The position numbers and the translations under genes were made by a program. The notes under the pieces were generated by a model. That model made no database searches. It was given only the letters and a program-made list of their open reading frames with translations, and had not been told where the DNA came from. This document shows positions 1 to 64,000 of a stretch of 64,000 nucleotides of DNA, piece after piece. Within the stretch, counting starts at the first letter, position 1, and each line of letters begins with the position of its first letter. Source of the DNA: an uncultured Eubacteriales bacterium (GTDB taxonomy: Bacteria; Bacillota; Clostridia; Oscillospirales; Oscillospiraceae); contig URPD01000004.1 in NCBI GenBank assembly GCA_900549645.1, forward strand, positions 1,421 to 65,420, written 5' to 3'.

Positions 1-1
1 G

Positions 2-586
2 AAGGCCGTTACTTGGTCGAACGACGCCGTCAAGGGCTCCAAGCGCTTCCTTGACCGCTGCTGGAACCTCATGGACATCGCGGCCGACGACGTGAACATC
101 TCCTCCAAGAACGAGTCCATCATCCACAAGACCATCAAGAAGGTCACTGAGGATATAGACAGCCTCAAGATGAATACCGCTATTGCCGCGCTTATGACCA
201 TGGTCAACGAGTTCTACTCCAACGGCCTGACCAAGGGGGATCTTGAGCAGCTTCTGCTCCTGCTCAGCCCCTTTGCGCCGCACATGGTGGAAGAGATGTG
301 GGAGCTGACCGGCTTTGCCGCTAAGACCGGCAAGATGGCCATGCAGATGCCTTGGCCGAAGTACGACGAGGCCAAGACCCATGACGCTACCCGTCAGATG
401 GCCGTACAGGTCAACGGCAAGCTCCGCAGCACCATCACCGTCGCCGCCGACGCGGACGATGAGCACGTCATCGCAACAGCTTGTGCCGACGAGAAGATAA
501 AGCGCCAGATGGAGGGTATGCAGCTTGTAAAGACCATCGTAGTCAAGAACAAGCTTGTCAATCTCATCCTCAAGCCCGCAAAGTAA
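2..586 (+). CDS. leuS: leucyl-tRNA synthetase, C-terminal anticodon-binding part (gene begins left of the window)
   Basis: Frame-2 translation from nt 2 (..VTWSNDAVKGSKRFLDRCWNLMD..) continues into the listed ORF. The MNTAIAALMTMVNEF / LLLLSPFAPHMVEEMW motifs are typical of the LeuS C-terminal domain. Stop TAA at 584-586. Confidence 0.85.
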   Translation, partial: KAVTWSNDAVKGSKRFLDRCWNLMDIAADDVNISSKNESIIHKTIKKVTEDIDSLKMNTAIAALMTMVNEFYSNGLTKGDLEQLLLLLSPFAPHMVEEMWELTGFAAKTGKMAMQMPWPKYDEAKTHDATRQMAVQVNGKLRSTITVAADADDEHVIATACADEKIKRQMEGMQLVKTIVVKNKLVNLILKPAK

Positions 587-589
587 TTA

Positions 590-618
590 TTGACAACGGG
601 ACTGTAAGCAGGTATAAT
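590..618 (+). promoter_or_regulatory. sigma-70-type promoter for rpsU (TTGACA-17-TATAAT)
   Basis: TTGACA at 590-595, 17-nt spacer, TATAAT at 613-618. The ~65-nt leader has two small hairpins (gccaattcattggc; gtgccgcatggcac) before RBS GGAGGGAGGG (672-681). Confidence 0.6.
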
Positions 619-687
619 AGTAACGTTGAAAAGCCAATTCATTGGCCCTTGAGGTGCCGCATGGCACTTTTGGAGGGAGGGAAATAA

Positions 688-873
688 ATGTCTGAAATAT
701 ACGTCAAGGAGAACGAGTCTCTGGACAATGCTCTTAAGAGATTCAAGCGCAGCTGCGCTAAGTCCGGCGTTCTGGCCGACCTGCGCAAGAAGGAGTACTA
801 CCAGAGCCCCAGCGTCAAGCGCCGCAAGAAATCCGAGGCCGCTCGCAAGAACAAGAATAAGCGCTACTATTGA
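688..873 (+). CDS. rpsU: 30S ribosomal protein S21
   Basis: 61 aa. [48 protein letters not shown] is canonical S21. Strong RBS upstream. Confidence 0.92.
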
Positions 874-880
874 TCAGTAA

Positions 881-911
881 AAAAGCAGCATCTTTTGATG
901 CTGCTTTTTTT
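881..911 (+). terminator. rho-independent terminator after rpsU
   Basis: gcagcatc-tttt-gatgctgc stem-loop followed by a T7 run (905-911). Confidence 0.75.
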
Positions 912-1037
912 ATATGCCCGCGTCGTATTTTCTTGCCAGAATGCGGCGTTGCAGAGCTGCAACTAATTGACTTTTTGCACAAAAGTTGTTAAAATAAATA
1001 CTAAGCAGAACTCTATTTTACATAAGGAAGTGGTTTT

Positions 1038-2318
1038 ATGAATCTGACTCCTGAGCAGCAGGCTCTGCTCAACGGCGAAAAGGGCGAGATGATGGCCAAG
1101 GTTATGAAGACCCTCGTCATGTATGGCGACACTTTTGGCGCGGAGCGCATGGTTCCCGTCACAAGCGAGTATGGCCATACGGTCATTTCATACGGTCTGG
1201 CCGCGCTCAAGCCTGTTTATGACCTGTTTGACCGGCTCATCGACGCGGGGCTGACCAATGGCCAGAAGTTCACCGCGGATCCGCGCCCGCTGGATAAGAA
1301 TGTGCCGACGAGCTTTCTTGAGGACATCGTGTTCAAGAAGATAATGTACACCCAGCAGGATCGCTTTGAGGAACAGCTCCGCAAGCTTGGCATCACGGAT
1401 GAGGACGCCTATTCCTGCACCTGCTACGTTGACCAGATGGGGAACAAGCCCAAGAAGGGCGATGTGCTCAGCTGGGCGGAAAGCTCCGCGGTTGTGTACG
1501 CAAACTCCGTCCTCGGCGCGCGCTGCAACCGTAACTCCGGTATGATCGAGCTGATGGGTTCCATCGCAGGCTTCGTGCCTGAATTCGGTCTGCTGACCGA
1601 CGAGGGGCGCAAGGCCACATGGATAATCGACGTCAAGTGTGAGCATAAGCCCGAAGCGCAGCTGCTCGGCTCCGCGATCGGCATGAAGGTCATGGAGGAA
1701 GTGCCGTATGTCAGAGGGCTTGACAAGTGGCTCGGCACGGAGCTTGACGACGAGGCATGTACATATCTGAAGGACTTCGGCGCGGCGACGGCATCCAACG
1801 GCGCGGTCGGCCTGTTCCATATCGAGAACTTGACTCCCGAAGCGAAGGAGCAGGGCGAGGCGCTTATCAAGGAGGGCGCGCAGGTGTACGTCATTGACGA
1901 CGCCGAGCTTCAGCGCGTGCAGGATAACTACCCGGTCATCTGGAAGGACAAGAACGCGAAACCGGAGCTGTGCTTCGTCGGCTGCCCGCATATGACGCTC
2001 AAGCAGATGGAGGACTGGGCGGACGCGATAGGCGAGAAGCTTAAGGCCAACGGCATGGACAAGATAAGCGTCCCGACTGTGTTCACTGCGTCTCCGGCGG
2101 TCATAAAGGAGCTGAACAAGGGTGTCTACGCGTCGAAGCTCGCAAGCTACGGCGTTATTGTCAGTTATATCTGCCCGCTGATGTATATGAATAACCCACT
2201 GTGCAAGAAGAAAGCCGTCATTACCTCGTCCAACAAGCTGCGCACGTATACAAGCGCGCGGTTTTATAAGGAGAACGAGATACTTGACATCATCACGGCC
2301 AAGGAGGAGAAGAAATGA
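1038..2318 (+). CDS. aconitase X catalytic (large) subunit, AcnX/DUF521 family; probable cis-3-hydroxy-L-proline dehydratase-type enzyme
   Basis: 426 aa with the AcnX catalytic-domain architecture. Translationally coupled (ATGA overlap at 2315-2318) to a DUF126 swivel-domain partner. Confidence 0.7.
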   Translation: MNLTPEQQALLNGEKGEMMAKVMKTLVMYGDTFGAERMVPVTSEYGHTVISYGLAALKPVYDLFDRLIDAGLTNGQKFTADPRPLDKNVPTSFLEDIVFKKIMYTQQDRFEEQLRKLGITDEDAYSCTCYVDQMGNKPKKGDVLSWAESSAVVYANSVLGARCNRNSGMIELMGSIAGFVPEFGLLTDEGRKATWIIDVKCEHKPEAQLLGSAIGMKVMEEVPYVRGLDKWLGTELDDEACTYLKDFGAATASNGAVGLFHIENLTPEAKEQGEALIKEGAQVYVIDDAELQRVQDNYPVIWKDKNAKPELCFVGCPHMTLKQMEDWADAIGEKLKANGMDKISVPTVFTASPAVIKELNKGVYASKLASYGVIVSYICPLMYMNNPLCKKKAVITSSNKLRTYTSARFYKENEILDIITAKEEKK

Positions 2319-2755
2319 AGCAGTTCAAAGGACGGGTCATAGTTCCCGGAACATGTACGGCGGAGGCTCTGGTGAGCCACGGCGGCTTTAATACCTTGGC
2401 GAGCTACCAGATGGCGATGATGTTCGGCGATAAAAAGGTCAAGTGCGGCGACCAGAATAACCCGGATCTGTATAAGCAGTCCATGCTGGGCAAGGCGCTC
2501 TGCCTGCCGCAGACGATAGGCTCCACGACCGGCGGCATGGTGCTGTATACCGTGTGCTCGCGGCACCTGCAGCCCGCGTGTATGCTCTTCAGTATGCCGA
2601 TAGATTCTCTTGCCGCGTCCGGCGCGATACTCGCCGATGTCTGGACTGACGCGAAGATGCCGGTCGTCGACCAACTTGGCGACGAATTCCTCGAATACGT
2701 CAAGACCGGCATGACCGTCACCGTCAAGGACGACGGTATCGTCGAAGTGGAATAA
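2315..2755 (+). CDS. aconitase X swivel (small) subunit, DUF126 family
   Basis: 146 aa. Overlapping start with the upstream AcnX large subunit. The two-gene split arrangement is typical of type II AcnX. Confidence 0.7.
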   Translation: MKQFKGRVIVPGTCTAEALVSHGGFNTLASYQMAMMFGDKKVKCGDQNNPDLYKQSMLGKALCLPQTIGSTTGGMVLYTVCSRHLQPACMLFSMPIDSLAASGAILADVWTDAKMPVVDQLGDEFLEYVKTGMTVTVKDDGIVEVE

Positions 2756-2761
2756 AATGCT

Positions 2762-2797
2762 GCATCCCCCATGACGCAAATGTCATGGGGGATGTTT
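2762..2797. terminator. 13-bp-stem hairpin; probable terminator of the acnX operon (possibly bidirectional)
   Basis: gcatcccccatgac-gcaaat-gtcatgggggatg followed by TTTG on + and a T-rich stretch on -. Confidence 0.5.
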
Positions 2798-2886
2798 GCA
2801 ATCCGCGGACTCGAATCCCCTACGGGGACTAGGCGGCTAGCGACGCCGTCGCCGGGGCGCGGTCGGGTCAAACGATTACCAATACC

Positions 2887-2918
2887 AAAATTGGCAGCAC
2901 CCCAAGGGGTGCTGCCAA
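2887..2918 (-). terminator. terminator downstream of tRNA-Leu
   Basis: ttggcagcacccc-aa-ggggtgctgccaa perfect 13-bp stem flanked by A4 (2887-2890) and T4 (2919-2922), so it is followed by a U-run on both strands. Confidence 0.65.
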
Positions 2919-2921
2919 TTT

Positions 2922-3007
2922 TGGTGCCGATAACCGGACTCGAACCGGTACGTTGTTGCCAACGAGGGATTTTAAGTCCCTTGTGTCTACCATTCCACCA
3001 CATCGGC
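2922..3007 (-). tRNA. tRNA-Leu (anticodon TAA), CCA encoded
   Basis: Reverse complement reads GCCGATGTGGTGGAATGGTAGACACAAGGGACTTAAAATCCC...GGTTCGAGTCCGGTTATCGGCACCA. It has a long variable arm and a CT-TAA-AA anticodon loop. Confidence 0.85.
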
Positions 3008-3125
3008 GCATTGAACATTTTTATATAATTTACCACCATATCGGCAAATAGTCAAGGATTTACTAGGGCGGTGCTTTGGCGTGGCTGCAGACGGCACAAA
3101 TTTTTGGCAACGACATGAACTATAA

Positions 3126-3704
3126 TCATTTTACCTCAAATTCAGCCGCCAGATAATGAGGAGCGCCGTCTGCTGCTCTCATTTCCAAGACCACGCGGTA
3201 AAGACCGGGAGTCAGGCGAGTTCCGTAGTTGGCGTACTTCTGCACAATACTGCCATCCAAGCCGGAGCCTTCCTCTCCGCCGAGCGCAAATTCGATCGTG
3301 GTAGAAGAAAAGTTATCCTGCACGTAGTTCAGCCGGTGCCACTGACCACCAATATTGTATTCAAGGTATTCAAAGGTGTTCGTCGCTTCGCCGTCTTGGA
3401 CGAAGCGATACACATCCTCGGAATCCGCGGTCACTTTCCATCTGATTGTATATCCTGTGAAAGGCGAAAAAGAAGGCTTTTCAATCGTCAGCTCAAAGCC
3501 GTCGACCTGATTGACCGGATATGTTACCGCGATGTCGCTGAAACTGGGATATTCGGCGGTAGCCTTCAATGTAAGCCATACACTGCCGGCGCAGACCAAT
3601 ATAACGGCGATCAAAATGATAAAACTTCGGAACTTCTTCACAAATGTCTCCCTATTGCGAATAATCCTGTACCTGATTTTATCAGAAGCAAGCCATTTGC
3701 GCAA
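3126..3704 (-). CDS. hypothetical membrane-anchored protein (N-terminal signal-anchor, extracytoplasmic beta-rich domain)
   Basis: 192 aa. A single N-terminal TM (FIILIAVILVCAGSVWL) after a basic cytoplasmic stretch. No recognisable catalytic motifs. Confidence 0.55.
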   Translation of the reverse strand: MRKWLASDKIRYRIIRNRETFVKKFRSFIILIAVILVCAGSVWLTLKATAEYPSFSDIAVTYPVNQVDGFELTIEKPSFSPFTGYTIRWKVTADSEDVYRFVQDGEATNTFEYLEYNIGGQWHRLNYVQDNFSSTTIEFALGGEEGSGLDGSIVQKYANYGTRLTPGLYRVVLEMRAADGAPHYLAAEFEVK

Positions 3705-3740
3705 TCAAATTTGAGAAGCAGTGACGCCGCAATTTCAACT

Positions 3741-3986
3741 CTATTTCATATAATGCTCCTCGACGCAGACGGAGGCGATGGTGGACAGCAGGAGGAGCGC
3801 CGGGGGCGTCTCGCTGAGCGTCAGGGCGGCGTAATATGTATCATAGTGAAGCATGTAGTCGCCGTCGCAGGTGACGAAGAGGATTATCGAAACAGCGAGC
3901 AGCGAGCAGCTTATGCGCAGAGAATTTATAAATATGAACCACGCGGCAGGGTGCATACGGAGCATCCTGCTGATTATTTTTTTCAT
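3741..3986 (-). CDS. small hypothetical membrane protein
   Basis: 81 aa from the ATG at 3986, preceded by RBS GAGGTG with a 6-nt spacer. Hydrophobic segments. Lies upstream of and co-oriented with the 3126..3704 gene. Confidence 0.4.
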   Translation of the reverse strand: MKKIISRMLRMHPAAWFIFINSLRISCSLLAVSIILFVTCDGDYMLHYDTYYAALTLSETPPALLLLSTIASVCVEEHYMK

Positions 3987-4150
3987 ATGCAGCACCTCAA
4001 GGCAATCTTACGCGATGGGGACGCGCGTTTCAAGCTGTATATTTTGCCATTGCCGTGCATCTTAAAAATCAACACATTTTGCGGGATTTGCGCACTAGCT
4101 TATTCCGCCGCGCGAGCCTAAAATTTTATTAAACTCAGGAGGCACTGACA

Positions 4151-4793
4151 ATGAAAAGAACCATGCTTCAAAAATTCGGCATTCTCGGCTTGATAAGCCT
4201 GCTGTCGTACACGACGGCGGTCGTGTTCGCCGCTGGCGTACCCCGGCTACAACTGGCTGGCGCAGGCGGTGAGCGATTTTTCGGCGGACAGCGCGCCGTC
4301 GAGAACGCTGTGGAATCAGCTTTCGGCGCTGTACATGCCGTGCGGCATTGTGTGCTGCACTATGTGCGGACTTGAGGTAAGCGCAAATCCAAACCGGGCA
4401 CTGCGCACGGGAGTATACATTTTCTACGTGATGAACTGGCTGTCGGCGGTGGGCTACGCTATGTTCCCGCTGCCGGAGGCCGGGACGCCGGGCGGCTTTC
4501 AGGGGACGATGCACATGGTCGTGACGGCATTTGTGGTGCTGCTGTCGATAGCGTCGCTGATCCTGATAATCCTCGGAGACAGGGGAGCGCGCTCAGGACT
4601 CGGCGTATGGGCTGCCGCAGCGCTCGCAATGATGCTTCTCGGCGCGATAGGCACCGGAATCGTACCGGGAGAATATTTCGGAATACCGGAACGCTTCAGC
4701 GTATTCGCGGCGACAGGGTTCAACGCGGTGCTGGGCATGTACTTGTTCAACGGCAGGCTTGCAGAGGGGAGGACATCCGAAAAACATGATTGA
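4151..4793 (+). pseudogene. DUF998-family integral membrane protein interrupted by a -1 frameshift near nt 4228
   Basis: N-terminus MKRTMLQKFGILGLISLLSYTTAVVFA is in frame 2. The conserved continuation PLAYPGYNWLAQAVSDFSADSAP... is in frame 0 (listed ORF 4269..4793). Joining requires one extra base around gtgttc^gccgctgg. Confidence 0.6.
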
Positions 4794-5175
4794 GATATGC
4801 GATGACCGCGGCAATAAAAAATACGCCGCGCGGCGTGACGAGGTGCGGCGGCGCGAGCGCGAGGACTCCGCGCGCCGTGCGGTATATTCCTACGGTGAAC
4901 TGTCACTGACAGCGGACACCCATGCCGCGTCTGTGTCGGCGGCGAGCGTATACCTGACGAGGACGGAGTATGCAATACTGAAGCTGCTGATGCAGAATCC
5001 GGAGCAGATAATTTCCCGCGAGGTGATGCTGGAGCGCATCAGCGAGGACACGCCGGACTGCACGGAAGGCTCGATGAAAACGCACGTCAGCCATCTGCGC
5101 GGGAAGCTTAGCCGCGTGGGCGGCCGGGACTTTATAGAGACGGTCCGGGGCGCGGGCTTCAGGTTGGTTTCATAA
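4786..5175 (+). CDS. stand-alone OmpR/PhoB-type winged-helix (trans_reg_C) DNA-binding protein without a receiver domain
   Basis: YSYGELSLTADTHAASV...LTRTEYAILKLLMQNPEQIISREVMLERI...THVSHLRGKL...IETVRGAGFRL matches the trans_reg_C domain. Only ~40 aa precede the domain. The ATG at 4786 overlaps the DUF998 stop. Confidence 0.6.
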   Translation: MIEICDDRGNKKYAARRDEVRRREREDSARRAVYSYGELSLTADTHAASVSAASVYLTRTEYAILKLLMQNPEQIISREVMLERISEDTPDCTEGSMKTHVSHLRGKLSRVGGRDFIETVRGAGFRLVS

Positions 5176-5218
5176 GAAAAGGCATACGTGCTTTATCGCA
5201 CGTATGCCTTTATAAATC

Positions 5219-6820
5219 TCATGCGCCGAGCATTCCGATGATATTGTCCATCGAGAAATTCGACTTGTAATACGAAAGTTCGCCCGCGATAAGCTCGTCG
5301 AGGATGCGCATTCCAAGCAGCTCGACAGGCGCCTTGTCATCGGTGAGGATCTTGCCGCCGCCGGTGTACTCGGTGAGGCGCTGTGCCACGGTAGCCATTA
5401 TCTCGGCATAGCGCGCGTTCGTGAGCTTTGCGCGGCTCTCGTCAAAGGTCTGTACCAGCGTGTCGGCATTGGTGCAGAAGACCTCAGTGTTCGTGTTGCC
5501 GGCGACGTCGGCGATATATGTGTGCTTGAAAACGCTCGCCATCGTGTCGCACAGATACTCGTTGAGGGAGCCGTTTTCGCGCGAGGTCATGTTCAGGTTC
5601 ACGACCATGACGCCTTCGGGCTTGAGATGCCGCGACACCTCAGAGAAAAATTCAACGCTGGAGAGCTGAAAGGGAATGGTGATGTCCTGATATGCGTCGA
5701 CCATTATCACGTCGAACAGCTCGTCCGACGCGCTGAGAAAAGCCCGCCCGTCCGCGACGGCGACTTCGACACTGTCTGGAAGGGAGAAATATTCGTGCGC
5801 GATGTCGGCGATTTTGCCGTCAATCTCCGCGCCCTGAACCGAGATGCCCGGAAAATACCGCGTGCAGTAGCTCGCAAAGGTGCCGGAACCCATGCCGAGG
5901 ATCATCACGCTGCGGCCGCTGCTGTCGGAGCCGTCAAGCCCCGCCATGCACGGCGCGGCGAGCGCATAGTCGTAGTACATGCCGGTAAGCTCCGCATCCT
6001 TGGGCTGCACCGACTGGACGCCGAACAGGACGTTCGTTGCGAGAACGGTCTGATGCGCGTCGTCCTTGACCTGAAGATAGTTATATATCGACTCGTCCTC
6101 AAGCGTCAGATCCTTTTCCCAGAACGCGAAGCTGTAACCCGGAACGCCGAAGCCGAGCGCGCAGATGAGTATGACGGCGATGCAGCCGGCGACGGTCTTC
6201 TTGCGCTCAAATATGAAGTACGCAAGGCCGATGGCGGCCAGCACGCCGGAGAAAATCAGGAACGTGGCCGCGGTGCCGACGGCGGGAATGGTGACAAAGG
6301 TCGGGACAAAGGTGCCGATGATGCTGCCGATAGTGTTGAGCGCGTTGAGCCGCCCGACAGTCTTGCCGGTATCGTCCAGATTATCGACCGTGAACTTCGT
6401 CAGCGACGGGGTAACGGTGCCGAGCAGGACGCAGGGGAAGGCGAATATGAGCAGGCAGGCCGCGAACGCCGCCCAGACGAGGAAATTTTTCGTGATGAAC
6501 GTCGCAAGCAGGAACGATATACCGGCGATCATCCAGCGCCCGACAAAGGGAATGAGCGCTATCCAAATCGCGGCGATGATGACGCGGCGGTACAGCCTGT
6601 CGGGCGATTTGCTCTTGTCCGCCATGCTGCCGCCCCACACGTTGCCGACGGCCATGGCGATCATAATAACGCCGATTATGACTGTCCACACGATCTGGGA
6701 CGAGCTGAAATAGGGCGCCATAAGCCTGCTGGCTCCAAGCTCGACCGCCATCACGGACATGCCGGCGAAAAACTCCGTCAGATACAGAAACCATTTGGTA
6801 TTTATCAGCTTGTTGTTCAT
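5219..6820 (-). CDS. fused polytopic membrane domain / spermidine-synthase-like (polyamine aminopropyltransferase family) protein
   Basis: 533 aa. About 230 aa of N-terminal TM helices, then a SpeE-like Rossmann domain (VMILGMGSGTFASY...EIDGKIADIAHEYF...DVIMVDAYQD). Confidence 0.65.
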   Translation of the reverse strand: MNNKLINTKWFLYLTEFFAGMSVMAVELGASRLMAPYFSSSQIVWTVIIGVIMIAMAVGNVWGGSMADKSKSPDRLYRRVIIAAIWIALIPFVGRWMIAGISFLLATFITKNFLVWAAFAACLLIFAFPCVLLGTVTPSLTKFTVDNLDDTGKTVGRLNALNTIGSIIGTFVPTFVTIPAVGTAATFLIFSGVLAAIGLAYFIFERKKTVAGCIAVILICALGFGVPGYSFAFWEKDLTLEDESIYNYLQVKDDAHQTVLATNVLFGVQSVQPKDAELTGMYYDYALAAPCMAGLDGSDSSGRSVMILGMGSGTFASYCTRYFPGISVQGAEIDGKIADIAHEYFSLPDSVEVAVADGRAFLSASDELFDVIMVDAYQDITIPFQLSSVEFFSEVSRHLKPEGVMVVNLNMTSRENGSLNEYLCDTMASVFKHTYIADVAGNTNTEVFCTNADTLVQTFDESRAKLTNARYAEIMATVAQRLTEYTGGGKILTDDKAPVELLGMRILDELIAGELSYYKSNFSMDNIIGMLGA

Positions 6821-7014
6821 TAAGGCCCACCTTGTTGCCTAGTTTCACTATAAAAGTGTAACATCAATCTCATGCATTGTCAATTGACCTGGCGGGCTAT
6901 GTTTATCAAATCTTAATGATAATTAAGGCGTATCTTCAGGTTGCGGAGCCTGTCGTTTGTTGACGGGGTAGTAGAGAATATGTTATACTCTTAACACCGA
7001 GGGAGGCAAGGCCG

Positions 7015-7644
7015 TTGCGATTTTTAAAACGACACAAAGAACTGCTCTGGTTTGGACTGTTTGCCGTTGTGAGCGCCGCATATTTTTCGCTGCAATTTCT
7101 GGGACTGCGGCATCACCTTATTCATACGCCGGTTGACGATGTTATTCCGTTCGTACCGGCGTTTATTATTACGTACGTCCTGTGGTACTTTTACGTTCCC
7201 GGCATGATGCTGTTCATGTGCTTCAAGGACAGGGAAGTGTTCATGCGGCAGGTGGCGACGCTGTTCACAGGAGCGTTCATATGCATTACGGTTTTCGCAC
7301 TGTACCCGACAAGGATCGACTTCCGGCCTGACGCGTCGGGGGACGGGCTGTTGCTCGCCCTGTGCAGGCTGATCTATGCAAACGACCAGCCGTATAACGT
7401 CCTGCCGAGTCTTCACTGCTATGAGGCGACGGCGATACATCTCGCAAGCTTCGGCGGCGCGGCGGGGCGCAGATATACGGGACTGAGGGCGGCGTCCGCG
7501 GTCATCGCGGTGCTTATCTGCCTGTCAACCCTATTCGTGAAGCAGCATTCGGTGCTCGATCTGCTATCCGGCTGCCTGCTGGCGGGGCTTGTGTACGCCG
7601 CCGTTGTGTTTTTAAGAAATAGAAAGATGAGAGGAATAGAATAA
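7015..7644 (+). CDS. PAP2-superfamily (type-2 phosphatidic acid phosphatase-like) membrane protein
   Basis: PAP2 motifs: ...YPTRIDFRP..., PSLH, and S..x5..KQHSVLD (SRx5Hx3D-like). The listed start is TTG, so the true start is uncertain. Confidence 0.6.
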   Translation: MRFLKRHKELLWFGLFAVVSAAYFSLQFLGLRHHLIHTPVDDVIPFVPAFIITYVLWYFYVPGMMLFMCFKDREVFMRQVATLFTGAFICITVFALYPTRIDFRPDASGDGLLLALCRLIYANDQPYNVLPSLHCYEATAIHLASFGGAAGRRYTGLRAASAVIAVLICLSTLFVKQHSVLDLLSGCLLAGLVYAAVVFLRNRKMRGIE

Positions 7645-8445
7645 ATGCCGGTAAAGGGAATGAATCTGCTGCTGATAAAGCCGTTTAATTTTGTGCACAT
7701 CTGCCTGCTGGCAGTTGGAGTGGGTGCGATATATCTGATATGGTACAAACTGCGCGGCAAGTCTGAAAAGACGCGCGAACGCTTCCTTATCGGCCTGTGC
7801 GTCGCAAACATCGCGCTGTATTTTATCTATAAAGTGTTTTTGTCGGTCGACGCGGAGTTCGTGCAGGTGTCCGGACTTGAGAAGTTCAACTGGTTCAATG
7901 AGCTGCCGCTCCAGCTCTGCAACATCAATCTGTTCCTTATCCCGATAGGGATTCTCACGCGACGTCGCGGCATCCTCGGTTTCGCGTTCTTCATCGCGCC
8001 GCTCGGCGCGGCCATGGCGCTCACGTTCCCGGAGATCGCGTTCAACGGCTATTCGCTGCTGCTGCCGCGTATGCTGGGCTTTTACTTCACGCACCTGCTG
8101 CTCATCGTCTGCGGCATCAGCCTGACAACGCTCAGCTTTTACCGGCCGGAGTACAGGGATTTCCCCGGAATCGTCGCCGCGTTCATAGTGCTCTCGCTGG
8201 GGGCGCACCTCGTCAACACCATCCTGCGCAGCACTGTATGTCCGCAGGCGGACTATTTCTTCACCTACGGAGCGGATATCAGCGTTCTGAACCTGCTTTG
8301 GAGCGTCATCCCGATACCGTATGTGTACCTGCTGCCGGCGCTGGCCGTGCTGCTGGCGTATATGGGGGCGATAACCCTCGGCTTCAATACCGTTGACCGT
8401 CTGCGGGCGGATTCCGCCGTCGCCGCGGGTAATCTGCGCGGATAG
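7645..8445 (+). CDS. YwaF/TMEM164-family integral membrane protein
   Basis: 266 aa and polytopic. The start codon immediately abuts the PAP2 stop (TAA-ATG). Confidence 0.55.
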   Translation: MPVKGMNLLLIKPFNFVHICLLAVGVGAIYLIWYKLRGKSEKTRERFLIGLCVANIALYFIYKVFLSVDAEFVQVSGLEKFNWFNELPLQLCNINLFLIPIGILTRRRGILGFAFFIAPLGAAMALTFPEIAFNGYSLLLPRMLGFYFTHLLLIVCGISLTTLSFYRPEYRDFPGIVAAFIVLSLGAHLVNTILRSTVCPQADYFFTYGADISVLNLLWSVIPIPYVYLLPALAVLLAYMGAITLGFNTVDRLRADSAVAAGNLRG

Positions 8446-8493
8446 AAAAACTTGACAAAAATAGAATAATATAATAATCAACAAACAACTGTA

Positions 8494-8537
8494 CACTTTC
8501 GCCCAAAAATCACAGTTTTTGGCGAAAGTGTTTTGCG
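8494..8537 (+). promoter_or_regulatory. perfect 10-bp-stem hairpin plus T-run in the leader of the quinate/shikimate cluster (attenuator/terminator-like)
   Basis: CACTTTCGCC-(17 nt)-GGCGAAAGTG followed by TTTTG. Lies between a TTGACA box at 8452 and the aroE-like start. Further TTGACAA copies occur at 8561 and 8620. Confidence 0.4.
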
Positions 8538-8746
8538 TCACTTAGTTTGTATAGTATTGGTTGACAAGGGCAAACACGGCTTTGATGGGCAGAAATGCGC
8601 CCATATTTCTTCAAAGTCCTTGACAATACGGCAAGCTTCTTCTGACGAGACGGAAAGATAATCAACGGCGTTCAGAAAGGCCGAAACGTTCTGAAAATAC
8701 TGAAAAAATGGAGATTCTCCGCTGGAATATAAAGGAGGAAACAATT

Positions 8747-9607
8747 ATGCCGGATATCAACGGTAAGACCCTGCTTGTGGGGCTGCTTGCAACCCCCATC
8801 CGCCACAGTAACTCTCCCAGAATGCAGAGCGAGGCATTCGCAATGACCGGGGTAAACTGCGTACAGCTCGCGTTCGAGGTCGGCAACGAGCAGCTTGAGG
8901 ACGCCGTGAATGGGCTTCGCGCTCTCGGCGCGGTGGGCTTTAACGTGTCAATGCCCAATAAGCGCATGGTCACTCAGTACCTCGACGAGCTTTCCACCGC
9001 CGCCGCGCTCAGCGGCTCGGTCAACACCGTAGTCAACGACAACGGTAAGCTCATAGGTCACAATACGGACGGCTACGGCTTCTGGGAATCGCTCCGCAGG
9101 AACAATATCGAGTTTGTCGGTAAGAAGGCGACTCTTATAGGCCCCGGCGGCGTGGGCGCTGCAATATGCGTGCAGGGCGCGCTCGACGGACTCGGCGAGA
9201 TATCCATCTTCACGCGGGCCGGCAAGTCCGAAAAGACCGCGAAGGAGCTTGTCAAAAAAATCAACGCGAACACCTCCTGCAAGGCGGCGATGTACATGGT
9301 CGAGGATGAGGCCGTGCTGCGCGAACAGATCGCGGACAGCGACCTGCTCATCAACGCCACCGGCGTCGGCATGGGGAGCCGCGCGGGCGAGAGCGTCATC
9401 ACCGACGGCAGTATGTTCCGTCCTGAGCTTACCGTGTGCGACGTCATTTATGCGCCGCTCAAGACCAAGCTTCTTGAAATCGCCGAGCAGCAGGGCTGCC
9501 GCATCCTCAACGGTCTGGACATGATGCTTTGTCAGGGGGCAAAGGGCTTCGAGCTCTGGACGGGGAAGACCTTCCCGATGGAAGAAATACGCGCAATGTT
9601 CTTTTGA
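8747..9607 (+). CDS. aroE: shikimate/quinate 5-dehydrogenase (AroE/YdiB family)
   Basis: Conserved motifs NVSMPNK, NTDGYGF and GPGGVGAAI (NAD(P)-binding). RBS AGGAGGAAACAATT before the ATG at 8747. The listed upstream start at 8708 is less likely. Confidence 0.8.
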   Translation: MPDINGKTLLVGLLATPIRHSNSPRMQSEAFAMTGVNCVQLAFEVGNEQLEDAVNGLRALGAVGFNVSMPNKRMVTQYLDELSTAAALSGSVNTVVNDNGKLIGHNTDGYGFWESLRRNNIEFVGKKATLIGPGGVGAAICVQGALDGLGEISIFTRAGKSEKTAKELVKKINANTSCKAAMYMVEDEAVLREQIADSDLLINATGVGMGSRAGESVITDGSMFRPELTVCDVIYAPLKTKLLEIAEQQGCRILNGLDMMLCQGAKGFELWTGKTFPMEEIRAMFF

Positions 9608-9634
9608 TATAAAATAAGTGAGGAAAAGTAAGGT

Positions 9635-10852
9635 ATGAAAGAAAAAAACAAGTATTTGCCGGTATGCGCGGCAATGTACGCAAACTATGCGGCGCACGGC
9701 TTCGGCCTCATAATACTCACGCAGACCGCAGCATGGCTGATGGAGAAGTTCAACACCGACATGGTGGGCGTATCCTATCTCGTCAGCGTCATGGCAATAG
9801 GCAAGATCGTCATCCTCGCAGTCTCCGGCGTTCTCTCAGATAAGTTCGGACGCAAGCCCTTCGTGTTCCTCGGCATAGCGTCGTACATAGTGTTCTTCCT
9901 CGGCATTTATTTTGCGAAGAGCTATTCGATAGCAGTGTTCTTTGCGCTGTTTGCAGGCGCGGGCAACTCCTTCCTTGACACCGGCAGTATGCCGGCGTTG
10001 ATCGAGGCGTACCCCAAGGCCAGCGGCACCGTCACCATCCTCCAGAAGGCCGCCGTCTCCGTCGGTCAGCTCCTGCTGCCCGTCTGCCTCGCGCTCTTCA
10101 TCAGCCGCAATATGTCCACCTCCAATCTCTACCTCGTCGCTACCGCGATCCTCGTTATTGCCGGCATAGTCATCGCGAGAGCTCCGTTCCCTCCGCTCAC
10201 CAAGGCTCCCGAAAAGGGCTCCGTCCCCGTGGACGAGGATGGCAACGCCCGCTTCAACTCCAAGCCCAAGCTCTGGCTTGAGGGCGCCTGCCTCATCGCC
10301 ATCGGCTTCACCTCCACCGCAAGCTTTACGCTCTTCTCCAACTGGGTCAAGATCTTCGGTCAGGAGATCATCGGCATGAGCGAGCCCTCCGCAGCCTACT
10401 GCATCAGCATGTACAGCACCACCTCCATCATCGGCGTTGTCGTGACCTCCATCGCGATAAAGAAGTTCATCAAGCCCTGCCGCCTGCTGGTCGTGTACCC
10501 GCTGCTCTCCGTTATCGCGCTGCTCCTGCTCGCGTTTGCGCCGAGTGCTGCGGTCTGCCGCATAGCCTCCATCATCATCGGCTGGACTGCCGCCGGCGGC
10601 GTGCTCCAGATGGCCGTCGCGGTCATGGCCGACCTCTTCCCGATGGGCAAGGGCAAGGTCACCAGCGTCGTCTACATGCTCTGCTCCATTTGTATGCTAG
10701 TTATACCTACCGTCGCAGGCTGGGTATACAAGGCGTCCGGCTCCACCAGCGTTATGCTGCTCAACGCCGGCATTACCCTCCTCGGCGCACTCCTCGGCGT
10801 TGTCGTAAACGTCCGCTATAATATGCTCACCAAGGGTGTGGCGACCGCCTGA
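9635..10852 (+). CDS. MFS transporter
   Basis: 405 aa, 12 predicted TM helices, MFS-like loop motifs. Confidence 0.7.
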   Translation: MKEKNKYLPVCAAMYANYAAHGFGLIILTQTAAWLMEKFNTDMVGVSYLVSVMAIGKIVILAVSGVLSDKFGRKPFVFLGIASYIVFFLGIYFAKSYSIAVFFALFAGAGNSFLDTGSMPALIEAYPKASGTVTILQKAAVSVGQLLLPVCLALFISRNMSTSNLYLVATAILVIAGIVIARAPFPPLTKAPEKGSVPVDEDGNARFNSKPKLWLEGACLIAIGFTSTASFTLFSNWVKIFGQEIIGMSEPSAAYCISMYSTTSIIGVVVTSIAIKKFIKPCRLLVVYPLLSVIALLLLAFAPSAAVCRIASIIIGWTAAGGVLQMAVAVMADLFPMGKGKVTSVVYMLCSICMLVIPTVAGWVYKASGSTSVMLLNAGITLLGALLGVVVNVRYNMLTKGVATA

Positions 10853-10884
10853 GCGCATAAATAAAACTGTAAAGGGGCCTTAGT

Positions 10885-12321
10885 ATGCAAAACAATTTCA
10901 TTGCCATGATAATTGTCATATTATACATGGTTATCCTGCTGGCCATCTCTTGGTATTCGACCAAATACCTTCAGAAAAAGGACAGCGCAAGCTTCCTCTT
11001 CGCGAAAAAGGCGATGGGCTGGCCTCTCGTCGCAATGATCGTGTCAGGCTGCGCGATCGGCGGCTCCGCGACTCTCGGAGTTGCGGAGAAGGCCTACACG
11101 CACGGCATATCGGCAGCATGGTGGACGATGGCATGGGCGTTTGCCGCCGTGTTCTACGGCGCTGTGCTCGCCCGGCGCGTCAACCGCTCCCGCTATGAGA
11201 CGGTCAATCAGATGTACGGCGCCGTCTACGGGGACAAGTTCCTGACCGTATCGGTCGTCGTGCAGATACTCAATATGTTCGTAGTAAACGCGCTTCAGGT
11301 TTACGCGGGCGGCGCAATACTCTCTTCGCTGCTGCCGGAGTATTTCAGCCTGAGCACAGGCATCATCGTCTCCGCGGGCGTGTTCATGGTCATCACCTTC
11401 ATAGGAGGACTGTGGGCGGCGGCACTGTCGAACATCGTGAATGTCGCGGTCATCTATGTCGGCATCCTCTTCGGCGGCATACACGCGCTGAACAGCGCCG
11501 GCGGCGTGCAGGGGCTCACCGCCTCGCTTCCGAGTGGTATCCCTTGGTTCGGCCTCAACGGCTTCAGCCTGCTGATAGTTGTGGGCTGGTTCGTGACCAT
11601 GTTCGTAAACGCGATGCCGCATACGGCGGTCACGCAGGCCGCGGTAGCGGCGAAGGATCCCAAGAACGCGAGAACCGGCATAATCGCCGCCGGACTGATA
11701 ATGATACCGCCCGGAATCTTCTCGGCGATATTCGGCATAGCTGCGGCAAAGATGTACCCCAACCTCGCAAGTGCGTCTCTGGCGCTGCCGATGGTTGCAA
11801 CGTCCTTCTCTCCGCTCATCGCGGGTCTCATCCTCTCCGGACTCTGGGCGGCGGACGTTTCGACCGCGACGACCTTCATCATGGGCGGCAGCTCCATGAT
11901 AATCAAGGACATCATCGTCAAGTTCTTCAAGAAGGACATGAGCGAGGAGAAGCAGCTCGTGCTCTCCAAGATTATGATAGTGCTCATCTCCGTGCTTGGC
12001 TGCCTCGCGGCCCTGCAGATAAAGAGCATACTTGACGTGCTGAATACGGCAATCGGCTTCTTCGCGCCCTTCGCCGTGATCCTGATCGTGACATATATTT
12101 TCCCGCGCTTCGCGAAGAAATCCACCTGCTGGTGGGTGTTCGTGCCGAGCTGCATCATCTATCTGGTTTCGACCTTCCTTGTGAAGAGTCTTGCCATCGG
12201 CGGACAGCCCGTGTTCACGACCGTTGTCGTCGCTCTGATCGGCCTTGTCATTTCAAACATAATTGATAAGCGCAGCGCCGACTGCGATAATCTCTACAAA
12301 ACGGAATCTGCTGAAAATTGA
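10885..12321 (+). CDS. sodium:solute symporter (SSS) family transporter
   Basis: 478 aa with SSS-type topology and motifs (GGSATLGVAEKAY...). Confidence 0.7.
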   Translation: MQNNFIAMIIVILYMVILLAISWYSTKYLQKKDSASFLFAKKAMGWPLVAMIVSGCAIGGSATLGVAEKAYTHGISAAWWTMAWAFAAVFYGAVLARRVNRSRYETVNQMYGAVYGDKFLTVSVVVQILNMFVVNALQVYAGGAILSSLLPEYFSLSTGIIVSAGVFMVITFIGGLWAAALSNIVNVAVIYVGILFGGIHALNSAGGVQGLTASLPSGIPWFGLNGFSLLIVVGWFVTMFVNAMPHTAVTQAAVAAKDPKNARTGIIAAGLIMIPPGIFSAIFGIAAAKMYPNLASASLALPMVATSFSPLIAGLILSGLWAADVSTATTFIMGGSSMIIKDIIVKFFKKDMSEEKQLVLSKIMIVLISVLGCLAALQIKSILDVLNTAIGFFAPFAVILIVTYIFPRFAKKSTCWWVFVPSCIIYLVSTFLVKSLAIGGQPVFTTVVVALIGLVISNIIDKRSADCDNLYKTESAEN

Positions 12322-12336
12322 GAAAGGAGCCAAAGC

Positions 12337-13107
12337 ATGAAAACACTGAACGTTCGCGGCCTTACCCTCGGAGAGGGCAGAGAGAAAATAATCTGCCCCA
12401 TCATGGAGCCCAAGATAGACGACGCGCTGGAGACGATGGAGCTTGTGAAGAAGTCCCGCGTCGACGCGATAGAGTACAGAGGCGACTGGAGCGAGGACGT
12501 CCATGACCCCGCCAAGATGCAGGACAACGTCCGCCGCATCCGCGAGAGTCTCGGCGAGTTCCCAATCCTCTTTACCTTCCGCTCCGTAAACGAGGGCGGC
12601 CATCTCGACCTCCCCGCGGAGGAGTACATCACCCTGACCAAGGCCATGATAGACTCCGGCTGCCTTGACCTCGTCGACATCGAGTATTGGATCGGCGATG
12701 AGCGCGTGAAGGAGCTTATCGACTACGCGAGAGCCAAGGGCGTCTACTCCGTGTATACTTATCACAACTTTAAGGACACCCCGCCCGTCGAGTGGATATG
12801 CGATTACATCGCGCATGGCCGCGAGCTGGGCGCTGACATCCAGAAGTGCGCGACGATGGCAGCAAGCAAGAAGGATCTTCTGAAGCTGCTCACCGCAACC
12901 GAAATGATGACCTGCGGCGAGGACGACGGCCTTGTACTCACCATGGCGATGGGCGCGGACGGTATGCTGAGCCGACTGACTGGCGAGATCTTCGGCTCCT
13001 GCCTGACCTTCTGCAGCCTCAAGGCCGCAAGCGCACCTGGTCAGGTCGACTGCGACAGCGCATACACCATCATGCAGACTCTGCACAATTGCATCGCAAA
13101 GAGCTGA
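12337..13107 (+). CDS. aroD: 3-dehydroquinate dehydratase, type I
   Basis: 256 aa. The ...ICPIMEP...VDAIEYR... TIM-barrel motifs and Schiff-base-type architecture match AroD type I. Confidence 0.8.
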   Translation: MKTLNVRGLTLGEGREKIICPIMEPKIDDALETMELVKKSRVDAIEYRGDWSEDVHDPAKMQDNVRRIRESLGEFPILFTFRSVNEGGHLDLPAEEYITLTKAMIDSGCLDLVDIEYWIGDERVKELIDYARAKGVYSVYTYHNFKDTPPVEWICDYIAHGRELGADIQKCATMAASKKDLLKLLTATEMMTCGEDDGLVLTMAMGADGMLSRLTGEIFGSCLTFCSLKAASAPGQVDCDSAYTIMQTLHNCIAKS

Positions 13108-13190
13108 ACAGCATAAAAAGTACGCAGGCTTTCCTGCGTACTTTTTATATAGAAAAGCGAGCGGACATTCCGCTCGCTTTTATTTCGTAA
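13108..13190. terminator. pair of convergent terminators (aroD + strand; cysS - strand)
   Basis: aaaaagtacgcagg-cttt-cctgcgtactttttat (13113-13150) and aaagcgagcgg-acatt-ccgctcgcttttatttcg (13153-13188). Confidence 0.7.
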
Positions 13191-14642
13191 TTATATGCGC
13201 TTCCACTTTGCGCCGTGGGGGATGTCAGTAACTTCAATGCCCTGCGCCTTCAGCGCGTCGCGGATGCGGTCAGCCTCAGCGAAGTTCTTGGCCTTCTTCG
13301 CGTCCTGCCGCGCCATGATCTGTGCTTCGACTTCGGCGTCTGCCTCGCCGGATTCGGAGATGACGGTGAACTGACCGGCGACTGCGGCCTGCTTCTTCAG
13401 CTCCTCGCGCTTCGCGTCGCCCTTCTTGATGAGGTCAAGCCCAAGCACACGGTCAAAATCGGCCAGCATGTGGAGCTTGGTCGCGTCGTTGGTCTTGTAC
13501 TTCAGCACGTCGTACAGAGAGGTGACGGCGAGGGAAGTGTTCAGGTCGTTGTCGAGTGCGGCGGTGAACTTCGCGCGAAGCGCGGTCATCGCTTCCTCAT
13601 CAAGTTCGCCGTCGCCGGGCTTGAGTGCCGCAACCTTGGCGATGAGCTTGTTGTAGGTGACCTGAGCGTTGTCAAGGTTCTCCCATGTGAACACGAGAGA
13701 CTTGCGGTAATGGCTCTGGAGGCAGAACAGACGGTAGGCCAGCGGGTCATAGCCCTTCTGCTCAAGCAGGGATACGGTCAGAAACTCGCCCTTGGACTTC
13801 GACATCTTGCCGCTGCTGGTGTTGAGATGCAGCACATGCATCCAGTAGTTGCACCATTTGTGGCCGAGGTAGGCTTCGGACTGCGCGATCTCGTTGGTGT
13901 GGTGCGGGAAGGCGTTGTCAATGCCGCCGCAGTGGATGTCCAGATCCTCGCCGAGATGCTTCATCGAGATGCCGGAGCACTCAATGTGCCAGCCGGGGTA
14001 GCCGACGCCCCACGGGGAATCCCATTTGAGCGCCTGATCCTCGAACTTCGACTTTGTAAACCACAGGACGAAGTCGTTCTTGTTGCGCTTGTTGCTGTCC
14101 TCCTCGACGCCCTCGCGCACGCCGACCGCGAGGTCTTCCTCGTTGAAGTCGTTGAAAACATAATACTTCTCAAGCTTGGAGGTGTCAAAGTACACGTTGC
14201 CGCCGGCGAAATAGGCGTAGCCGGTGTCCATGAGCTTGGAGATTATCTTGATATACTCGTCGATGCAGTGCGTCGCAGGCTCGACGACATCAGGAGTCTT
14301 GATGTTGAGCTTGGCGCAGTCGGCAAAGAACGCGTCGGTATAGAACTGCGCGATCTCCATAACGGTCTTGTGCTCGCGCTTTGCGCCCTTGAGCATCTTG
14401 TCCTCGCCCTCATCGGCGTCCGAGGTCAAGTGTCCGACGTCGGTGATGTTCATAACGCGCTTGACGTTATAGCCGAGGTAGCGCAGGTACTTCTCCAGAA
14501 TGTCTTCCATGATGTAGGAGCGGAGATTGCCGATATGCGCGAAGTGATACACGGTAGGGCCGCAGGTATACATCTTCACTATATCGGGGTGATTCGGCAC
14601 GAACTCCTCGCGCTGTCTGGTTGCAGAATTATAAAGCTTCAT
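13191..14642 (-). CDS. cysS: cysteinyl-tRNA synthetase
   Basis: HIGN (HIGH) and KMSKSKGEF (KMSKS) motifs, and the Zn-binding Cys pattern. Start ATG at 14642 (MKLYNS) has RBS GGGAGG. The listed 14654 start lacks an RBS. Confidence 0.9.
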   Translation of the reverse strand: MKLYNSATRQREEFVPNHPDIVKMYTCGPTVYHFAHIGNLRSYIMEDILEKYLRYLGYNVKRVMNITDVGHLTSDADEGEDKMLKGAKREHKTVMEIAQFYTDAFFADCAKLNIKTPDVVEPATHCIDEYIKIISKLMDTGYAYFAGGNVYFDTSKLEKYYVFNDFNEEDLAVGVREGVEEDSNKRNKNDFVLWFTKSKFEDQALKWDSPWGVGYPGWHIECSGISMKHLGEDLDIHCGGIDNAFPHHTNEIAQSEAYLGHKWCNYWMHVLHLNTSSGKMSKSKGEFLTVSLLEQKGYDPLAYRLFCLQSHYRKSLVFTWENLDNAQVTYNKLIAKVAALKPGDGELDEEAMTALRAKFTAALDNDLNTSLAVTSLYDVLKYKTNDATKLHMLADFDRVLGLDLIKKGDAKREELKKQAAVAGQFTVISESGEADAEVEAQIMARQDAKKAKNFAEADRIRDALKAQGIEVTDIPHGAKWKRI

Positions 14643-14660
14643 ATGTCCTCCCAAAACATG

Positions 14661-15185
14661 TCAAGAATGAGCTTTGAAAACGTCGCGGTTTGCGACGAAA
14701 TATTCCACGCCGGAATAGACGGTTGTGACGATGATGAGAATATAGCACACGAGATTGACCACGGGGTACTGCTGGCCGAACACCAGCATCGCACCGAGAC
14801 CGACCATCGTGCAGCCGGTTTTGATTTTGCCGGAGCGCGCGGCGGCGATAACGCGGCTCTGCTCCACGGCGATGAGCCGCAGGCCGGACACAGCAAACTC
14901 GCGGAACAGCACTATTGCGACCGCCCAGCCGGGCATCTGGCCGTTCTCAATGAAAAAGCACATCGCCGACAGTACCAGCATTTTATCAGCCAGCGGGTCA
15001 ACGAACTTGCCGAAGTTTGACACCTGATTGTAGTGCCGCGCGATGTAGCCGTCGGCCACGTCGGACAGACAGGCAATTATGTAAACCGCGAGCGCCCAGT
15101 ATTTCAGCCCCGTGTAGGCAAGCACCAGAAAAACGGGTATCAGGACAATGCGGAACATAGTGATCTTGTTTGCGGTTATATTCAT
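14661..15185 (-). CDS. pgsA: CDP-diacylglycerol--glycerol-3-phosphate 3-phosphatidyltransferase
   Basis: CDP-alcohol phosphatidyltransferase motif DVADGYIAR...G...DPLADK. Start ATG at 15185 has RBS GAGGTG; the listed start at 15191 is GTG. Confidence 0.85.
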   Translation of the reverse strand: MNITANKITMFRIVLIPVFLVLAYTGLKYWALAVYIIACLSDVADGYIARHYNQVSNFGKFVDPLADKMLVLSAMCFFIENGQMPGWAVAIVLFREFAVSGLRLIAVEQSRVIAAARSGKIKTGCTMVGLGAMLVFGQQYPVVNLVCYILIIVTTVYSGVEYFVANRDVFKAHS

Positions 15186-15199
15186 GCTCACACCTCTTT

Positions 15200-16513
15200 T
15201 TATATCTCGTCGCCGATAAGCATACCGTCGTCCGCGCCGCTTATCAGAACATCTGTCATCTCACCTTCGGGGCAGCGGCCGGTGAAGTACACCAGCCCGT
15301 CGATATCGGGGGAGTCGGCGTAGCTGCGGCCGATGCAGCGCTGAAGCTCTTCGTCATAGCCGACGCAGAGCACGCGGATTGTTTTGCCGACGAAGCTCTG
15401 ACAGAAATCGTCCATTATCGGGGCTTGAAGCTGCATAATGAGGTCGGCGCGGCGGCGCGCCTCGTCCTCGTCTACATGCTCCATCTTGGCCGCCGGGGTG
15501 CCCTCCTCAGGAGAGAAGGGGAATACGCCGACGCGCTCTATGCGCGCCTCGCGCAGGAACTCGCACAGCTCATCAAATTCCGCTTCGCCCTCGCCGGGCA
15601 GACCCGCGATAAGGCTCGTCCGCAGGACAAGGCCGGGGATGCGCTCGCGCAGAGTTTTGAACAGCTCGCGTATCTCGTCGCCGGTTCCGCGGCGGTTCAT
15701 GCGCTTGAGAATGGCGTTGTTGATGTGCTGTATCGGGATGTCGAGATACTTGACAACCTTGTCGTTCGAGGCCAGCTCGTCGATAAGCTCGTCGTCAAAC
15801 TGGTCGGGGTACAGGTAGTGCAGCCGTATCCACTCGACGCCGTCTATCTTCGCAAGCTCGCGGCACAGGCGGGCAAGACTGCGCTTGCCGTAGATATCCG
15901 TGCCGTAGCGGGTGATGTCCTGCGCGATGACGATAAGCTCCTTGACCCCGTGCTGCGCAAGCTCCGTCGCCTCGTCGATGATGTTCTCAATCGGCCTTGA
16001 GCGGTAGCGCCCGCGGATATAAGGTATCGCGCAGAAGGCGCAGAAATTGTTGCAGCCCTCGGCGATGCGCAGATACGCCCAGCCCGGCCCGGTCGAGACG
16101 ACGCGGGGAATCTCATCCACGGCGGCGCTGTTGCTACCGAACAGGCTGAGTCCGCGCCCCTCGCAGACGGTGTTCGCCGCCGCGACGATATCGCCGAAGC
16201 TGCCGACGCCGAGCACAGCGTCGATCTCCGGAAGCTCGCTTTGTATTGAGTCCTTATACCGTTCGGCAAGACAGCCCGTCACGATAAGGCCGCCGAGCTT
16301 ACCGGCCTTTTTCAGCTCGGCCATTTCGAGAATGTTGTCGATGGCCTCGGTTTTTGCGGCGTCGATGAAGCCGCAGGTGTTGACTATTGCGAGATCCGCA
16401 CCCTCCGGGTCGGGGACAAGCTCGTAGCCCGCCTCGCTCATAAGGTACAGCATCTGCTCGCTGTTGACAAGATTCTTGGCACAGCCAAGAGAAATCATTG
16501 CGAATGTACTCAT
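15200..16513 (-). CDS. rimO: ribosomal protein S12 methylthiotransferase (MiaB-family radical SAM)
   Basis: 437 aa with an MTTase N-domain, radical-SAM CxxxCxxC (CAFCAIP) and a C-terminal TRAM domain. Start overlaps the recX stop (ATGA). Confidence 0.8.
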   Translation of the reverse strand: MSTFAMISLGCAKNLVNSEQMLYLMSEAGYELVPDPEGADLAIVNTCGFIDAAKTEAIDNILEMAELKKAGKLGGLIVTGCLAERYKDSIQSELPEIDAVLGVGSFGDIVAAANTVCEGRGLSLFGSNSAAVDEIPRVVSTGPGWAYLRIAEGCNNFCAFCAIPYIRGRYRSRPIENIIDEATELAQHGVKELIVIAQDITRYGTDIYGKRSLARLCRELAKIDGVEWIRLHYLYPDQFDDELIDELASNDKVVKYLDIPIQHINNAILKRMNRRGTGDEIRELFKTLRERIPGLVLRTSLIAGLPGEGEAEFDELCEFLREARIERVGVFPFSPEEGTPAAKMEHVDEDEARRRADLIMQLQAPIMDDFCQSFVGKTIRVLCVGYDEELQRCIGRSYADSPDIDGLVYFTGRCPEGEMTDVLISGADDGMLIGDEI

Positions 16514-17139
16514 CAGAAATCCTCGTATTGCTTACTGTATTGTTCCACCGCCGTGCGGATATCGTCCCAAGAGTAGCCCCGGCGGTAGAGCGCCGCGCTC
16601 ACCTTGCGCACTGCCGCGAGGTCAAACGGATCGGGCAGGTGCTGCCGCAGGTAGCGGGCGAGCGCACCGTCGTTCTCCGGCAGCTCGGCGAGAGCATCGT
16701 CCCACAGCTCGCGGCTTATCCCACGGCGGCTGAGCTCCATGCGGATGCGGCTGACGCCGAGATTCTTCGCCGCGTAGTGCCGCACGATAGCGGCGGCATA
16801 GGTTTCGTCGTTTATAAAGCCGTGCTCGGCCAGCCAGTCGGCGCAGTAGGCAGCGGTGTCTGCGTCCTCGCCATTCTGAACCAGCTTGTCGCGCAGCTCC
16901 TTGCGGGAGTACATGCGGCGCGACACCATGCCGAGCGCGCGGTCGCGCGCGAGGGCGCGGGCGGAATCGCGGCGCAGTGCCTCGGCGGACGCGTCGTCAA
17001 GCTCCGCGCCGTTATAGAGCCGGTGCTCTGTCACAACGCCCAGAGTTGTTTTTATCTCCTCCGCCTCGTCCAGCGTGACTATGAGCCGGTCGGACGAGGT
17101 CTGCCTGATGGCGGTGACGACCATGACCGTATCAGCCAT
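16513..17139 (-). CDS. recX: RecA regulator RecX
   Basis: 208 aa with the three-helix-repeat RecX architecture. Overlaps the recA stop by 8 nt. Confidence 0.8.
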
Positions 17140-18235
17140 CGTCGAAGTCCGCCGCGGTTATATCGACGGCACGGCCGGAGACCTGCGCGGCCTTGCGCGC
17201 CTGCGGGCTCATAAGCTTGAAGGAGTTTGCGCGGATCTCCTGCTCAATCTTGTCGCAGACCTCAGGATTATTGCGCAGATATTCCTTCACGGCGTCGCGC
17301 CCCTGCACGCGCTGGCCGTCGACGGTGAACCACGCGCCGGCCTTGTCGATTATCTCAAGCTTGACGCCGAGGTCGACTATCTCGCCGATCTTCGAGATGC
17401 CCTCGCCGTACATGATGTCGAACTCCGCCTCGCGGAACGGGGGAGCGACCTTGTTCTTGACGACCTTTGCGCGGGTGCGGTTGCCTATCATCTCTGTGCC
17501 GTTTTTCAGCGTTTCGATGCGGCGCACGTCGATACGGACGGAGGCGTAGTACTTCAGCGCCAGACCGCCGGGGGTGGTCTCCGGATTGCCGTACATGACA
17601 CCGATCTTCTGACGCAGCTGGTTTATGAAAATGACGGTGCAGTTATTCTTGCTTATCGCACCGGCCAGACGGCGCATGGCCTGAGACATCAGCCTCGCCA
17701 GCGCGCCGACGACGGTATCGCCGACCTCACCCTCAAGCTCAACGCGGGGGATGAGCGCGGCGACGGAGTCGATGACCAGCACGTCGATAGCGCCGGAGCG
17801 CACGAGGGACTCGGCGATGTCGAGCGCCTGCTCGCCGGTGTCCGGCTGGGAGATGAGGAGGCTGTCTATATCGACGCCGAGGGCGCGGGCGTAGGCAGGC
17901 TCCAGCGCGTGCTCAACGTCGATGTATGCCGCTTCGCCGCCGCTTTTCTGCGCGGAAGCGACGACGTGGAGCGCAAGAGTCGTCTTACCGGAAGCCTCAG
18001 GGCCGTATATCTCCACGATACGTCCGCGGGGGACACCGCCGATGCCGAGGGCAAGGTCGAGAGAGAGCGAACCGGTTGACAGAGCCTCAACATTAACCGG
18101 AATATCGTCGCCCAGACGCATGATGGTGCCCTTGCCGTAATCCTTTTCGATTCTGGCGATAGCGGTCTCAAGAGCTTTTTTCTTATCGGTCGCGGGCGCG
18201 GCGACGACCGGAACGGATTTTTTCTTTTCAGCCAT
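17132..18235 (-). CDS. recA: recombinase RecA
   Basis: Walker [14 protein letters not shown]1/L2 loops and RecA signature motifs. RBS AAAGGAGAG. Confidence 0.97.
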
Positions 18236-18279
18236 GTGTAGCTCTCCTTTTATATAATAGTAGATTTGTTCGTATTTAA

Positions 18280-18330
18280 ATTATATCTTCAGTATAAATT
18301 TGAAAACGATGTACAGTGCAAGCCCGAAGC
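18280..18330 (-). promoter_or_regulatory. candidate recA promoter region (-10 TATAAT at 18285..18280 on - strand)
   Basis: AT-rich stretch with a perfect TATAAT about 45 nt upstream of the recA ATG. No Cheo/LexA box found. Confidence 0.3.
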
Positions 18331-18571
18331 AGGACAGCAGAAGTCCGAGCCTGACAGTGGATGCGCGGGCCTTTTTCAGCTGTATACCCGCGATAATGAT
18401 CCCCGCGAGCGAGGACAGGGGCGGCACGACCTGCGCCGCGAAGATGAGCCATATGTATTGCCACGCGTTTTCCGCGGTTCCGAATACGCCTCTGTGCATC
18501 AGAACCGGGACGACGGGCAGAAGTACGTTTATTATTCCGTGGATGAGCGCAAATTTCGGCTTCTTTTTCAT
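18281..18571 (-). CDS. small hypothetical membrane protein between prmC and recA
   Basis: 96 aa with three hydrophobic helices. Start lies 6 nt after the prmC stop (translational coupling plausible; no SD). Confidence 0.5.
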   Translation of the reverse strand: MKKKPKFALIHGIINVLLPVVPVLMHRGVFGTAENAWQYIWLIFAAQVVPPLSSLAGIIIAGIQLKKARASTVRLGLLLSCFGLALYIVFKFILKI

Positions 18572-18577
18572 AGGCGC

Positions 18578-19432
18578 TTACATCTTGCCTATCACGACGC
18601 GCTCGATATTCAGCGTGTCGAGTCTGGAGCCGACGGCGCGGAAGCCGGCGGAGCTTAGCATTTCCTTGACCGTTGCGGCCTGACCCTCGCCGACCTCAAA
18701 CAGCAGGAAGCCGCCGGGGCGGAGCAGACTCTTCCAATACTTGATTATCGCCTTATAGAAGCGATACCCGTCCTCGCCGCCGTCGAGCGCCCATATCGGC
18801 TCATAGTCGCGCACGGAGGCGTCGAGCGTCATTATCTCGGCGCTGGCAATGTACGGGGGATTGGAGACGATCATGTCAAACTGGCCGATGCTCATCGGAG
18901 GAGAGGAGGTAGCGTCTGCCTGAATACAGATGGCGCGGGAGCCGAGACGGTTCGACGCAAAGTTCTCGCGCGCAATCTCAAGGGCGTTGGCGCTGATATC
19001 GACGGCGACAAGCTTCGTCGCGGGCAGCTCGTGGCCGAGCGCGCAGGCAATGCAGCCGCTGCCGCAGCAGAGGTCGAGTATCCTTGCGTCCATCTTGCGG
19101 CCGAGCAGCAGCTCTTTCGCGGTCGTCACCAGCAGCTCCGTATCCATACGGGGGATGAGCACGTCGGGCGTGACCTTCATCGGCAGACCGTAGAACTCCC
19201 ACGCACCCGTGATGTACGCGACCGGCTCACCGGCGAGGCGGCGGCGCGTAAGCTCCTGAACCTCTGCGTCGATGGCAGCGGTGGTGTATAGATTGATGTC
19301 GCGCAGAAGCTCGGCGACGGACTTCCCGGCGGCAGTGGCCACCAGCAGCCGCGCTTCAAGGGTGTAGCCCTCGATGCCGCTTGCGCGCAGGGCGTTGCGC
19401 GTTTCAAGATAAATGTCGTTGTAAGTTTTCAT
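18578..19432 (-). CDS. prmC: release factor glutamine N5-methyltransferase PrmC/HemK
   Basis: NPPY motif and SAM-binding LDLCCGSG. Confidence 0.9.
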   Translation of the reverse strand: MKTYNDIYLETRNALRASGIEGYTLEARLLVATAAGKSVAELLRDINLYTTAAIDAEVQELTRRRLAGEPVAYITGAWEFYGLPMKVTPDVLIPRMDTELLVTTAKELLLGRKMDARILDLCCGSGCIACALGHELPATKLVAVDISANALEIARENFASNRLGSRAICIQADATSSPPMSIGQFDMIVSNPPYIASAEIMTLDASVRDYEPIWALDGGEDGYRFYKAIIKYWKSLLRPGGFLLFEVGEGQAATVKEMLSSAGFRAVGSRLDTLNIERVVIGKM

Positions 19433-19453
19433 CCGGCGATCCTCAATTCTGAT

Positions 19454-20395
19454 TTACCAAGCGTCGCTGCCTTTTTCTTCGGGGATGACAAGCTCCATCG
19501 CGCGAATCGCGCACTCGATCATGCTGTCGTCCGGCTCGTTCGTGGTCATGTGCTGGAGCCATTTGCCCGGCGCGGAGAGCGCGGCGGACAGCCAGTTGTC
19601 ATGCCGGCCGCACCAGCGGTTTATCTCGTAGCTTATGCCGACGACCAGCGGCAGGAGCAGCAGATGGCAGCCCATGCGGGCGAAGCTGTTGGTCAGCGTG
19701 ACGACGGAGTTAACAAGGATGCTGACGACAACGACGACGAGCAGGAAGCTCGTTCCGCAGCGGGGGTGGAAACGGGATTCCGTGCGCACGTTTTCAACCG
19801 TCAAAGGCTTGCCGTGCTCATAGCAGAAGATGGTCTTGTGCTCGGCGCCGTGATAGGAAAACAGGCGCTTCACATCGCTCACGCAGGAGCACAGGCGCAT
19901 GTAGCACAGCAGGATGACGATCTTTACCACGCCCTCGGAGAGGTTCCGGACGACGAGATTCTGCGTCAGCGGCTTTATGAAGCCGACTATCAGCGTCGGG
20001 AGAAAGATGAACAGAAACAGCGCCAGCGCGATGCCGAGGACGACCGCCGTGCCGATGACAATCTTCGGCGCCTTCTCGGCCTCGAAGTGCTTTTCTATCC
20101 ACTGGTCGAGCTTGTCCGGCTCCTGATCCTCAACGGGCACAAGCTCCGCCGAGTAGGTCAGCGCCTGCATACCCTTGACCATGGAATCCAGAAACGTCGC
20201 ACAGCCGCGGATGAGCGGCCAGCCGAGTATGGGGTATCTGTCCCTGATGAATTTCAGCTCCTCGACCTTTTCGACAAGGCCGTCCGCCGTGCGGCATACG
20301 ATGGCCTGCTTTTTCGGCCCGCGCATGAGGATACCTTCGATAAGAGCCTGTCCGCCGATGGATGTGCGGAAGGAGCAGTCTTTGTTTTTTGCCAT
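19454..20395 (-). CDS. DUF1385 (YqhQ-like) membrane protein
   Basis: 313 aa with conserved DUF1385 N-terminus GGQALIEGILMRGP. Typical neighbour of prmC in Firmicutes. Confidence 0.75.
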   Translation of the reverse strand: MAKNKDCSFRTSIGGQALIEGILMRGPKKQAIVCRTADGLVEKVEELKFIRDRYPILGWPLIRGCATFLDSMVKGMQALTYSAELVPVEDQEPDKLDQWIEKHFEAEKAPKIVIGTAVVLGIALALFLFIFLPTLIVGFIKPLTQNLVVRNLSEGVVKIVILLCYMRLCSCVSDVKRLFSYHGAEHKTIFCYEHGKPLTVENVRTESRFHPRCGTSFLLVVVVVSILVNSVVTLTNSFARMGCHLLLLPLVVGISYEINRWCGRHDNWLSAALSAPGKWLQHMTTNEPDDSMIECAIRAMELVIPEEKGSDAW

Positions 20396-20404
20396 AGTTT
20401 CTCC

Positions 20405-21394
20405 TTAGTTGTTGAGCGGGAGCGTTATTTTTGCGATGCAGCCGCCGCCCTCGGCGTTCTCTATTTCAAGCTGTCCGCTGTGACGCGTGATTATCTCGTC
20501 GCACACGGCAAGGCCGATGCCAGTGCCGCGGTTCTTGGAGCTGCCCTTGTAGAACTTCTCCTTGACGTGCGGCAGCTCGCCCTCAGGTATGCCGCGGCCA
20601 TAGTCGCGGATGCTGATATGTACGCCCGCGGCGTCGGCAGTGAGCGCGACGTCGACCTTCTTGCCGTCCCCGCCGTGCTTCGCGGCGTTGTCGAGCAGGT
20701 TCAGGAACACCTGCTTCAGCCGCTCCGGGTCGCCGGGAATCAGCGGGATCTCGGCGGGGGGCTGAGTGTAGTTCACCTCAATACCGGCCTGACGCATCAG
20801 CTCGCCGTAGGTGAATATCGCGTCCTCAAGCTCGGCGGCGATGTCGATAAGCTCGACGCGGAGATTGAAGCGCCCGTCCTGTATGCGGGTGAATTCCAGC
20901 ATCTCCGACACCATGCCCGTAAGCCTCTCGGCCTCCTTGGAGATGATGTTTATCCCGCGCAGAGAGTCGCCCTGCACGGCCTCGTCGAAAGCTATCGTCT
21001 CCGCCCAGCCGGTTATCGCGGTGAGCGGGGTGCGAAGCTCGTGCGACACCTGCGAGATGAACTCCGTGCGCGATTTCTCCGCCACGGCTACCTTTTCCGA
21101 CATGCTGTTCAGCTCGTCGGTCAGGCGGCCAAGCTCGTTTTCGCTGGTCTTTTCAATTCTGACTCCGTAGCTGCCGGCGGCGATGTGGCGCGCGGCCTCG
21201 GTGAGATTCTCGATAGGCTCGGACACAAAGCGCGAGAACCAGAGGTTCACGCCGACGAGGAAAATACACATCAGAACGATGATGATTATCGCGGGCGTAT
21301 ACATCGCGCGGGTGATGAACCATACCGCGAGCAACAGCAGGACTATTGCCGCCATGCTGGAGGCAAACAGTTGAGTTTTCAGGTCTTTAAACAT
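20405..21394 (-). CDS. two-component sensor histidine kinase (TM-HAMP-HisKA-HATPase_c)
   Basis: H-box SHELRTPL, N-box LLDNAAKH and G-boxes DYGRGIP / GTGIGL. Confidence 0.9.
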   Translation of the reverse strand: MFKDLKTQLFASSMAAIVLLLLAVWFITRAMYTPAIIIIVLMCIFLVGVNLWFSRFVSEPIENLTEAARHIAAGSYGVRIEKTSENELGRLTDELNSMSEKVAVAEKSRTEFISQVSHELRTPLTAITGWAETIAFDEAVQGDSLRGINIISKEAERLTGMVSEMLEFTRIQDGRFNLRVELIDIAAELEDAIFTYGELMRQAGIEVNYTQPPAEIPLIPGDPERLKQVFLNLLDNAAKHGGDGKKVDVALTADAAGVHISIRDYGRGIPEGELPHVKEKFYKGSSKNRGTGIGLAVCDEIITRHSGQLEIENAEGGGCIAKITLPLNN

Positions 21395-21439
21395 TCAGAA
21401 TACTTCCGTTTTGCAGTGATGAATTTTTGAACCGTTGGC

Positions 21440-22129
21440 TCAGTAGCCCCACTTGTAGCCGTAGCCCCAGACGGTGGTGAGGTATTCAGGCTCCGTCGGG
21501 TCGGACTCTATCTTGATGCGCAGACGGCGGATGTTGACGTCGACGGTCTTGAGCTCTCCGCCGAATTCGCTGCCCCACACGGCGGAGAGAATGTCCTCGC
21601 GGCTCATGGCCTTGCCGGGATTTTCCATAAAGAGCTTCATCAGCAGGTATTCTATCTGGGTCAGCTTCAGGCGATGGCCGTTCTTCTCAAGGGTGCGGTT
21701 GCGGACGTTGAGCACGAACGGGCCGCTTACGATCTCGACGGAGTTCTTCTCCTCCTCGTCCACACCGAGACGGCGGATGAGCGCATCGACGCGCGCGGTA
21801 AGCTCCGCGGGGGAGAAGGGCTTGGTGACGTAGTCGTCCGCGCCGGTCATAAGCCCGGTAACCTTGTCGATCTCCTGACTTTTGGCCGTGAGCATGATGA
21901 TGCCCATCTTGGAGCCGGTAGCGCGGATGCGGCGGCAGACCTCGAACCCGTCGATATCGGGCAGCATAACGTCCAGCAGGGCAAGGCAGATGTCGGGGTT
22001 CTGCTTGAGCTTTTCAAGAGCCATTTCTCCGTTCTCGGCCTCTATCGGCTCGAAGCCGCTGCGGCGCAGGTTGATGACCACAAAGCTGCGGATATTTGCT
22101 TCGTCTTCCAGAACAAGTATCTTCTTCAT
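21440..22129 (-). CDS. OmpR-family response regulator
   Basis: Receiver domain (D..D..K motifs; LDVMLPDIDG) plus a winged-helix output domain. Confidence 0.9.
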   Translation of the reverse strand: MKKILVLEDEANIRSFVVINLRRSGFEPIEAENGEMALEKLKQNPDICLALLDVMLPDIDGFEVCRRIRATGSKMGIIMLTAKSQEIDKVTGLMTGADDYVTKPFSPAELTARVDALIRRLGVDEEEKNSVEIVSGPFVLNVRNRTLEKNGHRLKLTQIEYLLMKLFMENPGKAMSREDILSAVWGSEFGGELKTVDVNIRRLRIKIESDPTEPEYLTTVWGYGYKWGY

Positions 22130-22317
22130 ATATGTGATTTCCCCCTGTTAAGGCATTTTGTAAGCATTATATATTATGACAAGTAATTATATCACAGCAT
22201 TTACAAAAATGGTAGTCATAGTTGCAAAAAAATATCATAAAAATATGCGCGTTATTACAGAACGTATGCATAGCGATGACATGTTATGTAACCCGGTGAG
22301 AGCACTTTTACTTGGCC

Positions 22318-22346
22318 TTGATATTTTGGTTCAACGCTGGTAAAAT
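22318..22346 (+). promoter_or_regulatory. promoter TTGATA-17-TAAAAT immediately before the GTPase-NYN gene (predicted near-leaderless transcript)
   Basis: -35 at 22318-22323, -10 at 22341-22346. The ATG at 22354 lies only 7 nt past the -10 and has no SD (atctcctATG). Confidence 0.5.
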
Positions 22347-22353
22347 ATCTCCT

Positions 22354-24945
22354 ATGAAGAAAAATGTTGTTATAGGTATCTTGGCTCATGTGGACGCGGG
22401 GAAAACGACGCTGTCCGAGGCCATGCTGTACCTTTCGGGAAAAATCAAAAAGCTTGGCCGCGTTGACCACCGCGACTCGTATCTTGACACACATTCGATC
22501 GAGCGCTCCCGCGGCATAACCATCTTCTCAAAGCAGGCGGTGATCGACCTGCCGCAGAGCAGCGTTACGCTTCTCGACACGCCGGGGCACGTCGACTTCG
22601 TCTCCGAGACGGAGCGCAGTCTGCGTGTACTGGATTACGCGGTTCTGGTCATCAGCGGGACGGACGGAGTGCAGGCGCACACGGAGACGCTGTGGCAGCT
22701 GCTGCGGCGCTACGGGATACCGACCTTCATATTCGTGACCAAAATGGACTTGCCCGTCCGCGACAAGGCCGCGTTGATGGCCGATTTGCAGCGGCGGCTC
22801 GACGCGGAGTGCGTGGACTTCGGGGAAAACGCCGCCGCGCTCAATGAGCGGCTTGCCATGTGCGGCGAGGCCGCGATGGACGAATATCTGAGCTGCGGGG
22901 AGCTGAGCCGCGATACGATCGCGGAGCTGATAAAGACCCGGCGCGTGTTCCCGTGCTTCTTCGGCTCCGGTCTTCGCACCGAGGGCGTCGAAGAATTCAT
23001 GCAGGCGATCGACGAGTACGCGATACCGGCAGCAGCGGGGGACGGGTTCTCCGCGCGGGTGTATAAAATAGCGCGCGACGCGCAGGGCAAGCGCCTGAGC
23101 TTTCTCCGCGTGAACGGCGGGGAGCTGTCCGTGCGGCAGCTTATCCGCTACGCGGGCGAGGACGGCGCGGAGCATGAGGAAAAAATCAGCCAGCTTCGCA
23201 TATATTCCGGCATAAAGTACGAGGCCGTCGATACGGTCAAGCCCGGCCAGATCTGCGCCGCACTCGGCCTGAGCGAGACTTTCCACGGTCAGGGACTGGG
23301 CGCGGAAGCGGACGTCTCGGTGGAGCCGATGCTGGAGCCGGTACTGAGTTACAGCCTGCTGCTGCCGCCGACGGAGGATCCGCGCGTAATGCTGCCGAAG
23401 CTGATGCAGCTTCAGGAGGAGGATCCGCAGCTGCACATCCGTTGGGATGAGCGCGGCAGGGCGATACGCGTGGAGCTTATGGGCAAGGTGCAGGCGGAGG
23501 TATTCCGCGCGCTTGTCAAGGAGCGCTTCGACGTCGATATCGCGCTTGACGCGGGGCGCATCATGTATAAGGAGACCATTGCCGACACCGTGGAGGGCGT
23601 AGGCCATTTTGAGCCTCTGCGCCATTACGCGGAGGTGCACCTGATAATGGAACCGATGCCGCGCGGAAGCGGCATAGTCGTGGACAGCGTCTGCCCGGAA
23701 GACGGGCTTGACCGCAACTGGCAGCGGCTGATACTCGGCCATGTACTCGAAAAGCAGCATCTAGGCGTGCTGACAGGTTCGCCGCTGACGGATGTGAAAA
23801 TAACGCTTGCCGCCGGGCGGGCGCACCTGAAGCACACCGAGGGCGGGGACTTCCGTCAGGCGACCTACCGCGCGATACGGCAGGGGCTTATGCAGGCAAA
23901 ATCTGTGCTGCTTGAGCCGTGGTACGCGTTTTCGATAGAGCTGCCGCCGGAGCTGATAGGGCGCGCGATAAGCGATGTGCGCCAGATGTCCGGCAGCTTC
24001 ACGGGGCCTGACGACGCGGGCGGAATGCTCCGCATCGAGGGCGGTGCGCCGGTGTCGGAGATGAACGGCTACGCAAGCGAAGTGGCGGCATATTCTGGCG
24101 GACGCAGTAAATTTTCCTGCCGCGTGGAGGGCTACCGCCAATGCCATAATGAAAAAGACGTGGTTGTGGAGATCAACTACGACGCAGAAAGCGACGTGGA
24201 GAACACCGCGGATTCCGTGTTCTGCGCCCACGGCGGCGGCTTTAACGTCCGCTGGGACAAGGTTCCGGAATACATGCATCTTGAAAGCTGCCTGAAAAAG
24301 CCGGAGACTACCGCGCCTGTCAGGCCGTACCGCAGTCTCAGCATCGACGAACGCGAGCTTGAAGCGATAATGGAGCGCGAGTTCGGCCCCATAAAGCGCC
24401 CGGAATACCGCGCGCCGACGGTGAACTCAGCGCCTGTGCGGCCGATCGCGCCGCCGAAGAAGCAATATATAATAGTAGACGGCTATAACCTCATCTTCGC
24501 GTCGCAGGAGCTTTCGGCACTTGCGTGGGAAAAGCTCGACCTTGCGCGCGGGCGATTGATGGACATGCTGTCAAACTACTGCGGCTTTACGAAACGTGAG
24601 CTGGTGCTGGTGTTTGACGGCTTCCGTACCCCCGGCAACCCCGGCTCGCGCGAGGAGTACCACAATATACACGTCGCCTTTACCAAGGACGGCGAGACGG
24701 CGGACGCGTATATCGAGCGCATCGCGGATAACATCGGAAAGAATTATGACGTCCGCGTCGTCACGAACGATAATCTTATCAGGCTCTCGGCACTGCGTTC
24801 CGGCGTCCTGCGCACCTCGTCGGACGAGTTCGCACTGGAGGTGCGGGACGTGCTGGAGCAGATAGACGCGCTTCTGAAAAAGACGAACGACGGCGCGCAC
24901 AAATACAGATTGGAACTGGACAGAACTGAAAATGGAGAAAAATGA
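22354..24945 (+). CDS. EF-G/TetM-like translational GTPase (domains G-II-III-IV-V) fused to a C-terminal Rae1/YacP-type NYN endoribonuclease domain
   Basis: N-terminus VVIGILAHVDAGKTTLSEAMLY...DTPGHVDF...VTKMDL aligns along its length with TetM/TetO/EF-G through about aa 640. After a ~90-aa Pro-rich linker, the C-terminal ~150 aa (YIIVDGYNLIFAS...LVLVFDGF...IHVAFTKDGETADAYIERIA...VRVVTNDNLIRLSALRSG) matches B. subtilis Rae1/YacP motif for motif, including the acidic residues. Total 864 aa from the ATG at 22354. Confidence 0.8.
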   Translation: MKKNVVIGILAHVDAGKTTLSEAMLYLSGKIKKLGRVDHRDSYLDTHSIERSRGITIFSKQAVIDLPQSSVTLLDTPGHVDFVSETERSLRVLDYAVLVISGTDGVQAHTETLWQLLRRYGIPTFIFVTKMDLPVRDKAALMADLQRRLDAECVDFGENAAALNERLAMCGEAAMDEYLSCGELSRDTIAELIKTRRVFPCFFGSGLRTEGVEEFMQAIDEYAIPAAAGDGFSARVYKIARDAQGKRLSFLRVNGGELSVRQLIRYAGEDGAEHEEKISQLRIYSGIKYEAVDTVKPGQICAALGLSETFHGQGLGAEADVSVEPMLEPVLSYSLLLPPTEDPRVMLPKLMQLQEEDPQLHIRWDERGRAIRVELMGKVQAEVFRALVKERFDVDIALDAGRIMYKETIADTVEGVGHFEPLRHYAEVHLIMEPMPRGSGIVVDSVCPEDGLDRNWQRLILGHVLEKQHLGVLTGSPLTDVKITLAAGRAHLKHTEGGDFRQATYRAIRQGLMQAKSVLLEPWYAFSIELPPELIGRAISDVRQMSGSFTGPDDAGGMLRIEGGAPVSEMNGYASEVAAYSGGRSKFSCRVEGYRQCHNEKDVVVEINYDAESDVENTADSVFCAHGGGFNVRWDKVPEYMHLESCLKKPETTAPVRPYRSLSIDERELEAIMEREFGPIKRPEYRAPTVNSAPVRPIAPPKKQYIIVDGYNLIFASQELSALAWEKLDLARGRLMDMLSNYCGFTKRELVLVFDGFRTPGNPGSREEYHNIHVAFTKDGETADAYIERIADNIGKNYDVRVVTNDNLIRLSALRSGVLRTSSDEFALEVRDVLEQIDALLKKTNDGAHKYRLELDRTENGEK

Positions 24946-25675
24946 ACTTCTGCGCCGCATGGAGGATCTGTGCGAGCGCGCCGAGCGCAGTGGGACGGTC
25001 TGCTCCAGCGGGTATCTCAGCCCAGCAGAGCGGTATCAGACCGAGAAATGGGCGAAGCAGCGCGGCTGCACCGTGGTGTTTTCGGGCGGCGGAGCCGACT
25101 GCGAGCGGACGGCGGCGTTCTTCCTGCCGGAATATATGAGCGAGGAATACTTTGACCCGTCGGAGCACTTCGCGGCGATAAAGCTTACCGCGCATTTCGG
25201 TACGCCGGGGCACCGGGACTATATGGGCGCGGTGCTGGGCATGGGCGTCGGCCGCGAGTGGGTAGGCGATATCCGCGTCATGGGCGACACGGCGTATATC
25301 TTCTGTCTGCCGAGCGTGCACCGGCACCTGCTGAGTATCGACAAGGTAGGCCGATGCGGGGTCACGGCGGAGAATATCGCGCCGGGGGACGTTCCGCAGG
25401 CGAAGCGCGAGGTGAAGGAAAAGAGCTTTTCCGTCATGTCGATGCGGCTTGACGCGGTGACGGCGGGCATGTTTGACCTCAGCCGCACCGAGGCCGCGAA
25501 GGAGATACGCCTCGGCAATGTCAGTCTCAACTATGAACCGACCGAGAAGCCCGACGCGCAGATATCGGCGGGGGATATAATTTCCCTGCGCGGCGCGGGC
25601 AAGGGCAGCGTCACCGGTACCGGCGGCACCTCACGCAAAGGACGGCTTTTCGTCTACGCGGAAATACTGAAGTGA
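24932..25675 (+). CDS. ylmH: YlmH-like S4-domain RNA-binding protein (RqcP paralogue family)
   Basis: 247 aa. Clear similarity to B. subtilis YlmH across N-domain, central domain and C-terminal S4 domain (FFLPEY..., SMRLDAVTAGMFDLSRTEAAKEI..GNVSLN...ISAGDIISLRGAGKG). Start overlaps the GTPase-NYN stop. Confidence 0.75.
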   Translation: MEKNELLRRMEDLCERAERSGTVCSSGYLSPAERYQTEKWAKQRGCTVVFSGGGADCERTAAFFLPEYMSEEYFDPSEHFAAIKLTAHFGTPGHRDYMGAVLGMGVGREWVGDIRVMGDTAYIFCLPSVHRHLLSIDKVGRCGVTAENIAPGDVPQAKREVKEKSFSVMSMRLDAVTAGMFDLSRTEAAKEIRLGNVSLNYEPTEKPDAQISAGDIISLRGAGKGSVTGTGGTSRKGRLFVYAEILK

Positions 25676-25722
25676 CGCGGAAAAAACGTATATTCAACAA
25701 TTTTACATAAGGAGACAGCACA

Positions 25723-26940
25723 ATGAAAGCCTACGAAAGATTTATTACCTACGTCAAGACCCACACCGCAAGCTCCGAGACCTCGGAGAGCGTGCCGAGC
25801 AGCGACTGCCAGTTTACGCTGTGCCATATGCTTGCCGACGAGATGCGCTCCATCGGGCTGGAGGGCGTATATGAGGACGAGCACGCCTATGTTTACGGCT
25901 TCATCCCCGCGAGCGAGGGCTATGAGGACAAGCCCTGCATCGGCTTCATCGCCCATCTTGACACGATACCCGATTTCCCCGGCGAGAACGTTCAGCCGCA
26001 GCTCATCGAAAATTATGACGGCGGCGACGTCGTCCTCGGCACGAGCGGGCGCAGCCTGACGGCGGAGAAGTTCCCGCATCTGGCTACCCTCAAGGGTCAA
26101 ACCCTTATCACGACCGACGGCACGACCGTGCTCGGCGCAGACGATAAGGCGGGCATCGCCGCGATAATGACCGCCGCGGAGCGCATTATAAAAGAGAAGC
26201 GCCCGCATGGCCGCGTCGCCGTGTGCTTCACGCCCGACGAGGAGATCGGCCACGGCGCGTCGCTGCTCGATCTTGAGCGGCTGGGCGCGGACTTTGCCTA
26301 CACCGTTGACGGCGAGGAGCTGAGCGAGATAAACTACGAGACCTTCAACGCCGCGTCCGCGAAGTGGGAGGTCAACGGCTTCAACATCCATCCGGGCAGC
26401 GCGAAGAACATGATGATAAACGCGAGCCTTGTCGCTATGGAGATAAACTCAATGCTCCCCTCCGGCGACACCCCGGCGCACACCGAGGGCTACGAGGGCT
26501 TCTTCCACCTGACCGATATGAGCGGCACTGTTGAAAAAGCGATGCTGAGCTACATCATCCGCGACCATAACGCCGCTTCCTTCGACCAGCGCATAAAGAC
26601 GATGGAGCACATCGAAAAGCTCATAAACGAGAAGTACGGCGAGGGCACCGCGAAGCTGACTGTGCGCCAGCAGTACCGGAACATGCGGGAGCTTATCGGC
26701 GAGCACATGGAGATAGTCGAGCTTGCGGAGCGCGCACTGCGCCGCGAGGGCATAGAGCCTGTCACCGCGCCCGTCCGCGGCGGCACCGACGGCGCACAGC
26801 TCACCTTCCGCGGCCTGCTCTGCCCGAACATCGGCACCGGCGGCTACTCCTGCCACGGCCCCTATGAGCACATCACCGCCGAGCACCTTGAGACCTCGAC
26901 GAACATCGTCATGAACATAATCGACGAGAATCTGAAATAA
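25723..26940 (+). CDS. pepT: peptidase T (tripeptide aminopeptidase, M20B)
   Basis: 405 aa with M20 metal-binding motifs (HLDT, GADDKAG, DEE, H near C-terminus). Confidence 0.85.
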   Translation: MKAYERFITYVKTHTASSETSESVPSSDCQFTLCHMLADEMRSIGLEGVYEDEHAYVYGFIPASEGYEDKPCIGFIAHLDTIPDFPGENVQPQLIENYDGGDVVLGTSGRSLTAEKFPHLATLKGQTLITTDGTTVLGADDKAGIAAIMTAAERIIKEKRPHGRVAVCFTPDEEIGHGASLLDLERLGADFAYTVDGEELSEINYETFNAASAKWEVNGFNIHPGSAKNMMINASLVAMEINSMLPSGDTPAHTEGYEGFFHLTDMSGTVEKAMLSYIIRDHNAASFDQRIKTMEHIEKLINEKYGEGTAKLTVRQQYRNMRELIGEHMEIVELAERALRREGIEPVTAPVRGGTDGAQLTFRGLLCPNIGTGGYSCHGPYEHITAEHLETSTNIVMNIIDENLK

Positions 26941-26986
26941 AAAAACGCAAATTCAAAAAATCTCACGCTTATAAGGAGAGATGAGG

Positions 26987-28267
26987 ATGAAGAGCAGGCT
27001 TGGAGCGAGAAACTGGATCACGCTGATACTCATCGGCCTTTTCGGGCAGTTCGCGTGGACGATAGAGAACATGTATTTCAACGTGTTCCTCTATAACACT
27101 ATCAGCACCGACCCCGGCTACATCGCCGCGATGGTAGGCTGGTCTGCCGCCGCCGCGACGGTGACGACGCTTCTCATGGGCGCGCTGTCAGACCGCGTCG
27201 GCAAGCGCAAGGCGTTCATCTGCGCGGGCTACATACTCTGGGGGCTCTCGACCGCCGCCTTCGGCTACATTACGCCTGAAAACGCGGGGCGGCTTTTCCC
27301 TGCGGCGAACGCGTCGGCGGCCGCGGCGGTGATGGTGGTCGTGCTCGACTGCGTGATGACCTTCTTCGGCAGCACCGCGAACGACGCGGCCTTCAACGCC
27401 TACGTCACGGATATCACCGACAGCGACAACCGCGGCCGGGCGGAGAGTGTGCTGGCGATACTGCCGCTCATCTCCATGCTGATAATCTTCGGCGGCTTCG
27501 ACGGACTGACCCAGCAGGGGAGATGGCGCGAGTTTTTCAACATCTTCGGCGTCTCGGTATCCGTCGTCGGGCTTGTGTCGCTCGTACTGGTCAAGGATTC
27601 GCCGCGGCTTACGCCGAGGCGGGACAGCTATTTCAAAAACCTGCTCTACGGCCTGCGCCCCGGCGTCGTGCGTGAGAATCTGCAGCTGTACCTGTCGTTC
27701 GCGGCGTTCAGCGTGTTCTCAATCGCCGTGCAGGTGTTCTTCCCGTACCTGATAATCTATATTCAGAACTATCTCGGCATCAAGGATTACGCGATAGTCC
27801 TCGGTGTGGTGCTGATATTTGCAAGCGTCGTGAGCGTCGTCTCCGGCAGATTCATCGACCGGGTCGGCAAAATGCGTTTCACCGTGCCCGCGGCGGCGAT
27901 CATGCTCATCGGCCTTGCGGCGATGTATTTCGTGCGCGGCAACGCCGGGGTTATGATCGCGGGCAGCGTGATGATGAGCGGGTATATGATGATGTCCGCC
28001 GCCCTCGGCGCGAATATCCGCGACTGGACGCCCAAGGACAAGGCCGGGCATTTTCAGGGCATCCGCATGATATTCGCAGTGCTGCTGCCGATGATAATCG
28101 GCCCCGTAATAGGCGCGGAGGTCATCCGCAATTCCGACAGCACGTATATGGAGCTGGGGCAGCTCAAGACCGTGCCGACTCCGGGGATATTCCTCGCGGC
28201 GGCGGCAGTCCTGATGCTGACGGCGATACCCGTGCTGATGCTGAGAAAAAGCGAAAAAAAGAGATAA
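26987..28267 (+). CDS. MFS transporter
   Basis: About 426 aa, 12 TM. RBS AAGGAGAG is positioned for the ATG at 26987. Confidence 0.7.
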   Translation: MKSRLGARNWITLILIGLFGQFAWTIENMYFNVFLYNTISTDPGYIAAMVGWSAAAATVTTLLMGALSDRVGKRKAFICAGYILWGLSTAAFGYITPENAGRLFPAANASAAAAVMVVVLDCVMTFFGSTANDAAFNAYVTDITDSDNRGRAESVLAILPLISMLIIFGGFDGLTQQGRWREFFNIFGVSVSVVGLVSLVLVKDSPRLTPRRDSYFKNLLYGLRPGVVRENLQLYLSFAAFSVFSIAVQVFFPYLIIYIQNYLGIKDYAIVLGVVLIFASVVSVVSGRFIDRVGKMRFTVPAAAIMLIGLAAMYFVRGNAGVMIAGSVMMSGYMMMSAALGANIRDWTPKDKAGHFQGIRMIFAVLLPMIIGPVIGAEVIRNSDSTYMELGQLKTVPTPGIFLAAAAVLMLTAIPVLMLRKSEKKR

Positions 28268-28277
28268 GGCGAACGCG

Positions 28278-29354
28278 ATGAAAGATGCAATATTCCATTT
28301 CCCGACGGACGGAACTCCGGCGGAGTGCGAACAGATAAAATGCGGCCATATAAACCAGACCTATCTGATAACGACCGATACGGGGGCGAAATATGTCCTG
28401 CAATGGGTCAATCAGTACGTTTTCCCGAACGTTGACGCGATAATGGGCAACATGTCCGCGATAAGCGCGTATCTGCGCGGGCAGAACGAGCGCATGTCCA
28501 TGATAAGCTACATCGACACGCGCGACGGCAAAAACTATTATGACGACGGAGAGGGCGGCTGCTGGCGGGCTTACAGGTTCGTCGATAACAGCATATGCCT
28601 CCAGAGCGCGGAGACCCTGTCCGATTTCTATGAGAGTGCGCGGGCGTTCGGGCATTTTCAGTACACACTGCGCGGTTTCCCGGCGCAGACGCTTCAGGAG
28701 ACGATAGTGGATTTCCACAATACGCCCGTGAGATATGAGCAGCTCCGCGCCGCAATCAGCGCCGACCCGCTTGGCCGCGCGGCGTCCGTGCAGCAGGAGA
28801 TCGACTTCATATTCGAACGCGAGCAGCGCGCGGGTACGCTCCAGCGTATGCGCGACGCGGGGGAGCTGCCCGTCCGCGTCACGCACAACGACACGAAGAT
28901 AAATAACGTCCTGCTCGACGCGGACACGCGCCGTGCGCTGTGCGTCATTGACCTCGACACCGTCATGCCGGGGCTGTCGGCCTACGATTTCGGCGACGCG
29001 ATCCGCTTCGGCGCGTCCACCGCGGCGGAGGATGAGCGGGAGCTGGAGCGTGTACGGCTCGATCTGAACCTGTACCGTGTGTTCACGCGCGGCTTTGCTG
29101 AAGCCTGCCCCAGCCTGACGCGGGCGGAGCGCGATGTGCTGCCGCTTGGCGCGTTTGTGATGACGCTTGAGTGCGGCCTGAGGTTCCTCGCCGACTACAT
29201 AAACGGCGATAAGTATTTCTCCATAGACCGCGAGAGCCACAATCTTGACCGTGCGCGCACACAGCTCAAGCTGATAAGCGAGATGGAATCGCATTGGGAC
29301 GAGCTGATGCAAATAAACAGCGAAGAAGCCTATTTTAGACCTGATCTCGGATGA
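28278..29354 (+). CDS. aminoglycoside-phosphotransferase-fold kinase, N-acetylhexosamine 1-kinase (NahK)-like
   Basis: 358 aa. Catalytic loop HNDTKINNVLLD and DFGD-like motif IDLDTV. Overall APH/NahK-like. Confidence 0.6.
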   Translation: MKDAIFHFPTDGTPAECEQIKCGHINQTYLITTDTGAKYVLQWVNQYVFPNVDAIMGNMSAISAYLRGQNERMSMISYIDTRDGKNYYDDGEGGCWRAYRFVDNSICLQSAETLSDFYESARAFGHFQYTLRGFPAQTLQETIVDFHNTPVRYEQLRAAISADPLGRAASVQQEIDFIFEREQRAGTLQRMRDAGELPVRVTHNDTKINNVLLDADTRRALCVIDLDTVMPGLSAYDFGDAIRFGASTAAEDERELERVRLDLNLYRVFTRGFAEACPSLTRAERDVLPLGAFVMTLECGLRFLADYINGDKYFSIDRESHNLDRARTQLKLISEMESHWDELMQINSEEAYFRPDLG

Positions 29355-29567
29355 GATTAGGTCTTTTTCATTAAATATTTTGTACTTCACATGCAAACGG
29401 CGCAAATAATCGCTAGATGTTTTGGGAACAATGACGTATTTGCACTATAATTTCCTTGCCAAAATAGTATAAACGTTGTAAAATACCATCAAGCGAATTT
29501 AGGCGAGTTTTATAACGAACGAGCCGTCAAAATATATCTTTATATATCTTTCAGGAGGAAAAGAAAA

Positions 29568-30806
29568 ATGATTCTTGACTGCACAAAATACCTCGGCGAC
29601 TGCGAATGCGGACGCGACCATGAGCTTCGCACCAAGCTCGTCGTATGCGAATACGGCGCGCTCAAAAATTTCGACAAATACATGGACGACTGCGGCCTTA
29701 CCGGCTTCCGCACTGTCATCTATGATACGAACACCTATAATCTGCCCACCATGCACCATGTCCGCGCAGATCAGGAAATAGTCCTTGAGGCGCAGGGACT
29801 GCACAGCGAAAAGGGTCTCATCGAGAATATGATGACCATGCTTGAGCGCAAGCCCGATTACATCGTCGTAGTCGGCGGCGGTACGCTGATGGACTTCGGC
29901 CGTTACAGCGCATGGAAGCTCGGCATCCCCTTTGTCGCTATCCCCACCATCGTCTCCTCCGACGGCTTCACCGCGGACATCTGCTCCATCATCATCGACG
30001 GCCAGAAGAAGTCCATCCCCATGCAGGCGGCGGACGCGGTCATCTGCGACATCAACATCGTCTCCGGTGCGCCCCGCTTCCTGACCATCGCGGGCGTGCA
30101 GGATATCCTCGCAAAGTACGTCTCCATCGCAGACTGGAAGATAGCCCACATTGTCTCCGGCGAATACTTCTGCCCGAAGGTGTGCGCAATGGCGCAGGAA
30201 GCGCTGGACATCATGGCGCGCTGCGCAAACGACCTTGCCGAGGGCAAGGAGCCTGACTATGAGGCCATGGCCTACACCCAGATGCTCTCCGGCCTGACCA
30301 TGCAGATCCTCTCCAACAGCCGCGCGGCATCCGGCGCGGAGCACCTTGTCGCCCACCTCGTCGAGATGAAGCCCAAGGGATTCAAGAACGCCCACGGTAT
30401 GCACGGCGAGTGCGTCGGCATAGGCACCATCATGTGCGCGAGAGCGTATCACGAGCTTGCAAAGCGCGACACTATCGAGGTCAAGCCCTACGAGCCGCTG
30501 GATCCGGCATGGGTGCGCGACGTGTTCGGCGATTTGGCCGACGGCATCTTCAAGGAGAACGAGAACGACGTTCTCAAGACATTCCCGCCTGAGAGCATCA
30601 AGGAGCATTGGCAGGAGATCCGCGACGTCATTGCGACTATCCCGACCGCCGAAGAGCTTATCGACCTCTACACCAAGATCGGCGCGAAGCACTCCCTTGC
30701 AGAGCTTGACATCGACGAGAGCATCCGCGGCGAGTTCCTTGACATTTCCTCCGCGATACGCAACCGCCTGACCTTTGCGAGAATGACCAGACTTATTGTC
30801 AAGTAA
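29568..30806 (+). CDS. araM: sn-glycerol-1-phosphate dehydrogenase (AraM/EgsA family, Fe-ADH/dehydroquinate-synthase-like fold)
   Basis: 412 aa. GGGTLMDFGRY nucleotide-binding motif and metal-binding His/Asp pattern typical of G1PDH. RBS AGGAGG. Confidence 0.65.
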   Translation: MILDCTKYLGDCECGRDHELRTKLVVCEYGALKNFDKYMDDCGLTGFRTVIYDTNTYNLPTMHHVRADQEIVLEAQGLHSEKGLIENMMTMLERKPDYIVVVGGGTLMDFGRYSAWKLGIPFVAIPTIVSSDGFTADICSIIIDGQKKSIPMQAADAVICDINIVSGAPRFLTIAGVQDILAKYVSIADWKIAHIVSGEYFCPKVCAMAQEALDIMARCANDLAEGKEPDYEAMAYTQMLSGLTMQILSNSRAASGAEHLVAHLVEMKPKGFKNAHGMHGECVGIGTIMCARAYHELAKRDTIEVKPYEPLDPAWVRDVFGDLADGIFKENENDVLKTFPPESIKEHWQEIRDVIATIPTAEELIDLYTKIGAKHSLAELDIDESIRGEFLDISSAIRNRLTFARMTRLIVK

Positions 30807-30839
30807 GGTCGCTTATATCTGAATAACGGAGTTGAAGCT

Positions 30840-32330
30840 ATGAAGTATATTATGGCTCTCGATCAGGGCACTACCAGCTCCCGCTGCATCCTCTTTGACC
30901 ACGCGGGCAACATCTGCGCAAGCGTGCAGAAGGAGTTCAGGCAGATATTCCCGCAGCCGGGCTGGGTGGAGCACGACGCCGTAGAGATCTGGGATACGAC
31001 GCTGGAGGTCTCCCGCGCCGCGATGGACAAGCTCGGCATGACGGCGGCGGACGTCGCTGCAATAGGCATCACCAACCAGCGCGAGACCTCCGTCATATGG
31101 GACAAGGCAACCGGCGAGCCTATTGCCAACGCCATCGTCTGGCAGTGCCGCCGCACCGCGCCCATCATCGACAAGCTTGTTGCCGAAGGCTACGGCGACA
31201 TGATCCGCGAAAAGACCGGACTTGTACCTGACGCGTACTTCTCCGGCAGCAAAATAAAGTGGCTGCTCGACAACGTACCCGGCGCGCGCGAACGCGCCGA
31301 GCGCGGCGAGCTGCTGTTCGGAACCATCGACACATGGCTCATCTGGAAGCTGACGGGCGGCCGCGTCCATGTGACCGATTACACCAACGCCAGCCGCACG
31401 ATGCTTTTCAACATCCATGAGCTGTGCTGGGACAAAGCTCTGCTTGAGCTGCTGGACATTCCGGAGAGCCTCCTGCCTGAGGTGAAACCCTCCAGCCATG
31501 TCTACGGTACGACCGAGTTTGAGCTGTACGGCGGCGAGATACCGATCGCCGGAGCCGGCGGAGACCAGCAGTGCGCGCTGTTCGGCCAGTGCTGCTTCGA
31601 GCCGGGCACCATGAAGAACACCTACGGAACCGGCTGCTTCATGCTTATGAACACCGGCCGCGAGCCGGTCAAGAGCGCGAACGGCCTTGTCACCTCTATC
31701 GCCGTCGGCTTTGAGGATCACGTCGAATACGCCCTTGAGGGCAGCATCTTCGTGGCGGGCGCGGCGGTGCAGTGGCTGCGCGACGAGCTGGGCGTGATAT
31801 CCGGCGCGGCGGAGAGCCAGCAGTATGCCGAGGCGGTGCCGGACACCGCGGGCGGCTATGTCGTACCCGCATTCACCGGTATGGGCGCGCCCTACTGGAA
31901 TCAGGACGCGCGCGGCGCGATAGTCGGCATCACCCGCGGCTTCAGCCGGGCGCATCTTGTGCGCGCGACGCTTGAGTCGCTGGCCTACCAGACCTATGAC
32001 ATTGCCCGCGCCATGGAGCAGGACAGCTGCATCCCCATCCGCGAGCTGAAGGTCGACGGCGGCGCCTGCGCCAACAATTTCCTCATGCAGTTCCAGAGCG
32101 ACATTCTCGGCAGCCGGGTCGTGCGCCCGCAGTGCATCGAGACGACGGCGCTCGGCGCGGCGTATCTCGCCGGCCTTGCCGTCGGCTATTGGGACAGCCT
32201 TGAGGACGTCCGCCGCAACTGGGCGGAGGACAAGGTGTTCGAGCCGATAATGCCCGCCGACCGCAGCGAAGCGCTGCTCAAGGGCTGGCACCGTGCGGTC
32301 AAGTGCGCGCTTGACTGGACGAAAGAATAA
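30840..32330 (+). CDS. glpK: glycerol kinase
   Basis: 496 aa, FGGY-family with highly conserved GlpK motifs ([25 protein letters not shown]). Confidence 0.95.
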
Positions 32331-32358
32331 ATAGAGAAAGAAAAACGGAGAAAAGAGA

Positions 32359-33174
32359 ATGGAAAAAAGCCTGAAGGACATAGAGCTTTTCCTGTTCGAC
32401 ATGGACGGAACGCTCTATCTTGGAGATAACGTATACGAAGGCGCGATCGAGCTGATGAACGACCTGCCGAAGCTCGGCAAGAAGTACATATACCTCACCA
32501 ATAATTCCTCCCGCGCAGGGACTGATTATATCACGCGCCTGCGCCGCCTCGGCTTCCCCTGCGAGGCCGAGAACGTGTTCACCTCCGGCATGGCGACCGG
32601 CATGTACCTCAATCAGCGTCACCCCGGCGCGAAGGTGTACCTTGCCGGTACGAAGGCGTTCTACCGCGAGCTGGTCAGCTACGGCATTGACCTCGTGAAC
32701 GACGAGAACGGCCACACCGAGGCGGAGACCGTCGATGTCGTCGTGCAGGGCTTCGATACGGAGCTTGTGTACGAAAAGCTCGACAAAGCCTGCCATTTCC
32801 TGCGCCGCGGCGCAACCTTCATCGCCGCAAACCCCGACTGGGTCTGCCCGATGCCGCATGACGAAGTCCTGCCCGACTGCGGCAGCATCTGCGCCCTGCT
32901 CACCGCGTCCAGCGGCGTGAAGCCGACCTATATCGGCAAGCCGAACCGCAACATGATCGACGTTATCTCCGAAATGACCGGCATTGCAAACGAGCATATC
33001 TGCGCCGTGGGCGACAGACTCTATACCGATATCGCCGTCGCGCAGAACGCGGGCGCGGGTTCCGTGCTGGTTCTCTCCGGCGAGACGGATCAGGCCATGG
33101 TCGATGCCGCCGAGCGCAAGCCCGATCTTGTCCTGCCGAGCGTCAAGGAGCTGCACGAGCTGCTCCGAGGATAA
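32359..33174 (+). CDS. HAD-IIA phosphatase (NagD/AraL-like sugar-phosphate phosphatase)
   Basis: DMDGTLY motif I, TNNS motif II, GDRLYTDI motif IV. Confidence 0.75.
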   Translation: MEKSLKDIELFLFDMDGTLYLGDNVYEGAIELMNDLPKLGKKYIYLTNNSSRAGTDYITRLRRLGFPCEAENVFTSGMATGMYLNQRHPGAKVYLAGTKAFYRELVSYGIDLVNDENGHTEAETVDVVVQGFDTELVYEKLDKACHFLRRGATFIAANPDWVCPMPHDEVLPDCGSICALLTASSGVKPTYIGKPNRNMIDVISEMTGIANEHICAVGDRLYTDIAVAQNAGAGSVLVLSGETDQAMVDAAERKPDLVLPSVKELHELLRG

Positions 33175-33191
33175 AGCCTGACAGATACGCA

Positions 33192-33225
33192 TATCCCGTT
33201 GCCGAAACCGGCAGCGGGATTTTTG
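33192..33225 (+). terminator. terminator after the araM-glpK-HAD operon
   Basis: atcccg...cgggat compound hairpin followed by T5. Confidence 0.55.
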
Positions 33226-33259
33226 ACGCCGGGAAGAACCAGCGGAATATGGGCACGGC

Positions 33260-33288
33260 TTGACATTGCGGCCGCGCTGGGTTATATT
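33260..33288 (+). promoter_or_regulatory. promoter TTGACA-17-TATATT for the PMT-family gene
   Basis: -35 at 33260-33265, -10 at 33283-33288. The ~65-nt leader contains three copies of TGCGGCC(A/G)CG. Confidence 0.45.
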
Positions 33289-33353
33289 TTTCCTGTATCG
33301 CGGCTGCGGCCGCGTATAATCTGAATCTGCGGCCACGCGCCGCGCTGACTGCC

Positions 33354-35150
33354 ATGACGATAACTTATTTGCTGCCAATACTGGCGGCACTGCTTATAGT
33401 TTTGTTCTATATGGGCTTGCCCTCGCTGAAGGAGTGCCCGCTGGAACGCGCGGAGCCTGCGGAACGCAAGATGAGGCGCGGCGACTGGCTCGCCGCGGCG
33501 GTGATCGCGCTTTGCTACGCGGTAGTCGCGTTCATCGGCCTCGGCGATACCGAGGCGGCGCAGAACCCGCATGTCTTCTCGCCTAATGAGACTGTCACCG
33601 TAGAGCTTGAGAGCGCCATGCCGATAAGCAGACTGCGCATTTTCTGCGGCATAAACGTCGGCAATTATTACATCGAGTGTTCTGAAGACGGCGAGAACTG
33701 GGACTACGCCGGAGAATTTGCGCAGAATTACGTTGCAGTGCTGAAATGGGAAGAGATAGAGCTGAGCGAGACGGTAACGACCAAACCCGCGCGCTATCTC
33801 CGCATAACCGCTGATAACGATATGTATTTAAACGAAATCGCGGTGTACAGCCCGTACGGTGATCTGCTCGGCATCACATCCGCCGACGCTCCGGAGCTGT
33901 GCGACGAACAGGAGCTTGTCCCGGATTCGGCGAGCTTTATGAACTCCAGCTACTTTGACGAGATTTATCATGTCCGCACGGCGATAGAGCACCAGAAGGA
34001 CATCTGGCCGTATGAGGTCAGTCATCCTCCGCTCGGCAAGCTGATAATCGGCATCGGTATCTCGCTCTTCGGCGTGACGCCGTTCGGCTGGCGATTCATG
34101 GGAACGCTCTTCGGAGTCCTCATGCTGCCGGTGATGTATGTATTTTTGAAGAGGCTTTTCGGCGGAAAAGTAGTTCCTGTGCTCGGAACTGTCATATTTG
34201 CGGCGGATTTCATGCACTACGTGCAGACGCGCATCGCCACGATCGACACCTACGCGGTGTTCTTCATCCTGCTGATGTACCTGTTCATGTACCTGTGGTG
34301 CGAGGACGGGAAAAAGCGCTATCTTGCGCTGTCCGGCCTGTTCTTCGGCATAGGGGCGGCGAGCAAATGGACCTGCATCTATGCCGGCGCGGGGCTTGCG
34401 GTCATATGGGCGCTGCATTGGATCGTCCGTGCATATCATAGAAAAGACGAGGAAAACGGCGGAAATCTGTTCGCCGAGTTCCTGCGCAACTGCGGCTTCT
34501 GCGTTGTGTTCTTCGTGCTCGTACCGGCAGTGATTTATTACGTTTCGTATTATCATTACGGGGCGGCGAAGGGCCTGACCGGCGTCGGCGCGTTCTTCAC
34601 GAAGGCGTATGCGCAGATTGTTCTGGACAACCAGAGCTTCATGTTTACCTACCATTCCGGCGTCACGGCGTCGCATCCGTACTCGTCGCGCTGGTATCAG
34701 TGGGTGCTCGATATCCGCCCGATACTATACTATCTGGATTACGGCACGGACGGCACGCGGCAGAGCTTCGGTGCGTTCGTGAACCCGATACTGTGCTGGG
34801 CGGGGCTTATCGCGCTCTTTGTGCTGGGCTATGAAGCCGTTGCCAAGCGTGACCGCCGCGCGGCGTTCATACTCATAGGCTACCTCGCACAGCTCCTGCC
34901 GTGGGTGTTCATCACGCGCATAACCTTTGAGTACCACTACTTCGCCTGCACGGTGTTCCTCGTCCTCGCGCTGGGCTACGTTATCGCGCTCATGCGGCAG
35001 TGGAACCCGCGCTGGCGCGTATACGCGGTGGGAGTGGCCGTCCTGTGCGTGGCGGTATTCATCATGTTCTATCCTGCGCTCAGCGGAATGCGCGTGGATA
35101 ACGCGACGGCGAGCCGCCTGCTGCGCTGGCTGCCGACTTGGCCGTTCTGA
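33354..35150 (+). CDS. PMT-family (GT39/GT-C, phospholipid-carrier-dependent) glycosyltransferase carrying a discoidin/F5-8-type-C-like domain inserted after TM1
   Basis: YFDEIYHVRTAIEH...HPPLGKLIIGIGISLFG is the PMT loop-1/DE motif, then many TM helices. Residues ~65-195 (RLRIFCGINV...ARYLRITADNDMYLNEIAVYS) resemble a discoidin domain. Confidence 0.65.
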   Translation: MTITYLLPILAALLIVLFYMGLPSLKECPLERAEPAERKMRRGDWLAAAVIALCYAVVAFIGLGDTEAAQNPHVFSPNETVTVELESAMPISRLRIFCGINVGNYYIECSEDGENWDYAGEFAQNYVAVLKWEEIELSETVTTKPARYLRITADNDMYLNEIAVYSPYGDLLGITSADAPELCDEQELVPDSASFMNSSYFDEIYHVRTAIEHQKDIWPYEVSHPPLGKLIIGIGISLFGVTPFGWRFMGTLFGVLMLPVMYVFLKRLFGGKVVPVLGTVIFAADFMHYVQTRIATIDTYAVFFILLMYLFMYLWCEDGKKRYLALSGLFFGIGAASKWTCIYAGAGLAVIWALHWIVRAYHRKDEENGGNLFAEFLRNCGFCVVFFVLVPAVIYYVSYYHYGAAKGLTGVGAFFTKAYAQIVLDNQSFMFTYHSGVTASHPYSSRWYQWVLDIRPILYYLDYGTDGTRQSFGAFVNPILCWAGLIALFVLGYEAVAKRDRRAAFILIGYLAQLLPWVFITRITFEYHYFACTVFLVLALGYVIALMRQWNPRWRVYAVGVAVLCVAVFIMFYPALSGMRVDNATASRLLRWLPTWPF

Positions 35151-35160
35151 ATATACCAAC

Positions 35161-35200
35161 ACCCCGAATCATCGATTCGGGGTGTTGAATTATTTTATGC
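35161..35200. terminator. bidirectional terminator between the PMT gene and prmA
   Basis: caacaccccgaatc-atcg-attcggggtgttg, T/A-rich on both sides. Confidence 0.65.
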
Positions 35201-36118
35201 TTATCTGCACTCGAAGCAGTGCCATTCCTCTTCGCAGTAGTGGGCGATTATCTCAAAGCCGTTTTTTTGGAGCACGGAGCTGACTTCGTCCTGCCGCCCC
35301 TCGATTATGCCGGAGCATATGAACACCGCGCCCTCGGCCATAAACTGCCGCACATAGCCAGAGAGGGGGATGATAACGTCGGAGACGATGTTTGCGAGCA
35401 CAAGCTGATACCCGCTGCCAAGCTCGCGGCGCAGGGACGCGTCGCCGATAATATCGCCCGCGTAGACACGGAACCTGTCGCTCCCGATGCCGTTCAGCGC
35501 GGCATTCGACATTGCAACGTCCGGCGCTTTCGGGTCGATGTCACAGCCGACACAGCTCTTGCAGCCGAGAACAAGACTGCCGATGCCGAGTATACCGCTG
35601 CCGCAGCCGAGGTCGAGCACGGTCGTCTCAGGCGAGCAGTATTTTTCGAGCGCGGCGAGGCACATGCGCGTGGTTGCATGGCTGCCGGTGCCGAAGATCA
35701 GGCCGGGATCGAGCCGCAGCGGCTGACGCCCGTCGGCGGGGATCTCCTCCCATTCCGGCACGACGACCAGCTTTTCGCCGACCTCGATGGGCTTATAATA
35801 TTCGCGCCAGTTGTTTTCCCAGTCGCTGTCCTCGATAAACGCGGTCTGCACCGCGCCATACGCGCCGCGTATCTTCGCAAGGACGGCCTTGCCGTCGGCG
35901 TCGTCGCTGAGGTAGCATTTTATGCGGCTTACTCCAGCAAACTTCTGCTCCAGCTCGTCGTCCACGTAGTCCCAGTACTGGTGATTGTTTTCGAGGAAAT
36001 CCTGAAAATCGGCCTCGTTTTCTATAACAAATCCGTCCGCGCCCATGTCCGCCATCTGCTGGCAGCGCTCATCTATAAGCTCGGCCGGTGTGTCAACGCT
36101 TACTTCAATCCAACGCAT
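35201..36118 (-). CDS. prmA: ribosomal protein L11 methyltransferase
   Basis: 305 aa with SAM motif VLDLGCGSGILGI and overall PrmA architecture. Confidence 0.88.
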   Translation of the reverse strand: MRWIEVSVDTPAELIDERCQQMADMGADGFVIENEADFQDFLENNHQYWDYVDDELEQKFAGVSRIKCYLSDDADGKAVLAKIRGAYGAVQTAFIEDSDWENNWREYYKPIEVGEKLVVVPEWEEIPADGRQPLRLDPGLIFGTGSHATTRMCLAALEKYCSPETTVLDLGCGSGILGIGSLVLGCKSCVGCDIDPKAPDVAMSNAALNGIGSDRFRVYAGDIIGDASLRRELGSGYQLVLANIVSDVIIPLSGYVRQFMAEGAVFICSGIIEGRQDEVSSVLQKNGFEIIAHYCEEEWHCFECR

Positions 36119-36401
36119 AATATTTCTCCTTCAAAAATTGTCTGCCCATATTGTACACGCTGTGCCGCGCCTTGTCCATAGCCGAGGCGCACAAACGCGA
36201 AAAAACCAAACGGGAGCTCCAAGCCTGCCTGCAAGGAGTTCCCGTTCGGTTGTGAAAGAAAAGAGAGTGAGAAAACGAATGAAAAACGTCTCATTCGAGA
36301 CACGCAAGCTTTTCACTTACTGACAAGAAAATAACACAGTCGCTCCGCAAAGTCAAGTGATATTTTTAACATTTTTGCAGCTCGGCGAATTTTTGTGTTA
36401 T

Positions 36402-36602
36402 TTATATATCATAGGCTTTGCCAAGTGCGTTCAATTCGGTAAATGTGTCTATCTCAATCACGTCTTTTGCTTCGCATTTGCGGGCATAAACGGTATAATC
36501 ATCCAAAAAGTACTTCAGCGGCACGGTGTCTCGATAGCGCTTACCTCGCCGGGGCGGCTTTCTGCGTGGTTGAACAAAACGTAAATATTTACGGCCGGCC
36601 AA
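36402..36602 (-). CDS. candidate small basic protein (66 aa) in a 670-bp divergent intergenic region
   Basis: ORF with a very basic N-terminus (RKYLRFVQPRRKPPRRGKRYR) and an acidic C-terminus. A perfect 14-bp palindrome CGTAAATATTTACG (36583-36596) covers codons 5-9. No similarity recognised; local GC is lower. Confidence 0.2.
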   Translation of the reverse strand: MAGRKYLRFVQPRRKPPRRGKRYRDTVPLKYFLDDYTVYARKCEAKDVIEIDTFTELNALGKAYDI

Positions 36603-36789
36603 GCGCGATAATCAATTAATGTCAATACTGAACGAAGCGTATTGAAAAAAGGCGGATTTATTTGTTTGCTATTGCGGCTTGCCGCCGGCTGCATAAATTG
36701 TTAGTATAATATAATAGAAAAGCATATGGACATATTCCCGCGGAAAGTATGGCGTATAAAGATGCGCGGGAGCAGGTATGAGGATGTAA

Positions 36790-38541
36790 ATGAATCTGAA
36801 CAATATTATTTCACTGCTGGGCGGAGTGGCGCTGTTCCTGTTCGGAATGACGCTGATGGGCGACGGGCTGAAAAAGGTCGCGGGCAGCAAGCTGGAGCTT
36901 GTGCTGTACCGCCTGTCGGGGACGCCGCTGCGCGGTGTGCTGCTCGGCACTGGCGTGACGGCGGTCATACAGTCGTCCTCGGCGACGTCGGTGATGGTTG
37001 TTGGCTTCGTCAACTCCGGTATGATGAAGCTGAGACAGGCTATCGCGGTGATCCTCGGCGCGCTTCTGGGCACGAGCGTCACGGGCTGGATAATCTGCCT
37101 CTCGATGCTGGAGGGCAGCGGCTGGGTTGCGCTGTTCTCGACGTCCACCCTCAGCGCGGTTATCGCCGTGTGCGGAATAATCCTGCGCATGTTCAGCCGC
37201 AGCCAGCAGCACCGCCACGTGGGTGACATTATGCTTGGCTTCTCGGTGCTGATGTTCGGGATGCAGTCGATGAGCACGGCGGTGTCTCCTCTGCGCGAGA
37301 GCGCGGCGTTCGTGCGGCTTATCACAAGCTTCTCGAATCCGCTTCTCGGCATACTGGCTGGCGCACTTTTTACCTGCATTCTGCAGAGCGCGAGCGCCGC
37401 GGTCGGTATCCTTCAGGCGCTGTCCGTCACGGACGCGGTCAGCTTTGCGGCCGCGTATCCGGTCATCCTCGGCATCGCAATCGGTGCGGCTGTGCCGGTG
37501 CTGCTGTCGGCGCTGGGCGCGAAAACAGACGGCAGGCGCACCGCTTTTGCGTACCTTGAAATAGAGCTTGTCGGCGTGATACTCTGCGGCGGGCTGTTCT
37601 ACGGCGTGAATGCGGCGATAGGCTTTACGTTTATGGACATGACGATGAACGCCGTCAGTATCGCGTTTGTGAACACGGCGTTCCGCTTCGTGACCGCGCT
37701 TGCGCTGCTCCCCGCAATCGGCCTGCTTGAAAAGCTGGCCTGCGCACTGATAAAGGGCGGGGAGGAGCAGACTCACGCCGACGCATTCGACAGGCTTGAC
37801 GAACGCTTCCTCGCGCATCCCGCGCTTGCCGTGGAGCAGAGCCGACTGACCGTGGAGGACATGGGCAAGACCGCGCAGAGCAACCTGCTCACATCGGTTG
37901 CGCTGCTCAGGGATTACAGCGACGAGGCATTTGCGCGCGTTGAGAGTGAGGAGGGGCTGGTCGACCAGTACGAGGACAGGCTCGGAACCTACCTCATGCG
38001 CATAACCGAACGCGAGCTTACGTGCGAGGAAAATGAGAGCGTGTCAAAATACCTGCACACGCTCAGCGATTTTGAACGTATCAGCGACCACGCGATGAAC
38101 ATTGCTGAGGCCGCGCGCGAGATAAGCCAGAAGAAGCTGCGCTTCACCGGCGCGGCGGAGCATGAGCTGGACGTACTGAGCGCCGCTGTGCAGGAGATAC
38201 TGGATGTTGCGTCGCGGGCATTTTTTGCAAATGACGTTGAGCTTGCATACCGCGTGGAGCCGCTGGAGGAGCGGATTGACGTGCTGTGCGACGAGCTGAA
38301 GCTGCACCATGTCGAACGGCTCCAGAGCGGGGACTGCTCGCTTGAAAACGGCTTCGTGTTCAACGACCTGCTCGCAAATTTTGAGCGTGTGGCCGACCAC
38401 AGCTCAAATCTTGCGATTGCGACGATAGAATTGCGCTCAGACAGATACGACACCCACGAGTATGTCATCAACCTCAAGGAGCTGCACTCCCACCGCTTTG
38501 ACGAGTATTACGAGGAATACGCCCGGAAGTACAGTGTCTGA
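36790..38541 (+). CDS. Na/Pi-cotransporter family protein with C-terminal PhoU-like domains
   Basis: 583 aa. N-terminal NptA-like TM repeats (GTGVTAVIQSSSATSVMVVGF...) and paired PhoU helices at the C-terminus. Confidence 0.75.
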   Translation: MNLNNIISLLGGVALFLFGMTLMGDGLKKVAGSKLELVLYRLSGTPLRGVLLGTGVTAVIQSSSATSVMVVGFVNSGMMKLRQAIAVILGALLGTSVTGWIICLSMLEGSGWVALFSTSTLSAVIAVCGIILRMFSRSQQHRHVGDIMLGFSVLMFGMQSMSTAVSPLRESAAFVRLITSFSNPLLGILAGALFTCILQSASAAVGILQALSVTDAVSFAAAYPVILGIAIGAAVPVLLSALGAKTDGRRTAFAYLEIELVGVILCGGLFYGVNAAIGFTFMDMTMNAVSIAFVNTAFRFVTALALLPAIGLLEKLACALIKGGEEQTHADAFDRLDERFLAHPALAVEQSRLTVEDMGKTAQSNLLTSVALLRDYSDEAFARVESEEGLVDQYEDRLGTYLMRITERELTCEENESVSKYLHTLSDFERISDHAMNIAEAAREISQKKLRFTGAAEHELDVLSAAVQEILDVASRAFFANDVELAYRVEPLEERIDVLCDELKLHHVERLQSGDCSLENGFVFNDLLANFERVADHSSNLAIATIELRSDRYDTHEYVINLKELHSHRFDEYYEEYARKYSV

Positions 38542-38616
38542 AAGTCCGTTTCGGCTTGCATTTTCCGGGGAATAATACTATAAAGCCACTTTTGCAAAGC
38601 AGCTATGGAGGCAATT

Positions 38617-38940
38617 ATGTACAAGAATATTGAAAAGCAGAAGAAAATATCTCTCAAGGATCTGGTCGAGTATCAGGAGGGGCAGGTCGTCAGCAAGACG
38701 CTGGTGCAGAACAGCCTCATCAGCATGACGATTTTCTCCTTCGACAAGGGAGAGGAGATATCCACCCACGCGGCGGGCGGCGACGCTATGGTGACGGTGC
38801 TTGAGGGCACCGGGCGCTTCACCGTCGGCGGCGAGGTGTTCGTCCTCAACGCGGGCGAGACGCTTATCATGCCGAAGGACATTCCTCATGCCGTCTACGG
38901 TGAGGAGCGCTTCAAAATGCAGCTGACAGTCTCGTTCTGA
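38617..38940 (+). CDS. cupin-domain protein
   Basis: 107 aa from the ATG at 38617 (RBS GGAGG, 5-nt spacer). Cupin motif H..H......E...G. Confidence 0.6.
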   Translation: MYKNIEKQKKISLKDLVEYQEGQVVSKTLVQNSLISMTIFSFDKGEEISTHAAGGDAMVTVLEGTGRFTVGGEVFVLNAGETLIMPKDIPHAVYGEERFKMQLTVSF

Positions 38941-38952
38941 ACGGGAAAAAAC

Positions 38953-38996
38953 AAGGTCCCGCTTCCCGGCAGATGCGCCGGAAGGCGGGACCTTAA
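38953..38996. terminator. bidirectional terminator hairpin
   Basis: aaggtcccgcttcc-(12)-ggaaggcgggacctt followed by AATTTTATATTT. Confidence 0.55.
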
Positions 38997-39011
38997 TTTT
39001 ATATTTGGCCG

Positions 39012-40841
39012 TTACTGTGCGGCTTCGGAGGGCGCGGTCTGGTTTTTCTCGTAGGTCAGTGCGAAGAGCGCCGCCGAGAGGATCAGCACGAAGAGCGCCG
39101 AATACAGCAGCCCGCGGCCAAGCCCCAGACTTATGGCCTCCGCCAGTATCGCGCCCACGGCGCAGGCAGCGGCGATGAACCACATCGGGTATTTTATCTT
39201 CAGCTTGTCAAAAGCCTTCAGCAGCGCTGCCGCACCGGCAGCGGCGGAGGCGAGCATCAACAGGTTCATCAGAACGCGGAGAACGAAGCGGACAATGTAT
39301 CCGACGTGCATCGAGCGCGCCGCGCTGTTTGCCGCGGTCAGCAGCTCCTCACCGTCTATCACGTTTTCAGAAATGCTGTCATACGCCAGCAGCGCCTGAC
39401 GGGCGGATTTGTATTCGTCCTGAAGCTGTTCGTACTCGCCGACGGAGGTCTGCATACCGCTTATCTTGTCAAACGCGGCGAGAAGCTCATCCTTCTCGTC
39501 CTTCAGCTTCTGCTCCGTCTCGCTCAAGCCCGCGCGTATTCCGCCGAGCTGAGCCATAGCGGCGTCAAGCTGGGAATCGCCGTCGTCAAGCTGCGCCTTG
39601 ACAGCGTCCAGTTGCTCGCGTCCGGCGTCTATCTGCGCCTTGGCTTCGAGCAGGGCAGGTTCGTTTTTCTTCAGCTCCGCCTCGCCGGCTTCCAGCTGTG
39701 CCTTGACCTGCGGCAGCATCTTTTCGGACTCCGCCAGCTGCTTTTCGCCGTCGTCAAGCTGCTGCTTCAGCGCCTGAAGCTGTGCTTCGCCCTCGTTCAG
39801 CTGCGCTTCCACAGCTTCCAGCTGCGCAGGCGCGTCGGCTATCATCTGCTTTGTGGCCTCAAGCTGTGCCGCGCCCTCGGCGTAGCGCGACTCGGCGTCC
39901 GCAAGCTGGGCTTCCGCCTCGGAAAGCTGTGCGCCCGCCGCATCAAGCTCGGCGCGTTTCGCGCTCCAATCGCTGCGGATGTCCTCAAAGCTGCGGCCGA
40001 ACATCGCCTGAATGGTCTTGTCGGCGATGGCATATATCAGCTCGCCGCCGACGCTGTCCTCACGTACCTTATCAATAATGGCCTGAGCCTGACTGTATAT
40101 CGCGTCGATCGCGTTGTACGCGGCCAGAGATGCCTCGTATTTGCGCTTGGCCTCGCTCAGCTGAGTCTGCGCCTCGTCAAGCTGAGTGCGCGCGGCGGCC
40201 AGCTCCGCTTCATACTGCGGCAGCGCCGCCTCGGCGTCCGCAAGCTGCTGGCGGCGGCTTGCAAGCTCCGCACGACCCTGCTCAAGCTGCTGCATCCCGG
40301 CGTCGTACTGGGCGCGCCCCTCGGCTATGGCAGCCTTGCCCTGCTCTATCTGGGCGACGCCGTCGTTATATTCCTGCCAGCCGGCGTCTATCTGCGCCTT
40401 GGCGGCGAGATACTTATTATAGCCGACGTTGAATTCCGCCTCCATCGCGTCGAACTGCTCGCGCGCGGCGTTATACTGCTTCCAGCCGTCTTCAAGAGTG
40501 CTTGCGGCGGAGTCGATACCGCCCGTGCCCATCTGAAGCCCGGCGTTCGTGGCGGTGTATTCGGTCAACTCCTCGCGGTGATGGGAGGAGTCCTCGTCAT
40601 ACTGCCCCTTCTCGGCCTTCAGTTCCGCGGCGGTCTTGTCATATTCGGCCTTGCCGCCGTTGAGCTGCGCGTCAAGCGCTTCGGCCTCGGCTATCCTGTC
40701 GCGGAGAGTCTTGTAATCACTGCAATCCTGCGCAAAATCCTTCCCTGCGCTGACGAAGCCCGCGACGCCGCTTATAAGCGTCACAAGGCACATAACGGCG
40801 AGCACGGCGGATATAACTCTGCTTAGAGCCTGATGTTTCAA
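39012..40841 (-). CDS. membrane-anchored coiled-coil protein with ~11-residue tandem repeats (YhgE/Pip-like topology)
   Basis: 609 aa. N-terminal TM, about 450 aa of predicted coiled coil with repeats (AQLNEGEAQL, QQLDDGEKQL, AQLEAGEAEL, AQIDAGREQL, AQLDDGDSQL), and C-terminal 2-3 TM helices. Matching nucleotide repeats occur at 39585/39745/40175. Confidence 0.6.
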   Translation of the reverse strand: MKHQALSRVISAVLAVMCLVTLISGVAGFVSAGKDFAQDCSDYKTLRDRIAEAEALDAQLNGGKAEYDKTAAELKAEKGQYDEDSSHHREELTEYTATNAGLQMGTGGIDSAASTLEDGWKQYNAAREQFDAMEAEFNVGYNKYLAAKAQIDAGWQEYNDGVAQIEQGKAAIAEGRAQYDAGMQQLEQGRAELASRRQQLADAEAALPQYEAELAAARTQLDEAQTQLSEAKRKYEASLAAYNAIDAIYSQAQAIIDKVREDSVGGELIYAIADKTIQAMFGRSFEDIRSDWSAKRAELDAAGAQLSEAEAQLADAESRYAEGAAQLEATKQMIADAPAQLEAVEAQLNEGEAQLQALKQQLDDGEKQLAESEKMLPQVKAQLEAGEAELKKNEPALLEAKAQIDAGREQLDAVKAQLDDGDSQLDAAMAQLGGIRAGLSETEQKLKDEKDELLAAFDKISGMQTSVGEYEQLQDEYKSARQALLAYDSISENVIDGEELLTAANSAARSMHVGYIVRFVLRVLMNLLMLASAAAGAAALLKAFDKLKIKYPMWFIAAACAVGAILAEAISLGLGRGLLYSALFVLILSAALFALTYEKNQTAPSEAAQ

Positions 40842-41013
40842 GCTTCATTCCCCCAACATATATTCAATAAAAATAATTATACAATATATTTGTTAACAAT
40901 CCAAGTCATTCAAAAAGATTTTTCTTCACATTTGAGGAAAAATGAGATATATTTTTCCTGCCCGCATCTGCCGCCGGCGGCAGGGGAGACCAGATAAGGA
41001 ATCGGAGTTTGCT

Positions 41014-41958
41014 ATGAGATTATATTTTGCACCCATGGAAGGGATAACCACGCATATATACCGCCGCGTCCATGCGCGCCTTTTCGGCGGTGCGGACAGA
41101 TACTACGCCCCGTTCATCGCGCCGGACGGCAGCGGAAATTTCCGCGCGTCCTCGGCGCGGGACGTTCTGCCAGAGAACAACACCGGCATCGCGCTGGTGC
41201 CGCAGCTGCTGTGTAACCGCGCGGAACCGTTTCTCGCCGTTGCGCGGCAGCTGGCCGACATGGGCTATGAGGAGGTCAATCTGAATCTCGGTTGCCCGTC
41301 CGGTACGGTCGTCTCAAAGCATAAAGGGAGCGGCGCGTTTACCGACCTCGGCTCGCTGGATGACATGCTGGCGGACATTTTTTCCCGCGCGCCGGTTGCC
41401 GTGTCGGTCAAGACGCGGATGGGGCTGGAGTCCGTGGACGAGTTCGGCGCGATTCTGGAGATATACAATAAGTACCCGATCGCGGAACTGACGATACACG
41501 CGCGGGCGCGGTCGGGGATGTACAGGGCTCCGGTTGACCGCGAGGCGTATTTGACGGCGGCGCGGAACAGCCGCGCGCCGGTGTGCTACAACGGGAACAT
41601 TTTTCGCCCTGAGGATGTGAACTTGCTGCCGGGAACCGAACGGTTCATGCTGGGCAGGGGAGCGGTGATGAATCCCGCGCTGTTCTGCGAGCTTCGCGGA
41701 GGTGCGGCGCTTCGCCGCGAGGAGTTGCGGGAGTTTCACGACACGCTTCTCGACGCATATCTGGCCTACGGACTCGACGCGCGCGCGGCGACATCGCGCA
41801 TGAAGGAGCTGTGGTTTTACATGGACGGCCTGTTCCTGCACAGCGAACGCGAGATGAAAGCGCTCAATAAATCCAGAAGTCTGGACGATTACCGCGCCGC
41901 AGCGGGCGCAATTTTCACCGCCTGCGAGTTTGACAGCGCCGCGGGATTCAATAAATAA
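41014..41958 (+). CDS. dus: tRNA-dihydrouridine synthase
   Basis: MRLYFAPMEGITT start, FMN-binding TIM barrel motifs, catalytic Cys (NLGCP). RBS GGAG precedes the ATG at 41014; the listed 40942 start is less likely. Confidence 0.8.
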   Translation: MRLYFAPMEGITTHIYRRVHARLFGGADRYYAPFIAPDGSGNFRASSARDVLPENNTGIALVPQLLCNRAEPFLAVARQLADMGYEEVNLNLGCPSGTVVSKHKGSGAFTDLGSLDDMLADIFSRAPVAVSVKTRMGLESVDEFGAILEIYNKYPIAELTIHARARSGMYRAPVDREAYLTAARNSRAPVCYNGNIFRPEDVNLLPGTERFMLGRGAVMNPALFCELRGGAALRREELREFHDTLLDAYLAYGLDARAATSRMKELWFYMDGLFLHSEREMKALNKSRSLDDYRAAAGAIFTACEFDSAAGFNK

Positions 41959-41990
41959 AAGCAGAGAGGAAAACTCTCTGCTTTTTCAGC
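41959..41990 (+). terminator. terminator after dus
   Basis: aagcagagag-gaaaa-ctctctgctt followed by TTTTC. Confidence 0.6.
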
Positions 41991-41998
41991 CGTTGACT

Positions 41999-42839
41999 TT
42001 ATAGCTCTATGGTATGCGGCTTAACATCCGGGTCATGGTTTGCGATGGACTCGATGCAGTTTGCGTCCATGCTCTGCGCGCGTATCCATTCCAGCGACCT
42101 GAACTGTGCGGCCTTGTCGTCGGCGATGCCGGAGACGATAAGCTCTTCCCACGAGCGGCTCGCGTAGCCGCCGTCTGGATACAGCAGCACGAAGCGCCCG
42201 TCGGGGTTCGTGATTTTCAGCGCGCACAGCCCCTTTGAGTGGCCGGGGATGTTTATCATCACAAGGCTCCCGTCGCCGAATATGTCGTACGACCTGCCGG
42301 CGGTGCCGTCCGTGCCGTTCCACTCGAAGGGGTGAATTTTCGTGCCGCGCCACCAGCGGGGATTGTAGCGTATCAGATTGACCGGCGTGTGATTGCGCGC
42401 GAAGCGCAGTTCGTCCTCGGAGACAAGAATCTGCTTCGCATCGGAGACAAGCTTCAGCCCGCTTGCGTGGTCACAGTCGAGATGCGAGAGAAGCACCATG
42501 TCCAGCTCGGACGGCTTTATGCCAAGCGCGGCCAGTTGCTCGTCGATCGCCGCGCCTTTTCCAAGCGCCCCTGATTCGTGATGTAAAGCGGCAGCGAGCC
42601 GAGGGAGCGTATCTGTGCCCGCCGGTCGGGGCTCATATCCCGGTGCCAGCCGCAGTCGAAGAGAATTTTCCAGTGCGGGCAGGTGATGAGGTGGCCGAAA
42701 CGGGCAGCCATATCCGCTCCGACCGCTTCGCAAAAACACCGGATGCCTTCAGTGTGCTGCAATGCGCACCACCGAACGGGAGCGCGGGCGCGACGCAGAC
42801 CTCGCCCGTGTGAAAAACATGTACGCGTATATCAGCCAT
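41999..42839 (-). pseudogene. MBL-fold metallo-hydrolase (lactonase-like) disrupted by two frameshifts
   Basis: Three consecutive pieces in three frames. N-terminus MADIRVHVFHTGEVCVAPALPFGG...KASGVF (ORF ending at 42839). Middle ...FGHLITCPHWKILFDCGWHRDMS...LPLYITNQG (ending at 42762). C-terminal ...DMVLLSHLDCDHASGL...INIPGHSKG... (41999..42739). Confidence 0.65.
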
Positions 42840-42900
42840 AATACTCTCCTTATTTCTATGCCTTTTTCATGCACTAAAGTAAGCAGTCAGTCCGCGGCCG

Positions 42901-43725
42901 TCAGAGCAGCGACAGCTGCTCTGGCTCCTGCCGGAGAGAAGCTACATGCTCCAGCGCGCACAGCGGCAGGTCGTGAGCCGCGACCTTGTAGTCGATACCG
43001 GCTTTTCTGGCCTGCGCGATCTGCTCGCGGCGCGGCACACGGTACATCCTGCCGTCCTTGATGAAGTGCGCCCCGGTCTGGTGAAACTGGAAGGAGATAT
43101 CGCGCTCCGCGCACTGCTGCCGAAGCGAGAGAATCCAGTCGTAGTGACATGGGCGCGCGTCGGCGCCGGATTCTCCGCTGGCCGAGACCTCATCGATTTT
43201 TTCCGGGTCGAGATATGCGCTTATGTCGAGCGGCGTCAGCAGGGGAGCGGCAATGACTGCTCTGTGCTGTACCGGCAGCGCGAGGAAAATCGGCAGGCGG
43301 TAGTCCGCCATCTCCTGATTCTCAACTGTGCAGCCGATGATGACGTTCTCATAGCCGCCGCCCCAGTCTGGCGGCAGACATTCCGACAGGCGGTCGATGC
43401 GCTTGGTGAAGAAATAGAAGAAGCAGTCCTGCCTGCGGCGAATCATATCCCAGCAGTCCTGCCGCCATGGGTCGGCGTCGCTCAGCAGAAAGTCGGAGGT
43501 GAAGCAGGTAAAGACAATTTTGCCCGGCGGCAGCTTCCAGCTCCCGTCCCGCTTCTTCTTGACGGGCAGGTCGAAGCTCGCGGTCTTGCGGCAGACGGAG
43601 GCGGCCTCCTCGGTGCCGTACATCGTGTCCTGCCGGTAGACATAGCAATGTTTGCACCCGGCGCTGAGCTTTGTGCATCCGTGCCATGGGTTCCAGTTGG
43701 CGTATATGCTCTCACCCTGCGGCAT
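42901..43725 (-). CDS. DUF5131 / phage Gp37-Gp68 family protein
   Basis: N-terminal WNPWHGCTKLSAGCKHCY signature of the Gp37/Gp68 family. 274 aa. Confidence 0.65.
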   Translation of the reverse strand: MPQGESIYANWNPWHGCTKLSAGCKHCYVYRQDTMYGTEEAASVCRKTASFDLPVKKKRDGSWKLPPGKIVFTCFTSDFLLSDADPWRQDCWDMIRRRQDCFFYFFTKRIDRLSECLPPDWGGGYENVIIGCTVENQEMADYRLPIFLALPVQHRAVIAAPLLTPLDISAYLDPEKIDEVSASGESGADARPCHYDWILSLRQQCAERDISFQFHQTGAHFIKDGRMYRVPRREQIAQARKAGIDYKVAAHDLPLCALEHVASLRQEPEQLSLL

Positions 43726-43828
43726 GGCGGCCGCCTCCTTTCAGTATGACTGTAATAAAACCACCAAGCAGGAGGCGGTGCGGCGCTTCATGCTTGGTGT
43801 TCTTTGATATCCGGTGAATGAGCGGGAC

Positions 43829-44935
43829 TCAGCCCCAGACCTCCTCGGCGATCTCCTTGACGAGCGCGAGCTTTGCCCACTGCTGTGCCTCGGTCAGCTT
43901 GTTGCCGATCTCACAGCTTGCGAAGCCGCACTGCGGGCTGAGGCAGAGCCTGTCGAGCGGGAGATATTTTGCCGCCTCGTGGATGCGCGCGATGACGCCG
44001 TCCTTGTTTTCAAGCAGTGCGCGCTTTGTTGTCACCAGACCGAGGACGACTTTCTTGTCACCGCTGACCGCGGCGAGCGGCTCGAAGCCGCCGCTGCGCG
44101 CGTCGTCAAACTCAAGGTAGTAGGCGTTGACGTTCTCGCGGGCGAGCAGAGTCTGCGCGACGCCGTGGTACGCGCCGGAGTTTGCGTAGGTGCTGTGGAA
44201 GTTGCCGCGGCAGACGTGAGTGTTGATGACGAGGTCGTCGGGCTTGCCGGAGATGGCGGCGTTATTCAGCTCAAGCAGTTGTTCTTTGATAGCCTCAAGA
44301 CCCTTTTCGTCGGTGCCGAAGTACATGCAGGCCATCGGGTCGACGAGCATACCCCAGCTGCAATCGTCAAACTGGAGGTTGCGGCAGCCTGCGGCATAGA
44401 CGTCGGCGATGAACTTCTTGTAGCCTGCGGCGATGTCTTCGGCAAGCTCGCGGTTGTCAGCGTAATACTTTCTGGTGTTCTCCAGCGCGAAGGGCATTAT
44501 CATCTGTTCGATGAACTGCGCGGGTGCGGGAATGGTGAGCTTTGCGACGGTGTTCTCATCCTCAAGCGCCTTGACGAACTTGAAGTGCTCTACGAACGGA
44601 TGTGAGTCGAGCGAGACTTTGCCGGTGAGGTAGGTGTCGTCGAGCATCGCGGCCTCGCCGTGGAAAGGAAGGCCGGTCTTGGTGGGGCTGTGGCCTACGC
44701 CGTTGAAGCCCCACATAAAGTCGAGGTGCCATGTCGCGCGGCGAAACTCGCCGTCGGTGATGACGTGGTAGCCAGCGGCTTTCTGCTTTGCGACGAGATC
44801 GCGTATCGCCCCGTCTTCAACGGCCTTGAGCGCTTCGGCGTCTATCGCGCCGCTCTGGAAATCCGTGCGCGCCTGCTTGAGCGCCGCGGGGCGGAGAAAG
44901 CTGCCGACATAATCATATCTGAAGGGTGTATTCAT
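43829..44935 (-). CDS. cobalamin-independent methionine synthase family protein (MetE C-terminal-domain-only type)
   Basis: 368 aa from the ATG at 44935 (RBS AAGGAG). UroD/MetE-like barrel with Zn ligands (H..C..E..C pattern near LSPQCGFA). Confidence 0.7.
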   Translation of the reverse strand: MNTPFRYDYVGSFLRPAALKQARTDFQSGAIDAEALKAVEDGAIRDLVAKQKAAGYHVITDGEFRRATWHLDFMWGFNGVGHSPTKTGLPFHGEAAMLDDTYLTGKVSLDSHPFVEHFKFVKALEDENTVAKLTIPAPAQFIEQMIMPFALENTRKYYADNRELAEDIAAGYKKFIADVYAAGCRNLQFDDCSWGMLVDPMACMYFGTDEKGLEAIKEQLLELNNAAISGKPDDLVINTHVCRGNFHSTYANSGAYHGVAQTLLARENVNAYYLEFDDARSGGFEPLAAVSGDKKVVLGLVTTKRALLENKDGVIARIHEAAKYLPLDRLCLSPQCGFASCEIGNKLTEAQQWAKLALVKEIAEEVWG

Positions 44936-45033
44936 ATTCTGCTCCTTTAGTGTGTTTTTGCCATGATTATACGACCGTCTGCGCGGCAAGTCAATTATGC
45001 ATTTAGACGATGTTCCGGCAAAAAGCAAAAGCC

Positions 45034-45062
45034 CGGCGCAATCATGCGCCGGGCTTTATCAT
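45034..45062 (-). terminator. strong terminator ending the hgd-like operon
   Basis: On the - strand aaagcccggcgca-tgat-tgcgccgggcttt is followed by TGCTTTTTG. Confidence 0.7.
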
Positions 45063-45067
45063 TGCGT

Positions 45068-45241
45068 TTACAGGTGCTGGTCGCGGTCGATTTTGTCGTA
45101 GTGCTTGAGCATGAAGCCCTCCATGACGGAGGTCAGCTTCATGTCGAGATTGAAGAAATACACGACGAAGGTGACGGCGAAGAAGCCGAGGCCGGCTATG
45201 CCGAGCTTTATCATCAGCTTGCGGAGCTTTTTCCAGAACAT
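45068..45241 (-). CDS. unlisted small membrane protein (57 aa) at the end of the hgd-like operon
   Basis: Not in the supplied ORF track (<60 aa). ATG at 45241 is preceded by GGAGG with a 7-nt spacer. Translation MFWKKLRKLMIKLGIAGLGFFAVTFVVYFFNLDMKLTSVMEGFMLKHYDKIDRDQHL has one TM helix. Stop TAA at 45068-45070, followed by the terminator. Confidence 0.5.
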   Translation of the reverse strand: MFWKKLRKLMIKLGIAGLGFFAVTFVVYFFNLDMKLTSVMEGFMLKHYDKIDRDQHL

Positions 45242-45253
45242 CTTATTTCCTCC

Positions 45254-46822
45254 TTACCAAGACTTCTCGTCCTTGAGATTTTCAAGGCTGGGATCGACAG
45301 GCTCTTCCTGCATGACGGTGCGCATATAGTTGTTCACCTGCTCGCGCACACCCTGACGGGATATCACGCGCGGGTCAAACAGGTCGTGCGTGACCCATAC
45401 GAGGTGGATGCCGTGCTCTCTGGCGCGCTCCTCGAACATGCCGTGCATACCGTCGAGCGCCTTGCAGCTCATGTGCTCCCAGAGAATGACCATGTCGGCG
45501 TTGAACTCCGTGCAGTACTCCCACAGCTCGTCAAGCAGAACCTTGTAGCCGCCGTGGGTGCGGTTGCGCATGATCATGTTCTCGGTCAGCCATGCCATGT
45601 CGTAGTATGCCTGCTCGCGGTTTTCGGGGGTGTCCTCGGTGACAAGCTCCTTGGTGGAGACCATGGAGAGCATATCGGTCAGCGGCACGATGCCCCAGCA
45701 GTTGAGCAGCCACACGAGGAAGTCCATATAGAAGTGCGACTGGACGCCCCAGATGATGGCTCTGTGGCGGTATTCGTTCGCGGCCATCTTCTTTTTCTTG
45801 TAGGCGCGCTCGGCAAGCTTGGTTATCTTGCGGTCGACATCCTCAAAGGCCTTGACCTTGCCGCAGATGGCCATGTAGTTGGTCTCAGTGTAGAGGGCGA
45901 GGTTGGAGCCGAATACCTGCGGGTAGTCGGTCTTGTTCATCTCAAGCCACTCAAGGCGGCACTTGGTAGCGTAGTTGACGCGCTTTGCGCAGTCAAAATA
46001 CGCGTCCCAATCCCACTTCTCGCCGGTGTGCTCCTCGATAAAGGCGATAGCGTTCTTGATCTCCTGCGCGGCGTAATCCTGCACGTCGTCCTCGCGGTGA
46101 CGCAGAGGAGCGGCGAGCTGGAACACGGGGATGCCGTCCTCAAGCTCAAGGCGCTTGGAGATGACGCCGTTGCCGAGCAGAGAGCCGTCGCAGGTGGTGT
46201 TGCACTGGACGGCGCAGACGCCGAGCACGGGCGCGTCGTCGTCGATGGAGACGCCGGCCTCGGCCTCAGGCATGGGGCAGACGTCGCCCGCGAGACCGTA
46301 TTCCTGCGCGATGTCGATGTAATGCTCCGCCGCATGCTGGTTCAGAAGTACGGAGACATAGGTGGACGGGGTCTCGCGGCTGAGACCCTTCAGCGTCGGG
46401 AAGCCCATCATAACGGCGGTCATCTCGTTTTCGTCGACAAGGACGACCTTGTCGGAGAACTTCTTGTCGTTGCCGATGCGGCGGTCGCCGCGGAAAAGAC
46501 CGTCAAGCAGCTTTGCGACGTCCTCAATTATGAGATCCTGCTCCAGATGGCAGATGCGCAGATGCTCGCCGCGCAGGCCCTGAGTGTGACGGTCGACCAT
46601 CATGGGGACGGCGAGGTAGTTTGCCATCCAGCGGTAGCGGAACATGGCCTTGATGTTTCTCGGCTTCGAGACCATCTTCGCCATGGTGATCCAGTTGTGG
46701 AGCCAGCGGGAGTAATCATAGAGCGTGTCGACCAGACCGCGCCACTCGCGGCGGTTTCTGACCTTGCCCTCAGTGTAGAATTTGCCGAAATTCTCGCAGC
46801 CTATTCTCTTATTGCTCATCAC
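45254..46822 (-). CDS. 2-hydroxyacyl-CoA dehydratase / benzoyl-CoA reductase family protein, HgdB/D-component-like
   Basis: 522 aa, HgdB/BcrB-like by overall similarity. Overlaps the upstream partner by 4 nt. Function inferred by family only. Confidence 0.6.
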   Translation of the reverse strand: MMSNKRIGCENFGKFYTEGKVRNRREWRGLVDTLYDYSRWLHNWITMAKMVSKPRNIKAMFRYRWMANYLAVPMMVDRHTQGLRGEHLRICHLEQDLIIEDVAKLLDGLFRGDRRIGNDKKFSDKVVLVDENEMTAVMMGFPTLKGLSRETPSTYVSVLLNQHAAEHYIDIAQEYGLAGDVCPMPEAEAGVSIDDDAPVLGVCAVQCNTTCDGSLLGNGVISKRLELEDGIPVFQLAAPLRHREDDVQDYAAQEIKNAIAFIEEHTGEKWDWDAYFDCAKRVNYATKCRLEWLEMNKTDYPQVFGSNLALYTETNYMAICGKVKAFEDVDRKITKLAERAYKKKKMAANEYRHRAIIWGVQSHFYMDFLVWLLNCWGIVPLTDMLSMVSTKELVTEDTPENREQAYYDMAWLTENMIMRNRTHGGYKVLLDELWEYCTEFNADMVILWEHMSCKALDGMHGMFEERAREHGIHLVWVTHDLFDPRVISRQGVREQVNNYMRTVMQEEPVDPSLENLKDEKSW

Positions 46823-48012
46823 TTGTCCCCTCCCTGAATCTTCTTTATCTCAATGCTCTCAACGAAGGCCTGCACGCGAGTGCGCATCTGGCCGGAGGTA
46901 GAGATGTTGTACGGGCGGTCGACGGACAGCACTGGGTAGCCGTAGTCGTCATGCAGGATGTGCGAACCCATCATGCGCTCGTAAGCCCACGGGTCACAGA
47001 ACTTTATCTGCTCGTAGATAATGCCGTCGGCGGCGTATTCCTTCGCAAGTGCGTTGACGTATTCGCGGCGGCCGTTCATCTTGGCGGTATTCATGTAACG
47101 GGGACATTGTCCGCGGTACATGTACTGGCGGCAGATCTGCGTCAGTGCGTCCTCATCGTCGGTCAGTTCTATGGGGTTCCTGCCGGGGAGAGAGCCGTAG
47201 CAGAAGCGGTCTGCGCAGACATATGCGCCGGTGTCCTCAATGAGCTTGATGAAGCCGGTGTCGTCGACCTCGGAGCCGACGACCAGCACGCGTGCGCGGT
47301 AGCCCTTCTCGTCCGGCTCGCGGGTCTTGAGCTCTTCCAGCGTCTCTTCAAGCTTGTCGATAAGCAGATACTTAGGCGCGACGTAGGTTACCAGCGTGAT
47401 GACGTGGAACTCGTAGCCCGTGATGCGCGGCTTGTCGCCCTTGCGGTATTCGCCGATGGCGCGGATAAGCTCGCAGATGCGGTTGTGCTCGGCGACGGCC
47501 TGACGTATCGCCTTGTCGGAGATGTCGATGCCGTAGTGCTCATGCAGGGGCTTGAGGATGTGGTTTGTGCACTGGAGAGTGTAGAGATTCAGGCCGTTGT
47601 CGTCGGCCTTCATGGGTATCTCCATGTACTCGAAGAAAAACTTCTCCTTGCCCTTGCCGAGAGCCTTAAGCAGCTCCATGTTCTCGACGGCGCGGTTCAT
47701 CATCGTGCAGCCGTCGGGAGTGATGAGACAGTCGGCAAAGTTGTAGCCGCCCTCGATGGCGCGCTCAAGCAGGGCGCGGCTGTACTCGCAGAGGAAGCTG
47801 GTCATGTAGTAGGTTGCCATTTCCATGGAACCGGTGCGCGGCGCGCGCAGACGCGTAGAAAACGCGCCCGGCAGGTTCAGCAGCGGCTCCGGGGTGTTCT
47901 CGCAGACATAAGCGACGCAGACCTTCCCCTCGCTCTGCGCCTGCAGGATAAGCTCATTCTGCGCCTCCTGAAGGAGGTTTTCAAAATAGAGCAGGTGCTT
48001 GAGATCTTTCAT
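46819..48012 (-). CDS. 2-hydroxyacyl-CoA dehydratase / benzoyl-CoA reductase family protein, HgdA-like subunit
   Basis: About 397 aa from the ATG at 48012 (RBS GGAGAAG). A CGCCGG-ttt-CCGGCG hairpin lies just upstream. Conserved Cys residues are present. Confidence 0.6.
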   Translation of the reverse strand: MKDLKHLLYFENLLQEAQNELILQAQSEGKVCVAYVCENTPEPLLNLPGAFSTRLRAPRTGSMEMATYYMTSFLCEYSRALLERAIEGGYNFADCLITPDGCTMMNRAVENMELLKALGKGKEKFFFEYMEIPMKADDNGLNLYTLQCTNHILKPLHEHYGIDISDKAIRQAVAEHNRICELIRAIGEYRKGDKPRITGYEFHVITLVTYVAPKYLLIDKLEETLEELKTREPDEKGYRARVLVVGSEVDDTGFIKLIEDTGAYVCADRFCYGSLPGRNPIELTDDEDALTQICRQYMYRGQCPRYMNTAKMNGRREYVNALAKEYAADGIIYEQIKFCDPWAYERMMGSHILHDDYGYPVLSVDRPYNISTSGQMRTRVQAFVESIEIKKIQGGDK

Positions 48013-48083
48013 ATTTCTTCTCCAATCGCCGGAAACCGGCGGCATCCAGCACTAGAATATGGCCGCATAAAACGACCGTCATT

Positions 48084-48111
48084 ATTTTAACACTTGCTTT
48101 TCCGATTGCAA
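48084..48111 (-). promoter_or_regulatory. promoter (TTGCAA-16-TAAAAT) for the hgdA/hgdB-like operon
   Basis: -35 at 48111..48106 and -10 at 48089..48084 on the - strand, about 70 nt upstream of the ATG at 48012. Confidence 0.5.
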
Positions 48112-48156
48112 TATACAGTTGAAGCGTTTTTGATAAAAAGTTGTCGAAAAATGCGT

Positions 48157-48828
48157 TCAGCCGTTCCACTCGGTGGCCTGAGCGCGAAGCCAATCGCACC
48201 ATGCATCCACGCCCTCGCCGGTCTTTGCGCTTATCGGGAAGATTTTGATGTCGGGGTTGCGCATCTTCGCAAACTCCACGACCTTGTCCATGTCGAAATC
48301 GAAGTATGGCAGGACGTCGATCTTGTTAATTATCAGCGCGTCGCAGACCTGAAATATCAGGGGGTATTTAAGGGGCTTGTCGTGCCCTTCGGGGACGGAG
48401 AGTATCATGGCGTTCTTCGCCGCGCCCGTGTCGAACTCCGCCGGGCAGACGAGGTTGCCGACGTTTTCCAGCACGACGAGGTCGAGGTCGTCCGTGCCCA
48501 TCTCGTCGAGTCCCTGATGGGTCATGTCCGCGTCGAGATGGCACATGCCGCCGGTGTGGAGCTGGATGACATTCTTGACACCTGTGCGGGATATGCGCTC
48601 GGCGTCGACGTCGGAGTCGATATCGGCCTCCATGATGCCGATGTTCATCTCGCCCGAAAGCTTTTCGACGGTGCGGGTCAGGGTAGTGGTCTTGCCACTG
48701 CCGGGGGAGCTCATAAGGTTCAGCAGGAAGCAGTGCTGCTTACGCAGCTCCGCGCGCAGTACGTCGGCCGCGTCGTCATTTGCCTTGAATATGCTCTGTT
48801 TTATCTCGTAAACCTTGTAATCCGCCAT
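48157..48828 (-). CDS. hypB: hydrogenase/urease nickel-incorporation GTPase HypB
   Basis: P-loop LNLMSSPGSGKTT, CH motif region, SIMIBI GTPase. Confidence 0.85.
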   Translation of the reverse strand: MADYKVYEIKQSIFKANDDAADVLRAELRKQHCFLLNLMSSPGSGKTTTLTRTVEKLSGEMNIGIMEADIDSDVDAERISRTGVKNVIQLHTGGMCHLDADMTHQGLDEMGTDDLDLVVLENVGNLVCPAEFDTGAAKNAMILSVPEGHDKPLKYPLIFQVCDALIINKIDVLPYFDFDMDKVVEFAKMRNPDIKIFPISAKTGEGVDAWCDWLRAQATEWNG

Positions 48829-48841
48829 ATCTATCCTCCGA

Positions 48842-49186
48842 TCAGCAGGCGACTATTTCTTTTATGTTCATTTCCTGCCCCTGCTGGAGCCAAGTATGGC
48901 CGCTGCCGCAGTTGGGGCAGGTCTTGCCGTACTTCACGGTGGGGTAGGTCGTCTTGCAGTCGTCGCACCATGTGACAGCCGGGATTATCTCATACTTGAA
49001 CTCCGTATGCTCGATAAGCGGAGTCTTTTTCGCGTACCACTGCCAGCAGTCGCTGAGATATTCCGGAACTATGCCGGACACTTCGCCGAACTCCAGCGTG
49101 ACGGACTGGATGTTGGTGAGCTTGTTTTCCTTGGCTATCTCGTCGACCTGCTTGATGACGTAGGTCACTATGCTAAGCTCGTGCAT
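48842..49186 (-). CDS. hypA: nickel-insertion metallochaperone HypA
   Basis: 114 aa. MHELSI N-terminus (Ni site) and CxxC...CxxC zinc knuckle (CDDC...CPNC). Confidence 0.85.
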   Translation of the reverse strand: MHELSIVTYVIKQVDEIAKENKLTNIQSVTLEFGEVSGIVPEYLSDCWQWYAKKTPLIEHTEFKYEIIPAVTWCDDCKTTYPTVKYGKTCPNCGSGHTWLQQGQEMNIKEIVAC

Positions 49187-49249
49187 AACTTTCCTTTCTG
49201 AAAACAGGTGCGGGGATATCCCGCACCTGTCTGATCTGTTCCGGGATGA

Positions 49250-52018
49250 TTATTTGCCGGAAAGCTGCTTCTTGATTATCTTTACCTGACGCTTTGCAGC
49301 GTAGGGGCCGATGGCCTTGAACTTGTCCTCGGCGGGGATCATCTTGCTGTTCTGCGGGCGGTTGCGCTTGAGATGGATAGCGTCGAACTCACACTTGGTG
49401 GTGCAGATGCCGCAGCCGATGCACTTGTTCGGATCGACTACACTGCGGCCGCAGCTCAGGCAGCGGGAAGCCTCGGACTTTATCTGCTCCTCGGTGAAGG
49501 TCACGCGGTCGTCGCACATGGTGAGAACCTTTTTCTTGTCGATGACGACCTCGGAGCGGGCGGGCTTCTTTATCTTCTCTACGGGCAGGGCAAGATTTTC
49601 CTTGTCAAGCTCCTTGAACTCGCGGAGATTGCGGTGGATGGTCAGAGTCTGGCCGACGTTGACGTAGCGGTGGATGGACACTGCACCCTCACGGCCGCTG
49701 GCGATGGCGTCGATGGTGTACTTCGGGCCGGTTGCGCAGTCGCCGCCGACGAACACGTCGGGCTCTGCGGTCTGGAATGTGACGCCGTCATGCGCGATGA
49801 GGCGGCCGTCGGGAGTCGCGGCGGCGGTGCCGGCGAGGACTGCGCCGTACTCGGAGCGCTGGCCGATGGCGACCAGAACGTTGGAGCAGGGAACGGTGAT
49901 GGTCTCGTTCTCGTCATAAACGGGAGCGAACTTGCCGTTTGCGTCGCGCACGGAGACACAGCGCATAAGCTCTATGCCGGTGACCTTGCCGTCCTCGCCG
50001 AGGATGGCCTTGGGCGCCCAAGAGTTGTTGATGACGACGCCGTCGGCGATGCCTGCGTTCTTCTCGTCGGGAACGGTGGGCATCTCTTCGTCCTTCTCAA
50101 GGCAGTACATGTTGACGCTGCCGCCGGTCAGACGCTTTGCCGCGCGTGCCACGTCGATGGCCGCGTTGCCGCCGCCGATAACGATAACGTCGCCGGAAAG
50201 CTCCTTAGTCGCGCCGCTGTTGACGGAGCGCAGGAAGTCGAGACCGCCCTGAACGCCTGCCAGCTCTTCACCGGGAATGTTGAGCTTTGCGGCCTTCTGG
50301 AGACCGACAGCGACGTAGAAGGCCCTGAAGCCCTCCTCGCGGAGCTGCTGGATGGTGACATCCTTGCCGACCTCAACGCCGCAGCGGAACTCGACGCCCA
50401 TCTCACGCAGGACATCTATCTCGGACTTGACGATGTCCTTGCCGACGCGGAAGGAGGGGATGCCGTTGATGAGCATACCGCCGGGGGCGGCTTCCTTCTC
50501 GAATACGACCGGGCTGTAACCCTCGATGGCGAGGAAGTACGCACAGGACATACCTGCGGGGCCTGCGCCGATTATTGCGATCTTCTGGTCAAACTTCTCA
50601 TGCGTGCAGGAGTTCATGGCGGGCACGTAGCGGTGCTCGGCCTTCATGTCCTGCTCGGCGATGAATTTCTTTATCTCGTCGATGGCGAGCGGCTGGTCTA
50701 CGCTGCCGCGGGTGCATGCGTCCTCGCAGTACTTGCGGCAGATGCTGCCGCAGACGGCGGGGAAGGGGTTATCCTTCTTGATGAGCCTGAGAGCGTCCGC
50801 ATAGCGGCCGTCGGCGGCCATCTTTATGTAGCCCTGAATGGCTATGTGAGCGGGGCAGGCGACCTTGCAGGGCGCGGTGCCGGTCGGCCAAGTCTGGATG
50901 GAGCCGTTCTCGTTTCTGTAATTCTTGTTCCAGTGATCCTCGCCCCACTTGGTGTCATCGGGCAGCTCGTGGCGCGGGTACTGGATGGGGCCTTCCTTGG
51001 TGCAGAGCTTCTGGCCGAGGCGTACCGCACCGGCGGGACATGTCTCAACGCACTTGCCGCAGGCGACGCACTTTTCGGGATCGGTCTCGGCGGTGTAGGC
51101 GGAAGCGGAGAGGTTCGGGGTGTTGAAGAGCTGGGAGGTGCGCAGAGCGTTGCAAACGCCGACAGCGCAGTTGCAGATACCGAAGATCTTGTTCTCGCCG
51201 TCGATGTTGGTTATCTGGTGGACATAGCCCTTGTCCTCGGCCTTCTGAAGGATCTCCATGGCCTCTTCATAGGTGATGTCGCGGCCGTGGTTGGTCTCGC
51301 GGCAGTAGTCGGCAAAGTCGCCGACGCCGATGCACCATTCGCCCTCGATGTCGCCGGAGCCTTCGCCGCGGATGCGCTGCTGCTTACGGCAGGAACAGAC
51401 AGATACGCCGATGTGACCCTCGTACTTCTTCAGCCAGTGGCTGAGATGCTCGATAGGCAGGGACTTGCTCTCTGCGGGGATGGCTTTCTCAACGGGGATG
51501 ACGTGCATGCCGATGCCTGCGCCTCCGGGAGGCACCATCTCGGTGATACCGGCCAGCGGCAGGTATGCCATGCGCTCGAAGAAGTCCGCGGTTTCGGGGT
51601 ACATGTCGGACTGTTCGGGGTTTATCATCATAATCTCTGCGCTGCCGGGGACGAACATGTCCAGCACCCAGCGCTTCTCGTGGTTCGGGTTCTTGCCGTC
51701 GAGGTTTTCCCAGTGGAACTCGACAAGGCCGCTTTCGCTGACGGCCTGCATGGCCTTCTCAAGGTATGCGCGGTCAAACTGCGGGTTCTTCTTCGCAAGC
51801 TGCTCGATGGTAAGCGGCACGCGCTTTTTCATCGTAAGACAGATGTCGAGAATGTCGTCGGCCATCTTCTGGTCGTACTTGTAGGCGGTGTACTTCAGCG
51901 CGGAGTTGATGCCCAGATACTCAGGGGATTCGGGAGTGATCTTGTCCTTGCCGAGCAGTACGGTAGCCCGGTCGGTAATTTCCTTACCGAGTTTTGCGAT
52001 TTTTTCGTCTTTCGTCAT
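49250..52018 (-). CDS. large NAD(P)H-dependent flavin/iron-sulfur oxidoreductase: N-terminal domain + 4Fe-4S ferredoxin motifs + GltD-like FAD/NAD(P) domains + C-terminal ferredoxin (YgfK-like)
   Basis: 922 aa with CxxCxxCxxxCP motifs (CVACGKCVETCP; CIGCGICTTKCE) and dinucleotide folds IAIIGAGPAGMSCA and VIVIGGGNAAIDVA. A hairpin terminator (49193-49222) separates it from hypA. Confidence 0.7.
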   Translation of the reverse strand: MTKDEKIAKLGKEITDRATVLLGKDKITPESPEYLGINSALKYTAYKYDQKMADDILDICLTMKKRVPLTIEQLAKKNPQFDRAYLEKAMQAVSESGLVEFHWENLDGKNPNHEKRWVLDMFVPGSAEIMMINPEQSDMYPETADFFERMAYLPLAGITEMVPPGGAGIGMHVIPVEKAIPAESKSLPIEHLSHWLKKYEGHIGVSVCSCRKQQRIRGEGSGDIEGEWCIGVGDFADYCRETNHGRDITYEEAMEILQKAEDKGYVHQITNIDGENKIFGICNCAVGVCNALRTSQLFNTPNLSASAYTAETDPEKCVACGKCVETCPAGAVRLGQKLCTKEGPIQYPRHELPDDTKWGEDHWNKNYRNENGSIQTWPTGTAPCKVACPAHIAIQGYIKMAADGRYADALRLIKKDNPFPAVCGSICRKYCEDACTRGSVDQPLAIDEIKKFIAEQDMKAEHRYVPAMNSCTHEKFDQKIAIIGAGPAGMSCAYFLAIEGYSPVVFEKEAAPGGMLINGIPSFRVGKDIVKSEIDVLREMGVEFRCGVEVGKDVTIQQLREEGFRAFYVAVGLQKAAKLNIPGEELAGVQGGLDFLRSVNSGATKELSGDVIVIGGGNAAIDVARAAKRLTGGSVNMYCLEKDEEMPTVPDEKNAGIADGVVINNSWAPKAILGEDGKVTGIELMRCVSVRDANGKFAPVYDENETITVPCSNVLVAIGQRSEYGAVLAGTAAATPDGRLIAHDGVTFQTAEPDVFVGGDCATGPKYTIDAIASGREGAVSIHRYVNVGQTLTIHRNLREFKELDKENLALPVEKIKKPARSEVVIDKKKVLTMCDDRVTFTEEQIKSEASRCLSCGRSVVDPNKCIGCGICTTKCEFDAIHLKRNRPQNSKMIPAEDKFKAIGPYAAKRQVKIIKKQLSGK

Positions 52019-52181
52019 GGAATTTTCAAGCCTCCTGATAGATAAAACGGGGTTTGTTATTTAATTAATATTGCTGAGTGAACTGTACCTAATTTGTTGA
52101 ATATAGTCAATAAGTTAACATGATTTTTGGAATAACTCACAAAAAAACTGCAAAATATTTGCGAACAATCTTGATAAGAAG

Positions 52182-52210
52182 TTGACATTCACGGACAAAT
52201 CGCATAAAAT
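52182..52210 (+). promoter_or_regulatory. promoter TTGACA-17-TAAAAT for the tetR gene in an AT-rich divergent region
   Basis: ttgacattcacggacaaatcgcataaaat. Palindromic AT-rich elements (TTAATTAA) upstream are candidate TetR operators. Confidence 0.45.
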
Positions 52211-52240
52211 GTCCTTGAAATCAGAACATCGCAAAAGGGG

Positions 52241-52855
52241 ATGTTTTTCGTGCAGGATTCGTCATACCGGCTCAAAGAAAGCATTGCGAAATGCGCGATA
52301 GAGCTGTTCAAGACCGAGGGCTACAACAACGTCAGCGTCAACGAGATTTGCGAGAAGGTACCGGTTTCGCGCTCGGTTTTCTATACGGTGTTCAAGGGCA
52401 AGCGCAGTATTCTGGACTACGTTGTCGCAAAGCCGCAGCAGAACGACGAGGAGAGTTTCCGGAAATTCGCGGACGCGGAGAACGACTTTGAGCGTATCTG
52501 GCAGTTGTTTGACCGGTTCATAACGATCGCGCTCGACTTCGGCCCGCAGTTGACGAGCACGCTGTTTATCATGCAGTTTGAGTCGCCGCAGGGCATACGC
52601 GAGGCTGTCCACGCGCTGGACGATCTTTTTGCGACGCTTGCCAAGAACTGCGCCAAGTCCGGCATAATCGAGACCGAGGAGCCGCCGGAGCTGCTGTCGC
52701 GTATTGCGACAGACCTGATAATCCACGAGCTGTACGTCTGGTGCAGCCAGAACGGCAACTTCTCTCTGCGCGAGCGCGCCCGGCAGTACGCCGAAGTCGC
52801 GTACCATGTCAAGCCGCAGTACCGCATGACCCCCGCCCAGCGCGCGGAGCTGTGA
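52241..52855 (+). CDS. TetR/AcrR-family transcriptional regulator
   Basis: N-terminal HTH (GYNNVSVNEICEKVPVSRSVFYTVFKGK). Start probably GTG at 52250 (RBS AAAGGGGA). Confidence 0.75.
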   Translation: MFFVQDSSYRLKESIAKCAIELFKTEGYNNVSVNEICEKVPVSRSVFYTVFKGKRSILDYVVAKPQQNDEESFRKFADAENDFERIWQLFDRFITIALDFGPQLTSTLFIMQFESPQGIREAVHALDDLFATLAKNCAKSGIIETEEPPELLSRIATDLIIHELYVWCSQNGNFSLRERARQYAEVAYHVKPQYRMTPAQRAEL

Positions 52856-52863
52856 GGTGTCGG

Positions 52864-53643
52864 ATGGAGGATATAGATTTCAGAAAAGATTTGCTCGTTG
52901 GACTCTTTAAGGAGTACTGCGACAAATATGATGAGCTGAACGCAAAGTTTTCTGCCGTTCCAGTCGCAAAATATGAGTACTGTAACGGTGTGAAAAGTGG
53001 TATCTGGAGGGGATATTACAATCCAAGCCCAATAAGTGACATTGTTGTAGGCAATGCAAGCCGCGGCCGACGCGTAACGCATCCGAGGAAAGGCTGTCAC
53101 TACCGATACAGGTACTTATTTGATGAGTACGGGAAGCTGTTTATTGCCGAAGATTACGATGACCAGCCCAGCAAACCTGCTCCTATAATCTGTTTTGATG
53201 AGCGCGGGAGGCTGCGTTTTGCCGAGGATAACAGCAATCAGGCCGCCGTATCCGAGCCTGTACTCTGGCAAAAAGAGTTCCTTATATATGAAGGGCGGCG
53301 TGTCATTGCACCGGAATATGACATCGTATCTACGCCGGAGCTTGGGACAATAAGTGTCTGCGATTATAACGAACAGGGAAAAATACTCCGCTATGACAGA
53401 CTACATTGGAGCATACAGGGTCCGATAAAGTATCAGGATTTATCATCTGAGGTATATGAGTACGGTGAAAACGGGCTGTTGGAGTATGCATATTGGGGAA
53501 GGAGTTTTGCCGGCATCATAGAAGTAGATAAATATCACTTCAATCATGATGACGAAGGCCGAATGGTGAGCTATGATTTCTTTCGCAAAGACGGTAGCTT
53601 GGTAACATATGAGGTACCGAAGTCCAAAAGAAGAAATGTGTGA
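52864..53643 (+). CDS. hypothetical cytoplasmic repeat protein (degenerate YD/RHS- or YwqK/MORN-like repeats) in a low-GC patch
   Basis: 259 aa, no signal peptide. Recurrent motifs FDEYGKLFIAEDY / FDERGRLRFAEDN / DYNEQGKILRYD / YEYGENGLLEYAY / HDDEGRMVSYDFF. Local GC is visibly lower than the ~62% surroundings. Starts 9 nt after the tetR stop. A hairpin terminator lies at ~53660-53692. Confidence 0.55.
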   Translation: MEDIDFRKDLLVGLFKEYCDKYDELNAKFSAVPVAKYEYCNGVKSGIWRGYYNPSPISDIVVGNASRGRRVTHPRKGCHYRYRYLFDEYGKLFIAEDYDDQPSKPAPIICFDERGRLRFAEDNSNQAAVSEPVLWQKEFLIYEGRRVIAPEYDIVSTPELGTISVCDYNEQGKILRYDRLHWSIQGPIKYQDLSSEVYEYGENGLLEYAYWGRSFAGIIEVDKYHFNHDDEGRMVSYDFFRKDGSLVTYEVPKSKRRNV

Positions 53644-53739
53644 TAAAGTCTGATATATAATAAAGAAAGCACCGTGTTGCGGTGCTTTCTTTATGCCGTC
53701 GTCGATGAGCTAGCCCCAAACAACGAGCATTACGCAAAA

Positions 53740-53772
53740 TAAATGACCGATCTTATGATCGGTCATTTATTT
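53740..53772 (-). terminator. terminator downstream of the tRNA array
   Basis: aaataaatgaccgatc-ttat-gatcggtcatttatttt perfect hairpin with a U-run on the - strand. Confidence 0.65.
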
Positions 53773-53847
53773 TGGAGGCGCCACCCAGACTTGAACTGGG
53801 GAGTCGCGGATTTGCAGTCCGCTGCCTTACCACTTGGCTATGGCGCC
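53773..53847 (-). tRNA. tRNA-Cys (GCA)
   Basis: Reverse complement GGCGCCATAGCCAAGTGGTAAGGCAGCGGACTGCAAATCCGC...GGTGGCGCCTCCA. Anticodon loop CT-GCA-AA. Confidence 0.85.
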
Positions 53848-53889
53848 ATATGAGATTTGCGGGCGATGGTTGATGCCCGCAAATCTTTT

Positions 53890-53965
53890 TGGAGCGGCTT
53901 ACGAGGCTCGAACTCGCTACCTCCACCTTGGCAAGGTGGCGCTCTACCGGATGAGCTAAAGCCGC
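53890..53965 (-). tRNA. tRNA-Gly (GCC)
   Basis: Reverse complement GCGGCTTTAGCTCATCCGGTAGAGCGCCACCTTGCCAAGGTGG...GTTCGAGCCTCGTAAGCCGCTCCA. Confidence 0.85.
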
Positions 53966-53988
53966 AGAACTCATCGCATAGCGATGAG

Positions 53989-54064
53989 TGGTGCCTCCGG
54001 TCGGAGTTGAACCAACGACACGCGGATTTTCAATCCGCTGCTCTACCTACTGAGCTACAGAGGC
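53989..54064 (-). tRNA. tRNA-Phe (GAA)
   Basis: Reverse complement GCCTCTGTAGCTCAGTAGGTAGAGCAGCGGATTGAAAATCCGC...GGTTCAACTCCGACCGGAGGCACCA. Confidence 0.85.
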
Positions 54065-54079
54065 ATATGAAGTTAATTA

Positions 54080-54156
54080 TGGTGGGAACAACTGGACTCG
54101 AACCAGTGACCCCCTGCTTGTAAGGCAGGTGCTCTAACCAGCTGAGCTATGCTCCC
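54080..54156 (-). tRNA. tRNA-Val (TAC)
   Basis: Reverse complement GGGAGCATAGCTCAGCTGGTTAGAGCACCTGCCTTACAAGCAGG...GGTTCGAGTCCAGTTGTTCCCACCA. Confidence 0.85.
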
Positions 54157-54184
54157 GTCACAACGGCTTAGCCATAATACTAAA

Positions 54185-54215
54185 AAATTCGCATTTTGTC
54201 AATACCAATTCCGCA
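54185..54215 (-). promoter_or_regulatory. promoter (TTGACA-17-TATTAT) for the tRNA Val-Phe-Gly-Cys operon
   Basis: On the - strand attggtaTTGACAaaatgcgaattttttagTATTATggc, about 30 nt upstream of tRNA-Val. Confidence 0.55.
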
Positions 54216-54291
54216 ATTTTTTCACTTTATTTTGCCGGGCGGTGTTATCAGGCCAAGGCCGGGACGGCGATGGCCTGATAACACCGCATTA

Positions 54292-55179
54292 TCACTCCTC
54301 GACGGGCTTCGGCTGTATGGCCTCCAGCTCGGCGGGAGTGAACGTATACTCCGTGCCGCAGAACTGGCAGCCGACGGAGATGTCCTTGCCGTCCTGCGCG
54401 AGCTCCGCGAGCGCGTCGCTGCCGATGGAGGCGAGCGCGGCTTCAACGCGCTCACGGCTGCAATAGCAGCGGTACTCGATAGGCTCGGAACTGACGACAT
54501 GATGCTCAAAGCCCTTGAGCACCTGCCCGAACAGCGCTTCCGCGCCGTCCTCGTCAAGCACCGTTGTGACCTGATCCATCATAAAGATGTTCTCCTCAAG
54601 CCTGTCGATATATTCCTCAGGTGCGCCGGGCATGAGCTGCACGATGAAGCCGCCCGCGGCCTTGATGCTCTTGTCGGTATCCACAAGCACGCCCAGCGCG
54701 CAGGCCGACGGTACCTGCTCGCTCTCAAGCAGATACGCGGTCAGATCCTCGGCTACCTCGCCGCTGACAAGCTCCGTAGAGCCGACATACGGCTCGTTGA
54801 GCCCAATGTCACGGCTGACGGTAAGAGTACCGTCGCGCCCGACTATGCCGCCGACGTCGAGCTTGCCGTCCTGCCGCGTGGGGAGGTCGGCCGCGGGATT
54901 CTCAATATAGCCGCGCACGTTGCCCGCCGAGTCCGACACGGCGACGACGCTGCCCGCGATACCGCCGCCGTTTACGCGGAGAGTCAGTGTCGCGTTCTCT
55001 TCCTTCATCATGTTGCCCATCAGCGACGCCGCGCACAGCAGACGCCCCAGCGCGGCGGATGCGGTGGGGGAGCAGCCGTGGACGCTGCATCCGCGCTGCA
55101 CGGTGTCCTTCGCGGTGATGACCGCCATTTTTATATAGCCGTCTCCGGCGGTAGCTCTGATTATTCTGTCGTTGTTCAT
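54292..55179 (-). CDS. hslO: redox-regulated chaperone Hsp33
   Basis: Start MNNDRIIRATAGDGYIKMAVI at 55179 (RBS GAGGA). C-terminal zinc centre CYCS...CQFCG. The listed longer start is unsupported. Confidence 0.88.
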   Translation of the reverse strand: MNNDRIIRATAGDGYIKMAVITAKDTVQRGCSVHGCSPTASAALGRLLCAASLMGNMMKEENATLTLRVNGGGIAGSVVAVSDSAGNVRGYIENPAADLPTRQDGKLDVGGIVGRDGTLTVSRDIGLNEPYVGSTELVSGEVAEDLTAYLLESEQVPSACALGVLVDTDKSIKAAGGFIVQLMPGAPEEYIDRLEENIFMMDQVTTVLDEDGAEALFGQVLKGFEHHVVSSEPIEYRCYCSRERVEAALASIGSDALAELAQDGKDISVGCQFCGTEYTFTPAELEAIQPKPVEE

Positions 55180-55183
55180 AAAA

Positions 55184-55915
55184 TCATTCCTCATTTCTGG
55201 TTGAGACGATGAACATTCTGCCCGCGTCGCCCTGCGGACAGTCGCGCCGGAGCTGCACACCAGTGAACCCGGCGGCCTCAAGCAGCCGCTTCAGCGCCTG
55301 CGGCTCGTGCGCATATTCGATATGCTCCTCGCTGCCTCGCTCCCACAGCCTGCCGACGCGGCTGAAGATATCCATGCCGTAAACTATTGCGGGCAGCTCA
55401 TCGTCAAAGTCCGCGCGCCAGAGACACAGCACATCGTCCTTCTCGTCGACGAAGATATCCCCGTCCAGCGCGCGGAGCCATTCCGGCGTCCGGATGTCGA
55501 AGATGAGCAGCCCGCCGGGACGGACGAACAGGTGCAGCCGATGGAACACCTCCGGCAGCGCGTCGGGGGCGATGTAGTTCATCCCGTCGAGCGAGCAGAC
55601 CGCGGCGTCGACCGTGCCGTACAGGTCAAGCTCCGCCGCGTCCTGACACAGAAACAGCGGCGGGCAGGGAAGCTCCGCCGATTTCTCGCGCGCCTGCATC
55701 AGCATATCTACCGACGCGTCGGCGGCGATCATCTCATAGCCGCGCCGCGCAAGCTCGCAGGTGAGCGTGCCGGTGCCGCAGCAGAGGTCGAGCAGGAGGC
55801 GGAATTCGCCCCCGTCGCGGGCAAACTCCGCCTCGTAAAACTCTATGAATTTGGAATAAGGAACATCACCGGTCAATTTGTCATAGTACCCGGCGAGGGA
55901 GCCGTAGCAGCTCAC
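55184..55915 (-). CDS. class I SAM-dependent methyltransferase
   Basis: LDLCCGTGTLTCELARRGYEMIAADAS motif I/II. 243 aa. Confidence 0.75.
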   Translation of the reverse strand: MSCYGSLAGYYDKLTGDVPYSKFIEFYEAEFARDGGEFRLLLDLCCGTGTLTCELARRGYEMIAADASVDMLMQAREKSAELPCPPLFLCQDAAELDLYGTVDAAVCSLDGMNYIAPDALPEVFHRLHLFVRPGGLLIFDIRTPEWLRALDGDIFVDEKDDVLCLWRADFDDELPAIVYGMDIFSRVGRLWERGSEEHIEYAHEPQALKRLLEAAGFTGVQLRRDCPQGDAGRMFIVSTRNEE

Positions 55916-56208
55916 TTGTCCTCCTCCTTCATGCGGTCAAACACGATGGCATAGCCGCCGCTGCCGTACTGGAGCGAGCGGTTCACGCGGCTTATCGTCG
56001 CGCTGGACGCGCCGGTCTCGGCCAGAATGTCGTTATAGATCATGCCCTCGTTCAGGCAGGTAGCGACCTGATAGCGCTGTTCCATCGCCATAAGCTCGCT
56101 CACGGTGCAGAGATCGTCAAAGAAGCGCATACATTCTTCCACGGAGTTGAGGGAAAGAATGGCCTTGTACATGTTTTCATTGCGGGGTTTCCTAGGTAGC
56201 TTGTTCAT
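55912..56208 (-). CDS. TrpR-like YerC/YecD-family DNA-binding protein
   Basis: 98 aa. ...CTVSEL...TGASSATISRVNRSLQYGSGGY closely matches B. subtilis YerC. RBS GGAGG. Confidence 0.75.
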   Translation of the reverse strand: MNKLPRKPRNENMYKAILSLNSVEECMRFFDDLCTVSELMAMEQRYQVATCLNEGMIYNDILAETGASSATISRVNRSLQYGSGGYAIVFDRMKEEDK

Positions 56209-56440
56209 TTTCGCCTCCGGTTAATAGTCGCTGAATAAACGCGGGAAGCCGGTCTACTCAGCGACGGTAAATTTTTTGTTGATTTATCATATCCGTATGT
56301 TACATCACTAAAGGGAAAAAGTAAAGGGGGAAAACGTGAAGCAAAAGTAAATTATTTGTGATGCGCGACAAATACATCTTGCGAAAGGTGCGCGGGTATT
56401 ATATAATGTGTTTAGAATTTAGCGAGAGGAGGATGAAGCA

Positions 56441-56914
56441 ATGTTTTTTTCCGGACTTATCGGAAGGCTTGCATCCGGCAGCATGACGGCGGTTTGGCTT
56501 GTCCTGATGGTCGTACTGCTTATCATCGAGGGCGCGGCTCCGGGGCTGGTGTCGATATGGTTTGCGCTGGGCGCGTTCGCCGCGATGATATCAGCCATAC
56601 TGCGCGCGCCGCTGTGGCTCCAGATAATCTGGTTCTTCGTTGTGTCGATAGTGTCGCTGGTGCTGACAAGGCCGCTTGTGAAGAAGTATGTCAACTCCGA
56701 GGCGCAGCCGACCAACGCGGACATGGTGATCGGCAAGGAGTGCCGTGTGACGGAGGATATTGACAACATTGCCGGGACAGGAGCCGTCTCCGTCGGCGGC
56801 AAGATATGGACTGCCCGCACCGAGAGCGACGAGGTCAAAGCAAGCGTCGGCGAGCTTATGACCGCCGTCCGCATCGAGGGCGTTAAGCTGATAGTTAAAC
56901 CCGCAGAGAAGTAA
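56441..56914 (+). CDS. NfeD-family (short form) membrane protein
   Basis: Three N-terminal TM helices plus a C-terminal OB-fold beta domain. Precedes an SPFH gene. Confidence 0.75.
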   Translation: MFFSGLIGRLASGSMTAVWLVLMVVLLIIEGAAPGLVSIWFALGAFAAMISAILRAPLWLQIIWFFVVSIVSLVLTRPLVKKYVNSEAQPTNADMVIGKECRVTEDIDNIAGTGAVSVGGKIWTARTESDEVKASVGELMTAVRIEGVKLIVKPAEK

Positions 56915-56936
56915 GTAAAATTTACAGGAGGAAATC

Positions 56937-57842
56937 ATGGTAGGAATTATTATAGCAGTTATCATTATAGTGCTTATTATCACCAACATCCGTGTTGTCC
57001 AGCAGGCGAGAGCCTACGTTGTTGAGCGTCTCGGCGCTTACAAGGAGACGTGGAACGTTGGTATGCACGTGAAGCTCCCGTTTATCGACCGCGTGGCGAA
57101 GGTCGTCTCCCTCAAGGAGCAGGTTGCGGACTTCCCGCCCCAGCCAGTTATCACCAAGGATAACGTCACCATGCAGATAGATACCGTTGTGTACTTCCAG
57201 ATAACCGACCCGAAGCTCTATACCTACGGCATCGAGCAGCCCATGGTCGCAATCGAGAACCTTTCCGCAACCACGCTGAGAAACATCATCGGCGATCTTG
57301 AGCTTGACCAGTGCCTCACCAGCCGCGATCTGATAAACTCCAAGATGCGTGCCATCCTTGACGAGGCGACTGACCCTTGGGGCATCAAGGTCAACCGCGT
57401 TGAGCTGAAGAACATTCTGCCTCCGAAGGAGATCCAGAACGCGATGGAGAAGCAGATGAAGGCAGAGCGTGAGCGCCGCGAGGCGATACTCCGCGCCGAA
57501 GGCGAGAAGCGCGCGGCCATCCTCGAAGCCGAGGGCGAAAAGGAATCCGCCATTCTCCGCGCAGACGCGAAGAAGCAGCAGCAGATACTTGAGGCCGAAG
57601 GCGAAGCCGAGGCTATCCTCAAGGTTCAGACCGCTACCGCCGAAGGCATCAAGCTCATTAACGCCGCCAGCCCGACCGACGCCGTGCTGAAGATCAAGGC
57701 GCTCGAAGCCTTCTCCGCCGCCGCCAACGGCCGCGCGACGAAGATAATCATCCCCAGCGAGATTCAGGGCATCGCTGGTCTTGCCGAGGGTATTGTCGAG
57801 TCCGTGAAGGGTACCGCTCCCGCAGAAAAGGAAGACAAGTAA
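56937..57842 (+). CDS. SPFH/band-7 (stomatin/slipin-like) protein
   Basis: N-terminal TM, SPFH domain, and a C-terminal coiled coil with EAEGE repeats. Confidence 0.85.
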   Translation: MVGIIIAVIIIVLIITNIRVVQQARAYVVERLGAYKETWNVGMHVKLPFIDRVAKVVSLKEQVADFPPQPVITKDNVTMQIDTVVYFQITDPKLYTYGIEQPMVAIENLSATTLRNIIGDLELDQCLTSRDLINSKMRAILDEATDPWGIKVNRVELKNILPPKEIQNAMEKQMKAERERREAILRAEGEKRAAILEAEGEKESAILRADAKKQQQILEAEGEAEAILKVQTATAEGIKLINAASPTDAVLKIKALEAFSAAANGRATKIIIPSEIQGIAGLAEGIVESVKGTAPAEKEDK

Positions 57843-57904
57843 GCAGAGACAAATATTATGTAAACCGGCGGCACTTTGCCGCCGGTTTTTGATGGAGGGT
57901 TAAA

Positions 57905-59167
57905 ATGGAGTTTTTGAAAAAGTACGGCATGTCGCCGGCAGATATAGACCCCGTTGAATTTGCGCCCAGAATGCTTGACGATATGCTCCGCGGGCTTGCG
58001 GGCGAGCAGTCGGACATGGCGATGATACCGACCTACCTGAAAAATGACGGCGTAGTGCCGCTGAACGTTCCTGCCGTCGTGATCGATGCGGGCGGGACGA
58101 ACTTCCGCCGCGCGCTTGTGACCTTCACGGAAGCGGGCTGTGTTGTATCCGAGCTGAAAAAATGCCCTATGCCGGGGATAGAAGCGCCGGTGGACTGGGA
58201 TGAATTCATCGTCTTTGTTGCCGACGAGATAGAGCCGCTTATGGACAGAGCCGACAAAATCGGCTTCTGCTTCTCCTACACGGCGGAGGTCACGCCGGAT
58301 ATCGACGGGCGCGTCGTGCGCATCGACAAGGAAGTCACCGTGCGCGGCTGTGAAGGGCAGCTCGTCGGCGCGTCGCTGATAAAGGAGCTGGAGCGCCGCG
58401 GCATACACGGCAAGAGCGCGGTTATACTTAACGATACCGTGGCTGTGCTCCTTGGCGGCTCGGCGGTGCTGGACAAGACCGCATACAGCGGCTTTTTCGG
58501 GCAGGTCAGCGGCACGGGGACGAATACCTGCTGTGCCGTTCCGTATGCAGCGATAAAGAAGCTGCACCGCGGCGAGCCGGGCGAGATACTTGTAAATCTC
58601 GAATCCGGCCTGTATTCCGGTATGCCGCGCGGCAAATTTGACCTGATGCTCGACGAAATGAGCAAGGATCCGGGACATAAATTCTTTGAGAAAATGACCG
58701 CCGGGGTTTATCTCGGCGAGCTTGCGCGTCTGATGCTCGTTCAGGCGGCGGAGGATAAGCTATTGTCGGCGCCCTGCGCCGCTAAGGTTGCCGCGCTGCA
58801 CCGCATTGACTCTGCGGTCATAGACGCGTGGGCGAGCGGCGAACGGCTCGACGAGCTGTGCGCGGACGATGCCGACGCGGAGCTGATAAAGAATCTCAGC
58901 CTTGCGATGTTTGAGCGCTCCGCGCGCTGCATGTGCTCCTGCATCGGCGGGATGCTGCTCTTGACCGGCGCGGGACAGAGCGAGGATAAGCCCGCCTGCG
59001 TGTGCGCTGAAGGCTCGCTCGTGCAGAAGAGCCGCCACTACCGGCCTATGCTTGAACGTCTGCTGAAAGATGACATAGGCGTCCGCCTCGGCCGCTACGC
59101 TGTGCTCAAGGTCGGCGAGGAGACGACGCTGCCCGGCTCCGCCGCCGCAGCGCTGCTGAACCGCTGA
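57905..59167 (+). CDS. hexokinase-family sugar kinase
   Basis: Hexokinase phosphate-1 motif VVIDAGGTNFRRALV and overall two-lobe hexokinase architecture. 420 aa. Confidence 0.65.
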   Translation: MEFLKKYGMSPADIDPVEFAPRMLDDMLRGLAGEQSDMAMIPTYLKNDGVVPLNVPAVVIDAGGTNFRRALVTFTEAGCVVSELKKCPMPGIEAPVDWDEFIVFVADEIEPLMDRADKIGFCFSYTAEVTPDIDGRVVRIDKEVTVRGCEGQLVGASLIKELERRGIHGKSAVILNDTVAVLLGGSAVLDKTAYSGFFGQVSGTGTNTCCAVPYAAIKKLHRGEPGEILVNLESGLYSGMPRGKFDLMLDEMSKDPGHKFFEKMTAGVYLGELARLMLVQAAEDKLLSAPCAAKVAALHRIDSAVIDAWASGERLDELCADDADAELIKNLSLAMFERSARCMCSCIGGMLLLTGAGQSEDKPACVCAEGSLVQKSRHYRPMLERLLKDDIGVRLGRYAVLKVGEETTLPGSAAAALLNR

Positions 59168-59223
59168 CGTATAATATCCGAAATATTTCGCATACTCTCC
59201 GTATGACGAATTGGAGGAGGACA

Positions 59224-60183
59224 ATGAAGATTTCCGTAATAGATGGCTATACAGAAAACCCCGGCGACCTGAGCTGGGACGGCCTGCGCACTCTCGGCGA
59301 CGTCGTGATATACGACCATAGCACCAGGGACGAGGCGGAGATAATCCGCCGCATAGGCGACGCCGAAATTGTCGTTGCGAACAAGTCCCCGATAAGCCGC
59401 CGCGTTCTGGATGCATGCCCGAACGCGAAGTATATCACCATACAGGCGACTGGGTATGACCCGATCGACTATGTGTACGCGCGCGAGAAGGGGATACCCG
59501 TCTCGAACGTCCCAACCTACGGCACGGCCTCCGTCGCCCAGTTTGCGATAGCGCTGCTGCTGGAGATATGCGGCCACGCGGCGCACCATTCCGACGCCGT
59601 CCATGCCGGACGCTGGGCGGAGAGCGGCGAGTGGACGTTCTGGGATTACCCGATGATCGAGCTTGCGGGCAAGACGATGGGCATCATAGGCTTCGGGCGC
59701 ATCGGGCAGAACGTGGGCCGCATCGCCAAGGCGCTGGGGATGAACGTCATAGCCTTCAACCGCAGCCGCAGCGCCGAGGGCGCGGAGATCGCCGAATACG
59801 TGGAGCTGGACGAGCTGCTGCACCGTGCTGACGTCATATCGCTGCACTGCCCGCTGTTCCCGGAGACGCGCGGAATCATCAACCGCGAGACGATCTCGAA
59901 GATGAAGGACGGCGTTATCATAATCAATAACAGCCGCGGGCCGCTGGTCGTGGAGCAGGATCTGGCTGACGCGCTCAACTCCGGCAAGGTCTATGCCGCC
60001 GGGCTTGACGTCGTATCGAGCGAGCCTATAAGCGCGGATAATCCGCTGCTCAAGGCGAAAAACTGCCTCATCACGCCGCATATAAGCTGGGCGCCGAAAG
60101 AGAGCCGCCAGCGCATTATGGACTGCACGGTTGAAAATATCCGAGCGTTTCAGGCCGGAAAGCCGCAAAATGTGGTCAATTAA
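59224..60183 (+). CDS. D-isomer-specific 2-hydroxyacid dehydrogenase (glycerate/lactate dehydrogenase-like)
   Basis: NAD motif GIIGFGRIGQNVGR. Catalytic R/E/H (…NSRGPLV…, HISW). Start at 59224 with RBS GGAGGAGG. Confidence 0.8.
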   Translation: MKISVIDGYTENPGDLSWDGLRTLGDVVIYDHSTRDEAEIIRRIGDAEIVVANKSPISRRVLDACPNAKYITIQATGYDPIDYVYAREKGIPVSNVPTYGTASVAQFAIALLLEICGHAAHHSDAVHAGRWAESGEWTFWDYPMIELAGKTMGIIGFGRIGQNVGRIAKALGMNVIAFNRSRSAEGAEIAEYVELDELLHRADVISLHCPLFPETRGIINRETISKMKDGVIIINNSRGPLVVEQDLADALNSGKVYAAGLDVVSSEPISADNPLLKAKNCLITPHISWAPKESRQRIMDCTVENIRAFQAGKPQNVVN

Positions 60184-60242
60184 CAGTACAACCCCTCCGG
60201 AAATTCCGGAGGGGTTAACTTATGTTCCGCTTATGCCCATTA

Positions 60243-60770
60243 TCAGGCTTTTGCACCCTCAAGCTCCGCGCCATAGCTGAATACGAGCGAGCTGAGAATG
60301 AGCACTATGCCGACGATGATTGCCAAACCGTTGCCGTAGTCGCCAGGAACTTCGACGTCGAACACGCCGAATATCACACAGCTGACGGCGGCGCTTATGA
60401 GCGGCAGCGCGATGGAGAGTATGCCGAGCCGGAGCAGGCTTTTTGCCCCGGAGGCGGTGAACAGTGTGCCGTCCGCAAGCTCCTGCTTCAGGTACGCTAC
60501 CGCGAAGCATAGCATAACGCCGTCAAGCGCTAAGCTTATGACATCTGCAGAGAGATGCGCGACGGACGCCGTGTAGCTGCCGTGATCCAGCTCCGCCATA
60601 ATGGGCGCGAGCATACCGAGCGCGTCCGCCGGGGCGTTATACCAGCGCGAGAGACCAACTGCGGCAGCAAGAGCGCTGGCCGCGCCGAGGAACGCCGCGA
60701 CTGCGGCTATTATCGCCAGCGTGTGAAAAACGCGGGCGCATTTTTGTATGCTTTTCAGTGTGGGTGACAT
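60243..60770 (-). CDS. DUF2975-family membrane protein
   Basis: 175 aa, four TM helices; overall resemblance to DUF2975. Confidence 0.55.
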   Translation of the reverse strand: MSPTLKSIQKCARVFHTLAIIAAVAAFLGAASALAAAVGLSRWYNAPADALGMLAPIMAELDHGSYTASVAHLSADVISLALDGVMLCFAVAYLKQELADGTLFTASGAKSLLRLGILSIALPLISAAVSCVIFGVFDVEVPGDYGNGLAIIVGIVLILSSLVFSYGAELEGAKA

Positions 60771-60965
60771 TATTGCAGCTCCTTACTACTATTATTATTT
60801 CTGCCTGCGAGAGTCAGCCGCAGTCCGGAGATGTTCGAAACCGCCAGCGCGGCGAGGGACAGCGGCAGAAACAGCGCGTCGCTGATATCGGTAAACAGGG
60901 CGAGCGCGAGAAACGCGATACATATTATGAGTTTGGCTACGCGAAGCTTCATGGCGCGCCTCCCG

Positions 60966-61205
60966 TCAAGGTTCTTCGGGCATGAACAGCGCTATGAGCA
61001 GATAGGCGAGCAGCCCGCTGCCGCCGATGGCGCAGAAGATTATCCAAGCCGCGCGGACGACGGTGGGGTCGATGCCGAAGTATTCGCCGATGCCGCCGCA
61101 TATGCCGAGGAAAATGCGGTTCCTGCGCGATCTGTAAAGCTTTTTGTTATTTATGGCTGTGTTCCTCCTTCGGATCAATGTTTTTATCAGCCGCGCGGTA
61201 GGCAA
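60966..61205 (-). CDS. PspC-domain membrane protein (start uncertain)
   Basis: LYRSRRNRIFLGICGGIGEYFGIDPTVVRAAWIIF is the PspC domain, followed by a TM helix. The listed start is TTG and overlaps an upstream small ORF. An AGGAGG lies at ~61160. Confidence 0.6.
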   Translation of the reverse strand: MPTARLIKTLIRRRNTAINNKKLYRSRRNRIFLGICGGIGEYFGIDPTVVRAAWIIFCAIGGSGLLAYLLIALFMPEEP

Positions 61206-61347
61206 GCCCCGCGCCGAGCATACACAGCGCCGCCGCGAAGAGACACGGCGCGCAGACGAAGCGGCCGCATACCGCCATAAGTATGCCGGATAAGGCCATA
61301 AGCGCCGCCGCGCACAGCAACAGTCTCGATGCTGTCATCTTTTCCAT
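61147..61347 (-). CDS. possible small membrane protein (66 aa)
   Basis: Hydrophobic 66-aa ORF whose 3' end carries the AGGAGG that would serve the PspC gene. Weak support. Confidence 0.3.
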   Translation of the reverse strand: MEKMTASRLLLCAAALMALSGILMAVCGRFVCAPCLFAAALCMLGAGLAYRAADKNIDPKEEHSHK

Positions 61348-61437
61348 CTTTCATCTCCTACCTTTCGTTAATATTATATCGCACCGGGCGGAGAAGAAAT
61401 AGTGAGTTTTTGAAGCGCGATGTGTCAGTTTTATATG

Positions 61438-62582
61438 TCACTGGGCTACGGTGAAGAGCGCGTGGAAGTAACCGTTTCGCTGCATAAGCTCGTCGAAGCT
61501 GCCGAACTCGTTTACGCGGCCGTCCTTCAGCACAAGAATGCCGTCGTAGCGGCGCAGCAGCGACTCTTCAAGCGTGTGCGTAACGACGATGCGGGTCATG
61601 CCGGTCAGGTCGAGAATGTCGCTTGAGACCTGATGCGCGGTCTCGGCGTCCAGCGCCGCCGTCACCTCGTCCGCCAGCAGGACGGAAGAGCGCTTCAGCA
61701 GACTGCGGGCGATGGAGACGCGCTGCTTCTCGCCGCCGGACAGGCCGCTGCCGTGCCCGCCGTGAGTCCGCGCCCCGTCACCGCAAGCCATGCGCCGACG
61801 AGGAACACGCCCAACTGTGCGACGACTCCCGCCACGGAGCCGATCATGCCGACCATGACCTTCAGCTTGCGGCGGCTGAACTTTTCCTGCTCCAACGCGC
61901 GGTTATTTTCGGCAAAGAGACGGAAAATCTCCTTTTCCGCTTTGAATGTCTTGACCAGCGTGAACCCGCTGAGACAGTCCGCCAGCGCGGCGGTGAAGTC
62001 CTTATTGCGTTCAGACACGCACTTTTCCACCGTCTGGAGCCTGCTGCCGGTCAGAAGCGAGGCGCACAGCGGGAGCAGCGTCACGCCGATGGCCACGGAG
62101 GTGAGCACCGGCGAATACCAGAGCATCATGCCCAGCGCGCCGAAGAGTGTGACCGCTTTGGTGATGAGCGAGAGCTGCTGTGAGAGGTAGTCTGCCTCAA
62201 TGCTCGACGCGTCGTTCGTAAGGGCGGAAAGATATGTGGCCGTACTCTCGTCGCGGAAGGAAGAGATGCTCTTCTCCGTGAGCTTCCGAAACGCGAAGTC
62301 CTTGTACTGCCGCATGGCGGCGATGAAGCGCGGCTCCGACGCATATTTCAGCAGCGACAGTACGATGAACAGCAGGATGAAGCCCACGATGATTTTGACC
62401 AGAACCGGGAGCGGCAGCGCCCCGGCGGTGCAGGAGGCCACGTCGATAAGCTCCTTGATGAGCCATGAGATGATCGGGTTCAGACTGCCGCCCGCCAGCG
62501 CGGCAAAGACTGCCAGCGCGAAAACGGGCGCGTTCCCGCGGTAAAACTGCGCGCGCAGCTGCTTGTTCAGCGGTTTATTCAT
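61438..62582 (-). pseudogene. ABC exporter (fused TMD-NBD) with an internal deletion removing the Walker A / Q-loop half of the NBD
   Basis: ORF 61695..62582 encodes a six-helix ABC-exporter TMD. It runs out of frame into ORF 61438..61791, which begins at the ABC signature ([19 protein letters not shown]) then Walker B (VLLADE) and H-loop (VVTHT). No Walker A (GxxGxGKS/T) precedes it. Confidence 0.6.
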
Positions 62583-63642
62583 GGCCGTTCAGCTCCTTCC
62601 ACATCGCTGAAAGCTCAGGGAAATCCATACTCAGCAGCGTTTTCTCAATGCTCTGCACCCCTGTCGCGCCGAGATCGTCATAGACCGTGGCCTGCTCGCC
62701 GTTCTCCATGAAGCGGAGCGCACCCGCGCAATAGTTCGGCGCGAAGTCAAAGTGCCGCGCGGACTCCAGCGCCTGCGCCAGCGCGGTTCGCGCGGCCTGC
62801 GCGTCGCCCATTTTCAGCTGTGCATAGGCGGTAAAGACGTGAAACAGGCCGATGAGCTTATCGAGAAACGACGGCGTGCCGTCCTCCTGAAGACCGGAAA
62901 GCAGCTGTATGCCCCATTTTGCGACGGCGTCCATCGGGGGGTAATCTCTGTCCGCATCGTATACATTCACGTAGCCTATGATGATGTGAACGGTGTACGA
63001 TATGCTCCGGAGCAGCGCCGCCGTGAGGAAAGGCATCGCCTCGGCATAGCGGCTGCTGTCTGTCGCAAGCGTCATGCCTATCAGATCGCTGTAAATGTCG
63101 CCGGCGTTATTCTGCTTCAGCAGCTGCACGGCCTGCTCGTCCCGGCCGAGACTCAGCAGAATATTTGCAACCTCGCCGGAAATAGTGCTGTCGCTGATCT
63201 GCGGGTCGGTGTTCTGCGGCAGGAGCAGGCGGGCGCTGTCCAGCAGCTCCAGCGCGCGGTTGAGCATGGCGCTGTCCCGGCGCTCTATGCCGAAAACCCG
63301 ATACAGCGACGCGCCGGTGTAGACGATATCGAAGTTGTGCGGGTGCTTTTTCATCGCCATCTCCGCCTCGGCAAGCCCAGCAAGGTCTTTTTCGCGGCGG
63401 TACTTTTTCAGCCGCTCAACGGTTGCCTGAAGGCGGTTGTCCTTCATCTCGTAGCCGAGCAGCACGTCGACCGAGGTGTCGAAGAAATCGGCCATGGCCA
63501 TTATCATTTTCAGTTCGGGCTGGGACAGCCGCGATTCCCATTTGTAGACCGCGCCGACCGTCACGCCAAGCACCTCCGCCAGCTGCTCCTGCGTCAGTCC
63601 CTGCCGCTTCCGAAAGGCGCGTATATTTTACGCAAGCTTCAT
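62575..63642 (-). pseudogene. XRE-family HTH + TPR-like (RNPP/Rgg-type architecture) regulator with an in-frame TAA at codon 5
   Basis: The reading frame from the ATG at 63642 gives MKLA-TAA-NIRAFRKRQGLTQEQLAEVLGVTVGAVYKWE..., a canonical XRE HTH. The TAA sits at 63628-63630 where GAA (Glu) is expected. The listed ORF restarts at GTG 63573 inside helix 3. A C-terminal ~250-aa helical/TPR-like domain follows. Confidence 0.6.
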
Positions 63643-63768
63643 TTCTATGTGAAAGCCTCCTTTTTGTTGGGTATATTGTATCAAAGAAACACGGCATAAT
63701 GAGCACACCGCACATACTAATTAGATATTATTTTTTATACCAACGGTGTGAGTTGACGCCCGTCAAAA

Positions 63769-63802
63769 ACGGCAGTTATCGAAAGATAACTGCCGTCAGT
63801 CT
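63769..63802 (-). terminator. terminator for a - strand gene lying to the right
   Basis: acggcagttatc-gaaa-gataactgccgt perfect 12-bp stem followed by TTTTTGACGG on the - strand. Confidence 0.5.
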
Positions 63803-64000
63803 GTCAAAGAACATGTGCAGCAGGGCGCGGATAAGAGAGCAGCGGGGGAGCTTGAGGGGTAGCGCAGCGGCGGCGCGGTAGTGAATGACATGCCGGTGGC
63901 ATGTCAGAGCCGCGCCGTGACCGAGCCGCAGCGAGAAAAGGCCCGCCTCAAATACAATAAACCGCCGTCCAAAAGTCTTGATGCATCAATGACTTTTGGA

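Follow-up and report, generated by a model that had tools for sequence, protein, structure and literature searches.

The window, i.e. the whole stretch of 64 kb analyzed here, carries at 22354..24945 (+ strand) a gene that the ORF scan recognizes as a single ORF. According to the ORF, Pfam and NCBIfam analyses, it encodes a protein of 863 aa that comprises, in this order, domains G, II, III, IV and V of a translational GTPase, a folded C-terminal extension of 48 aa, a disordered tether of ~58 aa and a NYN_YacP nuclease domain. On sequence grounds, the best start codon of this fusion ORF is the ATG at 22354: the N-termini of homologues align to this position, which places G1 at residue 11. This ATG was preferred to a TTG because the -10 element of the promoter falls within the longer, TTG-started ORF. 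Counted from this ATG, the protein is one residue shorter than the 864 aa given by an initial sequence-only reading of the locus.

A probable sigma-70-type promoter, TTGATA-17-TGgTAAAAT (22318..22346, + strand), was the best match of the region in the consensus scan (10/12 positions and an extended -10). Its -10 element stops 7 nt ahead of the fusion ATG, and this short distance suggests a leaderless mRNA. The same geometry recurs, with a non-conserved spacer of 6-7 nt, in related loci (L001, L002, L005 and L006), in which no Shine-Dalgarno sequence was found ahead of the fusion gene. A ylmH homologue (24932..25675, + strand; 247 aa) is found downstream, then pepT (25723-26940), an MFS transporter gene (26981-28267) and an APH-family kinase gene (28278-29354), all identified with Pfam. 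Since the first strong intrinsic-terminator-like hairpin detected by the terminator scan (12-bp stem then T run) only lies at 29337..29364 (+ strand), these last three genes may also be part of the transcription unit.

Domain architecture of the fusion protein

The Pfam matches confirm the architecture of a five-domain GTPase followed by a Rae1-type NYN domain that had been read from the sequence: GTP_EFTU (aa 3-223, E 4e-49), EF-G_D2 (aa 232-310), EFG_III (aa 328-398), EFG_IV (aa 401-516, E 3e-16), EFG_C (aa 518-601, E 9e-17) and NYN_YacP (PF05991, aa 706-853, E 1.4e-37, 129.6 bits for a cut-off of 24.6). Conservation was counted on 218 full-length members (at least 800 aa) among the 231 family members collected. 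The G domain (22360..23022, + strand) carries the motifs G1 AHVDAGKTT, G2 RGITI, G3 DTPGH, which includes the catalytic His79, and G4 TKMD. D14, G16, K17, D75, P77, G78, K130 and D132 are kept in all 218 relatives and H79 in 216 of them, while G4 reads [N/T/S]KxD across these relatives, its K and D being invariant. Domains II and III (aa 232-398; 23047..23547, + strand) score barely over the Pfam gathering scores and have a pLDDT >90 in the AlphaFold2 model. When this predicted model was used in a structural search, the top fold matches were EF-G structures (E 4.5e-53).

Domain IV (23554..23901, + strand) has two family-specific tip motifs, EGVGHFEPLRHYAEVH (414-429) and AGRAHLKHTEGGDFRQA (487-503), with 90-100% conservation within the family. 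When the fusion is aligned to Tet(M) and Tet(O), their YYSPVSTPADFR proves to be replaced, and the family motif AHxKHTEGGDFR stands where Tet(M) has the loop YSPVS. The position aligned with the tip histidine of EF-G domain IV (His491) is a histidine in 201 of the 218 relatives. Such a strong family-specific conservation implies that the tip probably has a defined ligand in the decoding region. Domain V (23905..24156, + strand) leads into the C-terminal extension (aa 597-645; 24142..24288, + strand), delimited by alignment, conservation counts and AlphaFold2, which is predicted to fold as a helix, a beta-hairpin and a second helix (pLDDT 87-96) and has four conserved residues (C597, C624, H626 and H642). 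By alignment, this extension is missing in Tet(M) and Tet(O) and found in relatives devoid of NYN domain.

The following tether (aa 646-703; 24289..24462, + strand; AlphaFold2 pLDDT 40-66) is indeed Pro-rich and predicted to be disordered, with a pLDDT <50 at 653-665 and 681-697. The description as a flexible linker has nevertheless to be completed, as the tether also includes a conserved short helix (666-677) within the motif ELExIxERxxGPIK (aa 666-681; E668 in 197/218 relatives and I672 in 198/218). Its length varies from 52 to 191 aa across the family (median 78).

The nuclease domain (aa 704-853; 24463..24912, + strand), delimited by Pfam PF05991 and by alignment to PDB 5MQ8, matches residues 4-143 of this B. 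subtilis Rae1/YacP structure (E 4e-15, 33% identity over ~128 residues). The motif-for-motif match to Rae1 that had been proposed holds: D709, D755, D784 and D806 align with all four active-site aspartates of Rae1 (D7, D53, D81 and D104) and are kept in 215-217 of the 218 relatives. The published catalytic mutant of Rae1, D7N D81N, has lost its activity (PMC10351889). The residues required for GTP hydrolysis on the ribosome and for NYN catalysis are thus almost invariant across the family.

The fusion nuclease and B. subtilis Rae1 (PDB 5MQ8/5MQ9) share the PF05991 family, the four active-site aspartates and the presumed setting of an RNase acting on ribosome-bound RNA. However, Rae1 is a free single-domain protein of 170 aa, encoded in a cysS-mrnC-rlmB-rae1-sigH cluster, whereas the fusion NYN forms the C-terminal part of an 863-aa GTPase, to which a tether links it, and is encoded in an unrelated genomic context and provided with a predicted dedicated docking module. 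No counterpart of the Rae1 C-terminal tail (aa 144-170) was detected in the fusion, and the tether motif shows no similarity to this tail.

Association of the fusion gene with ylmH

The identification of the downstream gene as ylmH and its overlap with the fusion stop codon were both verified. Its product exceeds the Pfam cut-off for YlmH_RBD and aligns with residues 36-250 of B. subtilis YlmH (PDB 8S1P; E 4.7e-22, 214 residues aligned). Like B. subtilis YlmH (PDB 8S1P/8S1U), it has a YlmH RNA-binding domain and a C-terminal S4 domain, and its relatives also carry the N-terminal family PF21278. Unlike the B. subtilis gene, it is not in a ylm/dcw/sepF/divIVA context and is joined to the GTPase-nuclease gene by an overlap; no sepF, divIVA or dcw genes were found in the whole 64-kb window, in agreement with the sequence-only reading. 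Since the ylmH ATG lies 14 nt within the end of the fusion gene, the two genes are likely translationally coupled. The same 14-nt overlap is present in one relative (67% YlmH identity).

The proposed survey of co-occurrence revealed that this association is real and not general: ylmH lies directly 3' of the fusion gene in 18 of 80 related loci (19/81 with the window), all in one part of the fusion-family tree, and, of the 78 loci whose downstream sequence is long enough, 60 lack ylmH within 6 kb. Therefore, most fusion genes work without an adjoining ylmH. No other neighbour of the fusion gene is conserved in the related loci: ylmH is retained where other flanking genes differ, and the pairing persists with fusion proteins only ~53-67% identical to that of the window.

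Discussion

Fusions of TetM-like and NYN_YacP domains in Clostridia were already noted as unexplained in two bioinformatic surveys, by Atkinson in 2015 (PMC4342817) and by Matelska et al. in 2017 (PMC5499597), so the fusion is not a new sighting. The statement that it is not a characterized system stands in so far as we found no experimental work on any member of the family in the searchable literature. Rae1 itself requires translation and a stalled ribosome to cut mRNA; it does so 12 nt upstream of the A-site codon, probably on the mRNA-exit (tail) side of the ribosome (PMC12407103). The premise of a cleavage in the A site, used in the sequence-only reading, has been revised by its own authors. 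A preprint indicates that Rae1 makes tmRNA substrates after collisions (PMC13622287), and YlmH acts in RQC on 50S-peptidyl-tRNA (PMC11317155).

By analogy with what is established for EF-G/Tet(M), Rae1 and YlmH, the GTPase could dock on stalled or collided ribosomes, bring the tethered Rae1-type nuclease to the mRNA and feed rescue pathways, a proposal that we consider to have about equal chances of being right or wrong. The GTPase body would bind the factor site of the 70S ribosome, domain IV lying within the 30S A site or close to it, and would thereby select ribosomes that have a free A site or are stuck before translocation, i.e. stalled or collided ones. The tethered NYN domain would cut nearby mRNA, at the entry side of the ribosome or, after a collision, in the segment that separates the two ribosomes, and GTP hydrolysis via His79 would release or reset the factor. 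Truncation of the mRNA would convert the stall into a non-stop complex to be cleared by tmRNA; alternatively, subunits would be split, and RqcH and YlmH would then clear the 50S-peptidyl-tRNA. This mechanism is supported by a single ORF that combines an EF-G-fold body and its small folded extension with a NYN domain, through a tether that has 52 residues or more, and also by the near-invariant GTPase and NYN residues, the properties of Rae1 and YlmH given above, the linkage to ylmH, the conserved domain-IV tip and the absence of a mobile-element, resistance or defence context. Three points stand against it: (i) the exit side, where Rae1 would cut, is remote from the site at which factors bind the same ribosome, and the model requires the long tether, a neighbouring collided ribosome or cleavage at a position other than that used by Rae1, (ii) most fusion loci, outside one part of the tree, have no adjoining ylmH, and (iii) the tether motif does not resemble the C-terminal tail of Rae1.

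SmrB in E. coli and Cue2/NONU-1 in eukaryotes are mRNA nucleases linked to collisions or stalls, MutS2 is a splitting factor, and Pelota/Dom34 with Hbs1 are GTPase-delivered A-site rescue factors. All follow a similar logic, in which the recognition of a stall or collision is coupled to an mRNA endonuclease or to a rescue factor, the product being passed on to tmRNA or RQC. However, the nuclease folds of SmrB and Cue2/NONU-1 are unrelated to that of the fusion (SMR versus NYN) and, to our knowledge, none of these systems has an EF-G-fold GTPase covalently linked to a nuclease. The resemblance would be a functional analogy only.

Another reading retains the proposed action of the fusion on ribosomes but takes the position of ylmH next to it as an accident of gene order in one lineage, the two genes being functionally uncoupled. 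The many loci devoid of nearby ylmH, the grouping of the linked loci in one tree region, consistent with a single inherited rearrangement, and the varied gene contexts known for ylmH (PMC11317155) make such an accident possible. We nevertheless find it rather unlikely, given that the pair is kept at ~53-67% fusion identity while other neighbours change, that the 14-nt overlap is found both here and in a relative, that ylmH is the sole recurrent neighbour and that both partners have a ribosome-rescue pedigree.

Less likely still, the nuclease would target rRNA: the GTPase would test-drive or inspect ribosomes or late assembly intermediates and the NYN domain would trim or cut 16S or 23S rRNA, in order to mature it or to eliminate ribosomes that are defective or idle, with YlmH as an assembly or quality-control partner. 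In view of what is generally known about complexes of EF-G and Tet(M), the tether would indeed start beside 16S rRNA elements, owing to the placement of domain IV and of the extension. Furthermore, stand-alone yacP/rae1 belongs to the same operon as mrnC and rlmB, two genes of rRNA maturation (PMC5499597), a test of rRNA RNase activity was proposed for TetM-like/NYN_YacP proteins (Atkinson 2015, PMC4342817) and a possible role in ribosome biogenesis was discussed for YlmH (PMC11317155). However, for the Rae1 family, experiments have defined no substrates other than mRNAs on translating ribosomes (PMC12407103, PMC10351889), the long and variable tether better suits a distant, flexible mRNA than a fixed rRNA site, and no rRNA-processing genes were found in the neighbourhood.

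It is very unlikely that the protein protects ribosomes in the manner of Tet(M), or dislodges antibiotics more generally, and carries the nuclease as a passenger or auxiliary domain. It has in common with Tet(M)/Tet(O) the five-domain EF-G-like GTPase, a short G' region and a collinear alignment over aa 3-595, tet_protect is its best NCBIfam match and PGAP labels an Agathobacter homologue as "TetM/TetW/TetO/TetS family". Atkinson (2015, PMC4342817) raised an RNase-involving resistance as a possibility, and Rae1-dependent rescue responds to erythromycin-induced collisions (preprint PMC13622287). However, identity to Tet(M)/Tet(O) is only ~28-30% (29.4-29.6% to Tet(M)), no closer than to EF-G (27.6%), the scores are below the NCBIfam cut-offs (tet_protect, 398 bits versus 775; TetM/W/O/S, 256 versus 1100), and the alignment with Tet(M) stops near aa 595-600, not at ~640 as first read. 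The suggested check for the Tet(M) domain-IV loop was negative, the tetracycline-displacing YSPVS being absent and the EF-G tip histidine mostly retained; a different module, the 48-aa extension, stands in place of the Tet(M) C-terminal segment and is followed by the tether and nuclease. Finally, tet(M)-type genes are on mobile elements, whereas this one is a core chromosomal gene of hundreds of species with variable housekeeping neighbours, without transposon context or tet(M)-style leader. We therefore rejected the Tet(M)-type assignment and, with it, the TetM-like specificity initially claimed.

EF-G and its paralogues (EF-G2, mitochondrial EF-G2/RRF2) share with the fusion the overall fold, the G motifs, the catalytic His and the tip His491, but identity is also low (~26-28%; TIGR00484, 280 bits versus a cut-off of 659). 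Compared to EF-G, the fusion has a shorter G' region, a domain-IV loop I shorter by four residues and without GG tip, family-specific tip motifs and C-terminal additions. Judging from sequence, the true parent subfamily of the GTPase part is rather the NYN-less "translation factor GTPase family", found for example on Ligilactobacillus salivarius megaplasmids: these proteins have 46% identity over aa 3-644 and share the domain-IV tip motifs and the 48-aa extension, but stop right after it (~640-670 aa), without tether or nuclease.

A chimeric assembly or annotation artefact joining a tetM-like gene to a yacP gene, a possibility raised at the outset, is practically excluded and was rejected, as the same 863-aa ORF and neighbours occur in independent assemblies from different samples (one of them, an NCBI MAG, has the same ORF called from an upstream TTG as 877 aa), relatives of the fusion exist in at least 598 species genomes, all of the best 80 genomic loci match through the NYN domain, 218 of the 231 collected members reach 800 aa, GC content and GC3 are uniform over the junction, and we found nothing in favour of an artefact.

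The fusion gene is a chromosomal gene in a housekeeping context, widespread in gut Clostridia, and no mobile-element, resistance or defence context was found around it. Its product is probably devoted to mRNA cutting on stuck ribosomes rather than to tetracycline resistance. Because ylmH is likely translationally coupled to the fusion gene in the lineage of the window, our data suggest that both proteins act there in one rescue route. Furthermore, a stand-alone rae1 follows rlmB in B. subtilis and C. difficile but not in Monoglobus, which carries the fusion, and the fusion is the only NYN_YacP match among the Monoglobus records examined. These observations are suggestive, and only suggestive, of a fusion that may replace the stand-alone Rae1.

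Results

The present analysis identified one long open reading frame at positions 22312 to 24945 of the forward strand when it is read from a TTG codon. The preferred start is the ATG at 22354, because the N-termini of homologues agree with it (they begin at the corresponding point and have their G1 motif at residue 11) and because a strong promoter-like site falls within the longer TTG-started reading. The product has 863 aa, one less than first counted. Pfam profiles placed on it the GTPase domain (GTP_EFTU, aa 3-223), then domains II to V in EF-G order (EF-G_D2, aa 232-310; EFG_III, aa 328-398; EFG_IV, aa 401-516; EFG_C, aa 518-601) and finally NYN_YacP (PF05991, aa 706-853; E 1.4e-37; 129.6 bits, with the cut-off at 24.6; covering positions 1-151 of the 166 in the profile), which is the domain order that had been proposed. 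An AlphaFold2 model of the protein, built from 76 family sequences (mean pLDDT 89.4), predicts an EF-G-like body, a small, confidently folded module at 597-645 (helix, hairpin, helix), a tether disordered at 653-665 and 681-697 with a short helix between (666-677), and a well-folded NYN domain with a long helix at its end. In the family, the tether has at least 52 residues (median 78). The top matches of the model among solved structures are EF-G chains (E 4.5e-53); this whole-model fold search returned EF-G-type factors alone, with no match informative on the 597-645 extension. The similarity to Tet(M), initially thought to run to about aa 640, ends near residue 600 in the alignment, and the 597-645 module is separate.

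The active sites were compared in 218 full-length members of the fusion family. Motifs G1, G2 and G3 are essentially invariant, G4 reads [N/T/S]KxD with K130 and D132 invariant, and the catalytic His of DTPGH is kept in 216 members. With G1-G4, this post-DxxG catalytic His and domains II-V all present, sequence and model assign the protein to the EF2/EF-G branch of the translational GTPase superfamily. The C-terminal domain aligns with residues 4-143 of the Bacillus subtilis Rae1/YacP structure (5MQ8; E 4e-15), where D709, D755, D784 and D806 (kept in 215 to 217 of the 218 members) face D7, D53, D81 and D104 of Rae1; the inactive Rae1 mutant is D7N D81N (PMC10351889). Judging from this conservation, both the GTPase and the nuclease halves are under selection.

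Independently assembled genomes of different samples contain an identical YlmH protein, preceded by the 863-aa fusion gene and with unchanged neighbours; in the NCBI MAG GCA_934597265.1, the matching ORF is annotated from the upstream TTG (877 aa). A pattern scan in which each species was represented by a single genome revealed at least 598 confirmed relatives, and in all of the best 80 of these the match reaches through the nuclease domain. They span Oscillospiraceae, Ruminococcaceae, Acutalibacteraceae, Lachnospiraceae, Monoglobales and others, and the genera carrying the fusion include Faecalibacterium, Agathobacter, Blautia, Dorea, Coprococcus, Flavonifractor, Intestinimonas and Oscillibacter. 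The 150 best representatives in a protein library clustered at 50% identity are nearly all 830-960 aa long and match to about residue 840. Some family representatives, such as P0200 (1069 aa) and P0208 (1156 aa), carry 200-300 additional residues N-terminal to the GTPase. A chimeric join during assembly, one of the cautions attached to the sequence-only reading, is thus excluded by the independent assemblies, by the best 80 relatives and by the full-length family members, as well as by the number of species that carry the fusion.

The following gene, ylmH (24932-25675, forward strand, 247 aa), overlaps the fusion gene by 14 nt. Its product matches PF17774 above the cut-off (32.6 bits against 23) and aligns over 214 residues with positions 36-250 of the B. 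subtilis YlmH structure (8S1P; E 4.7e-22); its C-terminal S4 domain scores 20.4 bits, slightly below the cut-off of 22.8, and lies within this alignment. Its identification as YlmH therefore holds. Altogether, the reading frame, the Pfam profiles and the alignments with 5MQ8 and 8S1P bear out the original observation of a GTPase-NYN fusion followed by an overlapping ylmH. Usually, ylmH belongs to the ylm operon (sepF-ylmG-ylmH-divIVA), which is located at the dcw cluster or close to it. Here, as had been noticed, it lies outside this context, since no SepF, DivIVA, YGGT or FtsZ family gave a Pfam match on 54 of the 56 candidate ORFs (at least 100 aa) of the 64-kb window.

The survey of the fusion-ylmH association gave a divided answer: the link recurs, and it is absent from the rest of the family. 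A tblastn search with the YlmH of the window located ylmH directly downstream of the fusion gene and on the same strand in 18 of 80 related loci, and nowhere else. These 18 include L065, in which a partial ylmH precedes the contig end, and the count is 19 of 81 with the window; the sequence downstream is long enough for a judgement in at least 78 of the 80 loci. Clustering of three genes on each side of the 80 loci showed that ylmH is the sole recurrent neighbour, a response regulator and pepT recurring in the closest relatives only, and the association with HTH genes reported by Matelska et al. was not seen within these three genes per side. When the GTPase parts are placed in a neighbour-joining tree, the linked loci fall into a single region with a few unlinked ones among them, and the Lachnospiraceae, Faecalibacterium, Faecousia and Oscillibacter-type branches are devoid of the link, which is thus confined to one clade and is not a feature of the whole fusion family.

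The fusion lies in a chromosomal housekeeping context. Upstream and on the opposite strand are genes for a MiaB-like enzyme, recX, recA, prmC, DUF1385 and a two-component system; downstream and on the same strand are pepT, an MFS transporter gene and a gene for an APH-family kinase, and the first strong downstream terminator is at 29337-29364. Gene families and PADLOC revealed no mobile-element, resistance or defence genes around the fusion. A role as an anti-phage defence gene was also considered and set aside, PADLOC giving no match for the fusion protein or for YlmH. The genes of prmC (release-factor methyltransferase) and DUF1385 (18578-20395, reverse strand), about 2 kb upstream, are syntenic with fusion-ylmH in relatives, which may be a coincidence, although cleavage by Rae1 has been tied to slow termination at stop codons. 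Elsewhere in the window, the gene at 57905-59167 (forward strand) carries both hexokinase domains (PF00349 and PF03727), a two-domain type best known in eukaryotes and uncommon in bacteria, and the 609-aa product of 39012-40841 (reverse strand), with sub-threshold crescentin rod and intermediate filament matches alone, may be a cytoskeleton-like coiled-coil protein.

Within 22318-22356, a promoter-like sequence, TTGATA-17-TGnTAAAAT, ends 6-7 nt before the ATG, with no Shine-Dalgarno sequence, and the same arrangement is found in four related loci (L001, L002, L005 and L006). Among the closest relatives, conservation is confined to the promoter elements and does not extend to the spacer; in more distant relatives, the gene is preceded by an ordinary short leader containing GGAGG. 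In the window, the sequence points to a leaderless fusion-ylmH mRNA. The Rfam scan of the window detected tRNAs only and no known regulatory RNA; a tet(M)-type attenuation leader or riboswitch is rejected on this result and on the promoter-like site abutting the ATG.

Whereas Rae1 consists of a single domain, has about 170 aa and is encoded in a mrnC-rlmB-rae1-sigH cluster, the nuclease is here the C-terminal domain of an 863-aa protein. The 64-kb window contains no gene of that cluster, nor a second copy of NYN or ylmH. The canonical cysS-mrnC-rlmB-rae1-sigH cluster was recovered in the controls B. subtilis and Clostridioides difficile. In the fusion-bearing Monoglobus pectinilyticus, rlmB is followed by a phosphoesterase gene, with no adjacent rae1, and in Vescimonas rlmB is likewise not followed by an NYN gene; the single NYN_YacP match in the Monoglobus and Agathobacter records is the fusion. 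The rpmG-nusG cluster of Agathobacter and Monoglobus has no rlmB-sigH before it, which has no bearing on the presence of rae1. Since the Monoglobus, Agathobacter and Vescimonas records, although filed as plasmids, are parts of chromosomes that may be incomplete, these sequence data are at most suggestive of a replacement of free Rae1 by the fusion.

Discussion

In the fusion, a single polypeptide combines a ribosome-factor fold, whose GTPase residues are intact, with a leash of at least 52 residues and a Rae1-type active site that is intact as well. By analogy, it can be considered a ribosome-associated nuclease of the Rae1 type that carries its own GTPase module for delivery. EF-G and Tet(M) bind the ribosomal factor site, which is known in atomic detail, and reach the 30S A site with their domain IV. 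If the GTPase body of the fusion does the same, it would need a free or pre-translocation A site, and this state, typical of stalled or collided ribosomes, would be its target. The NYN nuclease would then cut mRNA beside the bound ribosome, as expected from Rae1, whose cleavage of mRNA at stalled ribosomes depends on translation, and tmRNA would rescue the cut product; once the subunits are split, RqcH and YlmH could do so instead. Instead of mRNA, the target could be rRNA, the nuclease acting in maturation or in ribosome destruction; the kinship of the nuclease with Rae1 favours mRNA.

The premise that Rae1 cuts in the A site has to be corrected. According to PMC12407103, Rae1 cleaves 12 nt upstream of the A-site codon, at the tail of ribosomes that have stalled, and its cleavage is tied to slow termination at stop codons; according to a 2026 preprint (PMC13622287), it creates tmRNA substrates after collisions. 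Geometrically, this cut side is the mRNA exit of the stalled ribosome, far from its own factor site. In a collided pair, the Rae1 site would face the entry side of the trailing ribosome, whose factor site would be near, so that binding to the trailing ribosome could, as a conjecture, reconcile the cut site with factor-site docking. We tentatively propose that the fusion is the Rae1 of most gut Clostridia and replaces the free enzyme there, a composite model that we consider rather unlikely to hold in full. Through EF-G mimicry, it would recognize translocation-blocked, collided ribosomes, with its body on the factor site of the trailing one; GTP hydrolysis would reset the factor or help to split the ribosome, and the products would be handed to tmRNA or to RqcH-YlmH, the fusion and ylmH being presumably co-translated in the lineage of the window.

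A second rival to this delivery of a nuclease to stalled ribosomes is a role in antibiotic protection. The best NCBIfam model for the fusion is indeed tet_protect (NF012153, 398.3 bits), at a score below its cut-off of 775, and the scores are also below cut-off for TetM/W/O/S (NF033148, 256.5 bits against 1100) and for the EF-G models TIGR00484 (280.6 against 659) and NF009381 (314 against 583). Identities to the fusion are similarly low: 29.4-29.6% for Tet(M), 31.5% for TetB(P), 27.9% for Tet(O) and 27.6% for a plasmid-borne EF-G. EF-G proper has a full G' subdomain, in the region of which the alignment with the fusion breaks, and its domain-IV loop I is GG-tipped, whereas that of the fusion is four residues shorter; His491 of the fusion aligns with the tip histidine of EF-G. 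In Tet(M) and Tet(O), structures have identified domain-IV loop III as the element that displaces tetracycline. This loop carries the YSPVS motif, which contacts the tetracycline site and displaces the drug (PMC4342817). Aligned with these two proteins, the fusion has RAHLKHTEGG there (family consensus AHxKHTEGGDFR) and not the Tet(M)-like loop that had been looked for; the Tet(M) domain-IV segment GLYYSPVSTPADFR is matched by AGRAHLKHTEGGDFRQA in the fusion, whose second domain-IV tip segment is EGVGHFEPLRHYAEVH. The short C-terminal segment that follows domain V in Tet(M) and Tet(O) is replaced by the 48-aa module, the tether and the NYN domain. Genes of the Tet(M)/Tet(O) type are typically carried by mobile elements. 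A true Tet(M)-type resistance protein is rejected on score, loop motif, C-terminus and genomic context, and the same evidence leaves unsupported the idea of a tetracycline-resistance determinant with a passenger domain. One homologue of 933 aa, in the Agathobacter rectalis locus L084 (4983-7784), bears the annotation 'TetM/TetW/TetO/TetS family tetracycline resistance ribosomal protection protein'; this name probably says too much and would raise resistome counts unduly. Immediately 5′ of the gene is a BrnT/CopG toxin-antitoxin pair.

The GTPase has its own anatomy. Its domain-IV tip motifs, GHFEPLRHY (aa 414-429, 23593-23640) and AHxKHTEGGDFR (aa 487-503, 23812-23862), are nearly invariant, rich in His, Lys and Glu, and unlike those of EF-G and of Tet(M); from the sequence, this constellation of residues almost resembles an active site. 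These tip motifs are 90-100% conserved across the fusion family. The 597-645 module (24142-24288) keeps C597 and C624 in 201 of 218 members each, H626 in 183 and H642 in 207, and may be a small zinc-binding domain. The closest nuclease-free relatives, for instance those on Ligilactobacillus salivarius megaplasmids, share with the fusion 46% identity over residues 3-644, the tip motifs and this module, which is missing in Tet(M) and Tet(O). One of them (644 aa; locus L083, plasmid pHN3, 3400-5917) is divergent from an adjoining rpsN (S14) paralogue and a gene for a small 'putative metal homeostasis protein', neighbours that hint that the parent GTPase subfamily may act on ribosomes in connection with zinc. 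Low family scores, tip motifs, the extra module and the NYN-less kin therefore place the GTPase in its own EF-G/Tet-like subfamily (named 'translation factor GTPase family protein' by PGAP), which appears to have gained the tether and the Rae1-type domain in Clostridia. The helix ELExIFERTYGPIK (aa 666-681, 24349-24396), conserved in mid-tether in nuclease-bearing members only, may be a docking motif. Its derivation from a displaced Rae1 C-terminal tail was rejected: Rae1 gives no match to the tether HMM, against which shuffled controls score up to 7.7 bits.

According to a 2024 study, YlmH acts in ribosome-associated quality control alongside RqcH, and the context of its gene differs between organisms (PMC11317155). 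The activities that define a YlmH are binding to 50S-peptidyl-tRNA and support of alanine tailing by RqcH. A third rival, fairly plausible though less likely than not, is that the adjacency of ylmH is incidental. It could draw on its confinement to one clade, but the pair is kept in relatives whose fusion is about 53-67% identical to that of the window and whose other flanks differ, and in a relative whose YlmH is 67% identical the two genes again overlap by 14 nt. We take the coupling to be real; in the linked clade, selection probably maintains it.

The earlier claim that this architecture is uncharacterized stands insofar as our literature search found no experimental study of it, and fails insofar as it has already been published as an unexplained curiosity; neither the fusion nor the ylmH link is mentioned in the searched passages of PMC12407103, PMC13622287 and PMC11317155. 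The new elements are: (i) the distinction from Tet(M)-type proteins, (ii) the anatomy (tip motifs, extra module, leash and conserved helix), (iii) the conservation of both active sites, and (iv) the clade-specific translational coupling to ylmH. Overall, the observation is confirmed and its initial interpretation is partly supported.

Rae1 has only recently been linked to stalled or collided ribosomes. As the fusion attaches a nuclease of the Rae1 type to a module with a known site on the ribosome, it makes the question of recognition directly testable by structure and biochemistry, and the ylmH operon offers a genetic handle on the link between mRNA cleavage and 50S-based quality control. For resistome studies, the resistance label of some database entries is not backed by the evidence gathered here, and counts that include them are inflated. 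If the proposed mechanism is true, the fusion would be the first case of a nuclease delivered by a translational GTPase. Since it is present in at least 598 species, dominant human-gut genera among them, it may be the main collision-rescue nuclease for a large share of the gut microbiome.
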